64,000 nt of DNA from Eledone cirrhosa. Taxonomy: Eukaryota. A program made the translations under genes and the position numbers. The notes under the pieces are model-generated. The model ran no database searches and was not told the DNA's origin. It worked only from the letters and a program-made list of their open reading frames with translations. Positions within the stretch are counted from its first letter, which is position 1. Every line of letters starts with the position of its first letter. Location of the stretch: NCBI GenBank assembly GCA_964016885.1, contig OZ024740.1:293384001-293448000 (forward strand), written 5' to 3'. Below, piece by piece: positions 1 to 64,000 of this stretch.

Positions 1-425
1 GTATTCTGAAAATTGAAGCACCCCAGACAAAAAGTGACAGTCGGTATGATAGGCTTGAGTACTGGGCATGACGAGAAAAATAAACTCGGCCTCTACTCTC
101 TCCACCACCACAATGAGAGCTACATCATTTATGCGATGTGGATAGTGTTACATCAATATTGTCGAAATGATGTTGGCATCAATTTTAAAATCTACCCAAG
201 GCTGGGTCTCCATGCTATTCTGCTCATACAAAAATCGACCTCGTATTACATAACGACATTACGACACAATTATTTCAATCTCCACTGCTCCTGTTCTCTT
301 TAATATCATACCAAAATATATCAAAGTAGAAAGAATCCCATCAAATTTCAAAGATCCATGGACAAATTTCTTCATGAAATTCCAGGTAAACTCCCTACAC
401 CCGGATATGTCTCAGCCAACAGTAC
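1..425 (+). mobile_element. Degenerate non-LTR retrotransposon (CR1-like) ORF2 3' end
   Basis: KLGLYSL...YIIYAMW...YPRLG and MDKFLHEIPGKLPTPGY-like C-terminal motifs, with stops and frameshifts. Confidence 0.6.
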
Positions 426-490
426 TGTACAGAAGTGTGCCATATATATGTATATATGTATAATTATTTTAGACAAATAACTTTTTTAAT

Positions 491-582
<92 letters not shown>

Positions 583-2303
583 CAATAATCAGTGTTGGCT
601 GAGCCAAACAATCGACCAACTGTCGTGTAATCAAACATAAGCACTCCACATCATAGGTATCATAAGGTATTATGTATATGGTACCAGACAGAATATCAAT
701 ACTAAGAAAAAGAAGAGATGTGGTTTCACATATACAACTTCAGTTTGCCACATGATACCTGTTATGTACATTTCAAATGTCAATATGTAACAGTTATCCA
801 AATCTCGGATTGCCAGCATCAGATTGCTGGCAACCAGAAATATTCAGAATCTAACGAATAAAGCCCAATAACAGCATAAAGTGTTTTTAATGTTTTTCAT
901 TTCCACCAACACTTTCATTTCGCCCTCTCATCCTCACCATCTCAACCTTTCGATATTTATCGTAGGATACAGTTAACTATAATACGAATAATTTCCTACG
1001 GATTTATAGCCGGATTAGTTGAAAACACGAAGAAAACCTAATAGCAACATTTGTAAATAAACATTTCAACTCACTCAACGCCCCAGTGTTTATTAACTGG
1101 CATTCGATACGGGTCCCGGCCCTGCTCTTTGGAGCCGCCGTCAGTTTTCTCGAAAGATGCTCCAACACAATCTCTTGCATCGGCATCCTCCTTCCACCCA
1201 GATTTTGTTTTAAGGTTGTATATGTGAAAGTGAATAGGCGAATGGTGCAATACTCCGCCGCAATAATCGCGAATGGCCTTTTTGCTAGACATGCAGACTT
1301 CTGGTGTCATTTGGGCCTAGGACAACCTCCCTATTTACCGCCATCGGCACAGAGTTGGCTACCCGCAGGTGTGAGCCTCGCGAGCTGGAATGATTCTTCC
1401 AGCGCGTCTCCCTCAACATCCTCCGGGAAAATGCCTTCTCTATTCTGAACATCGCTTACAAACGAAAGCTAACAGAAATACCCATAAAGACAATCTGAGT
1501 TAGGCGGTGGGGCGCCGAAAGGCCTTCTCGGCAGCAATACCGATGTGTAATGGTTGAGACCCATACAGAAAATCGGTTGCGAAGAAATGCTACCACGAAT
1601 ACAACACCTAAAACTCAAGGGCTGACGTTGGTGGGCGAGATTATGTTGGAACAACCTTCGGGAAGGTCTTGTGATTGAAAAGGAGTGATAATCAGGAAAT
1701 CCTTCTATTTTCAATTTGCTAGAAATAGCAACCAATTGCGGAAAGGCGGCTGTGCGTGTGTGTCTGTGGGCGTATGCGCGCGCGCACAATCACACACATT
1801 TAGCAATTAAAAAGCATTATGATTTTGTGATTATTCACACAGAAACACACACACACATGAGTAATTCCATATCAAAGTAAGCGATAGTTTGATCCGACAC
1901 CCACCCCTTCAAAAATCAATGAAAATTGGCTCGGTATTAGGGATTTCTAATATGGCAAACCTGGCCAAATATTAGGTCAAATGACCATGAAAATTGATAT
2001 CTAACCTAATTTTCAGATGAAGAATAACGAAAACCTCTAACATTGTGCTACAAACATTGCATCATGTCCTATTTCAGGGATAAATATAGACCTTCAAATT
2101 TCAGGTTTACCAAACCTTGTCACGTGAATTAAGCTTTTACTCAAAGTGTCCTACATGCATTGTAAATGTTCTTACATATGACGGAAGATACTTAGAAGAG
2201 ATCATTTCATACAAAACATTAACTTGGGTTCTCACTTCCTTCAAATGTTTTGGTACATAAACATTTTGAATGTTTTCACCTGAAACCTCTATACTACTTA
2301 CAG

Positions 2304-2411
2304 AAATCCCGCCGAGGTTGACTTTGCCTTTCATCCTTACGGGGTCGATAAAATAAAGTACCAGTAATGCACTGGGTAATTGCTGGCCTTGTGCCTAAAG
2401 TAGAAACAATT
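2304..2411 (+). mobile_element. SINE family 1 (tRNA-derived, Nin/Deu-like core), partial
   Basis: aaatcccgccgaggttgactttgcctttcatccttacggggtcgataaaataaagtaccag...gtagaaacaatt. Other copies at about 7975-8157(-), 14213-14394(-), 17355-17528(-), 27144-27325(-), 41138-41262(-), 41465-41598(-), 42888-42964(-), 43284-43468(-), 47069-47182(-), 51220-51360(+). Confidence 0.85.
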
Positions 2412-2599
2412 ACTTACAGAAATGTAATCTTATCAGCTCAATGAAACTTGAGTTAGATTTAAAAGAGATTTTAGATGATATTGTATTATTATTGGAGTTT
2501 AGCTTTAATTTGCTAATAGTTGCATTTATGATCAGAAGTGCTGATAATTATAGTTAAATTATTGCATCATATCCAAATTACATGATGATTTAAGAACGT

Positions 2600-3015
2600 T
2601 CAACAGGATACAACTAGCTATTATAAAAGCGATAGATTGTGGGAAACGAAAAGTTGAACAAGTAGAAGAGGTAATAACTAAAAAGGTTGCTACATAACTG
2701 AAGCCAGATCCAGAACATCTTCAACCATGAAAGTATAGAGAAGATAAAGTAAACAGTGAGTTGAAAACAAAAGCTAGTGATATTGATCACTTAGTTTGTG
2801 AAATGAAGGAAAAACTCATGACTTCAACATGCCATCAAAAGCTTCAGTATTGTCATTAATCCCCAAATGATGGTCAGTAACAATGTATGTAGCCAAGAAA
2901 TTTGGGGTATCCAGGCGTGTCATGCAAAAGACAATGATTTCGAGAGAACAAAGAGGAATATTGACTACGCCAGACCTTATTGTTGGAAAGTGATTGAGTA
3001 GTGAAATTAAAATCC
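2600..3015 (+). mobile_element. DNA transposase remnant (HTH-containing N-terminal region; family uncertain)
   Basis: Frameshifted translation DHLVCEMKEKL...QKLQ-LSLIPK-WS...VAKKFGVSRRVMQKTMISREQRGILTTPDLIVGK resembles a common metazoan transposase N-terminus. Confidence 0.45.
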
Positions 3016-3571
3016 TTAATTAATTTCAACAATGTCAGTATTCCGTGTGTCATAATTCTCGATTATCATTGGTTCATAGGTTTCAAACGACTCCGCCCAC
3101 CTCAACGACGCCAAACTTAAATTAATGTGCATAATGCCAATGAGCGAGTGAGAGGGGAGAGAGAGGCAAAGTGAAAGCTGTGTTTGGATACACTATGTAT
3201 ATGTGTCAGTGTAGAGACGTGTGTGTGTGATGTGTGTGGAAATAAGAGGGGAAGGAAAGCAATAACTATTAACATGTGTGCGTGTGTATGTACATGCGCG
3301 TATGTTTATGTGTGCGTGCGTGCAGCGTTCCACAGAAAGTAAAAATTATCAATATGTGTGAGTGTGTGCGTGTGTGTAAGTGCACGGGTGCGTGTGTAAG
3401 TTTGCGTGCGTATGCGCGTTTCCATGCGTGTATATGTGTGTGCGTGCGGCATCCCACAATCGCCACGCAGTTTATCTGTCTGTGTGCCTGTCTGTCAGTC
3501 TAACATACACAGAGTTGTGAAGTGAGTAAATAGGGACCCTTTTTTACATTGACGGACATCTTTTATATTAA

Positions 3572-3899
3572 TTATCTATATCTATATCTACATAACAGAT
3601 TGGAACTTCCATCATCCTTTTGAGAAACGTGGAACAACCACGTCTATGCAATGATACACGTTTTACAGTCAGGCAGAAGATGAACCATCTCCTAGAGTTG
3701 TTCATATACTATGCACAAACGGTACAACGAAGAATCTGGTATATCTGGAAGATTTTTTTTACTGTTTTTTGTATCACACAGGCACCACGGACTCGCGTCA
3801 TACTGTAACCAGACAAACATCCAATACAGTCATTTTCTCTTTTACCTGTCTTCTCTTATCCTCTGTTTACCCGGGCGAAGCTGGGTACGTCAGCTAGTA
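3572..3899 (-). mobile_element. Non-autonomous Helentron/Helitron-like element
   Basis: Minus-strand terminus actagctgacgtacccagcttcgcccggg with a short hairpin; other end in atctatatct. Homologous to about 28364-28470. Confidence 0.55.
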
Positions 3900-4162
3900 T
3901 ATATTAATAAAAGGAATTCCAACTTTGTCTGATTTACTCGTTTTATTTACAATCCTTTAAAATTATAATGATATTATAATGAAATAGTATGGTAGAATAT
4001 TAAATGTTAATTGAACAAGTACTTTCATTGCGAAATCATGAAAGTACTTGTTCAATTAACATTTAATATTCTACCATACTATTTCATTATATCATTATAA
4101 TTTTAAAGGATTGTAAATAAAACGAGTAAATCAGACAAATTTGGAATTCTTTTTATTAATAT
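3900..4162. repeat. Near-perfect hairpin (about 125-bp arms, about 8-nt loop)
   Basis: tattaataaaaggaattcc...caagtactttcat / atgaaagtacttg...ggaattctttttattaata, with only a few mismatches. Confidence 0.9.
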
Positions 4163-4363
4163 AATCTTCTATACACAATCATACACACCCGTTTATATTT
4201 ATTTATATATATATATATATATATGTGCGTGTGTGTGTGTGTGTATGTGTGTGTGTGTATTTATGTATGTATGTATGTATGTATGTATGTATGTACATGT
4301 ATGTATACGTATGTATGTATATGTATATATATATGTATGAATATATATGTATGTATATGTCTA

Positions 4364-4439
<76 letters not shown>

Positions 4440-5074
4440 ATAAAGTGTTGGCTGAGCTCTTGTCGTTTCAACAGCTACTTCTAGGTCTGGAACTAGCTGT
4501 TGAAACGGCAAGAGCTATACTCTCCTACCCTAAATATGGAGTACTCTGTTGGATAAGGGTCTAACTAGTTTTAAACTGGTTCTATATTGATACATATTTG
4601 TATATAGATTTACTTAAATAATCTTAGGTTAACACAACAATAATTTACCTTGTTTTAAACTATACATTAAGTAGACAATTCAAACATAAAACTCCACTGT
4701 AAATTAGATATAACTCGAAATTTTGAGGCTGAAATGATGCATGAAACAAGAATAGGTTAATCATATATTAAAGTAGGATTTATTCATTTTCATTTCGTAT
4801 TACATACAATCACCATCTATATAATATATAATGAAACTTAAAAGAACACAACACAAATTTTGGCATGGGTTGAAGGAAAACTAAATATGTTATATTCAGT
4901 ATGCAGTTGACCCTCATTAAACTAAGGCATCAAGAGAAATTTTCAAAATCGAACGATCAGTACTCAAGATTTCAAATTTGTTGTTTTATTACTTATTTCA
5001 AAATATCGCTCAAAGGGGGTTATTCCTATATCTGTTAAGCCCTCACACATTTAAATTGTAGTTAGAGTGAGTAC

Positions 5075-5530
5075 CTTCTTCTTCTTCTTCGCTCACATAT
5101 TCCTGAGAGGGCCGTGGAGGCAGTCCTCAAACACTCCTGCCAGTGGGTTCTGTCAGAAGCAACCGTTTCCAGTTGATCCGGCTGGACCCCTAAGCGAGAC
5201 CAGACAAGCTCATGGATGTTATCCAACCATCTTGCTTAGGGTCTACTCCTGGGTCCCCTGCCGTTTGGTTTTACCCATAAAATCTGTCCAGCGATTATTT
5301 CATGAGACATTCTAACAACCTGTCTATAGTATTGGAGCTTCTTCTTCGACCACTTATTCCTGAGCGGGTCGTGGGGAAAGAGTCCTCAAACACTCCTTTC
5401 GGTGGGTCCTGTCTGAAGCAACCATCTCCAACTGATCCTGCTGGATCTCCTGCCGGTTGGCTTTGCTCGTAAAATCTGACCGGTGATTCATACCTGAGAC
5501 ATTCTAACCACATACCCACATATAGTGGGT
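5075..5530 (-). mobile_element. RTE-type LINE family B 3' ends (two tandem fragments)
   Basis: Homologous to 31210-31990(-), 45660-45870(+) and 54720-54950(-), which encode GRP-ARWLDNIHEL...LETVASDR. Confidence 0.7.
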
Positions 5531-5531
5531 A

Positions 5532-5596
<65 letters not shown>

Positions 5597-5602
<6 letters not shown>

Positions 5603-6006
5603 TGTATGTATAGTATATCTGGCGATATACTGTATGTTTAATTAATACATTCATGTATACATCGCTATTTCAGAGCACCAATCCTAATTTTCAATTTTTA
5701 CTGGACCGGCAATCGCTCTGTATAATCAGTTCCTGATGATTATTGGAATTCTATAAGAATCCAGCCTCTATAATTTTCAACAAAGGTCGGCGAGTGTTAA
5801 GCTCTGATGAACACCAACAATGTGAAACAGATCTGTCAACTTATCTCCCTTTCCTTGTTGAAAAAAGAAGTAAGTGACATAGTCACTACTTTAAAATAAT
5901 AACGCAAGGTCTTCAAAATGTTTTCAATTAAACATACAGTATATCGCCAGATATACTATACATACATTCATGTATACATCGCTATTTCAGAGCACCAATC
6001 CTAATT
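5597..6006 (+). mobile_element. Short non-coding HHR element with 45-bp direct terminal repeats plus a 5' inverted segment (retrozyme/PLE-like)
   Basis: Direct repeats 5645-5689 = 5962-6006 (period 317). 5598-5645 is the reverse complement of about 5926-5971. Flanked by (TA)n; contains an HHR. Confidence 0.75.
5797..5844 (+). ncRNA. Type I hammerhead ribozyme motif
   Basis: taagct-CTGATGA-aca(ccaacaa)tgt-GAAA-c-agatct-GTC-aactta. Palindromic stem III; stem I has one mismatch. Confidence 0.75.
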
Positions 6007-6022
6007 ATATATATATATATTT

Positions 6023-6300
6023 GAAAGTGCATGGCTTAGTGGTTAGAGCATTGCAATCGGGAGGTTGTGTGTTCGATTCTTGGACCGGATGATGCGTTGT
6101 GTCCTTGAGCAAGACATTTTATTTCGCGTTGCTCCAGTTCACTCTGCTGTAGAAATTATTTGCCACATGACTGGTACCAAGCTGTATCGGCCACTAACTT
6201 TTTCTTGGTGGCGTGGAGAGGGGAGACTGGTATGCATGGGCAACTGCTGGTCTTCCACAAACCCCCATACTTCGGGGGGGGGGGGACTTTCTAGATGTAA
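6023..6300 (+). mobile_element. SINE family 2-related copy (tRNA head plus CORE-like tccttgagcaagacac domain)
   Basis: A-box tggcttagtgg and B-box gttcgattc; central gtccttgagcaagac. Related fragments at about 7270-7398(-) and 61660-61740(-). Confidence 0.7.
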
Positions 6301-6849
6301 ATTCCGTGGTTATTTTTGACCGAATGGGTCTTTATATTATATATATACATATATATATATATATATGCGCAGAAAGTTCAGTAAATCCGAAGAAAACTGG
6401 TGAGAGAACCAAAGTCAGCATTCGATGCAGAGTAGAGATGTTACATAGGAGATTTATTGCTTAATCCTAGTTACAAATGTTTCTCAGGCAGCTGGCTCGT
6501 GATCTGGGATGGCGCACCCAGACCAGACAAGACTCCAAGACTGCCGGATGCTCAGGGCAGTGCTAACACAACAAAAACCACATCAAATCAGTGGACGAAT
6601 CAGCAAAATCACAAACAGGCATATAAAATGACCAAACACGGGCCTAGAATTCAACGGACAGACCTATCTCGAGCATCATACACACACACACACACATGTA
6701 TATATATATATATATATATAGTGTAGTGAAAAATTAGAAGGTTATATCTCATGCATGGTTGTGACTTATTGAAAATCCTCTTTACGTGAAACGTGTGTTC
6801 TCAAGTATGGTTTTGGCAATTGTTGTGGCATAATTACACACACATACAG

Positions 6850-6882
<33 letters not shown>

Positions 6883-6956
6883 TATATATATATATGGCGC
6901 ATGTTCTCGGACGTGACACCCTTAAATTAAATTTGGATATTTATATATATATATAT

Positions 6957-7079
6957 ATAGGAACAAGTATGACCCCGACGGCAGAGCTCAAGCCGTTTCA
7001 ACGGCTATTTCTGGACTGAGTCCAGAAATAGCCGTCGAAAGGGCTTGAGCTCTCCCGTCGGGGTCATACTTGTTCCTAT
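6957..7079. repeat. About 58-bp-arm hairpin containing the 3' half of an HHR
   Basis: ataggaacaagtatgaccccgacgg...tctggac / gtccaga...ccgtcggggtcatacttgttcctat. One arm reads GAAA-CGGC(ttgagctct)GCCG-TC-ggggtc. Confidence 0.8.
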
Positions 7080-7669
7080 TACCCACTCTACTACCCTAAG
7101 TTTTGAGTACTTTGGTGCGTTATGGTGAATCTGGTTCCTTACCACAATTCCTTCGTAATATATATATATATATATTAAAAAGGATCGATCGACTTTCGTC
7201 AAATCGGACCGAGGAAACAATGTTTTCGTCGGTCTTTCCAGTTGTTAATACTATCTATCGGTCGCAACTCCAGGTAGAAGAAGCAACGTGAAATAAAGTG
7301 TCTTGCTCAAGGACATAACGCATCGCCCGGTCCAGGAATCGAACTCACAATCTCAAGATTGTGAATCCAATTCCCTAACCACTCAGCCACACGCCTTCAT
7401 ATCATAAAACATGTCTATAGAATCACAAGATAAAATATATACTATTTCCTCTCCCAATTAGCATAATTAACTATATAAAAAATCGAATAGACCAGGCTAT
7501 ACGAATGAGGCTTCTGTGAAGGAATCTCCAACATATAACCAAAACTAGCGCTTCGCGTCGGCTGTAGTGGAATATTTATCGAATATTTCGACAGCGTAAT
7601 CGCCTAGATACAGTCAACTAAGCAGAATTAGGTTTAAAATAAATAGGAGAAAATAGAATACATTTAAAT

Positions 7670-7757
7670 ACCTCTACCATGGTTTCGTCCGTGTTTTGAG
7701 TTTTCCAATAATTATGTAATAATTATATAAACTCGAGCGCCGGATTCTTCAGGAAGC
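7670..7757 (-). ncRNA. Type I hammerhead ribozyme with extended stem II
   Basis: Minus strand: gcttc-CTGAAGA-atccg...cggac-GAAA-c-catg-GTA-gaggt. Stem I 5 bp; palindromic stem III accatggt. Confidence 0.75.
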
Positions 7758-8166
7758 TCGCTCATATCTAGACATTAAATTTTCCAAAACGATCGCGCCA
7801 AGAATTCATTTCAAAATGGCTAAAAATTGTGACGTAGTCGCGGTCAAGTTGGAAGGGGTGTGGTAGTTGCTTACGACTGGTGGCATTTTTGCTAGAAAGC
7901 AATATATATATAAAATTTTCGCTCGACATGGTTGAATACAATAAATGTAATCTGAGTTTTCGAATATTAATAATTATTTCTTCTTTTGGAACAAGGCCAG
8001 CAATTATCCCAGTGCATTACTGGTACTTTATTTCATCGACCCCGTAAGGATGAAAGGCAAAGTTAACCTCGGCGGGATTTGAACTCAGACCAGAAAGGGC
8101 CGTAACTCTTTGCTGCAAAGCATGGCGTCCGACACTCTACCGATACTGCCAATCCACATTCGAGTC

Positions 8167-8646
8167 GTAACAGCCGTACTAAGAATGAGAAATGAAATTT
8201 CGTTTCATTTTTTCCATTTATCATTTTCGGTGCGCCCGGCCGATTCACTCACTCGATATGCAAATTCGGCTGCTCAGCCGTTAATATACATAAGGAAAGT
8301 ATATACTTTCAGACGTTCAATCATCTGGCAGGAAGGTATACGGTGCTGACGATAGCTAATAAGCTTAAAACTAGTACATCGTTCCTTTGTCAGTGTTGAA
8401 CAAAAAGGCAACGATGGTTGCTAAACACTGTACAGCTTAATTCGGGATGTTTGTTTACAAACAAACCGAACATTATAATAAATGTTCGGTAAATCTATAC
8501 GTACATATATATATATGTGTGCATGTATGTATATATATACATACTACTGTACGTCTGTATACATATAAGTATGTACGTATACATACTTATATTTAAGTAA
8601 CAGCCGTACTAAGAGTGAGAAATGAAATTTCGTTTCATTTTTTCCA
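8167..8646 (+). mobile_element. Short element with about 50-bp direct terminal repeats containing a degenerate HHR
   Basis: gtaacagccgtactaaga-tgagaaatgaaatttcgtttcatttt at 8167 and 8597 (period 430). HHR at 8341-8381: cggtg-CTGACGA-tagct(aata)agctt-AAAA-ctaGTA-catcg (G12A). Confidence 0.65.
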
Positions 8647-8821
8647 TATATATATATGTGCGTGTGTGTGTGTGATCTGAGTTTTTCGAATATTAATAAT
8701 TACATTCGATTCGTTTGCAATTATGCAAACAAGCCTTACATGATTGCAAACGAATCGAATGTTATTATTAATATTCGAAAAACTCGGATTACATTTATTG
8801 TATTCAGCCATGAAGAGCGAA

Positions 8822-8877
<56 letters not shown>

Positions 8878-8914
8878 GAAACGCTATATATATATTTCGT
8901 TTCTGAATTTGTTT

Positions 8915-10559
8915 AGCAAGATTCTTTATCTGAAATCGTGTGTTGAAACCGATATTGTTATACTTTGGGAGGGTCATGTTGCCAATAAGAAACACACGCA
9001 CCAGTTGCTTTCACTTCAATATATTATATATTTATAAATTTATAAATTTACAAATTTACAAACTTATAAATTTCTGGTTGGTTGGTTGGTTCCACAACCA
9101 GATAGTTGTTTATATATAGTCATAGTCCTTTCGTCACACACTCTGTGACCTCTTCAGTGACTGGGGATTCCTTTCTTCGTTTCTGTGCCTTTCCTTTCTT
9201 CTATCCTACGCCATTTTGTTTCTGTGTGTGTGTTGTGTGCTCAGTTTGCGCATGCGCCACATCCGGGTGTCTGTGTGTGTTTGTGTTCATTTTTCTATTT
9301 GTTTATTTATTTATTTATTGTTGGTTGGTTGTTTGTTCTATGTGTGTGTGTGTTTTCATTTTGTGTGTGTTTTCATTTTGTCCTTAATTGTAAGTTGTTT
9401 GTTCTATGTGTGTGTGTGTTTTCATTTTGTCCTTAATTGTAAGTTGTGATGTTGCTGTTCCACTCATATTTTCTATTTAATTTTGGTTTTAATTCTTTTA
9501 TGCTTACTGCCTCTGTAATTTGCCTAAACATTGCGTCTTTTCTGTGTGTGGATTCTATTTTTATTTATATGCTCTCTAATCTACCCCTGTGTTCTATCTT
9601 AGCATGTTGGTGGAGCACAGATGATTCTTTATTATCTTGGAGGTCTCGCCAGTGTTCATTTATTCGTTCCCCTATACTACGAGCTGTCTCACCTATGTAC
9701 ACTATATTTTTGTTTCTACATTGTCCTTCAGTACATCTTATGCTATACACTACATTTCTAGTTTTACAGTTAATATGGGGGCTTATTTTACAGGTTATAC
9801 ATTTCTTATCTATACATGAGGGTCTTTGGAACGGGTATGTCTTGCTAATAAGTGTTTTTACGGAGGTACCAGGTCTTTCTACTATCTTAATATTGAGATT
9901 ATGTTTATTTAGGGCCCTTCTAAATTTGTAGGCTAGTTCGTGTACACAGAAAAGACGCAATGTTTAGGCAAATTACAGAGGCAGTAAGCATAAAAGAATT
10001 AAAACCAAAATTAAATAGAAAATATGAGTGGAACAGCAACATCACAACTTACAATTAAGGACAAAATGAAAACACACACACACATAGAACAAACAACTTA
10101 CAATTAAGGACAAAATGAAAACACACACAAAATGAAAACACACACAGGACAAAATGAAAACACACACACACATAGAACAAACAACCAACCAACAATAAAT
10201 AAATAAATAAATAAACAAATAGAACAATGAACACAAACACACACAGACACCCGGATGTGGCGCATGCGCAAACTGAGCACACAACACACACACACAGAAA
10301 CAAAATGGCGTAGGATAGAAGAAAGGAAAGGCACAGAAACGAAGAAAGGAATCCCCAGTCACTGAAGAGGTCACAGAGTGTGTGACGAAAGGACTATGAC
10401 TATATATAAACAACTATCTGGTTGTGGAACCAACCAACCAACCAGAAATTTATAAGTTTGTAAATTTGTAAATTTATAAATTTATAAATATATAATAAAT
10501 TGAAGTGAAAGCAACTGGTGCGTGTGTTTCTTGTTGGCAACATGACCCTCCCAAAGTAT

Positions 10560-10567
<8 letters not shown>
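8915..10567 (-). mobile_element. Penelope-like element (Neptune-like), 5'-truncated, with an inverted copy of its 3' end
   Basis: GIY-YIG endonuclease (NCKTRNVVYSIRC...VYIGETARSIGERINEH) in 9565-9943, continuing by frameshift to RQITEAVSIKELKPKLNRKYEW. Inverted arms 8952-9547 / 9944-10567. Confidence 0.9.
10357..10401 (+). ncRNA. Type I HHR in PLE terminal repeat (mirror copy at 9118-9162, - strand)
   Basis: agtca-CTGAAGA-g-gtcaca(gagtg)tgtgac-GAAA-ggaCTA-tgact. Perfect 5-bp stem I, 6-bp stem II, extra nucleotide after A9. Confidence 0.85.
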
Positions 10568-10594
<27 letters not shown>

Positions 10595-10597
<3 letters not shown>

Positions 10598-12587
10598 ATA
10601 ATAATAAATTTGAAGACTAAAATCCAAAGAGGGCTCAATAAGGATAAATATATATCAAATATATGAGAACCGTAGAGCAAATATTTATTAAAATAACAGA
10701 TTAAATTTTAAGCAAAGAATCGCTGCTTTCACCCTTAACGGGATCTTCTGAAACTAACAAAGTCAATCTGTAAACGCAGAAGTGGATATTTCAAAAAACG
10801 TTGCAACCGGAGGAAGACAGGAAGACGATACTTTGGTTCGTGGAAACGTTCCCTGGCAAAGAACGGGGGAAAACGAATATAATACGTCATTAATAGGATC
10901 GGTGAAAAACAATTACGCGCAAAGACAGAACCACGTTTATAGTATAAAAGAAGTCGTAGACTAATGTTCTTTTAGGTGGTTCATAGAGACGTTCTCTGGC
11001 AATGAACGGAAAAAACGAAGATAATACGTCATATGTGTAGCGTAGAGAACAATTGCACGCAAAGATAAAACCACGTAAATGGTATAGCTGAAGTCGTAGA
11101 CTAAAATTTTAACTAGGAAACCGAATGAATCTCCGCTTCAGAGTTAAGAATAAAGTAAATAAAATACAATACAGAAGTAATAGAAATTAAATAAATACAT
11201 ACACGCATGCAAATACGTACATACACAAGCATACGCGAAAACACTTGCCATAGGTATACAAATCCACTCACATATAAATATGTGTGTGTGTGTGTGTGCG
11301 TGTATACAAATAAATAAATAATTAAGTAATATTAATAAATAAATACGTATATAACAAGCACACACACACATACCTACATGTAAATACACAAATGTTCGGA
11401 GACGTAAGTCAACCAAAACATGAAGTACACATATACACACACCCTACATACGTACGAACCCGCATACTCACACAGACGCAAAACTCACGTATACACATAA
11501 CCAAAAGCATTTGTACCAGAATATAATATATACGCCATAACATATACAATCAGATATACGTAAGAGAAAGTATACGTACCTTCACAAAACATACAGGTAA
11601 TATATACTTACCTATGCAAATAAGTAATGGTATAAACATAACATATACTTAGCTACCACATCAAGACGTAAAATATCCGCGTATAGATCGTACTATCCGT
11701 TAGGGTATAATGTGGGGCTGTAATACAGGAAAGTTTTGTGCAATTTATGTTTACAAGCCAAAATTGCCTCAGATTTTTTGTTTAAGATGTGGTCTGTGGC
11801 GTAGAGTATTTCCAGGGCCTCAGCGGCGCAGAGGTCACATGGTCTTTTATTTCCGTTATACGATCTAGCCCTAGCTAGGATCTCCCAGTGTAACTTATAT
11901 TGGGTGTGGTTGTCTTTTAGACTCCAGATATAAGCTGAAAGTGACGTCATATTCCTTCTTAGAGGGTAACGAAAAGAATGGGTATGCATGTAAAGACGCT
12001 GCTTGAATCTATTGGCGGTTAACCCTATGTAGGTCCTACGGGACGTGGGTGTTTCAACCTTATATTTGTAGACAATGTTACTAGAGAGGCATTTCCCGGA
12101 TAGGGGGCAATCAACCCGATTCCTACAATTACAGGGTTGCACGTGTTCCTACGGCTAGGTAGTTTAGCTAAATTTGAAGCTGTGATGTTATGTGCAAGGT
12201 TAGGAGTTGTAGAGTAAGAAATGTTAATAGTATTTCTATTAAAAATGTTACTATATTTATGTGTAGGGGGAAAATGTTCGTAATAAGGGAATGAAAGATC
12301 TTAGCTAATGGTGTGGCCACCTCCATATTATATGGTGGGTTATACCAACAGATGCGACGGGATCTATTTCTTCTAGGTCTATTTTCGTACTTTGTATATG
12401 CTACCTTATCAACAAATCCACTCCGAGCAAGAGCTTCATTGTAATAAGTGGAATGGTCGTTGAAAATATGCTCGTTAGTAGATAGACGATCCACTTCTGC
12501 GTTTATAGATTGACTTTGTTAGTTTCAGAAGATCCCGTTAAGGGTGAAAGCAGCGATTATTTGCTTAAACTTTAATCTCTTATTTTA

Positions 12588-12595
<8 letters not shown>
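10595..12595 (-). mobile_element. Penelope-like element (RT C-terminus plus GIY-YIG) with a 5' inverted pLTR piece
   Basis: ORFs 12168-12494 (YNEALARSGF...WYNPPY) and 11693-12142 (CNCR...CPLSGKCL..NIVY...TYIGLT...FKQR). About 12490-12595 is the reverse complement of about 10681-10787. Confidence 0.9.
12521..12571 (+). ncRNA. HHR-like motif with variant core CAGAAGA (copies at 10705-10755 -, 18292-18342 -, 43983-44032 +)
   Basis: agttt-CAGAAGA-tccc(gttaa)gggt-GAAA-gca...tgCTT-aaact. All three stems pair; U4A is present in all four copies. Confidence 0.65.
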
Positions 12596-12663
<68 letters not shown>

Positions 12664-12676
12664 CAATATAGAAATG

Positions 12677-12725
12677 GCTTCTACAGGTCTAGAACTGTTT
12701 CATTCGGCAGAAATCATCAGGAAGC
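12677..12725 (-). ncRNA. Type I hammerhead ribozyme in a tiny element within (TA)n
   Basis: Minus strand: gcttc-CTGATGA-tttc(tgcc)gaat-GAAA-cag(ttctagac)ctGTA-gaagc. Same family as 20757-20809, 43530-43600 and 53538-53586. Confidence 0.85.
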
Positions 12726-12746
12726 TGACTGTCCAAGTAGAGTGGT

Positions 12747-12816
<70 letters not shown>

Positions 12817-12818
<2 letters not shown>

Positions 12819-13087
12819 CATACGTCAAAACGGCCGGTCGCAAAAGTGAAACTAATTTTTGACAGTTCATCAATATATATATCACTATATAAACATAAAT
12901 ACATATATATGTATGCGTCTATCTATAGAAATGTTTACGTGTGTTCTTTGACTATCACTAAGATGGAGCACTAACTTTACAGCTGTGCCCTATAGATTTG
13001 TATATATATATATATATATATGCGTGTGTGTTTGCATGCACCCACACACAGGGTACATGTGTCTCGGTTTATGTTCGTATAGAGGGA

Positions 13088-13170
<83 letters not shown>

Positions 13171-13539
13171 GGTATGTGTACCCTCCCCCATATACATTTA
13201 TGTATATAAGCAGAGAGAATGTGAATCCCCGAATAGATTTATACATGTGTGTAAATATATATATATATATAAAAAATATATATATATATATATATATATA
13301 ACGTCAGAAGGAGATTTGTATTCATTCCTTTTTTGATAAATTTGTTTCTTTCGTAAATCATATTTATTATAGAAATTGTTTATATGTAAATAAACTTTAT
13401 CATTTGTACATTATATTTACATATATATATGTGAGACCTGTTGTAAAAAAAAAAAACAAATTCATAATCCAAATTGAAAGTAATGACGTACGTAACTGTC
13501 AAAAATTAGTTTCACTTTTGCGACCGGCCGTTTTGACGT

Positions 13540-13544
<5 letters not shown>
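12817..13544. mobile_element. MITE-like element with perfect 51-bp TIRs in (TA)n
   Basis: ggcatacgtcaaaacggccggtcgcaaaagtgaaactaatttttgacagtt (12817-12867) and its exact reverse complement (13494-13544). Interior is microsatellite-rich. Confidence 0.8.
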
Positions 13545-13586
<42 letters not shown>

Positions 13587-13593
13587 ATATATA

Positions 13594-16500
13594 AGGATTA
13601 AAATACTGGAGCGTGTTGGAGTTAAACACTCTCTTCGTATTATAGAAATGACAGTAAAAGGTATAGCTCAATGTAATTAAACAGAGCCGAAGAATTATGA
13701 AAATAAAACAAAGAAGCCTTCAATACATCAAAAGTCTTTATTAGCAAACAATGTTTCGTCCTATTAAGGACTCATCGGGGCAATTAAAACTACAAGAAGC
13801 ACTATCGGCCAATACAAGCCGAAAACTCAGAAGAATATGGAGTGTATATACACTAAAGTATTGGAAGATTATGGGTAAAAATATATAATAAAAATCACTA
13901 AGGAGGTGGATAACATTTTGAACCATATTACAAATATAGTCCAAAGCAAAAAACTAGAGCTAAACAAAGGTGGTTATATAGAGCGGTAGTTATAGTACTA
14001 TATGTAATACAATATAATATAATATAATATACTTGTAACAATATTAAAATTGAAATTGAAATTAAAAGGCACAATATACATATGTATATATATACACACA
14101 CGTACGCACATATACATCAATACACATTTCCATCATTAACAGCACAAATTAAATCTTATTAAACCTTATTAAGAGTTTAAATATAAATAAGCATAATAGG
14201 AATAAAAATAAAAATAATTGTTTCTACTTTAGGCACAAAGCCAGCAATTATCCAGTGCATTACTGGTACTTTATTTTATCGACCCCGTAAGGATGAAAGG
14301 CAAAGTCAACCTCGGCGGGATTTGAACTCAGATCGTAAAGGGACGTAACTATGCTGGAAAGCATGGCGTCCGACCCTCTACCGATACTGCCAATAATAAA
14401 AAATAATACGTATATATAATATACAGTTTAACATGAAGTAATGAAATGATTAAAAGTAAAACATATAATATATAATAAACTATATAATTATATAATATAT
14501 AATATAATATAATAGATAATCTCCGGTTAATTTACACAAACAATATAGATGTCACAATAACACTATAATAATAATATATAATGGCATGTAAGTTAACAAA
14601 TCAATTCATATAGAGTTACAGAGCAGGTGAGAAAAAAATATATATTGTACAATACCAAAATTATGATGGTACAGAATATATAAAATTTAACATATCATAA
14701 TGGTACATAAAATCATCGGTAAGTAATAAAGATCAATAGTACATTTACAAAGAGTTGAATAACAACTTCAATATAAAATAATGAACATAATATAATATAT
14801 AATTACTTATAATTACAAGGTTGGTAAACAGACACATATGTGAATGAGTGAATAAGGGCCAGACAGAAAATACTATGCACAGTAGTATTAATAGATCTGC
14901 AAATGCCTTACCACCAGAGCAGACCTTATCTAATAGTAATCCTACGTGTAATGCATCACTACTTCAGCCAATCAATAGCACCCGGAAGTGTAACTGTAGA
15001 GTGAGTGCTAACTGCCCTTTAAACGGTAACTGCCTCTCTAAGAACATCGTTTATGCTTGCGTAGTTATAACTAATTCCTCTAATAGAACATATATAGGCT
15101 CTACATCTAACACTTTTAAGACTAGGTTTAATTCTCATATCTCTAATTTCAAACATGTTAAGTTTAAGAATTCTAGTTCTTTAGCACACTATATCTGGGA
15201 TCTTAAGGGGGCTAATATACCATATAGCCTTAATTGGCGTTTAGTAGCACGCTCTAATAACCTTTCTACACATACTAAATTTTGTAATCTCTGTATCCTT
15301 GAGACACACTCTATAATTTTCTCTAGTGAATCCTTACTTAATAGAAAGTCTGAGATATTTTCTTCTTGCCCCCACGCTATTTCTAATTCTTACTTTTATT
15401 ATAAACCTAAAGGTCCTAGTAGTGTAAATTGTATTCATTAGCTGATATATTCCATTACTTATTTTTTTAGTTTAGGTTCATTTTGTTTACCACCATTATT
15501 ATCATCATTATTATCATTGGTTTTTGACATCTTTTTATTCTAGCTCTCATAATCTTTTGGCTACTATACCATATCTATCTTCTTACACATTAAATTTTCA
15601 CTATTAACACCTTATGAGTATATATCTGATTATATATTTTATATTATTTTATTTCATTTTATTTTATTTTATTTGGATTCTTCTTTGGATAACTATATTG
15701 TATTGCCTTATTAAGTATTTTAAATATTTTCAATATTAATTTATCAAATAGGGTTTTCTAGTCATTTATCCGGGTTGTTTCCTAAGTTTTTACTTAACTG
15801 CATGTGAGACCTAAGTAAATACTTTTGTTTTTGTTTTTTGATTTCCGGTCGATTTTATTTATTTATTTATTAATACTACTGTGCATAGTCTTTTCTGTCT
15901 GGCCCTTATTCACTCATTCACATATGTGTCTGTTTACCAACCTTGTAATTATAAGTAATTATATATTATATTATGTTCATTATTTTATATTGAAGTTGTT
16001 ATTCAACTCTTTGTAAATGTACTATTGATCCTTATTACTTACCGATGATTTTATGTACCATTATGATATGTTAAATTTTATATATCATGTAAGATGTTTA
16101 TATTTTTGTACCATCATAATTTTGGGTATTGTACAATTTATATTTTTTCTCACCTGCTCTGTAACTCTATATGAATTGATTTGTTAACTTACATGCCATT
16201 ATATATGATTATATTATTATTATAATGTTATTGTGACATCTATATTGTTTGTGTAAAGTAACCGGAGATTATCTATTATATTATATTATATATTATATAA
16301 TTATATAGTTTATTATATATTATATGTTTTTCTTTTAATCATTTCATTACATCATGTTATACTGTATATTATATATACGTATTATTTTTATTTTTATTCC
16401 TATTATGCTTATTTATATTTAAACTCTTAATAAGGTTTATAAGGTTTAATTTGTGCTGTTAATGATGGAAATGTGTATTGATGTATATGTGCGTACGTTC

Positions 16501-16880
16501 TGTGTATATATATACATATGTATATTGTGCCTTTTAATTTTAATTTCAATTTTAATATTGTTACAAGTATATTATATTATATTATATTGTATTACATATA
16601 GTACTATAACTCCCGCTCTATATAACCACCTTTGTTTAGCTCTATTTTTTTGCTTTGGACTATATTTGTAATATGGTTCAAAATGTTATCCACCTCCTTA
16701 GTGATTTTTATTATATATTTTTACCCATAATCTTCCAATACTTTAGTGTATGTATACTCCATATTCTTCTGAGTTTTCGGCTTGTATTGGCCGATAGTGC
16801 TTCTTGTAGTTTTAATTGCCCTGATGTTGGCTAATAAAGACTTTTGATGTATTGAAGGCTTCTTTGTTTTATTTTCATAA
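13594..16880 (+). mobile_element. Penelope-like element: GIY-YIG 3' end flanked by about 1-kb inverted terminal-repeat copies
   Basis: ORF to 15441: KCNCRVSANCPLNGNCLSKNIVY...TYIGST...FKTRFNSH...CNLC. Arms 13695-14893 / 15868-16880. Confidence 0.9.
13743..13783 (-). ncRNA. Degenerate HHR in the inverted pLTR arm
   Basis: Minus strand: ttgcc-CCGATGA-gtcc(ttaata)ggac-GAAA-cattGTT-tgctAATAAA. Confidence 0.6.
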
Positions 16881-16896
16881 ATATATATATATACAT

Positions 16897-17002
<106 letters not shown>

Positions 17003-17087
17003 AAAATATATATAAGGAAAAAAGATGATATCGAAAATGCAACTGGAATCTTATTTTTTTTTTTTAAATATATATATTTATTTGGTT

Positions 17088-17124
17088 CCTTTACCGGTTT
17101 CGCAGTTCTTCTGCTTTTCAAAAG
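17088..17124 (-). ncRNA. HHR with U3-A8 variant core
   Basis: Minus strand: ctt-TTGAAAA-gcag(aagaa)ctgc-GAAA-ccGGTA-aagg, followed by AATAAA. Palindromic accggt stem III. Confidence 0.6.
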
Positions 17125-18113
17125 TAGAATTGAGATGGAGGGTCTGTGCTTTTTCTCACGTGAGATGTGAGAAAATAAGCCTCCAGTTGTATTTTCGATT
17201 TCATTTTTTTCCTTATACTCTCACTCGTGTAGGACACCGGTTATTTTTCATTTTATAAAAAAACCTCACTTTCTAATATATATATATATAAACACACACA
17301 TATATATATATACAGACACAGTAAGAAAATATGTTTTTCATTTACTGTACAATAATACTGTTTCTACTTTTGGCACAAGGCCAGCAATTACTGGCACTTT
17401 ATTTTATCGACCCCGTAAGGATGTAAGGCAGAGTTAACCTCGGTGGGATTTGAACTCAGACCGTAAAGGGCCGTAACTCTATGCTTCAAAGCATAGCGTC
17501 CGACACTCTAGTGATGCTGCCAATCCACATGTTGTCCACGTTTATGTCTAACCCACCAGAGTAAATGAAATCCTTGATCTAGCAGGACGTAGGATCAAAA
17601 TGTTCCAGCTATGTCCATTCCTTCTTTTATTCACCAAGCTTTAAATTCTTAGACGTGCCTTTGTTTTTTAAGACTCAAGTGTAGTTCGGAAGGATTTTAA
17701 CTGGTATTTTTTGCTGATTGGTTGGTTCAGGGGCAGTGGAAGCATTTCTGATGTGAGGGCCGCGAGGGGTGGCAGATTTGGACAATTTAGTTGTAGTGAT
17801 TAGTTTAGCTCTTTGCACTCTAAAATGTTCAGAAAGCTTCCATATACAATGAACATAACATGTACATAAATTATAGCGCATATCCAAATAGATGTGTGTT
17901 TTGGTAGTTAGGGAGAAGATATAATTATTGGAGGGAGGCATGCCCCCCCCCCCCAGTTACACCTATTTCCACCATCACTGTATATATATATATATATATA
18001 ATTTAAAACAATTATACTCTGTGTTCTTTCCTAAGGGGTTAATACATCGAGCTTCTTCGCATTTGGTAAGAAACTGGTATTATACCCAATTTATTCATCT
18101 CCTTTATATATAT

Positions 18114-18716
18114 ACTAGCAGAATGGCCCGGCGTTGCTCGGGATTTGTTCTAGGGTTCTTATATATTTAATAAATATTTATCCTTATCGAGCCTCGTGAA
18201 ATAAATACGTTTGTTTATATTTTGCTATTGTGTATGCAAAAATATATGTACACGAATATATAATTATATATATATTAAAATAACAGATTAAAGTTTAAGC
18301 AATGAATCGCTGCTTTCATCCTTGACGGGATCTTCTGAAACTAAAAAAATCAATCTGTCAACGCAGAAGTAAATATTTCGAAAAACGTTTCACACTATAT
18401 ATATACATATATACACACACACAGCTACGTCATAATGTCGTAATGCAGACAGCCAGACATACAGACAGATATTATAAGGGCGCAACGTTATATCTATGTA
18501 TCTATCTAAAAAGAGAAAGACTAAGAGTTATAGAGAGAGATCGTTAAATCGCCTAATGCGGTCCGTAGGGCATGGACAATTTGAAATTATTTTTACTCAA
18601 AACACTCACAGGACCATAAGTATTACATGTGAAAAGTTTCAAAACAATCGGTTTGGTGGTTCTCGAGCTTTAGTGATCGGACAGACAGACAGACATTCTC
18701 TGTTTTAGATATATAT
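18114..18716 (+). mobile_element. Non-autonomous Helentron-like element carrying a PLE/HHR fragment
   Basis: Starts actagcagaatggcccggcgttgctcggg and ends acagacagacagacattctctgttttagatatat. Internal 18145-18390 is homologous to PLE pLTR 10625-10803. Confidence 0.7.
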
Positions 18717-18928
18717 ATTTGTTTGACCTGTTTGGCTTGCTTCGTTTCTTTGGCTTAGGTGGCTGATGGCTTCTTGATCGCCATCTCAGTTTGTTTGGCC
18801 TTTATAACTTATGTTTATTGCTCTGGTCTTTTATTAGTCCATGGGGCGCTTGCCAGCATAACTTGGATATTGCGTTTCGTTTTGTTTTCGACCACTGCCG
18901 AAATTCGACCTAGCTGAAATTATATTTG

Positions 18929-20603
<1,675 letters not shown>

Positions 20604-20649
20604 TATGGAATACTGTTGGCTTCTTGCTACAATAATTTCTATACTTTTC

Positions 20650-20701
<52 letters not shown>

Positions 20702-20707
<6 letters not shown>

Positions 20708-20811
20708 TTCTACAGGACTAGAACTGTTTCATTCTTTAGAAATCATCAGGAATCCTGAGATTCCTGATGATTTCTAAAGAATGAAACAGTTCTAGTCCTG
20801 TAGAATCTCAT
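20702..20811. repeat. Perfect 53-bp inverted repeat made of two back-to-back HHRs
   Basis: 20702-20754 is the exact reverse complement of 20759-20811, with a 4-nt spacer. Confidence 0.92.
20757..20809 (+). ncRNA. Type I hammerhead ribozyme
   Basis: gagattc-CTGATGA-tttc(taaa)gaat-GAAA-cag(ttctagtc)ctGTA-gaatctc. Perfect 7-bp stem I. Confidence 0.88.
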
Positions 20812-21185
20812 CTATATTAAAACTTTTATACTCTGCTATGTATTGAGTACCTTACTTACTGTGGTTACCTCCGATTCAGCCCGGAATAACTTACCTTATA
20901 TATATATATATTTATTTATTTATTAAAGTATTTGCTCAAGGGTTCTTATATATTTGATATATATTTGATATATATTTGTCCTTATCGAGCCCTCTTTGGA
21001 TCTTAGTCTTCACATTTATTATTATTACTATATATGTATGAATTTGTTTTGCAAGGTTTTTGATATGAAATCATCGTGTATCGAAACAAATATTGCTATA
21101 AAAGAAATAGGATTTCGCTTCAAGCATAGCTTTATACAAATATATATATACATGCAAATATATATATACAAGTCATACAAATATA

Positions 21186-21518
21186 TATAGAAATTTCGTA
21201 TTTCTAAAGAAATACGATAGCAACATATACAGGCAACATTTAGGAAGCCGTAGCTATGCAAACACCGGGGCTAACGCCCTCTGGTGGTGTCCAGCAGAAG
21301 CAAGGGGGACAACCGTCTATGCATTTCAGGCTTCATCAGGACAGTCCCTCCCACCGCTTGCAACTGTTGGACTTGAGAACAGTCGAGAATATATAGTTTT
21401 CTCGTCCATGTAAATTTACACTACCAGAGGGCGTTAGCCCCGGTGTTTGCATAGCTACGGCTTCCTAAACGTTTCCTGTCAACATACCGTATTTCTTTAG
21501 AAATACGAAATTTCTATA
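21186..21518. mobile_element. Fold-back element (about 100-bp inverted arms) enclosing an ultra-minimal HHR
   Basis: Arms about 21186-21288 / 21418-21518. HHR on - strand 21311-21346: gactgtc-CTGATGA-agcct-GAAA-tgCATA-gacggtt. Confidence 0.75.
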
Positions 21519-21524
21519 AATATT

Positions 21525-24266
21525 TTTATACTTGGGGAGGGTCATATTGTTATAATACTGCCAGAAATAATAACAGAACACACTCGCTGTTTGGTTTGGG
21601 TTGGTTTTCACTTCTGTATATTTTATATCTCCATAGTTAATTTATTTGGCAATCAATGTTTATCATTGATTGACCAGCGGTTAAAAATAAAGATATGAAT
21701 ATATATCAAAGGTATATATTGAGTTAGAAACTCAAAATGGTCTCTTCCAATTAAATAGCTCAGGGAAAGAGATTTTTTCCGAGCCGTGTAATATAATTGA
21801 ATATAAAAGAGAGATAAACACAGGTATATACATATGTGTTCAAATCGTAAGGGATCAGATTCGCTAGGGTGAAAAAAGTACTACGATATAAATATATATA
21901 GTCTATCAAAGTTCTTTCGTCGCACATCTGCGACATCATCAGTGGTGCTATTATGTTTCTTCCCATTGTATTGTAATGTCTACGCCATTTTTATTTAATT
22001 AAATAATTTATTTCTTCTACTCTGTCTCTGCGCATGCGTTTGAGTGTGTGTATAATGTTTGGTGTGTGTGTGTGTTCGCGTTTGAGTGTATGTGTTTTTG
22101 TTTTTGTATTCTATCTTTGATCACTAGTGTGTGTTTATATGTGTTTGTTTTTATTGTACTTGTGTATATGTTTATTTATTTATTTTTCCCTTAAGTCAGT
22201 ATCGTTTGTTTGGGTATGGTTGTTGTTGTTATTCCATTCGTTCTTTCTGTTAACTTTGGTCTTTTTAGTTCTATCTCAGTTGCTTCTCTGATTTGCCTAC
22301 CTGTTGAGTCATTTCTATGCTTGGATATTATTTTAATTTCTATGTTGTTTATATTACCGTCATGTCTGGCGTGTTCACATAGTACTGAACCGTTTTTTTC
22401 TCCTTTTAGTTCCGCCCCCGCCCCCTCCCCTGGTGTTCGGCTATACTTTCTCCTATGCTTCGAGCTATCTCACCTTTGTATGTCATTGTCATGTTTCTGC
22501 AAGTACCCTCTGTACATCTTATGCTATAGACTACATTTCTAGTTTTACAATTTATCTGGGGGTTCATTCTACATATAACACATTTCTTATTCGCACAGTG
22601 GGTTTTCTTAAAGGGGTATGTCTTGCTGATCAGAGATTTTATGGTAGTTCCTGGCTTTTCTACCACTTTTATCTTTTGTTGGGTCTTTCTTAGGGCCTTT
22701 CTACATTGCTTAGCTAATTTATTAGCTAAGCAATGTAGAAAGGCCCTAGGAGTAGCATCCACGAACATCACACTCTGGTATCTCTGGTTGTCGTACCACG
22801 AAGTGGCTTTCCCTATCTTATGTTTAGCTCTATCTAAGCTATTCCATGATTTTCTCCTGTATGAAGGGCAAATTCCTTTCATGTCCATTTCTATGAGGGT
22901 CTTATATTTCTCCGTGGCTCCTTTGTATACTCTTATTGTGTCTCTTTGGTTGTAGCCAGAGAACTGCATACGAATGATGAAGTGTTGGATGTGTCTTTCT
23001 ATTTCAGTTGGGTCGCACATGCGGGACACAACTTCATCACTCTTATCAAGTCTGCGATCAGAATATTAAACTTAGCACTATTGGACATTGCTGAGTTTTT
23101 GAGTATCAGGTATTTGGAGGCCATGGGTTTAGCATAATGTGAGTGGAGAATTTGGGTACTCTCGTCTATAGTGTTTATCCAGAGTTCCGTGTCTAATACT
23201 GGTAGTCTATTGTTAGGGTGTTTGGAAGGGTAGTCAAGGGTTACAGTTATACTCAGGTGTATCTATCTGCTGGATGCTCTGCATTGTGCTATTTTATAAT
23301 TCATGTTTATTAGTACTCTCTTGTCGGGGTGTTCTTATTACTATATTAATATCGTCTACGCATAGAGAGTACATGACGAGGGCTATGGAGTTCTCTTCAA
23401 TGCGTTCTCTGAGTCTCCTTTCTCACCATACCATAAATAGATTGGCAACATCGCCAGTTATGCTGACGCCAATGGCTGCTCCCTCTTTCTGGGTGTAGAT
23501 TCTTTTCATTAAATTTAAACATATGGCCCTGTAGGGTAGTATTAATACTAGCCCCTATTGCATATGCGACCATTTTTCTCACCTGATCATTGTTTTGGGA
23601 TGTCCGTATGGCTTTGGTCCATCCATTCCATCTTCCCATGGGAGTCTTTTTAGCCATTGAGGTTATGGTGGGGGGTCTACCTCTTATAGGTCTACTGGGG
23701 CAGAAACATCTAAGGTCATGATTATCTAGGTATTCGGTGTAATAAGTAAGTCTAAGTGGGAGGCCCAGTTCATCTGTGTCGATGTCGCAGAACTCCACTT
23801 CGCTCTCATTGATTATTTCCACACATTTTTCCACAGCAAAATCAATTTTAATGGTTGGGTACAGTTATATTACATCCATACTGCCTATTATGCAGTTAGT
23901 TAAGTTTTTGTTGTTGTTGCATTCATTGACTCTGCTGAGGAGGTCCTCTGTGCTGTCACATATATCTGGGGACATCTTAATTATGGGGCGTATAATCATA
24001 GAGAGGAAGTAGGAATTCTGTAGTTGCTAGCAATATTGGCTCCGCAGATAGGTAGTGTTGGTGGTCCTGTCGTCTTTGATTGTATATATATATATATATG
24101 TATTTTTAACCGCTGGTCAATCAATGATAATTATTGATTGCGAAATAAATTAACTATGGAGATATAAAAGATACAGAAGCGAGAACCAACCCAAACCAAA
24201 CAGTGAGTGTGTTCTGTTATTATTTCTGGCAATATTCTAACAATAGGACCCTCCCCAAGTATAACA

Positions 24267-24270
<4 letters not shown>
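21525..24270 (-). mobile_element. Penelope-like element (Neptune-like), longest copy: decayed RT plus GIY-YIG, 5' inverted terminus
   Basis: RT motifs GAAIGVSITGDVANLFMVW and (C)VDDINIV; IIRMQFSGY...FVDATP; NCKTRNVVYSIRC. 24098-24270 is the reverse complement of about 21525-21697. HHR at 21905-21947. Confidence 0.9.
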
Positions 24271-24322
<52 letters not shown>

Positions 24323-24355
24323 AACAGAAAGATGCAGTAAAAGAGATTTATTCGG

Positions 24356-24472
24356 TTCTAACATACGTTTCAATAGACATCAATTTGCCTAGATCTCGCT
24401 GCATCTATAATATTATATAGTTAGTAGAGCATTCGACATCCAATGCACAATCGATTCCATATCATCAGAGAT
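24356..24472 (-). ncRNA. HHR with about 90-nt stem II insertion
   Basis: Minus strand: tct-CTGATGA-tatggaatcgatt...aattgatgtctatt-GAAA-cgtatGTT-aga, then AATAAA. Stem II base pairs over about 12 bp. Confidence 0.55.
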
Positions 24473-25095
24473 TATGTTTACCGTACCAGAATATTTAGGT
24501 TTTTATAGAATTCATGTGAAGTTGAAGTAGAGAAGAAGGAGGGTGTGACAAAGACGAGAGAGATAGGGGGGTTTTTCATGGTTGTTGAGGTAAAACAGAG
24601 GGGAGGATAAAATACGATAATGAAGTCTAGATATGGACTAGTCCAACTGTGTGTGTGCTAGGGAGATGGTAGACGTTGATAGGTTTATGATCTATGATAG
24701 ATGGAGGCAGGGGAGATTAGGCCGAGTGACTTGTAAAGTATGTAGGAGGAGATATTGAATAGGGGAGGTGTGGTCAATAGAAGACATAGCAATAATCCGT
24801 GGGGACAGATAGAGGAGGTAGAAGGAAGATAGAGGAAAGCAGAAGTCGCAGGATCAAATTAAGCCAGGTTTGTATTTCGAGAACCAGGTTTGTAGTTCTA
24901 AACAATTTGATTTAATTTTCTGGTTAACTTTTCTGGAGAACTTTCTCGTATTCGTCGGTGGCGATTGTCAAACTGAGATCAGGTTGTGTTGTGATGTGTG
25001 ACTCTATCTATAAGAGAGATTTGGGTGTGTCTGTGAGTGGAGTGTTAATGAGTGTGGGAGTGCAGGTGTGTTGATGAAGATTTAAAGGAATTAAA

Positions 25096-25127
<32 letters not shown>

Positions 25128-25136
<9 letters not shown>

Positions 25137-25425
25137 AACAAAGTTCTTTCGTTGCACACCTGTAGACATACAATGCAACAGGAGGAAACATAATAGTACC
25201 ACTGATGATGTTGCAGATGTGCAACGAAAGAAGTTTGTTAGACTATATATATGTATTTATATCTGTATTTTTGACCGTTGGTCAGTCAGTGATAAACATT
25301 GATGGCCGAATGAATTAATTATGGATAAAAGATACAGAAGCGAAAACCAACCAAACAGTGAGTGTGTTCCGTACTTTTTTCTGGCAATATTATTACAATA
25401 TGACCCTCCCCAAGTATAACAATAT
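25128..25425 (+). mobile_element. Solo pLTR fragment of the 21.5-24.3 kb PLE family, with fold-back around its HHR
   Basis: HHR core 25202-25229: CTGATGA-t-gttgca(gatg)tgcaac-GAAA. 25130-25160 is an inverted copy of its 3' part; 25255-25425 matches 24098-24270. Confidence 0.75.
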
Positions 25426-25451
25426 ATATATATATATGTGTGTGCGTGTGC

Positions 25452-25512
<61 letters not shown>

Positions 25513-28363
25513 CACTCTGCCCGCAGGGGCTGTGGGGAGGCCACCAATATGATTGACTGACTTGTCATTTTATCAGTCAGATATTACATACTTATGCAAA
25601 TAACATGTACATAAGAGTCTTTGTTTTACTCTACGTTTCCTCTCGTTTACATACAGAAAATAGTGAATGGTAACAGCAAGATAATTTATTGGGAGTGGTG
25701 TTAGGGTGTTTAAGAAGCGTTTAAAAAATGGGTTGTAAACGTGCCCTTCTGCTGGTTCCATTTCAATAAATGACCTTTGATGACTATAATGGCAGGAAGT
25801 TTTTCAAATTCTTTTCTTATAGCTGAATCAACTCTCTTAAATCTATAAAGAAAACCTTCAACAATTTTCTATATTAAAGATGAATTTAGGTGTTCGTCTG
25901 GTGGTGGGGGTGTTAATAAGGTGTAAGATACAAATCTTTTGATAAAAATGGGATGACAGCAAAGAGAAAAATAAGGATATTTTTGGAATATTTGTCAGAA
26001 ATGTATGTTGCTGATATTGGTTTGGCACACGCACATACAGCTATGTACACACATATAAAGGTATATATACGCACTTCGTATACATAGGATGTAAAGAACA
26101 TGAGCGGGCAGACGTCAACCTCATGCTACAGTAGAAGATATTTATCCAATGTGACATACAAGGGAGTTGAACCTTGAATCACGAACTTTCTAAAAAAATA
26201 TCGTATAAAAATTGTTTCAGGGGAGATAATCAAGAAGAGTAATCTTTAAAAGTTATTTCCCTTTTTTCTTTTCTTTTAATTAAATCATATAATGTTTGCA
26301 ATGAAAACAAAAAAGAGATTGAGTATCGAAAGTAAAGGGAAGGGGAAGAGAGAAAAAAGACCTATCGCCTAACTATCTCTCTACTTCTCTAACGCCGTAT
26401 ATATCAGTTCATATATCTACCCCTTTGTATATCTATCTATCTATCTGTGATAGCTATGGCGAAAGAGTTTGTATGGTGGACAAGGTTGAAAGGGCTGAGG
26501 TCAGACACCTTTCTCTCCGGCCAACAACTGATTCTTTTTTCAAATACCACTTTGGAAGAAGAATCAGGATGGAGAGAGAGGTGCTGTACCCCAGCAAGTT
26601 TTATGAAAGGTGGGTGAAAGTGGCGAGAATGGCCCGAGTGAATGGGCCTTCTCTCTATATAAGCCTGTAGGTTGAGGAAAAGGAGGAGGAGAGGAAAGGA
26701 GTACAAACTCTTCGTACTCCTGGAGATAAGGGTTTCACATTTTTTCGGGGGTATGTATTACCCATATGAACTGTCTCCCCCTATTGGGGAAAATCGACTA
26801 ATTTTTTAAATTGCATTTGTGATAACATTTTACACGTTTTTATTGTATGTAAACTTCCCCCTTTGTATTTGTCCCCTTCTTTTGTGCCCCTGTGGCTAAT
26901 AAAGAAACATATCTATCTAGAGAGAGAGATAGAGAGAGAAAGAGGGAGAGAGGTCATGACATATATATATATATATAACCATACACAAACGTACATGACC
27001 ACATTACAGTATGGGCTGGATGATTTTGTGGGGGAGATGTGCGGGATTGGAGAGGTGGGACATGTGTGAGGGACAGAGTTGGAGGTGTATGTAATTGCCT
27101 TACTGCCTTGCTGATATATTTAATATAGGTATTTTGAAGTAAATGATTGTTTCTTTTGGCACAAGGCCAGCAATTGTCCCAGTGCATTACTGGTACTTTA
27201 TTTTATCGACCCTGTAAGGAGGAAAGGCAAAGTTAACCTCGGCAGGATTTGACATCATACGGTAAAGGGCCATAACTCTATGCTGCAAAACATGGCGTCC
27301 GATCCTCTACCATTACTGCCAATCCAAGTGCGTTTAAGGGGTTATTGTTACTTGCTTTCTCAAACTCTCAACAAAATACCATCAGTTATTTATGGTGTTG
27401 AGAAAAACTACATCCTGTGGGATGTATGTGAATGTACAGATATCCAAGAAAATAATAATAGCAAATGTTTCTTTCCCCTCCAACACACTCTCCCACAAGG
27501 AACCATTTAGCCATTTGAAAGCCAGTACTTAACTATTTTTAATGTCTGAAGTGTGTAATGGAGAAATCTCCCCTTTGCAGGATATCAATGTATCTAAGAA
27601 AACATTCCCAGTTGATCTAGTGCCGAATCTCAACAGCTATGTAAAGTGTGGTTATCTACAAGTAAGTGGGTGCAGACATAACTGTGTAGTTAATAAAATC
27701 ACTTCACAACCACATGGTTCCTGGCAGAGCAGGATTAAGTGTTGTTAAGGCCCTAACCACTCAGAAGATTATAGTGCACCTCCACACCCTCATATATAAA
27801 TGCTGCCAACATTTTTTTCCTGATTTTTATTAATGAAACACATTTGAATAAAATGGTGCCCCCTCTTTCCTTGATACCCTAAGTGTTTATTTTACTTAAT
27901 GCTTATATTTAATATTAGGTCAATCTTAACCAACAAGATTTCTGATGTTAAGCATTTCAGCCAGCACCATTTTGTTTTTGTCTTTAGTTTTTGTTATTCT
28001 TTTCAGACAATGTATATAGGATTACATTATCCAATATGTCTGCAATGGATTGGCAGAATCATTAGACAGTTGACTATAATGTCTTGTGGTTTTTAAGTAT
28101 GTCTCCTGATGCAGCGCCAGATAAAGTCTTTTTGCAGCTCTTAAAAGATTATGGCTCTCCTCACATATAACATCAGCATAAACAAAAGAAAATTATATAA
28201 TCTTTGGAATAACAAATACATTGGGTTTAACTAGAATTGTGTCACACTTCCCTTGATGCTTTTAGCATGTGTTTATTTTGTTTAACCCTTTTGCATTTAC
28301 ATTACTCTATATAAACTATTGTATTTTCATGGTAAACACTTTATTTCACAAAATTATCTCACA

Positions 28364-29450
28364 ATAACTAAGGTACCCAGCTATGCCCAGGAGAACAGTT
28401 AAGAGAAGACAGTTAAAAGAGAAAACGACTGTATTGAATGTGTTGTCTGGTATGAGGTGAGACTGTAATGTGTGTGTGTGTTAGAGAGATATAAAAAAAA
28501 AACAATCATAAAACTTCCTTATTAGGCTGGGGGAGTAAACTGCCGATTAAATGGTATCATTGGCCTTGGATTTTAAATGTTGTGAAATAACCATAGTCAG
28601 TATGATCTTTTTCAGCTCCAAAGGACGTCATCTGAAACACAGCAATATACTGCATAACATTGCTTCTGACGTGTTGCTTTGTTAGTAAAGTCTGTAAGTA
28701 GTATATGGATAAAAGCTGGAGGGCAGATTAATTTCAAATAATATTAATTTTTCTTTGTACTGTAAAATTAAAGACTGTTAAACCTTCAACTGATACTTTT
28801 GTGGTACAGCACTCCCTCTCTCTGAATATCTAACACTTTAATTATATCTCTCTCTGTATAATGGCCTATCTCTTTCTTTCTGCCTCTCCCTCTGAGTCTC
28901 TCTATCTTTAGATGTGTGTGATGTATTTGATGTATATGTATTTGTGATGTGTGTGATGTATTTGATGTATATGTATTTGTGATGTGTGTGATGTATTTGA
29001 TGTATATGTATTTGTATGTGTATTTGTATGGAGGCACATGGCTTAGTGGTTAGAGCATTGGCCTTGCAATCGAAAGGTTGTGAGTTCAATTCTCAGACTG
29101 GGTGATGTGTTGTTTCCTTGAGCAAGACACTTTATTTCACATTGCTCCAGTTTACTCAGCTATAGAAATGAGCTGATAGGGACTGGGGTCCCTATCATTC
29201 CACTGCAAAGTGGTCGTGGAGGTGCCACGAAAAAAAAAAGCACCCAGCACTCACTGTAAATGAGGTTGGTGTTAGGAAGGGCATCCAGCTGTAGAAATCA
29301 AGCCAGAATCAGTTCCCGTCCCACCCTTGCAAGCAGGGAAAAGTGGACATAAAATGAAATGATGATGAATGATGAGGGTGATGATGTGTGTGCAGTTTTT
29401 GTGTTATTCAACCAACCAATAAACATATTTTTTTTATATTATATATAGAT
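28364..29450 (+). mobile_element. Helentron-like element (family of 3572-3899) with a nested SINE2
   Basis: actaaggtacccagctatgcccagg...gagaagacag...gactgtattg matches the reverse complement of 3770-3897. Ends in tatattatatatagat. Confidence 0.5.
29029..29385 (+). mobile_element. SINE family 2 (tRNA head, CORE-like body, RTE-LINE 3' tail, (ATG)n)
   Basis: ggaggcacatggcttagtggttagagc...gagttcaattc...gttaggaagggcatccagctgtagaaa...gatgatg. Copies at 33785-34115(-), 35600-35975(-), 36000-36212(-), 52999-53385(+). Confidence 0.88.
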
Positions 29451-30106
29451 AATATTTAATCTATGAGATTTTGATATTATTTATTTTGAAAACAATACCA
29501 TAACATAAGTATGAGCAGCCGGTTATGGCCAGTTTGAACAAAAAGAGGTGAAAGAATTCTGGCCAGATGCGGCTGGTTTAAATGTTAAAGGGCTAAGGGC
29601 TAATCCAATCCTGGTTCCAGATCTAATCCAACTTCACAGACAGGGGCCTTCTATTATTGCAACAGGCTGATCAATAGTTTGTGAGTAATCAGGAGAGTTG
29701 AGAGTGTACAAAAGTATGTTATATGTATGTGTATATGTGAGTGTGTATGTGTGTTAGCATGCAAGAAAGAAAAAGAGAGGGTGTGAGTGTGTGTGGATGT
29801 GTGCATTTATGTATGAAGTTGTGTGTTTTTGCATAAATATGATACATTTATATATATATATATGTGTGTGTGCGTGTGTTTATGTGTGTGTGTGTGTGTG
29901 TGAGTATGTGTGTGTCTTTAGTAAGGCTAAGCAGGATCATAACACTACATTCTTGTCTATTAGTTCCATAGTAACAAAGCCCACACCCTAGCCACAATAA
30001 ATGAATATTGTGATCACGCTTAGACACTGAAATTACACACACACATACACACATACATAGATACATATATATATATATATATACACATACATATATATAT
30101 ATATAT

Positions 30107-30320
30107 AACGAAATATTTTACTTTGTGTGAAATTAATTAATAAATAAATAAACTAATACCTTAACACTTCACACAAAGTAAAATATTTGTGTGAAATTAA
30201 TTAATAAATAAATCAACTAATACCTTAACACTTCACACAAAGTAAAATATTTGTGTGAAATTAATTAATAAATAAATCAACTAATACCTTAACACTTCAC
30301 ACAAAGTAAAATATTTCGTT
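30107..30320. repeat. Three tandem units of about 64 bp bounded by 25-bp inverted termini
   Basis: Unit aaatatttgtgtgaaattaattaataaataaatcaactaataccttaacacttcacacaaagta; termini aacgaaatattttactttgtgtgaa / ttcacacaaagtaaaatatttcgtt. Confidence 0.85.
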
Positions 30321-30431
30321 TTAATCATTTTCTAACCAGAAAAAAGAGAGAAAAAAATAAAAAGGAAGAAAAAATATTTTTCTTCCTAATAATCATCTTT
30401 TTCTCCCTGTTTTCATATATATATATATACA

Positions 30432-31172
30432 TTTGAGGGACATACGACTCGGTTTGGATACTCCTGTCGCCCGTCATTTCTGTTCTCCTGGTCATTCTTC
30501 CCTACATGTTTCAGTCCTGGGTGTCCTTTTACATCATGGATCACAGGCCTCGCGCACCAGGACTGAACAAAGTCTGATTCACCGCCTTGGATCCTATTCC
30601 TCTCTTGGACTCAACTCACCTCCCCAATTTCTCTAATACCCGTCCATTATCACACACCTTGATTCCTATTGCTTTCTCTTGATCATTAGCAGCTTCTCTT
30701 ACTACTAATACATGCCGATACACACCCTTATATGAACATACTTTTGCTCATAGCTTCTTCGTACTTACATGCACACACTCTTTTACACACACATTTCTTC
30801 TTAGCTTCGTACAGACCTATAATAACACACATACACACACTAACTCATGCTTACGCATGTGTTCAAGTATAGCTCTTTTTACAAAACGTTTTTTTTTCCC
30901 ATTTCAGGTAGATGCCTGCCATCATCCACTTTTCTAAAAAAAACAAATCGTACACAAAACGCCAGCACCAACAGTTTTGTTATTTTTATCTAAAGACATT
31001 TTTTCCAATTCCAACCCGCCCGTCCCCTCAATCTATTTTATTTCTCATTCTTTCTTCTGATGAAGGACTAGCGTCCGAAACATTAAGACTCTCTTCCTGC
31101 TATATCAAGCGTTAACCTAATATATACCTTCCATATACTGTACCGATTGTGTTGTTATTTCTGTTTACCTTT

Positions 31173-31175
<3 letters not shown>
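30432..31175 (+). mobile_element. PLE 3' end (same family as 18994-20545) with HHR at 31054-31087
   Basis: RDIRLGLDTPVARHF...TEQSLIHRLGSYSSLGLN; HHR ctt-CTGATGA-a-ggac(tagc)gtcc-GAAA-c. Confidence 0.85.
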
Positions 31176-31204
<29 letters not shown>

Positions 31205-31209
31205 CGTCT

Positions 31210-31990
31210 CTTCTTCACCCACTTATTTCTGGGAGGATTGTCAGGGCAGAAACCTCAAGCACGCCTTCCAGCAGGTCCTGTCAGAAACAACCATCGCCAA
31301 TTGATCCAGTTGGATCCCCAAGCGTGACCAACTGAGCTCATGAATGTTATCAAACCATCCAGTGTGTCCTCTCAGAAGCAACGTCTCCAACTGATCCGAC
31401 TGGATCCCCAAGTGAGAACGGCCCAACTCATGGATGTTATCCAATTATCTTGCTCAGGGTCTACTCCTGGGTCTCCTGCCAGTTGGTTTTTCCAGTAAAA
31501 TCTGTCCATCGATTTTTTCCTGACATTCTAACCACATGTCCATAATATCAGAGCTCTGATCTCTCAATTCTGAGAAGTAGTAGTTCTACTTGGAGCAACT
31601 CTCTGATCTCAGAGCTATGCACTCTATTGAGTAACGTTATTCAAGAGACCCTTCTGAGGAACCCCATTTCAGCTGCTTGTTTTTTGTGATTGCATTCCTT
31701 TGGTCATTACCCAAGTTTCATGGCACAAATACTGCGTTGAAGATAACAAGTTTGACTTTTACACCTACCTCCCTTCTTTTGATTACCTAATGCTGAAGCT
31801 GGTACATTACTGCACCAGCTCCTGCAATTCTTGCATTTAATTCAGACTTCTCCTTTCATCACTTGTGCATGTGACCCTGAGATACTTGAACTTTTCCACC
31901 TGCTTCAGTGGAACTCCATTCACATGTAGAGTGCACTGCACAGTCTTCACAGCACTGGTTATCATTCCTGCTGTGCAGCACTATGCACCA
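31210..31990 (-). mobile_element. RTE LINE family B, degenerate RT C-terminus
   Basis: Minus strand QVEKFKYL...QAAEMGFLRRV...YYGHVVRM motifs. Confidence 0.75.
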
Positions 31991-32018
31991 AGCCTATGTA
32001 TATATCTGTGTGTATGCA

Positions 32019-32052
<34 letters not shown>

Positions 32053-32150
32053 CAGGGTGTCCCCCAAAAATCTATACACACTTTGATTACCTCTACAGGC
32101 AATATTTATTAGAATGCTGTTGAAGTGTGTATACATTTTTTGGGGACATC

Positions 32151-32153
<3 letters not shown>
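32053..32153. mobile_element. Tc1/mariner-type MITE (101 bp)
   Basis: TA|CAGGGTGTCCCCCAAAAA...TTTTTTGGGGACATCCTG|TA. Confidence 0.85.
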
Positions 32154-32196
<43 letters not shown>

Positions 32197-32451
32197 CCAA
32201 GAGATGGCAACATGAATGGACCTGTTATTTTTCTCTAAAAACATTTTTTTCCAATTCCACCCTGCCTGTCCCTTCAATCTTTCTAATTTCTCATTCCTTC
32301 TGCCGATGAAGGTAAACAATTTGAAGACCCTCTTCCTGCTATTTCAAGTCTTAACCTAATATATCCCTTCCATATAATGTATCAATTGTGTTGTTATTTC
32401 TGTTTACCTTTTATATATATATATAATTTAAATTACAATATATATTTATAT

Positions 32452-32985
32452 ATAGAGAGAGAAAAAGAGCCATATGTCATTTGAGAAACACAGTATTTTG
32501 TACATATATAAAGCACATAATATTTTGAGTATATAACTGCTCTAAATTCTTAATTTGTTGAGCTGCTTTTAGTGTGACTAGTACTTTCTACCTATTTCTA
32601 GCGGATATGACATCCAATCCTGCTCATATCTGCTGCCACAGTTAAAACATTCTCACATTATACAATCTATCGTTTGGGCCTAATTCTCAGATCTCGACAT
32701 ATAAGAGTATTTTGTACACTATACTCTATTGGAACTTATCCAAAGACAAATTCCTCTGATGATTGATTCAATTCTCCCATAACTTTACCAAAATCAATAG
32801 TTGGAGATTGATGATCGATTGCTTCGATTGATTTTTGTTATGGTTTACGAACTATGAAATGGTTCCATAAGGAAAGAAGAACTTTTCCATTTCAATGTAC
32901 ATATTTTTTCAAAAATATTATGTGCTTTATATATGTACAAGATACTGTGTTTCTCAAATGATATATGGCTCTTTCTTTCTCTACA
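32452..32985. repeat. About 75-bp inverted repeat pair, probable PLE-type fold-back
   Basis: aaagagccatatgtcatttgagaaacacagtattttgtacatatataaagcacataatatttt and its reverse complement at about 32911-32983. Confidence 0.7.
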
Positions 32986-33115
32986 TATATGCGTATATCT
33001 TTTAATGTGAATTATTGATGCTCTGGGCAAATGTCCATTGAGCTTTTCTACTGAGAAACATAAACATTATCCATATTATATATGTTGTGATACCTTAAAT
33101 CAGTATATATATATA

Positions 33116-33767
33116 TAGAAATAAGAGGGATCAGATGTTGTCTACTCGAGAGAAGGCTACGTTGGTATGGTCACGTGATGCGCATGAAAGACGACAGCTG
33201 TATAACAAAGTGCAGGGCAATAAAGATAGACGGTAGCCACGGAGTAGGCAGACCCAGAAAAACCTGGGACGAGCTGATAAATTCCGACCTCACACACTTA
33301 CACCTCGCCAAGACAATGTCACTAGACCGAGACCTTTGGCGGTACTCAGTAATAGAGAAGACACGCCTTACCTAAATACAAAGTAAAACCTACTACAGTC
33401 AGTAGGCAGCTCTAACAAAATACACCCCCGTCCCACCACCCGCACCCCATCCACACCGCCCCTTTGAATGTAAAGTTACGTTGGTGCCACAACATCCAGG
33501 CCGAAACAAATGAGATCGTGTAGGTGTCACGACAAAAAAACACACAGTCCACGCTGTAATATGGCCGTGTAGGCAACACGGTAAAAACCTCCCAGCCCCA
33601 CACTGTAAATGTGGTTGGTGTTAGGAAGGGCATCCAGCTGTAGAAAACCTGCCAGACAGTCCTATGCGAGCAAGACAATCACTCTTACCTCAAGTGGGAA
33701 AACTCCCGTTCAAACCCATGCAAGCGTGGAACACGGACGTTAAACGTTGATGATGATGATGATGATA
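33116..33767 (+). mobile_element. RTE LINE family A, 5'-truncated
   Basis: RLRWYGHVMRM...GRPRKTWDE; 3' UTR and (GAT)n tail; 5' end in (TA)n. Confidence 0.92.
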
Positions 33768-34164
33768 TCATCATCATCATCATCATCGTCATTTACGTCC
33801 GCTTTTTCCCTGCTTGCAAGGGTGGGACGGGAACTGATTCTGGCTTGATTTCTACAGCTGGATGCCCTTCCTAACACCAACCTCAGTTACAGTGAGTGCT
33901 GGGTGCTTTTTTGCCGTGGCACCTCCACGACCACTTTGCAGTGGAATGATAGGGATCCCAGTCCCTTTCATCTCATTTCTACAGCTGAGTAAACTGGAAC
34001 AATGTGAAATAAAGTGTCTTGCTCAAGGAAACAACACATCACCCGGTCTGAGAATTGAACTCACAACCTTTCGATTGCAAGGCCACTGCTCTAACCACTA
34101 AGCCATGTGCCTCCATGAATTAAATGAAGTAGATGAAATGAAATTATATATATATATATATATG

Positions 34165-35573
34165 TTCTTAGCCCCCTACTATTTATTATTACCCTCCAGG
34201 CTATAACAGTGAAGTTCAAGACCGGCTGCCCATGGGAACTCCTATACGCAGATGATCTAACGCTCATAGCTGAATCAATGGCCGAGCTAGAGAAGAAATT
34301 CCAAACATCAAAAGGCCTTAAAATTAACCTGGCTAAGACTAAAGTTCTAGTTTGTAAGAAAGAAAATAAGGCGGCGGTCTCCTCCGGGAAGTGGCCATGC
34401 ACAGAGTGTAGGAAAGGCGTAGGTAGAAACTCCATTTTGTGTCCCAAATGCAAAGTTTGGGTGCATAAAAGATGTAGTGGGATCACAGCTAAGCTAACTA
34501 AGAACATAGATTTTACATGTGGCCGGTATTCTGGCGCAATAAGTAGCAGCAAGTGCCCACAAAATACTAGCTCTTTCAACTGCGCAGAGGGTTCTATAGA
34601 AATAGTGGACAGCTTCCGTTACCTGGGTGACAAAATCAGCAGTGGGGGAGGGTGCTCTGAAAGTACAGTAGCTAGAGTCAGAACTGGATGGAAAAAGTTC
34701 AGAGAGCTTATACCACTATTAGCCGCTAAAGGGTTCTCCCTAAAAATGAAAGGCAGGTTGTACGATGCCTGCATACGAACAGCAATGTTGCATGGCAGTG
34801 AGACCTGGGCATTGTGTGCAGAGGATATACGCAGACTAGAGAGGAACGAAGCTTGCATGCTCCGCTGGATGTGTAATAGTAATATACGTGAATGACAAAT
34901 GACGAACTAAGGAAAAAATTAGAAATAAGAGGGATCAGATGTTGTCTACTCGAGAGAAGGCTACGTTGGTATGGTCACGTGATGCGCATGAAGGACGATA
35001 GCTGTATAACAAAGTGCAGGGCAATAAAGATAGACGGTAGCCACGGAATAGGCAGACCCAGAAAAACCTGGGACGAGCTGATAAACTCCGACCTCACACA
35101 CTTACACCTCACCAAGACAATGTCACTGGACCGAGACCTTTGGCAGTACTCAGTAATAGAGAAGACCCGCCTTACCTAAATACAAAGTAAAACCTACTAC
35201 AGTCAGTAGGCATCTCTAACAAAATACACCCCCGTCCCACCACCCCCACCCCATCCACACCGCCCCCTTCTATGTAAAGTTATGTTGGTGCCACACCATC
35301 CAGGCCGAAACAAATGAGATCGTGTAGGTGTCACGACAAAAAAACACACAGTCCACGCTGTAATGTGGCCGTGTAGGCAACACGGTAAACACCTCCCAGA
35401 CCCACACTGTAAATGTGGTTGGTGTTAGGAAGGGCATCCAACTGTAGAAAACCTGCCAGACAGTCCTATGCGAGCAAGACAATCACTCTTGCCTCAAGTG
35501 GGAAAACCCCCGTCCAAACCCATGCAAGCGTGGAACACGGACGTTAAACGTTGATGATGATGATGATGATGAT
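34165..35573 (+). mobile_element. RTE LINE family A, 5'-truncated (RT with PHD-like zinc finger)
   Basis: ELLYADDL...KINLAKTK...FRYLG...GSETW...LRWYGHV; stop and deletion near 34893; (GAT)n tail. Confidence 0.93.
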
Positions 35574-36249
35574 ATATATATAATCATCATCATCATCATC
35601 ATTTTACGTCCGTACTTCCTTGCTGGCAAGGGTGGGACAGGAACTGATTCTGGCTCGATTTCTACAGCTGGATGCCCTTCCTAACACCAACCTCATTTAC
35701 AGTGAGTGCTGGGTGCTTTTTTTTTCTGTGGCACCTACACGTCCACTTTACAGTGTGGGCTGGGTGCTTTTTTGCCGTGGCACCTACACATCCACTTTAC
35801 AGTGGAATGATAGGGACCTCAGTCCTATCATCTCATTTCTCCAGCTGAGTAAACTGGAGCAATGTGAAATAAAGTGTCTTGCTCAAGGAAACAACACATC
35901 ACCCGGTCTGAGAATTGAACTCACAACCTTTCGATTGCAAGGCCAATGCTCTAACCACTAAGCCATGTGCCTCCATATATATATATCATCATTCATCATC
36001 ATTTCATTTTCCGTCCGCTTTTCCCTGCTTGCAAGGGTGGGACGGGAACTGATTCTGGCTTGATTTCTACAGCTGGATGCCCTTCCTAACACCAACCTCA
36101 TTTACAGTGAGTGCTGGGTGCTTTTTTGCCGTGGCACCTACACGACCACTTTGCAGTGGAATGATAGGGACCCCAGTCCCTATCATCTCATTTCTACAGC
36201 TGAGTAAACTGAGTAAATATATATATGATGATGATGATGATAATGATGA

Positions 36250-37755
36250 TATATCATAATCATCATCATCATCAACGTTTAACGTCCGTGTTCCACGCTT
36301 GCATGGGTTTGGACGGGGGTTTCCCACTTGAGGCAAGAGTGATTGTCTTGCTCGCATAGGACTGTCTGGCGGGTTTTCTACAGCTGGATGCCCTTCCTAA
36401 CACCAACCACATTTACAGTGTGGGGCTGGGAGATTTTTACCGTGTTGCCTACACGGCCACATTACAGCGTGGACTGTGTGTTTTTTGTCGTGACACCTAC
36501 ACGATCTCATTTGTTTCGGCCTGGATGTTGTGGCACCAACATTACTTTACATTGAAAGGGGCGGTGTGGATGGGGTGGGGGGACGGGGGTGTATTTTGTT
36601 AGAGATGCCTACTGACTGTAGTAGGTTTTACTTTGTATTTAGGTAAGGCGGGTCTTCTCTATTACTGAGTACCGCCAAAGGTCTCGGTCCAGTGACATTG
36701 TCTTGGAGAGGTGTAAGTGTGTGAGGTCGGAATTTATCAGCTCGTCCCTGGTTTTTCTGGGTCTGCCTACTCCGTAGCTACCGTCTATCTTTATTGCCCT
36801 GCACTTTGTTATACAGCTGTCATCTTTCATGTGCATCACGTGACCATACCAACGTAGCCTTCTCTCGAGTAAACAACATCTGATCCCTCTTATTTCTAAT
36901 TTTTTCCTTAGTTCGCTTATGCTTTGCCGTTCACGTATGTTACTATTACACATCCAGCGGAGCATGCAAGCTTCGTTCCTCTCTAGTCTGCGTATATCCT
37001 CTGCACACAATGCCCAGGTCTCACTGCCATGCAACATAGCTGTTCGTATGCAGGCATCATACAACCTGCCTTTCATTTTTAGGGAGAACCCTTTAGCGGC
37101 TAATAGTGGTATAAGCTCTCTGACCTTTTTCCATCCAGTTCTGACTCTAGCTACTGTACTTTCAGAGCACCCTCCCCCACTGCTGATTTTGTCACCCAGG
37201 TAACGGAAGCTGTCCACTATTTCTATAGAACCCTCTGCGCAGTTGAAAGAGCTAGTATTTTGTGGGCACTTGCTGCTACTTATTGCACCAGAGCACCGGC
37301 CACATGTAAAATCTATGTTCTTAGTTAGCTTAGCTGTGATCCCACTACATCTTTTATGCACCCATACTTTGCATTTGAGACATAAAATGGAGTTTCTACC
37401 TACGCCTTTCCTACACACTGAGCATGGCCATTTCCCGGAAGGGACCGGCGCCTTATTTTCTTTCCTACAATCTAGAACTAGTCTTAGCCAGGTTAATTTT
37501 AAGCCCTTTTGATTCTAGGCCATGCTTCCATGTTTGGAATTTCTTCTCTAGCTCGGCCATTGATTCAGCTATGAGCGTTAGATCATCTGCGTATAGGAGT
37601 TCCCATGGGCAGCCGGTCTTGAACTCCACTGTTATAGCCTGAAGGGCAATAATAAATAGTAGGGGGCTAAGAATAGAGCCCTGATGTACACCAACTTTTA
37701 CACTAAACTCTTCACTATATTCGTTGTTAATTCTAACCTTGCTGACTGTTTCTTT
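36250..37755 (-). mobile_element. RTE LINE family A, 5'-truncated
   Basis: Near-identical to 34165-35573; includes GVHQGSILSPLLF and YADD. Confidence 0.93.
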
Positions 37756-37771
37756 ATATATATATATATAT

Positions 37772-38243
37772 AGAAGTCGATGGAAACCGTGGAGCGGGGA
37801 GACCCAAGATGACCTGGAATGAGGTGATAAAAGCCGACCTTACCCAATTACACCTCTCAAAGGCGATGACACACGACCGTGACCTCTGGCGTCACGCAGT
37901 AATACAGAGTACCCGACCTCCCATGGGTACAAGCTGAAGCATATAGACAATATGCCCCCACACCCCCCACCGCAAGGTGGTCGTGGAGGTGCCATGGCAA
38001 AAAAGCACCCAGCCCACACTGTAAAGTGGACGTGTAGGCGCCACGAAAAAGCACCCAGCACTCACTGTAAATGAGGTTGGTGTTAGGAAGGGCATCCAGC
38101 TGTAGAAAGCAAGCCAAATCAGTTCCTGTATGAGCAAGGCATGGTCAGCCGACCAGACACTGCCCACAACAGGACAACCCGTCTAACCCATGCTAGCATG
38201 GAAGAACGGACGTAAAACGGTGATGATGATGATGATGATGATA
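37772..38243 (+). mobile_element. Related RTE LINE 3' end
   Basis: GRGRPKMTWNEVIKADL; 3' UTR with internal tandem units and a (GAT)n tail. Confidence 0.75.
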
Positions 38244-38635
38244 TATTGTTTTGCAAGGTTTTTTATATGAAATCATGTGTTGAAACATATATTCTTATAT
38301 TTGGGAAGGATCATGTTAAATATTGCTAGAAAAATATAGTAAAACCACTCTTTGATTTGAGTTGGTTTTTGCTTCAATATATATGTATTTTATATATATA
38401 TTTCTATAATTTATTCAGTTGGCAATCAATGTTTATCATTGATTGACCTGTAATTTAAAAAATATAAATATAAATATAAATATATAGAAACTATATCTAT
38501 ATTAATATTTTTTTAACTGTTTGTCAATCAATGATAAACATTGATTGCCAACTGAATTAATCATAGAAATATATAAAAAAGATAAATATACTGAAGTGAA
38601 AACCGACCCAACCATACGAGTATTTTACTATATAT
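38244..38635. mobile_element. Degenerate PLE terminal fragment with fold-back (family of 21525-24270)
   Basis: ggcaatcaatgtttatcattgattgac (38421) and its inverted copy (38523-38549); terminus matches 8915-8955 and 21045-21085. Confidence 0.65.
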
Positions 38636-41600
38636 AGCTGGTGTTTGAGTGTGTTTATGTGGTCAAGTCAATGGCTAGTGAGTGAAGAATTGTTGCTATG
38701 AAGTATTACCATAGTTGATGAAACCAGTAGTTGTAATAGCTTGGTGTAGCACTGATATTGTCATGGAGAAGACAATTTTCCTAAATTTCAATATATATTT
38801 ACAAATGAACTAGACACCGCCAATTTTTATGTTCTTATTAGTTGCATGATCTACTCTCATATCATGTTCAGTAATGAACAAATGAAAAGTTCTTTCATTA
38901 TGGTACCATAAATGTTTGTGATGTGTGTAGGTTGGTATCAGTGTGTGTGTGTAAGTAAGAAACTCCTTTCCAGAAATAACTTCTGGAAAGAAGAAATGTG
39001 TGACATGTAGGTTGGTTGGCTGTGTATTTGAATGTAGAAACTAAATATAATGAATTCTGCATTTCTTCGTTGAAGTTGGTATGTCTGACCAGAACAGCTG
39101 ACCACATACTCTAGGGTCCTAAATAATAGGACGGGGTTGGAATAAGCATGGTAATTTTTCTAGGCTGTCTCCGATGTTTTAAAAACCAAAATTTCACTTG
39201 AGATAGATTAGCAAAATTTGATAAGCGGGGAGGGGAGGAATGAGAGAGGGGGAGTTGGAAAAAAACCTGAAAAATTAATTAACGGGGGTGGGAGATGATT
39301 ATTCGAGACTCAAGAGTTGGTCAGAGCTGCCTGGTCAGCTTGGAAGAGAAAATCTGTCTGTGGCAGAACGAATAAGCAGACTGGGGTTTCAAAATGTTTA
39401 GAATTTATAAGGATGGGTTGCCCAGACACATTAAACTGATGACATTTTATAATTTCCTTTTAAACAGAAGCTGTAAATCTAAACAGCGAAAATGTTAGCT
39501 CAAACAAAGAAATTGATGTCTAAATTTTGCTGACTGAAGTTAAAGGTCACTGGTTGTATATATTTGTCTATTTGAGAACCTTCCGACATTTGTCGTGAGA
39601 TAATGTTAAATTAAAAATAATAATAATTTTTAGTGTTGCACTGCACCCTCTAAAATGGAGGGAGCTGGGGGAACCCTCGGAATTTTCTTTACAGTTTTGT
39701 ATTTTCAACGGATCTTACTTTTAAAATCGTCGGAAGAAAACACAAGAAAAGAAATTCCAACCAAATTAAACTCCGAGATAGCCCCTTCACATCACCGGGG
39801 AAAGTCGATTGTGAGTGAGTTGGATATCAAATTAGTTGAAAACACGCGAAATAAAATCAACAATTTCTCGCCGAACCCCAGCAGCTACTCTTCTATAAAT
39901 TTACCAAAAGATCTCTACCGACACCAGTCGGCACTAATAGACTTTAAAAAATTATTTATTTTAATTATCTTCGTTTTTCATTATAAATGACAAGAAACGA
40001 ACCCCTAACCTAAATAGATTACGTAATGTCTGCGTTTATCTTCCCCCACTCTCACTAATATTTCAAGATTACCGCGATGTTTACAAACATAAGTTAGCTA
40101 TACAACGAATGATCGAGAGGAACGGTCTTCACTGCAGACCGTATCTCCAAGGAAGTGGTCCCCACACTTATCTGGTGTTTACACAGCAAGAGACTCCACC
40201 CATTAACAGTGTTTACTGCTGCCTATATATCTAAGGAAATATATTCTGTAACGTCATGTTTACCCAGCCAGCCAGCTTACCTTGGAATTGACCCACATTT
40301 TTTTTATACTGTCGGTAATGTTAATATTTGAATTTATCTTTCACTATCGCTTTTTCGGCAAAACTAGGTTGGCGTGTCTTTTTTTTTTTTTTTTTTTTTT
40401 TTTTTTCTTCTTTTTTAGCTCTAAATCAACTCTGACCTATCTGGACTATTCCATATTTTTAGGACCTATGTAAGATTGCATAATTCAATTTATTTTTTTT
40501 TGTAAGACAATATCGGGGCGTGAATTTGACTGTTATTTCTTGCATTTCTTGCGACCGCATCGTCTCTCATTGACTAGGGCTTCATAGAACTGATCTACAC
40601 TAAATAGGCATTCGATCAAACAGCCTTTTTAGAAACATATGCAACTTCATGCAACAGCGTGTTTTTGTTTTGTGTTTAGTATCATTTATGGCAAATTAGG
40701 CCCCTATTTGTGGGACGGCTACAATAAAGACCGCTTTGTTGAATAGATGTACACTATTAGATTTAGTTTACACATATGGTTCAGTGTCAAAAACTCTTTT
40801 GTTTTGGGTAATTGAAACTCTTTTATATACAACGTGAACACATTTCGTATTTTCTCAAGTCTATGTGTAATCGAAGTTCATTGCATGATTCTACTTGTTT
40901 TACTATGACGTGATTTTAACTGTTTTCTTTGTGTAAATTTGCGTTTTATCATTTCAATTCTTGACTCATTGAGTGTGTAAGTATATTTTTTCAATGAAAC
41001 CTAGTAGTGTAGCGAGATAATACATTTTTGTATCATACAATCTTATATATTTTTCTAGATTTCTGTATATTTGTCACATTATATTTCATTGTGAAGTTTC
41101 TATCTTCCAAATTGAAAATGAGACAACAGTAAATGAAATAATTGTTTCTACTTTTGGCACAAGGCCAGCAATTAACCAGTGCATTACTGGTACTTTATTT
41201 TATCGACCCCATAAGGATGAAAGGCAAAGTTAACCTCGACGGGATTTGAACTCAGACCGTAAGAAATAATGATTTCATATAATATACATTCTTCTTTTAA
41301 TGTTTTATCAGAAGCAAATTAAAATGAATGGGTTCTTCAGAATCTTTAGAACCATTGATTCAAGCTATTGCTACATATAGAAATAGAGAGAAAGTGACGT
41401 TTGATGTAGTATCCTCCACCTTCGACTAACTTACCCTCTGCATCTACTTGTCAAAGAAGTTGATATAATTGTTTCTACTTTTGGCACAAGGCCAGCAATT
41501 ACCCAGTGCAACCTCGGCGGGATTTGAACTCAGATCGTAAAGGGACGTAACTATGCTGGAAAGCATGGCGTCCGACCCTCTACCGATACTGCCAATCCAG

Positions 41601-43611
41601 CAAGTTGATATAATCTTCAGTTATTTCGCCCTCGCATCTTTCATCAAATCATCTAATAGTCTTCTATGCGACTTTATTAAAAATGCAAAACGCATATTTA
41701 GTTCGTGAATTTGTTGTGTTTATCCTGTGAATGTTCAACTCTGATAAATTATCAAATTACCGAAGGAATCTAATTAAAAGAAACTTAATGTTCGTCGATG
41801 CATCATTGTTTTCATGTTAAAACACTGAGCTGAGTGTACGACAGTTCTCTGCTAGAGCGAATGTTCGGTTTATACATCTCGAAACCTTCTATACGTTTGT
41901 ATGCACTAATATCGAACCATTAAGGGCGATTAGTTGTATATACGAGGGTGTCCTGCACAGTTTCTGTCTATTGAATGTCATTCTCAACGCATTTGTCAAC
42001 TTGTCAACCTAACGATATTGATAAAAGACCGTTGGCCGAAGTGTCGTACGTTGTGGTCAAACGGAAAATGATGTGGTTACTGAGCGAATTTCTTAGCTAC
42101 AACTTAATTCCTCATTGTATATAGACTCCCCGGTTTCATCTAATATATTCATGAGATTGACATTCGTCTAGTGGATTTCGTTGTTTAGACCAGGTCAGGA
42201 CTGATCAAAAGGCATTTTATCAAAATCCACTCTTATCATTTCTTCAAGCGACATCCAACAATAGTGTACATTTGGCTGCTATTTCTAACAGGTCGAACGA
42301 ATAATACTGATTCCTTTTTTTATATTTTTAAATGTATAACATTTTATTTATTATAAAAATATTGACAATTTGCAGAAGTATATAATTTACAAAAGAAACT
42401 GGACAACAAAAATGAATCGCTCTGCTAGTAATCAAAGTAGAAACCGCAACATGCTGGTTATAAATAGAAATAGTAACATAAATCTAATTAGATTTATATT
42501 TTGCGTAAAGATTCTGAAAATAGATTCAGACATCGTTTCGTAATGTCTATATTAAATAATATGATACATGTATTTAATCAGAAATAAAACAACTGTGATG
42601 TGCGGCTGATTGTCGCACTTCCTGGTGAATTGATGTCCGATTTTTTGTTTTTGTTTCCAATTTTCTTTCTCTCGCTTTGATCGTATATTTTGGTACTTTG
42701 TATTTGTAAGGTTCTTAGCAATAGTTAATTGTATTTGTTATATGTGTTTATATTTTCATTCTGTAAGAATTATAAACCAGTTTTAATGTTATTTATACAA
42801 CTGTGAAGAAAAATATAGCTCTTATTGTTTGAATCAATAATTCAGATTTTGTTATAGAAATGGTTAATTAAATAGAAGAATATCTATATAATTGTTTCTA
42901 CTTTTGGCACAAGGCCAGCAATTCACCAGTGTATTACTGGTACTTTGTTTTATCGACCCCATAAGATCTATATAATAATGGTTATGTGGTGCGGAATGGT
43001 ATTGAACGGTTTAATAATCTTTAGGTGTGTTTGTATGTAGCGGGCTGTATATAAACAACATTCAGGTATTCCATACAGAGTTGTTCCCCATGGTTAAAAG
43101 AAATTCTGTGTTGGGAGTGGAATGCTATTTAAGCATTTACCAGAAAGAAATATTTGTTTCATAATTGTTTGCAATTAATAGCTATTAATAATAGATTTTT
43201 TTATTCGTATCATTGAAAGTGATTCTATTTAGCGCTCAGTGTATTGTCATGTGTCCTAGCAACAAATAAACTTCTAAGAAAAGATAACTGTTTCTACTTT
43301 AGGCACAAGGCCAGCAAAATAATTAGTGCATTACTGGTACTTTATTTTATCGACCCCGTAAGGATGAAAGGCAAAGTCAACCTCGGCGGGATTTGAACTC
43401 AGATTGTAAAGGGACGTAACTATGCTGGCAATCATGGCGTCCGACCCTCTACCGATACTGCCAATCCAATCTTCTAAGAAAAGATAACGAAAAAATAAAC
43501 TATGTATGCATGCACGCACGTAGAGAAATGACTTCTACGGGACTAGAACTGTTACATTCTTATGAAATCATCTGAGAATTTCATTCGAATGAAACATTGT
43601 CGTCATTAGAC

Positions 43612-44200
43612 ATCTATATATCTAAAACAGAGAATGTCTGTCTGTCTGTCCGCTCACTAAAACTGATTGTTTTCAAACTTTACACATGTAAAACTTATGG
43701 TCCTGTGAGTGTTTTGAGCAAGGAAAATTTCAAATTTTCAATGCTCTACGAACCGCATTAGACGATTTAGCGATCTCTCTCTATAACTCTTAGTCTTTCT
43801 CTTTTTAGATAGATACATAGATATAACGTTGCGCCCTTATAATATATGTCTGTATGTCTGGCTGTCTGCATTACGACATTATGACGCTATATGTGTGTGT
43901 GTGTGTGTATATATGTATATATATAGTGTGTAACGGTTTTCGAAATATTTACCTCTGCGTTCACAGATTGATTTTTTTTTTTATTTCAGAAGATCCTGTT
44001 AAGGGTGAAAGCAGCGATTCTTTGCTTAAACTTTAATCTGTTATTTTAATATATATATATAATTATATATTCGTGTACAGATATTTTTGCATACACAATA
44101 ACAAAATATAAACAAACGTATTTATTTCACGAGGCTCGATAAGGATCAAATATATAAGAACCCTAGAGCAAATCCCAAGCAACGCCGGGCCATTCTGCTA
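43612..44200 (-). mobile_element. Second copy of the Helentron-like element with the captured PLE/HHR fragment
   Basis: Reverse-complement homolog of 18114-18716 over nearly its full length, including the CAGAAGA HHR. Confidence 0.75.
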
Positions 44201-44358
44201 CACAATAACAATTACAAAATATAAACAAAAGTATTTATTTCGCGATAAAGTATTGGTCGCTCGGAAAAAAACCCTGGTAATCTACGACAAATTTTTTTTA
44301 TAAGCACAAAATGTAGACACCATCCCGGAGCCGAGGTATTCCGTACTTCTCTGTACTG

Positions 44359-44411
<53 letters not shown>

Positions 44412-44449
44412 TATATATACATATATAATTATATATTCATGCACAGATA

Positions 44450-45640
44450 TTTTGGCTAAGTCTACTCTCAGACCTTTTGATTCTAGATTCTGTTTCCATA
44501 GTCAGAACTTATTCTCTAGTTCTTTTATGGATTCAGCTAAAAGGACCAGATCATCTGCATAGAGAAGTTCCCATGGACAGCCAGTTTTAAACTCCTCTGT
44601 TATGGCCTGCATAACTATGATGAACAGCAGTGGACTAAGAACCAAATCATGATTAACTCCTACCTGTAATTTGAATTCCTCACTATATTCACTTCCTACT
44701 CTCACTTTACTGGCAACTTCTCTGTCCTTAAGGACCACCAGATAATAGATCGAGCTACTCTGTCTAAGGTTTCTTTTTTAATCAACAAAAGCTAAATATA
44801 GCAGCTTATTTTTTGGTTAGGAACTTCTCTTGTAGCTACCTAACTAGAAAGAGGGCATCTGTAGTACTTTTCCCAGTCAAGAAAGCAAACTGCATCTTGT
44901 CTAATTTGTCTCTTTCCCTAATTAACTGTACTATAACTCTTTCTGTCACTTTCATAACTTGGTCCATTAGTTTTATTTCTCTATAGTTTTTTTCCCTCTT
45001 GTAGAAATTTATGATTGTACTTCTGCACCAGTCATTGGGTATGACACTGTCCTGTATTACCTGATTGACTTATGCAGGTTACTAGCTCAACTGCTACTTC
45101 TCCCGATGCATTTAGCATCTCAGCCACTATCTCTGGTGGTCTTGCAGCTTTACCATTCTTCATGTCTTTGATTGCTTCTTTGACTCTAAAACTGTCAACT
45201 TAAATAGTTGGTTCCACTCTAGTCTTTCCATGCCTGTCTCTTGACTGTTCCACCACCAGGTCACCCTCTGTCTGGTTGGCGCTTTACTCCAGCCACAAGT
45301 ATCGTCAGTAATGACAAAAGGTTGTCATGCAAGATTTTCTAATTGTCCTCTACATTATATGTATCTAGCTTGTCACCTCTCTCATCAAATGCATCCTGTA
45401 GAGCCTTTCTAAACATATATTAAACTGGAAGGTCCTTTAGCTTCTGTCTTCATATTTTCCTGCATATCTTGTTCTGTCTTATATTTATTCTGATGTCATT
45501 AATAACCAACTTGTGTTGGGTGGTGCATCCTTCTCCAGGGAAGGCCTTAGTATTTATGACATTCTGTGATGCCAACACCATTTCTTTTCCTCTGTGCCTC
45601 ATCTTCTTTCTGCTCTTTCTGTTGAAACGTACCACAGTGG
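44450..45640 (-). mobile_element. Older degenerate RTE LINE (endonuclease end and RT)
   Basis: SKVRVGSEYSEEFKLQVGV...LSPLLFIIVM...ELLYADDL; FPGEGCTTQHKLV. Confidence 0.8.
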
Positions 45641-46024
45641 AAATATATTCACTGGACTTCTACAAATGGAAAGACTCACTGGACAGATTTTATGGGCAAA
45701 ACCAATAGGCAGAAGAGCCAGGGGTCGACCCCTAGCAAGATGGTTGGATAACACCCATGAACTTGACTGGTCTAGTTTGGTGAGCCAGCAGGATCAGTTG
45801 GAAACAGTTGCTTCAGACAGGACCAACTGGAGAGAGTGTTTGAGGACTCTTCCCCAATGACACTCTCTGGGTAAAGAAAAAGACTCTTTTACTAGTTTCT
45901 GTGATTAGACTATGTTTATGTTGATTTATTAGTTAAGATATGTCAGTTGATTTCTAATGATAGATATCTTGAGATAAAAAATATGACTTTCTTACTTTTT
46001 CAGATAACACTTCAAGTGAATGGT

Positions 46025-46211
46025 ATGTTAACTTATATTGTACTGACATCGTCAGTGTGGACAAGTCTCTATTGTTTCGCGTGTTACATATGGAGAAGCA
46101 GGTCATATGAATGGACATGTCGTTCCATAAGTTTGCTACATGCACTGCTGATAATCTCCCTTTCATTCTACTGCACTTTTATTCAAGGTCCATGGCCTTT
46201 TACAGATGCAG
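46025..46211 (+). CDS. TLCD5: TLC domain-containing protein 5 (TMEM136-like), coding exon 1
   Basis: ATG at 46025 downstream of a ttttcag acceptor (46003). Encodes MLTYIVLTSSVWTSLYCFACYIWRSRSYEWTCRSISLLHA...IQGPWPFTDAG, matching the recalled TMEM136 motifs RSYEWSCR and GPWPFT. Donor G|gtaaat at 46211/46212, phase 1. Confidence 0.92.
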
Positions 46212-46630
46212 GTAAATACTTTACATTATTAGTATTTTGTATATATATTAAAAAAATGATTGTTATTATGTCATTTGTAATAATATTATTTTAACTCTTT
46301 TGTTACTGTATTTCTAATGAAATACTTTGTATTTCAATTAATGAAGAATTTACCATGATTTGTTGGATGAACAATTTAAATGTGAGAGAAAGGCAGAGCT
46401 TGGATAAACTTAGGAAAAAGCTGTGTTTAAGAGGAATCCAATGTGGTGTCATAAATTACTGCTTCAAAAAGGGAACCATTCTGTATATGTTTCAGAAAGG
46501 GAAAAGACTGTCATGGGTCTTGCAAGCTAACCCTTATGCTCGAGTCATTATTTGAGATTCAAGAATAACCGGAGCATGAGAAATGTTGTTGTTTAATTAA
46601 TGTCTAAATAATATTAATTAATGATTTCAG

Positions 46631-46726
46631 GTGGACCAAATACCCCGTTACAAGAATTTATTGCAATTATTTCAACCGGATATTTCATCTTTGACTTTTT
46701 ATGGTGTTTATATTTTCAAACTGATG
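46631..46726 (+). CDS. TLCD5: TLCD5/TMEM136-like coding exon 2 (not in ORF track)
   Basis: Acceptor atttcag|, 96-nt exon encoding GPNTPLQEFIAIISTGYFIFDFLWCLYFQTDG (compare PNTPLQ...GYFIFDLGWCVYFQSEG), donor |gtaagt. Phase 1 at both ends. Confidence 0.93.
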
Positions 46727-47364
46727 GTAAGTAAAATATGATTATGTGACTTCCTCAATTTGTAAACTTGTCAAACATCGATATCATTGTTGTTATACAG
46801 TATGGCATGGTATGGTCCCGTAACTCCTCATAGAGTCATAGGGGCATTTTTTAAGCCAGGGATATAGAGGAAGAATCGACTCCAGTACTAGACTGGTACT
46901 TTTTTTATCAACCTCGAAAGGATGAAAGGCAAAGTTGACCTTGGCGAGATTTGAACTCAACAGGATAACTCGTCTAACCCATTCTAGCATGGAAAACTGG
47001 ATGTCAACCAATGATGATAATGATGATGGTGGTATATTTTATTAGAAATATAGTATCAAAAGAGTTAATATAATTGTTTCTACTTTAGGCACAAGGCCAG
47101 CAATTACCCAGTGCATTACTGATACTTTATTTTATCGACCCTGTAAGGATGAAAGGCAAAGTCAACTTCAGCGGGATTTGAATGGTTAATATAATGTTGA
47201 AGATGTTGCCAAAAGACTGACCTGCAAGTGGCCCTGCTAACTTCAGGATCTTTTAGGGAGTCTATACTGAAATAGTTTCCTGCAGCCTACTGCAGCCTGA
47301 ATGGCGTATTTGATTTCAGCACTATGACACTAAAAATGTACACTGCTAGTATATATATACATGC

Positions 47365-47867
47365 ACACATACATACAAAGTCTTAGATCTAGTATATACA
47401 CACACATATACATACATACACAGTCTTAGATCTAGTATATACACACACATATACATACATACACAGTCTTAGATCTAGTATATATACACACAAATACATA
47501 CATACATAGTCTTAGATCTAGTATATATACACACAAATACATACATACACAGTCTTAGATCTAGCATATATATATACACACAAATACATACATACACACT
47601 TAGATCTAGTATATACTCACACAAATACATACATAGTCTTAGATCTAGTATATACACACACAAATACATACATACACAGTCTTAGATCTAGTATATACAC
47701 ACACATATACATACATACACAGTCTTAGATCTAGTATATATACACACAAATACATACATACATAGTCTGATCTAGTATATACTCACACAAATACATACAT
47801 ACACAGTCTTAGATTAGATCTAGTATATACTCACACAATTACATACATACACAGTCTTTAATCTAGT
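47365..47867. repeat. Intronic minisatellite (about 37-41-bp unit, about 13 copies)
   Basis: acacacaaatacatacatacacagtcttagatctagtatat repeated within TLCD5 intron 2. Confidence 0.9.
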
Positions 47868-48212
47868 CATTTGCTAAACATGTATAAAACTGAAATTTCA
47901 AATGTTTCAGTGAGCTAAAACACAGTTGCCTGCTGCCTAAAAATAATAACTTTGCAACAACTTCACTTATATAACAGTTATATGTTTTTTTTAATGGCTA
48001 AAATGGCTATTCCACAATATACTTGATTCAGATCTGACCCTACCATATTAAAAAGGGATGAACACAGGGGAAAATATAACATATGCATGAAAAGAAATGA
48101 CAGTATAGTCACAGTTAGAATACGTTTGATCACAGTTTTACTCAATCTGCTAATAAACCTCAAAATTTTAGTTTTAACTAACTCTTTATTTGTTTTCTTT
48201 CTCTATTTGTAG

Positions 48213-48685
48213 GTCAAACAATGCTGTGCCACCACTTTGTATCAATTGTTGCCCTGGCTATCTGCTTGATCACAAGGTCATATGGCACAGAAATCGTTGC
48301 CACCATCTTTGGATCTGAAATCAGCAATCCTTTATTACAGTGTCGGTGGTTTTTGAAAAGTTCCGGTTACTATGATACAATTATTGCTGATGTTGTTGAT
48401 GTTGCTTTTATTGTTACCTTTACCTTTGTACGCATTGTAGTTGGCAGCTACCTGCTCTCTTGTTACCTATTGATGACACACATACCAATGTTTATGCAGA
48501 TTGCTAGTGTCACTTTTTATATGATCTCTTGGGCATTCTGGATCACAATATTAAAATTTGGCTATCGAAAAGTTTGTCGGAAACATCAACATTTCAAAAG
48601 AAGTATAATGACTGATAAAATGAGTAGTTTAATTCCATCTCTAGAAGATCATTCACCGCCAAGCCCTAAAATACATCAAAATTAA
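48213..48685 (+). CDS. TLCD5: TLCD5/TMEM136-like coding exon 3 to stop
   Basis: Polypyrimidine tract then tag| at 48212. Encodes QTMLCHHFVSIV...GSEISNPLLQCRWFLK...TFTFVRIVVG (TLC HH, E-x-x-N-P and F-x-x-x-R motifs). Spliced CDS 187+96+473=756 nt, in frame, TAA at 48683-48685. Confidence 0.93.
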
Positions 48686-49569
48686 GTAAGAATTTAAAGA
48701 GGTTATGATATATATTTTCAAGTGCCTAACTTTTGTTTTTAGTGAATTAGCTTCTATGAAATTTGCATACTAAAAGCATTAGGTATTTTTTTAGGTGAGG
48801 GAGGTTTAATGACCAACTGATTGAGATGTTAACCATGTATTTATTGAACATCATGGGTGGAAAACTGTTTCTGTATTTTTATAATTTCCTTTGCTTGATA
48901 GCAGCATTTAATTATGGAATTACTACAGTTTAGTAGTCTTGTTTATAAATTATTCCTGACGATCTCTTTCTAGTGCCTTGTCTCCACCTTCTATTTTATT
49001 TCTGCCAATTATTGGGATTAGAATATGTTCCATAATAATTTGATAGCCAATTTTTTTTTATTTTATTAGTATTTCAATTCAATGTACAAAATTTCTGAAT
49101 ATATTTTAAAAGGAGAAAGATTAATCATCAAACAATAGATAATGGCTAGTAACTAATTAGAATTAAATGAGAAAATGAAATGTTAATACATAAGTTAATA
49201 ATTAAAATAATTGTTGTTTTAGTAAAATATAGTAACATTTGTATGTAGATGATTTTGCTTTCAAGATTTTGCTTTCCTAGTGAAGATGGATATTTGCATA
49301 TCTATTAAACTTTGTAACTTAAGTAATGGCAAGTTAACATAAGAATCTCACTCTGTTTAGATACTAAGCCATTTTGGAAACAGAACAATAGAGAAAACAA
49401 TGCCACTTTAGTTCCATTGGTTGCAAAGAGAAATTACTTACCAAAACATTTGTCTCTATAACCATATCAAATATTTGTTTCTTAAACTGCTGTACTTTTC
49501 AATTCTGTATGAAATATCTCCTTATGCATATCAGACACTTGTTTAATATGTTCCATATCATATACATCC

Positions 49570-49808
49570 TCCCTGGCATAGCATATACCTCTTCTATTAC
49601 TTGCTCCCTTACAAAGCATACACGTTTTCTAATTCATGCTCCCTTACAAAGCATACACATTTTCTAATCCATGCTCCCTTACATAGCATATACCTCTTCT
49701 ATTATTTTCTCCCTTACACACCATACATGTTTTCTAATCTATGTTCTCTTACACAGCATACATGTTTTCTAATCCATACTCCCTTACACAGCATACACGT
49801 TTTATAAT
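49570..49808. repeat. Degenerate minisatellite of about 35 bp
   Basis: ctcccttaca-agcatacac-ttttctaat units, about 7 copies. Confidence 0.75.
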
Positions 49809-51512
49809 TGTTTTATTAAAGTTTGCTGTTTTGTTACCATGTTTCTAAATCGTTTGATCTTCCAACTTCCTAATCATTCATTTATATCCCTGTTAGTGTG
49901 ATCACAGAATTGTTGCTGGTATAAAGTGTTCTCAGTCAGAGTAAACCTATTCTACATGTAATTACTGATCAAACAAAGAGTCTGATTTTTAGCTATTGAT
50001 ATTCCCTCTTTACTGTGGAGTTTATTATCCTACGATCTGTAACTTGAAAACATAGGTTTTCATCAGTCTGCTGCATGAGAACTGGCTGTGAGATTGTGCT
50101 GGTTGAGCAACTGTATTAATCTTCTCATGATAGTTGATGTGATCCCTTTTCAAATAGGAATGGGCAGCCAGCTTATTATGGTAGTTTTGGCAGCTATCAC
50201 ATTGAGCTGGCCAAGTTTAGATAATTGCTGTTGACAATCATCATGATAATACGCAGTAACATCAACAGCATCAAGAACAACAGAATGATGATACTGTATG
50301 ATTTCAACCAACTCCCAGATTGTAAAATCTAAACAATTTGCTGTTGACCTCAACATTTCTAGTCTAGACATATTTTTGTCTCTAGAATCTCATATTTTTT
50401 CATCATTAAAGAAGAAAACGATAACAAGTAATGGTTTCACAAACCTTTACTAGTTACCATCATGGTTCCAACTTTGAGCCCCAAAACTTACACTGTATAT
50501 AGTCCTATAAATAGGCTCCATCACAATCCCCTGTCCCCAATTGTTATATTTTAATTCAGCAGGGGGCTTCATGACATTCCAATTTCATATAAAACTCATG
50601 AAATAGCAAATTAATATTAAACAGGCTATCTTCTACTAACTTTGTTTAAGTCTGTTGAGTCATATCAAGACACATTTAATGCTCTGATCATTCCTTCATA
50701 TATTTTCATTCTGATTATTTTTTTATTGTTGATTAAGTTTTTTTTTGTTGGGGAAAAACAGTGTGAAATTGATGAACTGTGTAACCATTGAGATGCCGTG
50801 GTTTTGTCAATCTTTATTTTTCATATGTGTTTATATTTAATTTAAATATTAGAATACATAACAAGCCTATGGTGGTAGATTTTTATTTATTTATTGAGAC
50901 TAATTCATATATTCACAAAAGGGAGGCTGTTGAGAGTTAAATGATTTTGCCAAGGAGACGGTGCTGTGTTAGTGGTGGTCATATATGAAGTGTCCACTCA
51001 TCAATTGGTGTGACATGTACAAGTAATATATCTAAAGATAATTTTAAGACACTTGCTAGTACAGCTTGCTAAGCATTTATTAGTATGCTGCTTAAAGTAT
51101 CAATGAAACAATTAGCACTGATTTTAAAAATACAGGCTGTTCTAATATACATGGGCTAATACTATGTAATATACAGGTGTAAACACCTTGTCTTTAAATG
51201 CAGTATCTTTATGGATAAGGTGGCGAATTAGCAGAGTCGTTAGAACATCGAATAACGTGCTTTGTGGTTTTCAGTCCAGCTGTCTTCCCTCTGAGCTCAA
51301 ATTCTGCTGAGGTCAACTTTGCTTTTCATCCTTTCGAGGTCGATAAAAAAAGTAACAGTCTAGAGTAAACACACCTTCTTGTATACTTCGTTGAGTGCTC
51401 TATTCTGCATACATCAGTGTCAGTTGATTAACTAATACATATTTTATCATATATATATAAAAATAAGAAGTGTAAGTCAACAGGTTAAAATTAACTTTGT
51501 TTATTCATATCC

Positions 51513-51571
51513 ACTGTTATATATATTTCGGTGATAACCATTATTCAACAGCTATGACCTCATCAGACAGC
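51513..51571 (-). ncRNA. Type I hammerhead ribozyme
   Basis: Minus strand: gctgt-CTGATGA-ggtcatagc...gttatcacc-GAAA-tatatATA-acagt, then AATAAA about 12 nt later. Confidence 0.75.
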
Positions 51572-52962
51572 TAGAACTTGAACAGAAAAAACAAAAACAT
51601 AATGATGGAACAAAGTTTACCTCTGTTATTTTGGTCCTTTGATATTCCCTGTCCTGAAGTATGGTGTTGTTTTCTCAAAGAACTGGTGACATAACCAACC
51701 AACACATACTCATATTTATATATATATATATATATATATGGCTGCAGGCAAGTTGGTGTGGTTTGAAATGTTCACTTTACAACCACATGATTCCAGATTT
51801 GATTGTATTGTATAAAACATTGGACCATATATACTCAAATATAAGCTGATCTGAATAAAAGCCTCCTATTTTATGTGTGAGAAATGGGTAAGAATCCTAA
51901 CCCCTTTTATAAACTGAGGCAGTTAATCAACACGTTTAGATGGCGAGGTTTTGAAATTCTCAAGAGTATGAAATATATTTATTAAGTCTTAATATTTTGA
52001 TGTTTAAAATGTTGCTTAGAATATAGTTTTTGTTTCATAACACCATTACATAATGCTTTTTTACCATTTCATCCATTTCATAAAATACTAAGTTTCTCAA
52101 ATTTTTGTTTATTTCCGGCCACTTACATGCTAGGAATAGTTGAAAGCAAGATATTAAATGAGAGAACTTTGTATAGGGATTCAAGGAGTAGAAGAAGAAC
52201 AGAAAGACAACAAGCAAGAGAGAGGAGAGGCAGAGCAAGAAAAACCGATGGTGAGAGCAATAAAACACAAGTGAGAAGATTTCAATCTTACATAAGATTG
52301 AAATAAAAAGTATTATTAATCTAGAGAAAAGCATGTATATGTGTGCATGCATGTATACATGTGCATGCATGTATATGTATGAGATATTTATATGTATTAA
52401 AAGTTCAAATTATGAAATGACGATGTAGTAAATGTAAAATAATCACTCAGGATGTTTTAGCTCCTTATTTATGTAGAATTTGAAGTTGGTGAAAATATAT
52501 ATTTTGTTGAGGAAACCCCAACTATATCTTGCCTGTAGCATCTGGCCTCCCCTCCTCTAATTCCTGCTCCCTATCTATAAGCAATTCCAGTTGCTAATTT
52601 TTAAGATTTGCTCTCTTTGGGGTCTTAGGATAAGCAACATTATGCCTCCCAGGACAGGTTGCAGGCCCATTGTATGGAGGCAGCAATATATTTTTCAAAC
52701 CCATTTCCCCCATAAAGCCTGAACACATCCCTTGTTACCCCATGTAAAAGATGATTCAGTATGAATGCTTTTATTTTGTCTAACCATATTGCAGTTTCTG
52801 GTTGTCTTATTTACAGCAGTCACCTATTTGGCACTTTTCTCATACCCGCAGTGACTAGACTTTTTTAAAGGCGGCTTTTACTCATCTCGTCATAGCTACA
52901 TCATTAGGTTATGAGAGTTTTCTTGGGAGCTAACCGTGTCACAATATCTCCATGTATATATA

Positions 52963-52999
<37 letters not shown>

Positions 53000-53394
53000 G
53001 GAGGCACATGGCTTAGTGGTTAGAGCATTGGCCTTGCAATCGAAAGGTTGTGAGTTCAATCCTCAGACCGGGTGATGTGTTATGTCCTTGAGCAAGACAC
53101 TTTATTTCACATTGCTCCAGTTTACTCAGCTGTAGAAATGAGATGATAGGGACTGGGATCCCTATCATTCCACTGCAAAGTGGTCGTGGAGGTGCCACGG
53201 CAATAAACCACCCAGCCCACACTGTAAACTGGGCATGTAGGCGCCATGGAAAAAAGCCCCCAGCACTCACTGTAAATGAGGTTGGTGTTAGGAAGGGCAT
53301 CCAGCTGTAGAAATCAAGCCAGAATCAGTTCCCGTCCCACCCTTGCAAGCAGGGAAAAGCGGACGTAAAATGATGATGATGATATGTATGTAGA

Positions 53395-53770
53395 TCCCAG
53401 GTTCAATTGGGTGTAACCACAGTTGGAAAAGGTACTCAGTACATTAGTAGAGTGTAAACATCATTATTCGATATTTGTATACACAATAAGCTTATGTATG
53501 TGGTGTATTGCTCATAATTTTCATGAAATCAACAGGAATGCCCTGATGATTTCATATAAATGAAACAGTTCTGTCATGTAGAAGCCATTTCTACATTGAA
53601 TAATTATATATATGCACACACATATATTCTATTGCAAGACATTTCATATACAAGAAGTGGAATGGTTCATACTGAAATTCAAATTGATTTCCATAGTTAG
53701 TGTGCCAGAAAATTATGAGCAATATACCACATACATAAGCTTATTGTGTATACAAATATGTGTAATTCAG
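53395..53770. mobile_element. Rearranged HHR element (family of 20702-20900)
   Basis: HHR core 53543-53580 with a partial inverted core immediately upstream. Inverted repeat 53472-53520 / 53709-53759. Shared actcta...gagtacc motif. Confidence 0.6.
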
Positions 53771-53830
53771 TGGAACATAAACTCATTAAAAAAATTGCCA
53801 GTCAACCAGAGTATCAGTACCAAATATATA

Positions 53831-54047
53831 TGAGGGGTTGCTGAAAAGTTCCTGGCTTTGTGTAGAAGAAAATACAAAAGGATCAGTTAATTATGATTTT
53901 ATTCAACATATTTCCATCTCAGATTCACATACTTATTGCAACAGTCCTTCAGTTTTTCTAAACCCTGTACAAAGATCTCGGAAAGTTGGGCCTCCAACTA
54001 GGCCTCTATAGCAGCGATCAAACCTGAAACTTTTCAGCACCCCCTCG
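53831..54047. mobile_element. Mariner-type MITE
   Basis: TA|TGAGGGGTTGCTGAAAAGTT...AACTTTTCAGCACCCCCTCG|TA. Confidence 0.85.
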
Positions 54048-57000
54048 TATATATACTTGATATTTATTCCATTCGTGTTGAACAGATACTCACTGGAAAT
54101 AACCAATGGCGTTATTAATCACAAAATCTAGGTCTGTCTCAAGCCAGAAGGCTTGTTAGATTGGTGCATATCCCGGTTTTTTGTCGTGAAGCGACTGAGA
54201 GTGCAAGACTCCCCCTTGGACAGGATAGCAGTCCATCGCAGGGTTAAAATCCCAACTATTGCTGATGCTCATTTTGAGCTGAGTATACTGGAGGAAGACA
54301 ACACACACACAACCCAGTCCAGGAACCGGACCCATGATATCATCATCGTAAGTCCAACACCCTTATCACTAGGCCATGCACCTCCACAAAAAGCATGATA
54401 TAAATTGATAAATAAAAATATTCCAATGGTGCAATTATCATGAAATATAACTGAAGACAACTGAAGTTTTCTTAAGCCAGATTATTAATATAAATGAGAA
54501 AAATAAGGATAACAGTACACATATTACCACCATAATTTATAATTTCACATAAATAAATTTTACAAAATCTTGTTCTTGTAATCAGTTGTTTTCAGACAAT
54601 AAATTTTATATATTATATGAGACTGTAAAAAATATTTATCACCCAGTATTATATTCAAATGTATATCAAAATATAAATAAATAACTATTTTCTTTTTATG
54701 TAGTTTTTATTCTTTTTCTGTTTCTTCTTTGCCCACATATTCCCACTGAGAGGGTCATGTTGGCAGAGTCCTCAAACACTCCTGTCAGAAGCAACCATCT
54801 CCAACTGATTCGGATAGATTCCCAAACAAGACCAGCCAAGCTCATGGATATTATCCAACCATCTTGCTCTGGGTCTCCTGGTGGTTGGTTTTGCCCGTAA
54901 AATCTTTCCTGCAGTTCTTTCCTGAGACACTCTAACCACATGATCATGAATCTTGGTATATACATCATTGCTCAATCTAAGCTGAAGTATGACAAAGCAA
55001 CAACAACCCTATGGCATTGTGTTAGCATATACTCCACTTTATATTTTCCATGCAAATGACATCCCTCATTTTTACCTTCAAGACTTTATTTTGTCACACC
55101 AGCATATGTAGAATTTTTGTAAATGAATATATATTCCCCTATCTCTCCAGTTAGCTGGCAGCTATGTGAAGGATTATGCTTCACTGAAAAGGTCTAATGA
55201 ATTCGAAACATGTCTTGAATTGCCAGTGTCTGCCAAAAATCAAACTATTATTCCTTTTGTTGCATTACCTGATTTTTGTTTTAATAAACTTATCAATTTA
55301 ACCCTGTTGTTACTAGATTTCTAATGAAAGACTATGATTTTCACATAATTATGAAAATAATCAAGAATTTGAAGGGGTTTAGTAATATCACAAAGGGTCT
55401 TACATAAAATCATGATGGAGGGTTTTTAAATATAAACATTTCAAACTATTTTATGTAGTAGAACCAAGGGTGGTTTCAGGTTGTTGATCATCAAAAGGGT
55501 TAAATGTGTTAGCCTTTACTTCACTTTGAGTTTCAACTTTGATACTTAAGAAATTTTCTATGACAATGATGATGATGATGATTGCTCTGGTGATATAGAG
55601 TACAGTTAGTAATATAATATTAATTCTTTTCTGTGAATCTCAATACATGAACCATGTGTGAGAAGTCTGATATCACATAGTAATGAGACATGAGCACTAA
55701 CTAGCCAACAAGTGTTACTCGTCCTGCTAGAAATAACATCTAAGTCCTCCTTGAATCATATCCTACTATTTATAAAAAAAAAACATCTCTTAGATAACAT
55801 AGTACTTGATATAGAAACTTGTGTGATAGGCATTGTTAAAACATCGTTGGCTGTAAGTTTCCTTAATCAGGGATGACCTGGGACGAAAGAACATTATGGA
55901 CCTTGAATGTGGAATTGTGTAAGCCAGAGGGAATTCAGTCAACTATAATCTGCTGTATATGGTATGAGAGGCAGAATACAAGTGAGCTATGAAAGTAACT
56001 AATCCTTAACCCTTTCATGACAGTATTTCAAATGAAATACACTCTGTTTCAATTGATTAATGAAGAATTTTGAAGGATTTATTAAAATTATTAATGGGGA
56101 GATCTGTATCCCATTTACATAGTTGTTATCAAGTGTAGGGGTGAAGTTGCGTCTTTTGACAGAAACTGAAAGATCCTCCTAACCCTCATTTGGCAAGCTT
56201 TCTATGGCTGGGTGCCCTTCTTAACAGCAACCAATTTAAAGCATGTACTGGTGATTTTATTAAGTAGATCACCAGCACTAGGGATGGTGTCATATATATA
56301 CGTGTTTTAATGGTAGCTATGGTGCTTCCATAGGCGGTATGCCAGTTGAGCACTTAATGTTCTTACAGAGCAGAGTGTGAGTAATTATATATATACACAC
56401 ATATATATATATAGAGAGAGAGAGAGAAAGAAAGAGAGTCTGCAGTGCTGAGACCACTAATTATGGGAGTACTCAATACAAACCTTATATACCATTCAGT
56501 GATGGCCGGAGCTGTAACGATTCCCTTTGAATATAACTGTATTTTTGCATCCCAGTGTTTGTTTTGTTTCCTTCATTAACTTATCATCTCATCATCATCA
56601 TCTTCGTTTAACGTCCATCTTACACGCTAGCATGGGTTAGACGGGAGTTGTTCCACTTGAGGCAAGGTTGGTCAGGTGACCGTGTCTTGCTCATATAGGA
56701 CTATCTGGCAGGTTTTCTATGGCTGGATGCCCTTCCTAACACCAACCACATTTACTGCATATATTTACATTTATATATATATATATACATATATGTATAT
56801 GTATGTATGTATGCAGGTATGTATGTGTGTGTAAGTATTTATCAGAAAACTGAAAATTGCAATCAGATACAGCTGAAGGGGAAAGAAAACACAGGAACAT
56901 GATTTCTTTGGTAATTTCACACAGATAACCAGATATGTCAACAAAATGTAAAGCTATTACATAAAATAACCTAAACTAAATCAGGTTTTATCAGGACTCA

Positions 57001-57912
57001 GAGTAGGTGGGGATAACATCCTGCAAAAGTGAATTAAGTTTCCTTATTTTCCATTTAAAATGGGTCAATTTGAGAATGTCGTCTTTGCTAGCACCCATTT
57101 ATTGGCAACCTAAAACAGACTACAGATACACCTATACAATTCTGCTTTATTAGTTTCTATGAGTAATAGATCAGGTACCAACTTGAAAACATCAGCAGCC
57201 TTGTTTTTTGTTGTATATATACACACACACACAAATATATATATATATACAGACATTTTATATACATAATCGATCTCTCAGTCTTTTATAAAGTGCTGGG
57301 AAGATAAAGTAAATATAAAGAATGATGTGCTCATGCATGAAGATGTTATAAAATAGCTTATAAAATATGGAGAAGACTCTGGGCATGCTTTAATTTTATT
57401 CTGACTTCATTAGTGAAGTATAGCCTTCTCCACACTTAGCTAAGTAGTGATAACATTATCACTAAGAAAATGTGACTGCTATGTTTTGCTTTTTTGTTAT
57501 GTATTTAGGGTGTATGTAGTGTATTTTTATTGGTATGATATACAGCTTCCTTTCTGGTAAGGAAGAATCAGGGAAGGATATAAAAAAATGGATACAGCAA
57601 AAGATGAGATGGCAACTGCTGTAGCACTTTTGATCAGTGATGATCGAAAGTTAAACCTTCAGTTTCTGATTTATTATTATCACTAAAGTGTAGTTGATTG
57701 CCAGAATCAGTAGAGTATCAGACAAAACGTGTTGTGGTATTTAGTTATGGCTGTATGCATTCTGAGTAAAAATCCTGCCAGCATTGACTTTGTCTTACAT
57801 CCTTCCAGGGTTGACAAAGTAAGTGTCAGTAAAATACTGGGGTTGATATGATTGATTATTCTCTCCACATAAAATATTTGTACTTGTTCCTTTATAGAAA
57901 TCATTAAGAATT

Positions 57913-58640
57913 CCCACCGAGGTTAACTTTGCCTTTCATCCTTACGGGGTCAATAAAATAAAGTACCAGTAATGCACTGGGTAATTGCTGGCCTTGTGCC
58001 AAAAAGTAGAAACAATTATTATTGAGTAGTGCATTGGCAGTATCGCTAGAGGGTCGGACGCCATGCTTTCCAGCATAGAGTTACGTCCCTTTACAGACTG
58101 AGTTCAAATCCCACCGAGATTAACTTTGTCTTTCAACCTTACGAGGTCGATAAAATAAAGTACCAGTAATGTACTGGGATAATAGCTGGCCTTGTGCCAA
58201 AAATAGAAACAATTATTATTGGGCGGTGGATTGGCAGAATCATTAGAGCATTGGAGAACATATTTTGCAGTATTTAGTTATGGCCCTTAATGTTCTGAGT
58301 TCAAATCCCGCCAAGGTTAACCTTTCCTTTCATCCTTATGGGGTCAATAAAATAAAGTACCAGTAATGCACTGGGGTCGATTTAATCAACTTTCTCCTCC
58401 CCTCAAAAATTGCTGGCCCTGTGTCTATAGTAGAAATCATTATAAATAAGGGCAGTGGATTGGCAGTATCGGTAGAGGGTCGGACGCCATGCTTTCCAGC
58501 ATAGTTACGTCCCTTTACGATCTGAGTTCAAATCCCGCCGAGGTTGACTTTGCCTTTCATCCTTACGGGGTCGATAAAATAAAGTACCAGTAATGCACTG
58601 GGTAATTGCTGGCCTTGTGCCTAAAGTAGAAACAATTATT
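57913..58640 (+). mobile_element. Head-to-tail array of SINE family 1 (4 units, degenerate copies on both sides)
   Basis: Units about 57913-58023, 58024-58220, 58221-58445, 58450-58640, each ending in a tagaaa(c/t)(a/c)attat-like tail. Confidence 0.88.
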
Positions 58641-59569
58641 AATAAATTATTATTAATAGGGTGGTAGGTTACCAGAATCAAGCCTTTTCCATTTTGAGTT
58701 CAAATCTATTCAACTTTGCCTTTGACCTCGCTGGGTTTCAAGGAAATAAAATATCAGTCAAATACATGGACTCATCTAATTAATTGTCCCCATCCCTAAG
58801 TTGTATTCTCTTGCGTTGGTGTTAGAAACCATTATTATCACCTGTTGGAAGGTGTAATTAATTTCAAATCCCACAAAGATGTGACTTTGTCTTTTATACC
58901 ACTACAAACCAATAAAGTAAGTCTGAAGGTATGTAAATCGACTATATCCTTTTTTTTTTTTTTTACTAAGCTTGAAATCTCAATTTTACAGATTTCTTAG
59001 AGCATTCGATATTTGTCCCAGCTATCAGCACTGAGTTCCAATCACACTAAAGTTGACTTTGGCTTTTTATCCTTTCATAGTTGATAAAGAAAGCATCAGC
59101 TCATGTTGGTGCTGCAATCTCTTTTTCCAGCTGTTACATTCTGGATGTTCTGCCAGATCAAGAGAGGAGGAATTGAGAAAGTATCTGTGGTGTCTACTCA
59201 TGACTGCATGGGCACCTAAAACCCTTAGAGAAATCATGATACATACTACCAAGTCATACTTCATTGCAAGCAATGGTCATAGTTTACATAGTTGCTACAT
59301 TCTTTGCGTTCAATTAAATAAGTACCATTCCATAACTCTGGGGTTCTAATTAAACTGACTGCTCTCTTCTCACCAGAAATGTGTGGTCAAGTGCCAAAGC
59401 TAGAAATCATAATTATCACCAGCCTGTAACCATTTAACAACTGAATTGCGGAACAATCAGACATTTTATCCAATTAGGGAAGTTTTAAGAGCTAAAAGTT
59501 GAAATTGGAGATATTTGCTTCATTATTTCTTAATTACATTTGATGTGAATATATCTTTTTTCCTTGCAC

Positions 59570-60180
59570 ACCTCATCCACTCTGCTTCCTCAACCTATAC
59601 TAACCAATTACTCACTGTCACAATGACAAATTAATGTCCCATTCCTTACAACTTTACATAGTATCCTCAGCCATAAATGTCATTAAATATTCATTAGATA
59701 ATTTATTCTCCTCCCTGCATGAGAGAACAATTTATACTCAAACCATTTCACTCTTTTTACCACCTCTATGGCATTTCTATTCTAGATTACCTTTTCAGCA
59801 TTTGTTGTGCTTTAAAGGTTATTATTATTTGGATTCATCCTACATGTGACAGTAGGTGATCAACATAAACCCACAAGTCAGTGATGCTCAGACACTGGAC
59901 AAGTGCATGCATGACAGTTTTGTTGCCCTGTCCGCAACTGAGACAGGCCCAACTGATGGCACTTCCATTGCCTGTAGAGTTTATCTTGAACCAGCAACAT
60001 TCCCTGGCAGTACTGCCAGGCCAAGGATTTCTGCAAGCTATCCATGAGTCCTGGACCGAATGTCCTGCAGAAGAGAATGACTAGTTGATCTTTGTCGATG
60101 CCCAGAGTTTCTTCAAGAATGTTGTTACTTTTACCCATCACTAACCCTCTATAGAACGCCAAAGTGGAGTTTCTACTGCA
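59570..60180 (-). mobile_element. L1/Tx1-clade LINE remnant (zf-RVT region)
   Basis: KSLAWQYCQGMLLVQDKL, then after a frameshift C..CGQGNKTVMHALVQCLSITDLWVY (CCHC knuckle). Confidence 0.7.
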
Positions 60181-60613
60181 TTTGATTGTATTATACTACA
60201 CCACATATAATGTAATATTCAGTGGCCCATCTATTCAATAATAGCTACAGATCTAGTTTAACTTTAACTTCAGGATTAACTTACATACATTTAAATTGTC
60301 TACCTAAGTATAACTATATGTAATCAGTAACCTCTGTCACTTAATTTATAGCACCATTAAGGCAACTAAGAATATGTAATATGTTACTTATCTATCATCT
60401 TATCATTTTCTTCAGTACTGTGAACATTGGGGATGTGCATTAATCCATCAACCAGCAACGTGTGGTCCTCTGAATTATGTGCTGTTCAAAAACAATAGTT
60501 ACATTGTGAGATAGTGATGATGACCCCTGGACATACATATATATATAAACAACATACAGAAAATAGCACTATTAGTTACTGTATATTTATTACAAAGAGT
60601 ACACCTGGACATA

Positions 60614-60647
<34 letters not shown>

Positions 60648-60744
60648 ACATACAGAAAATAGTACTACTAGGTAAGACTGTACACATTATATAGAGTACC
60701 CCAGGACTTAAATATTACATAGTACCCCAGGACTTATATACGTA

Positions 60745-61553
60745 CAGCTCAGCTTGGCTTGACTCAGCTCTGTCCAGTTAGGCTTCGTTTGGCTTAGCTT
60801 ACTTCTGTCCAGCTTGGCTTGGTTTAGCTTAACTTAGCTCTTACCAGCTTCGCTTGGCTTGGCTCATCTCGGAGATCTGGGATCGGATCAGAGATCTGGG
60901 ATTGGATCAGAGATCTGGGATCAGATCCGAGATCTGCCAGTAGAATCCTGGATGCCTGACCTGCCCCTGGGTCCTAGACCCAATCCTGGATCTGATCTGA
61001 TATCAGATTAAATCTAATACTGGACCCCCAAACTGATACTTGATCAGATCCGATATCAGATCTCTGATTCTGGGTTGGATTGTATCTGGTGCTGGATCAT
61101 ATCTGGTACCAGATTGTTGATCTGGTATCAAAATCTGATCCCATATCAAAATCTTATCCGGTATGAAATCTGATCTGGTATAATACCAGATCCAGTATTG
61201 GATCTGATCCAGTATTGGATATGATCCGATACCAGATTGGTGATTCAGGTTTGGGTTGGATTGGGTATTGTATCAGATCCAGTATTGGATCTGATCTGAC
61301 ATCAAATCCGATCTGACATCAAGTCTGATCCAGAAACAAATCTGAATCAGCATTGGATCTGATCCAGAACCGGATTCTTGACCTGCTATCAGATCTAATC
61401 CAGCATCGGTTCTGATCAGGTATTGGTCTGATCCGGGATTGGACGGGACTGGGGGGGTGGGGGTCAGGAATCCAGGATAGGATTAGATCAGATAGGATCA
61501 AATCGGATGAACATTGCTCAGTCTAGCTCAGCTTGGCTTGGCTCAGCTTAGCT
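60745..61553. repeat. Pentamer-periodic AGCT/GATC low-complexity block
   Basis: (agctc/ggctt)n at 60745-60870 and 61516-61553 flank (gatct/gatcc/ggatc)n at 60870-61505. Confidence 0.8.
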
Positions 61554-62491
61554 ATCACTACACTACCAATATTGTCCAAAGGAAAAGCAAAAGCTGATCA
61601 AATTTGGCACCTTTGTAGCAACCCTTTATGTTTTCCAGTTGAGTGGATTATGAGCATCGTGAAAGTAAAGTGTCTTGCTCAAGGATACAACACATTGCTT
61701 GTTCCAGGAATCGAACTCACAACCTCAGTCATGAGCCTACTACCCTTACAACTGAGACTTAAGGGAATTGTCATCACCATTTCTCAGCAATGTGAACCCT
61801 GGTTAACATCCTACACACACACACACACACCTGCTCCCAATATACACACACACCTGCTATGTACTACATGCATATTTCATAGAGTACCCTACGACTTACA
61901 TATATATATACATCATACAGAAAATAACACTGCTAGGTACTGTATATTTATTATATAGAGTACCCAAGGTTTTAAATGTATATATAGATATATACACGAC
62001 TCCTTAATTGTAGAGCTAACTCAGTTGAAAGGACTCAGCTGCTATTTATAGCTGTCGATCACCCTATTCATGCCACTGAGATGACGCTAGCATGTTGTTA
62101 GTAGTTTTAGAATTGCAACACGTGCGATGGGTCACTCACAGATTTGCATTTGATGTGTAAACACAGATAGTTAAATCTTCTCCCTTGAATGAAATATATA
62201 CAAGGAAGATTAATTCTTTTTTAAAAGGTAATATTTGAAGCTCTAGTTAAACTTTAATTAGTTACCTACCTAGCTATGTGTGATTACACACTTTACAAAT
62301 TATCCCCTGTGATTGTTTCATGTGTTTATTTTAAATATATATATATGTCAATCAATTTCTAGTTGATATAAAATGCTCGGATCTATTCATTGGAATCTTT
62401 GAGATATGGCGCAACTTTGGATATACCGCATGTCTCAGACATGACTCCCTTAATTTAATTTAATTTAATTAATTCTGGATATATATATATA

Positions 62492-63502
62492 TCATCATCA
62501 TCATCATCATCATCAACGTTTAACGTCCGTGTTCCACGCTTGCATGGGTTTGGATGGGGGTTTTCCCACTTGAGGCAAGAGTGATTATCTTACTCGCATA
62601 GGACTATCTGGCGGGTTTTCTACAGCTGGATGCCCTTCCTAACACCAACCACATTTACAGTGTGGGGCTGGGAGGTTTTTACCGTGTTACCTACACGGCC
62701 ACATTACAGCGTGGACTGCGTGTTTTTTTGTCGTGACACCTACACGATCTCATTTGTTTCGGCCTGGATGTTGTGGCACCAACATAACTTTACATTGAAA
62801 GGGGCGGTGTGGATGGGGTGGGGGTGGTGGGACGGGGGTGTATTTTGTTAGAGATGCCTACTGACTGTACTAGGTTTTACTTTGTATTTAGGTAAGGCGG
62901 GTCTTCTCTATTACTGAGTACCGCCAAAGGTCTCGGTCCAGTGACATTGTCTTGGAGAGGTGTAAGTGTGTGAGGTCGGAATTTATCAGCTCGTCCCAGG
63001 TTTTTCTGGGTCTGCCTATTCCGTGGCTACCGTCTATCTTTATTGCCCTGCACTTTGTTATACAGCTATCGTCTTTCATGCGCATCACGTGACCATACCA
63101 ACGTAGCCTTCTCTCGAGTAAACAACATCTGATCCCTCTTATTTCTAATTTTTTCCTTAGTTCGTTTATGCTTTGCCGTTCACGTATATTACTATTACAC
63201 ATCCAGCGGAGCATGCAAGCTTCGTTCCTCTCTAGTCTGCGTATATCCTCTGCACACAATGCCCAGGTCTCACTGCCATGCAACATTGCTGTTCGTATGC
63301 AGGCATCATACAACATGCCTTTCATTTTTAGGGAGAACCCTTTAGCGGCTAATAGTGGTATAAGCTCTCTGAACTTTTTCCATCCAGTTCTGACTCTAGC
63401 TACTGTACTTTCAGAGCACCCTCCCCACTGCTGATTTTGTCACCCAGGTAACGGAAGCTGTCCACTATTTCTATAGAACCCTCTGCGCAGTTGAAAGAGC
63501 TA
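62492..63502 (-). mobile_element. RTE LINE family A, 5'-truncated
   Basis: ORF 62888-63325 is near-identical to the other copies; both ends lie in (TA)n. Confidence 0.92.
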
Positions 63503-63614
63503 ATATATATATATATATATATATATATCCAGAATTAATTAAATTAAATTAAATATATATATATATATATATATATACATACAACAAATGAAATTTAATT
63601 TAATTCTTCTTCTT

Positions 63615-64000
63615 GTGTACACACCACATATATATAAGAACACCCAGCCCACACTGTAAAATTGTTGTGTAGGTGTCACAACTAGAAACACCCAGTCACA
63701 CTGTAAAGTGGTCGTGTAGGAGTCACGACTAAAAGCACCCATCACATACTGCAAATGTGGTTGGTGTTAGGAAGGGCATCCAGCCGTAGAAATCTAGCCA
63801 GAAACAGTCCTATATGAGCAAGACATGGTCATCTGACCCAACTTGCCTCTAATGGGACAACCTGTATAATCCATGATACCATGGAAAATGAACGTTAAAT
63901 GATGATGGTGATGATGATGATGATGATGATATCATCATCATCATCATCATCACCGTTTTACATCCGTTCTTCCACGCTAGCATGGGTTAGACGGGTTGTC
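63615..64000. mobile_element. RTE-type 3' tail (+) abutting another RTE/SINE tail (-)
   Basis: gttaggaagggcatccagcc...(gat)n followed directly by (atc)n...gctagcatgggttagacggg. Confidence 0.7.

Follow-up and report, generated by a model that had tools for sequence, protein, structure and literature searches.

Palindromic Penelope-like element stubs in Eledone cirrhosa: fold-back points and their link to a likely transcription start

A palindromic stub and its surroundings

The window analysed here is a stretch of 64,000 nucleotides from Eledone cirrhosa (assembly GCA_964016885.1, contig OZ024740.1), and at 20702-20811 it holds an exact inverted repeat of 53 bp, with arms at 20702-20754 and 20759-20811 and a spacer of 4 nt at 20755-20758. 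The palindrome is the 5'-inverted stub of one family among the Penelope-like elements (PLEs), here called family 1, inserted in (TA)n; a search for a target-site duplication found (TA)n on either flank. Its predicted fold energy is -90.1 kcal/mol (z -20.3), which none of 200 shuffles equalled. The first-pass annotation had described arms that make up essentially the whole hammerhead and an inversion centre at the 5' edge of helix I. Coordinates, folding and a descriptor scan agree with the former, and the centre of the inversion at 20702-20811 indeed lies at that edge. In family 1 numbering, +1 is the A at 20758 and the predicted cut falls just after +45. The whole stub (20702-20897) is an ordinary, short insertion and likely a dead end. 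The copies of families 1, 2 and 4 in the window and their parts are as follows.

20653..20703, no strand: left-flanking (TA)n tract and target; its last 2 bases are common to the inverted arm
20702..20754, reverse strand: inverted short arm, element +54 to +2, which includes a complete minimal hammerhead motif (core 20749-20743)
20755..20758, no strand: junction, made up of 3 bases that the native upstream sequence lacks, followed by the A of native +1
20758..20897, forward strand: direct long arm, PLE pseudo-LTR +1 to +140, beginning at the inferred transcription start
20758..20808, forward strand: minimal type I hammerhead motif, core 20764-20770, predicted cut 20802/20803
Core 20749-20743, reverse strand: second hammerhead motif, in the inverted arm, predicted cut 20711/20710
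20898..20911, no strand: right-flanking (TA)n tract and target
12620..12745, reverse strand: family 1 copy, non-inverted, truncated about 22 nt upstream of +1
43527..43620, forward strand: family 1 copy, degenerate fold-back near +5..+8, read by eye
53516..53595, forward strand: family 1 copy, fold-back near +3/+6, short inverted arm
6957..7157, forward strand: stub of family 2 that folds back at about 7019, its own +1, within helix II of the parent hammerhead, arms without the CUGA core
4455..4518, forward strand: diverged family 2 relative (compare L218, L255), fold-back near the matching site
25128..25425, forward strand: stub of family 4, folding some 35-40 nt upstream of its hammerhead core (about 25202)

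Other repeats are found around these copies. A MITE-like element with 62-bp terminal inverted repeats flanking 127 bp lies at 21229-21479. Next to it, at 21480-23864 on the reverse strand, is a decayed family 4 PLE with reverse transcriptase and endonuclease fragments, and within its ORF there is a 64-bp fold-back (22688-22751) away from promoter and ribozyme. Palindromes of other families were seen at 3900-4163, 8671-8793, 32033-32173, 38334-38633 and 53471-53759, the fourth of which is family 4-like and folded downstream of its hammerhead, and hammerhead-like cores of other families at 5804, 13778, 19110, 31057 and 51566. A tRNA-like SINE head and copies of a non-LTR element that carry a PHD-like finger besides RT-like ORFs occupy 29037-29100, 33116-37673 and 62453-63995. 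Exon-like ORFs of a host gene lie at 45905-48685 on the forward strand, with a match to the TLC domain (PF03798) at 48182-48682.

In the 3.0-Gb genome, a 24-mer from +110..+133 of family 1 has 8,731 exact matches. Long copies run upstream into the 3' region of the element, and in L014/L031 a tandem junction places this 3' region upstream of the hammerhead and the ORF start downstream, the partial tandem arrangement of a pseudo-LTR. Past +140, L031 contains ORF pieces with RT-like and GIY-YIG-like motifs, and the Cys-rich linker ahead of GIY-YIG presumably resembles that of the Neptune clade. Look-alikes in the Atlas pointed to GIY-YIG with scores of 0.95 (PF01541 on 18-27% of members) and more weakly to RVT_1 at 0.87, which is to be read as a lead only. 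Pfam gave no match on five PLE fragments, nor on P0001, and the homologue search gave a single match, an unnamed Octopus vulgaris protein (44%). Judged from its motifs and the Atlas leads, family 1 appears to be an endonuclease-positive PLE, and the adjacent inverted 5'-truncated copy with optional tail that belongs to PLEs is present in 54 of 89 distinct copies. One copy (L011) has 5' sequence resembling family 4 joined straight onto the start of family 1 via a short common motif, just upstream of the hammerhead, possibly by a template switch between families. On the antisense strand, motifs resembling the 5' splice-site consensus occur at the 3' end of the element (20849-20858 and 20889-20897), with a similar one near the end of family 2.

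The descriptor scan found a type I hammerhead on each strand of the palindrome. In the forward motif, helix I pairs 20758-63 with 20803-08, GAAA lies at 20783-86, helix II is weak with U.U at 10.1/11.1, and the loop of helix III is quasi-palindromic. No Rfam hammerhead model matched at the gathering score in the window or at E<=10 in 20600-21000, the only matches being sub-threshold hairpin ones. The descriptor match, with core and helices I-III in place, and a helix I pair that changes in a compensatory way (A-U in 118 and C-G in 12 of 139 family 1 arms) together argue for a hammerhead. According to the available text of PMC4209133, the minimal type I hammerheads of PLE pseudo-LTRs likewise have the CUGANGA/GAAA/UH core and a short helix III, but the usual pair G10.1-C11.1, whereas family 1 has U.U there in 138/139 arms, collected with a search pattern that favoured this sequence. 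Pairing of the helix III loops between two copies is predicted at -14.8 vs -2.4 kcal/mol.

That both strands encode a ribozyme, as the first-pass annotation had put it, holds for the sequence, but a transcript over both arms is predicted to form a perfect hairpin instead (-90 kcal/mol, compared to only -4.2 kcal/mol for the hammerhead fold). Lacking a TATA box upstream and being expected to fold to a dead hairpin, the stub is likely to be inert as a ribozyme. A dimeric ('double') hammerhead was rejected, as the motifs are reverse complements instead of same-sense units with a common helix III and a 53-bp hairpin is predicted; the dimer in the accessible part of PMC4209133 is same-sense, and the sense and antisense motifs here cannot form it. 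A non-LTR retrozyme, which the available text of 10.64898/2026.07.22.740005 defines by head-to-tail tandem units with one hammerhead apiece, was also rejected, since the locus is a single head-to-head stub with no head-to-tail tandem units each carrying a hammerhead.

Positions of the fold-back points

Fold-back points were counted in samples anchored at the 3' side, all from the start of one contig only. For family 1 these were the first 90 of 100 hits of the 3' 24-mer on contig C1, a choice blind to 5' structure, and for families 2 and 4 they were 70 of the first 100 hits each. An earlier BLAST set, biased because its query began at the fold, was used for anatomy only. In family 1, L118 was dropped as a duplicate of L116, and L069 and L091, which had spurious AT-rich inverted hits, were kept as non-inverted; the family 2 count omits the diverged L218 and L255.

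Each of the 54 inverted family 1 copies was placed by whichever arm end is more 5'. Relative to the helix I edge, this end falls at -6..+10 in 42, farther upstream in 8 and downstream in 4. Mapped against the hammerhead, the breakpoints are therefore clustered and not uniform, in line with the first-pass annotation, and so are the two other inverted members that it had placed at about the same site (43530-43600, 53516-53586), degenerate copies in which the fold, read by eye, is near +3..+8. The mirror halves of the palindromes meet about 45 bases upstream of the predicted cut, and direct arms ending in the vicinity of the cut (+43..+49) were seen in 4/90. Genome-wide, (TA)n-joined ends of family 1 on the reverse strand number 372 at -5..+5 vs 13 at +42..+51. 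The sequence of the fold-back junction varies from copy to copy, indicating separate events, and the outer ends are at about +60, +67 or +73 for short arms (+54 in the stub at 20702) and at +136/+140 for long arms.

A TATA box at -29..-33 is present in 41/41 long family 1 arms, across subfamilies, and this is the spacing expected of an RNA polymerase II core promoter, making a transcription start at the fold point likely. At +1, family 1 has both the TATA about 30 nt upstream and an initiator-like start, and in family 2 these motifs are weaker. Based on the motifs and the copy ends, it is likely that the fold point is the 5' end of the element RNA, that is, its transcription start. Subfamilies with the TATA at -30 and at -32 both peak at +2, with no shift seen. 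An extra, cap-like G occurs in 7/37 ends at -4..+1 vs 1/19 at +3..+5 (p 0.24, counted by eye) and, in a pooled comparison, in 7/37 vs 2/42 (p 0.07); this signal is confounded in family 1 by helix I and tiny inverted arms, and as a signature of a cap it is only suggestive. The Penelope promoter of D. virilis is internal and TATA-less as far as the available text of PMC2377424 goes. Families 1 and 2 have similar priming distances, about +60 and about +140, and are otherwise unalike. They also have an 11-nt motif in common at +82/+83 (20840-20850 and 7102-7112, with one base different in the family 2 copy of the window), which is a candidate protein-binding or promoter element.

Family 2 (6957-7157; 26,582 exact hits) is the discriminating case. 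In 7 long copies, the fold site is an initiator-like TTAGT/TCAGT that lies within helix II, 47-49 nt downstream of the start of the hammerhead, in which helix II is long and the core a variant. Five long copies (L165, L167, L185, L223 and L249) combine A at core position 8, opposite C3 or U3, with a helix II that is about 60 nt long and would contain the putative promoter. Inversion was found in 53/68 copies counted, with the fold in -6..+10 in 45 of the 53 and farther upstream in 0. Target-joined ends on the reverse strand number, genome-wide, 11 at -16..-7 (an upstream anchor that covers the commoner subfamily only), 653 at -5..+5 and 77 at +40..+49, which is a 59-fold drop immediately upstream of the pile-up. 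The short arm ends at +61 in 50/55. A TATA-like motif at -29/-31 is non-canonical and overlaps helix II, so its conservation could reflect pairing. There is also a minor peak at the family 2 cut: 16 of 62 distinct listed places start exactly at +42, compared to 3 at +41 and 4 at +43 (by eye), and 16/25 ends in +40..+45 begin exactly after the predicted cut (binomial p ~2e-7). This suggests that some cleaved family 2 RNA is copied, the alternative being a stop next to helix III. The view that families invert inside or around their hammerhead (6957-7079, 4455-4518) is right in that the fold, read by eye, lies inside, but the arms are without the CUGA core and are not ribozymes.

In family 4, the inversion at 25128-25245, read by eye, turns some 35-40 nt upstream of the core. 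Of 70 sampled copies, 8 end near the AAAATGGCG motif, which we take to be YY1-like, 45-55 nt upstream of the core, and about 30 run far upstream; both were counted by eye, as automatic fold detection worked poorly there. The pile-up of family 4 at this promoter-like motif is weak.

Origin of the two arms

The two arms of a copy carry matching variants, the loop II variant being identical in 27/27 scorable family 1 copies (about 0.40 expected by chance for each) and the haplotype in 26/31 family 2 copies, and both arms therefore come from one template. The short arm reaches at least 8 nt farther 5' than the long arm in 18/54 copies of family 1 and 13/53 of family 2, the long arm being the farther one in 6 and 7, respectively, so the short arm is not simply a copy of the long one. 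Family 2 junctions are overlapping or blunt in 30/40. Upstream and downstream subfamily types are linked, with 1/36 clearly discordant. This test, which is blind to jumps within one molecule, thus gave no indication that jumps from one molecule to another are frequent.

We consider it likely, with a probability of about 0.68, that two target-primed cDNAs are made on one uncut PLE RNA, that both extend to its 5' end (the likely transcription start) and that they are then joined. This model is the simplest because of the common template, the farther-reaching short arm and the fixed +61 end. Here +1 would be a capped RNA polymerase II start, and the GIY-YIG endonuclease would nick both (TA)n strands. 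One target end would prime near +136/+140 and the other near +60..+73 (+54 at the 20702 stub), both cDNAs would run to the RNA 5' end, and the two cDNA 3' ends would join head to head through short microhomology or with a few added bases. In an in vitro PLE system (PMC11167929, available text), both strands are extended, there are two internal start sites, and hammerhead cleavage is dispensable.

Alternatively, a single cDNA, or an antisense RNA, could fold on itself at the fold point and copy itself, and self-priming on antisense RNA has been proposed for PLE inversions by Arkhipova et al. 2013 (PMC3846280, accessible part). Such self-copying would account for the variants common to both arms and for the many overlapping or blunt family 2 junctions (30/40). 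However, it predicts that the long arm is always farther 5', contrary to the 18/54 and 13/53 copies in which the short arm is farther, and it predicts neither the short-arm end fixed at +61 (50/55) nor loop-less joins nor non-inverted copies ending at the same place. A later deletion could rescue it, and we regard it as unlikely.

It is similarly improbable that the palindromic stubs are failed jumps in a process resembling retroviral strong-stop synthesis, in which reverse transcription would start about 60 and about 140 nt off the cap, run to the 5' end and then jump to the RNA 3' end. The hammerhead of the downstream repeat would cut 41-45 nt past the matching start and leave a short terminal redundancy, which, if this were true, would be comparable to the retroviral R region. 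As the family 2 start is inside the ribozyme, only the 3' copy would fold and cut.

The first-pass annotation had suggested that hammerhead cleavage, or a fold stalling the reverse transcriptase, sets the fold-back point. The clustering and the PLE identity stand, and so do the coincidence of the family 1 fold with the helix I 5' edge, the minor family 2 peak exactly after the cut (16/25 in +40..+45, p ~2e-7) and helix I complementarity, which can act as microhomology at some family 1 junctions (L073). Cleavage or stalling as the main cause does not: the main peak is 41-45 nt off the cut and 8.5 to 29 times the cut-site window, and the pile-up is positioned differently against the ribozyme in each family (at the helix I edge, inside helix II, or, in the weak family 4 case, upstream). 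A stalled reverse transcriptase would be expected to stop on entering helix I, at about +52, not at its far 5' strand. In addition, Naiad PLEs, without canonical hammerheads, typically have inverted 5' copies too (PMC8557442), and hammerhead mutants still insert in vitro (PMC11167929), as stated in the available text of both. The ribozyme as the main cause of the fold-back is largely refuted and very unlikely, and its link to the fold is probably for the most part a positional coincidence.

Equally doubtful is a reading of the site as a 3' splice site, or other processing site of a longer RNA, and not as a transcription start. A T-rich tract with CAG/TAG at -1..+2 is present in families 1 and 2, and a D. 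virilis PLE intron ends at the helix I 5' end (PMC4209133, available text), but native bases are kept to -3/-4 with no constant upstream exon. No donor-like motif was found in -250..-20 in 6/6 family 1 copies tested, no donor was common to 5 family 2 copies (2 had a hit), and the samples are without a pile-up at branch-point distance.

An assembly or library artefact is hardly credible: among the contig pieces listed none spans the 20702-20811 junction, but junctions vary and yet cluster, outer ends are fixed, (TA)n flanks are present, the pattern recurs in 54 + 53 sampled copies, and variant fold-back joints are present in contigs of three public runs from one sample.

Relation to known elements and meaning

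L1 twin priming starts internally on the RNA from the second target strand and gives a 5' inversion with a microhomology join. Internal second-strand priming and microhomology are likewise part of the two-cDNA model, but the L1 segments are different parts of the RNA, whereas here both arms are the same 5'-terminal stretch and form a palindrome.

Inverted 5' copies, palindromes, tails, pseudo-LTR promoters and hammerheads of PLEs have already been published (PMC11167929, PMC8557442, PMC3846280, PMC2377424, PMC6765202 and PMC4209133, each in its accessible text). The endonuclease-positive PLEs of PMC3846280 and PMC8557442, as far as their available text describes them, have tails, a head-to-head inverted copy beside the pseudo-LTR, 5' palindromes, unequal outer ends, (TA)n targeting and TATA/initiator-like motifs in the pseudo-LTR, as do the elements here. 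Compared to these accounts, the tails are longer here (about 65-80 nt vs 30-40), and for two families the fold point has been narrowed down to about 16 nt and connected with a putative start. Similarly, both target strands of the Poseidon PLE of Anolis are extended in vitro on an uncleaved RNA template, and two internal start sites match insertion ends (Frangieh et al. 2024, PMC11167929, available text). The Poseidon start sites are inside the ORF and close together, in contrast to those here, which are upstream of the ORF, and the accessible part of that paper contains no mapping of cDNA end points or of inversion formation. In the searchable literature, which excludes reviews in subscription journals, no text was found that connects the fold point with a transcription start.

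The origin of the inverted 5' ends and pseudo-LTRs of PLEs and the role of the hammerhead have been posed as an open question (available text of PMC8557442, PMC11167929 and PMC2377424). With thousands of young stubs in the genome, the stub ends map the formation of PLE 5' ends to the nucleotide, and in the stub population the probable priming sites are fixed, as is the end point at the likely start, and there is evidence for an origin of both arms from one RNA. The small peak at the predicted cut may hint at cleavage in vivo. The stub population thus provides a testable model of PLE 5'-end formation and a clue to how PLEs likely copy themselves.
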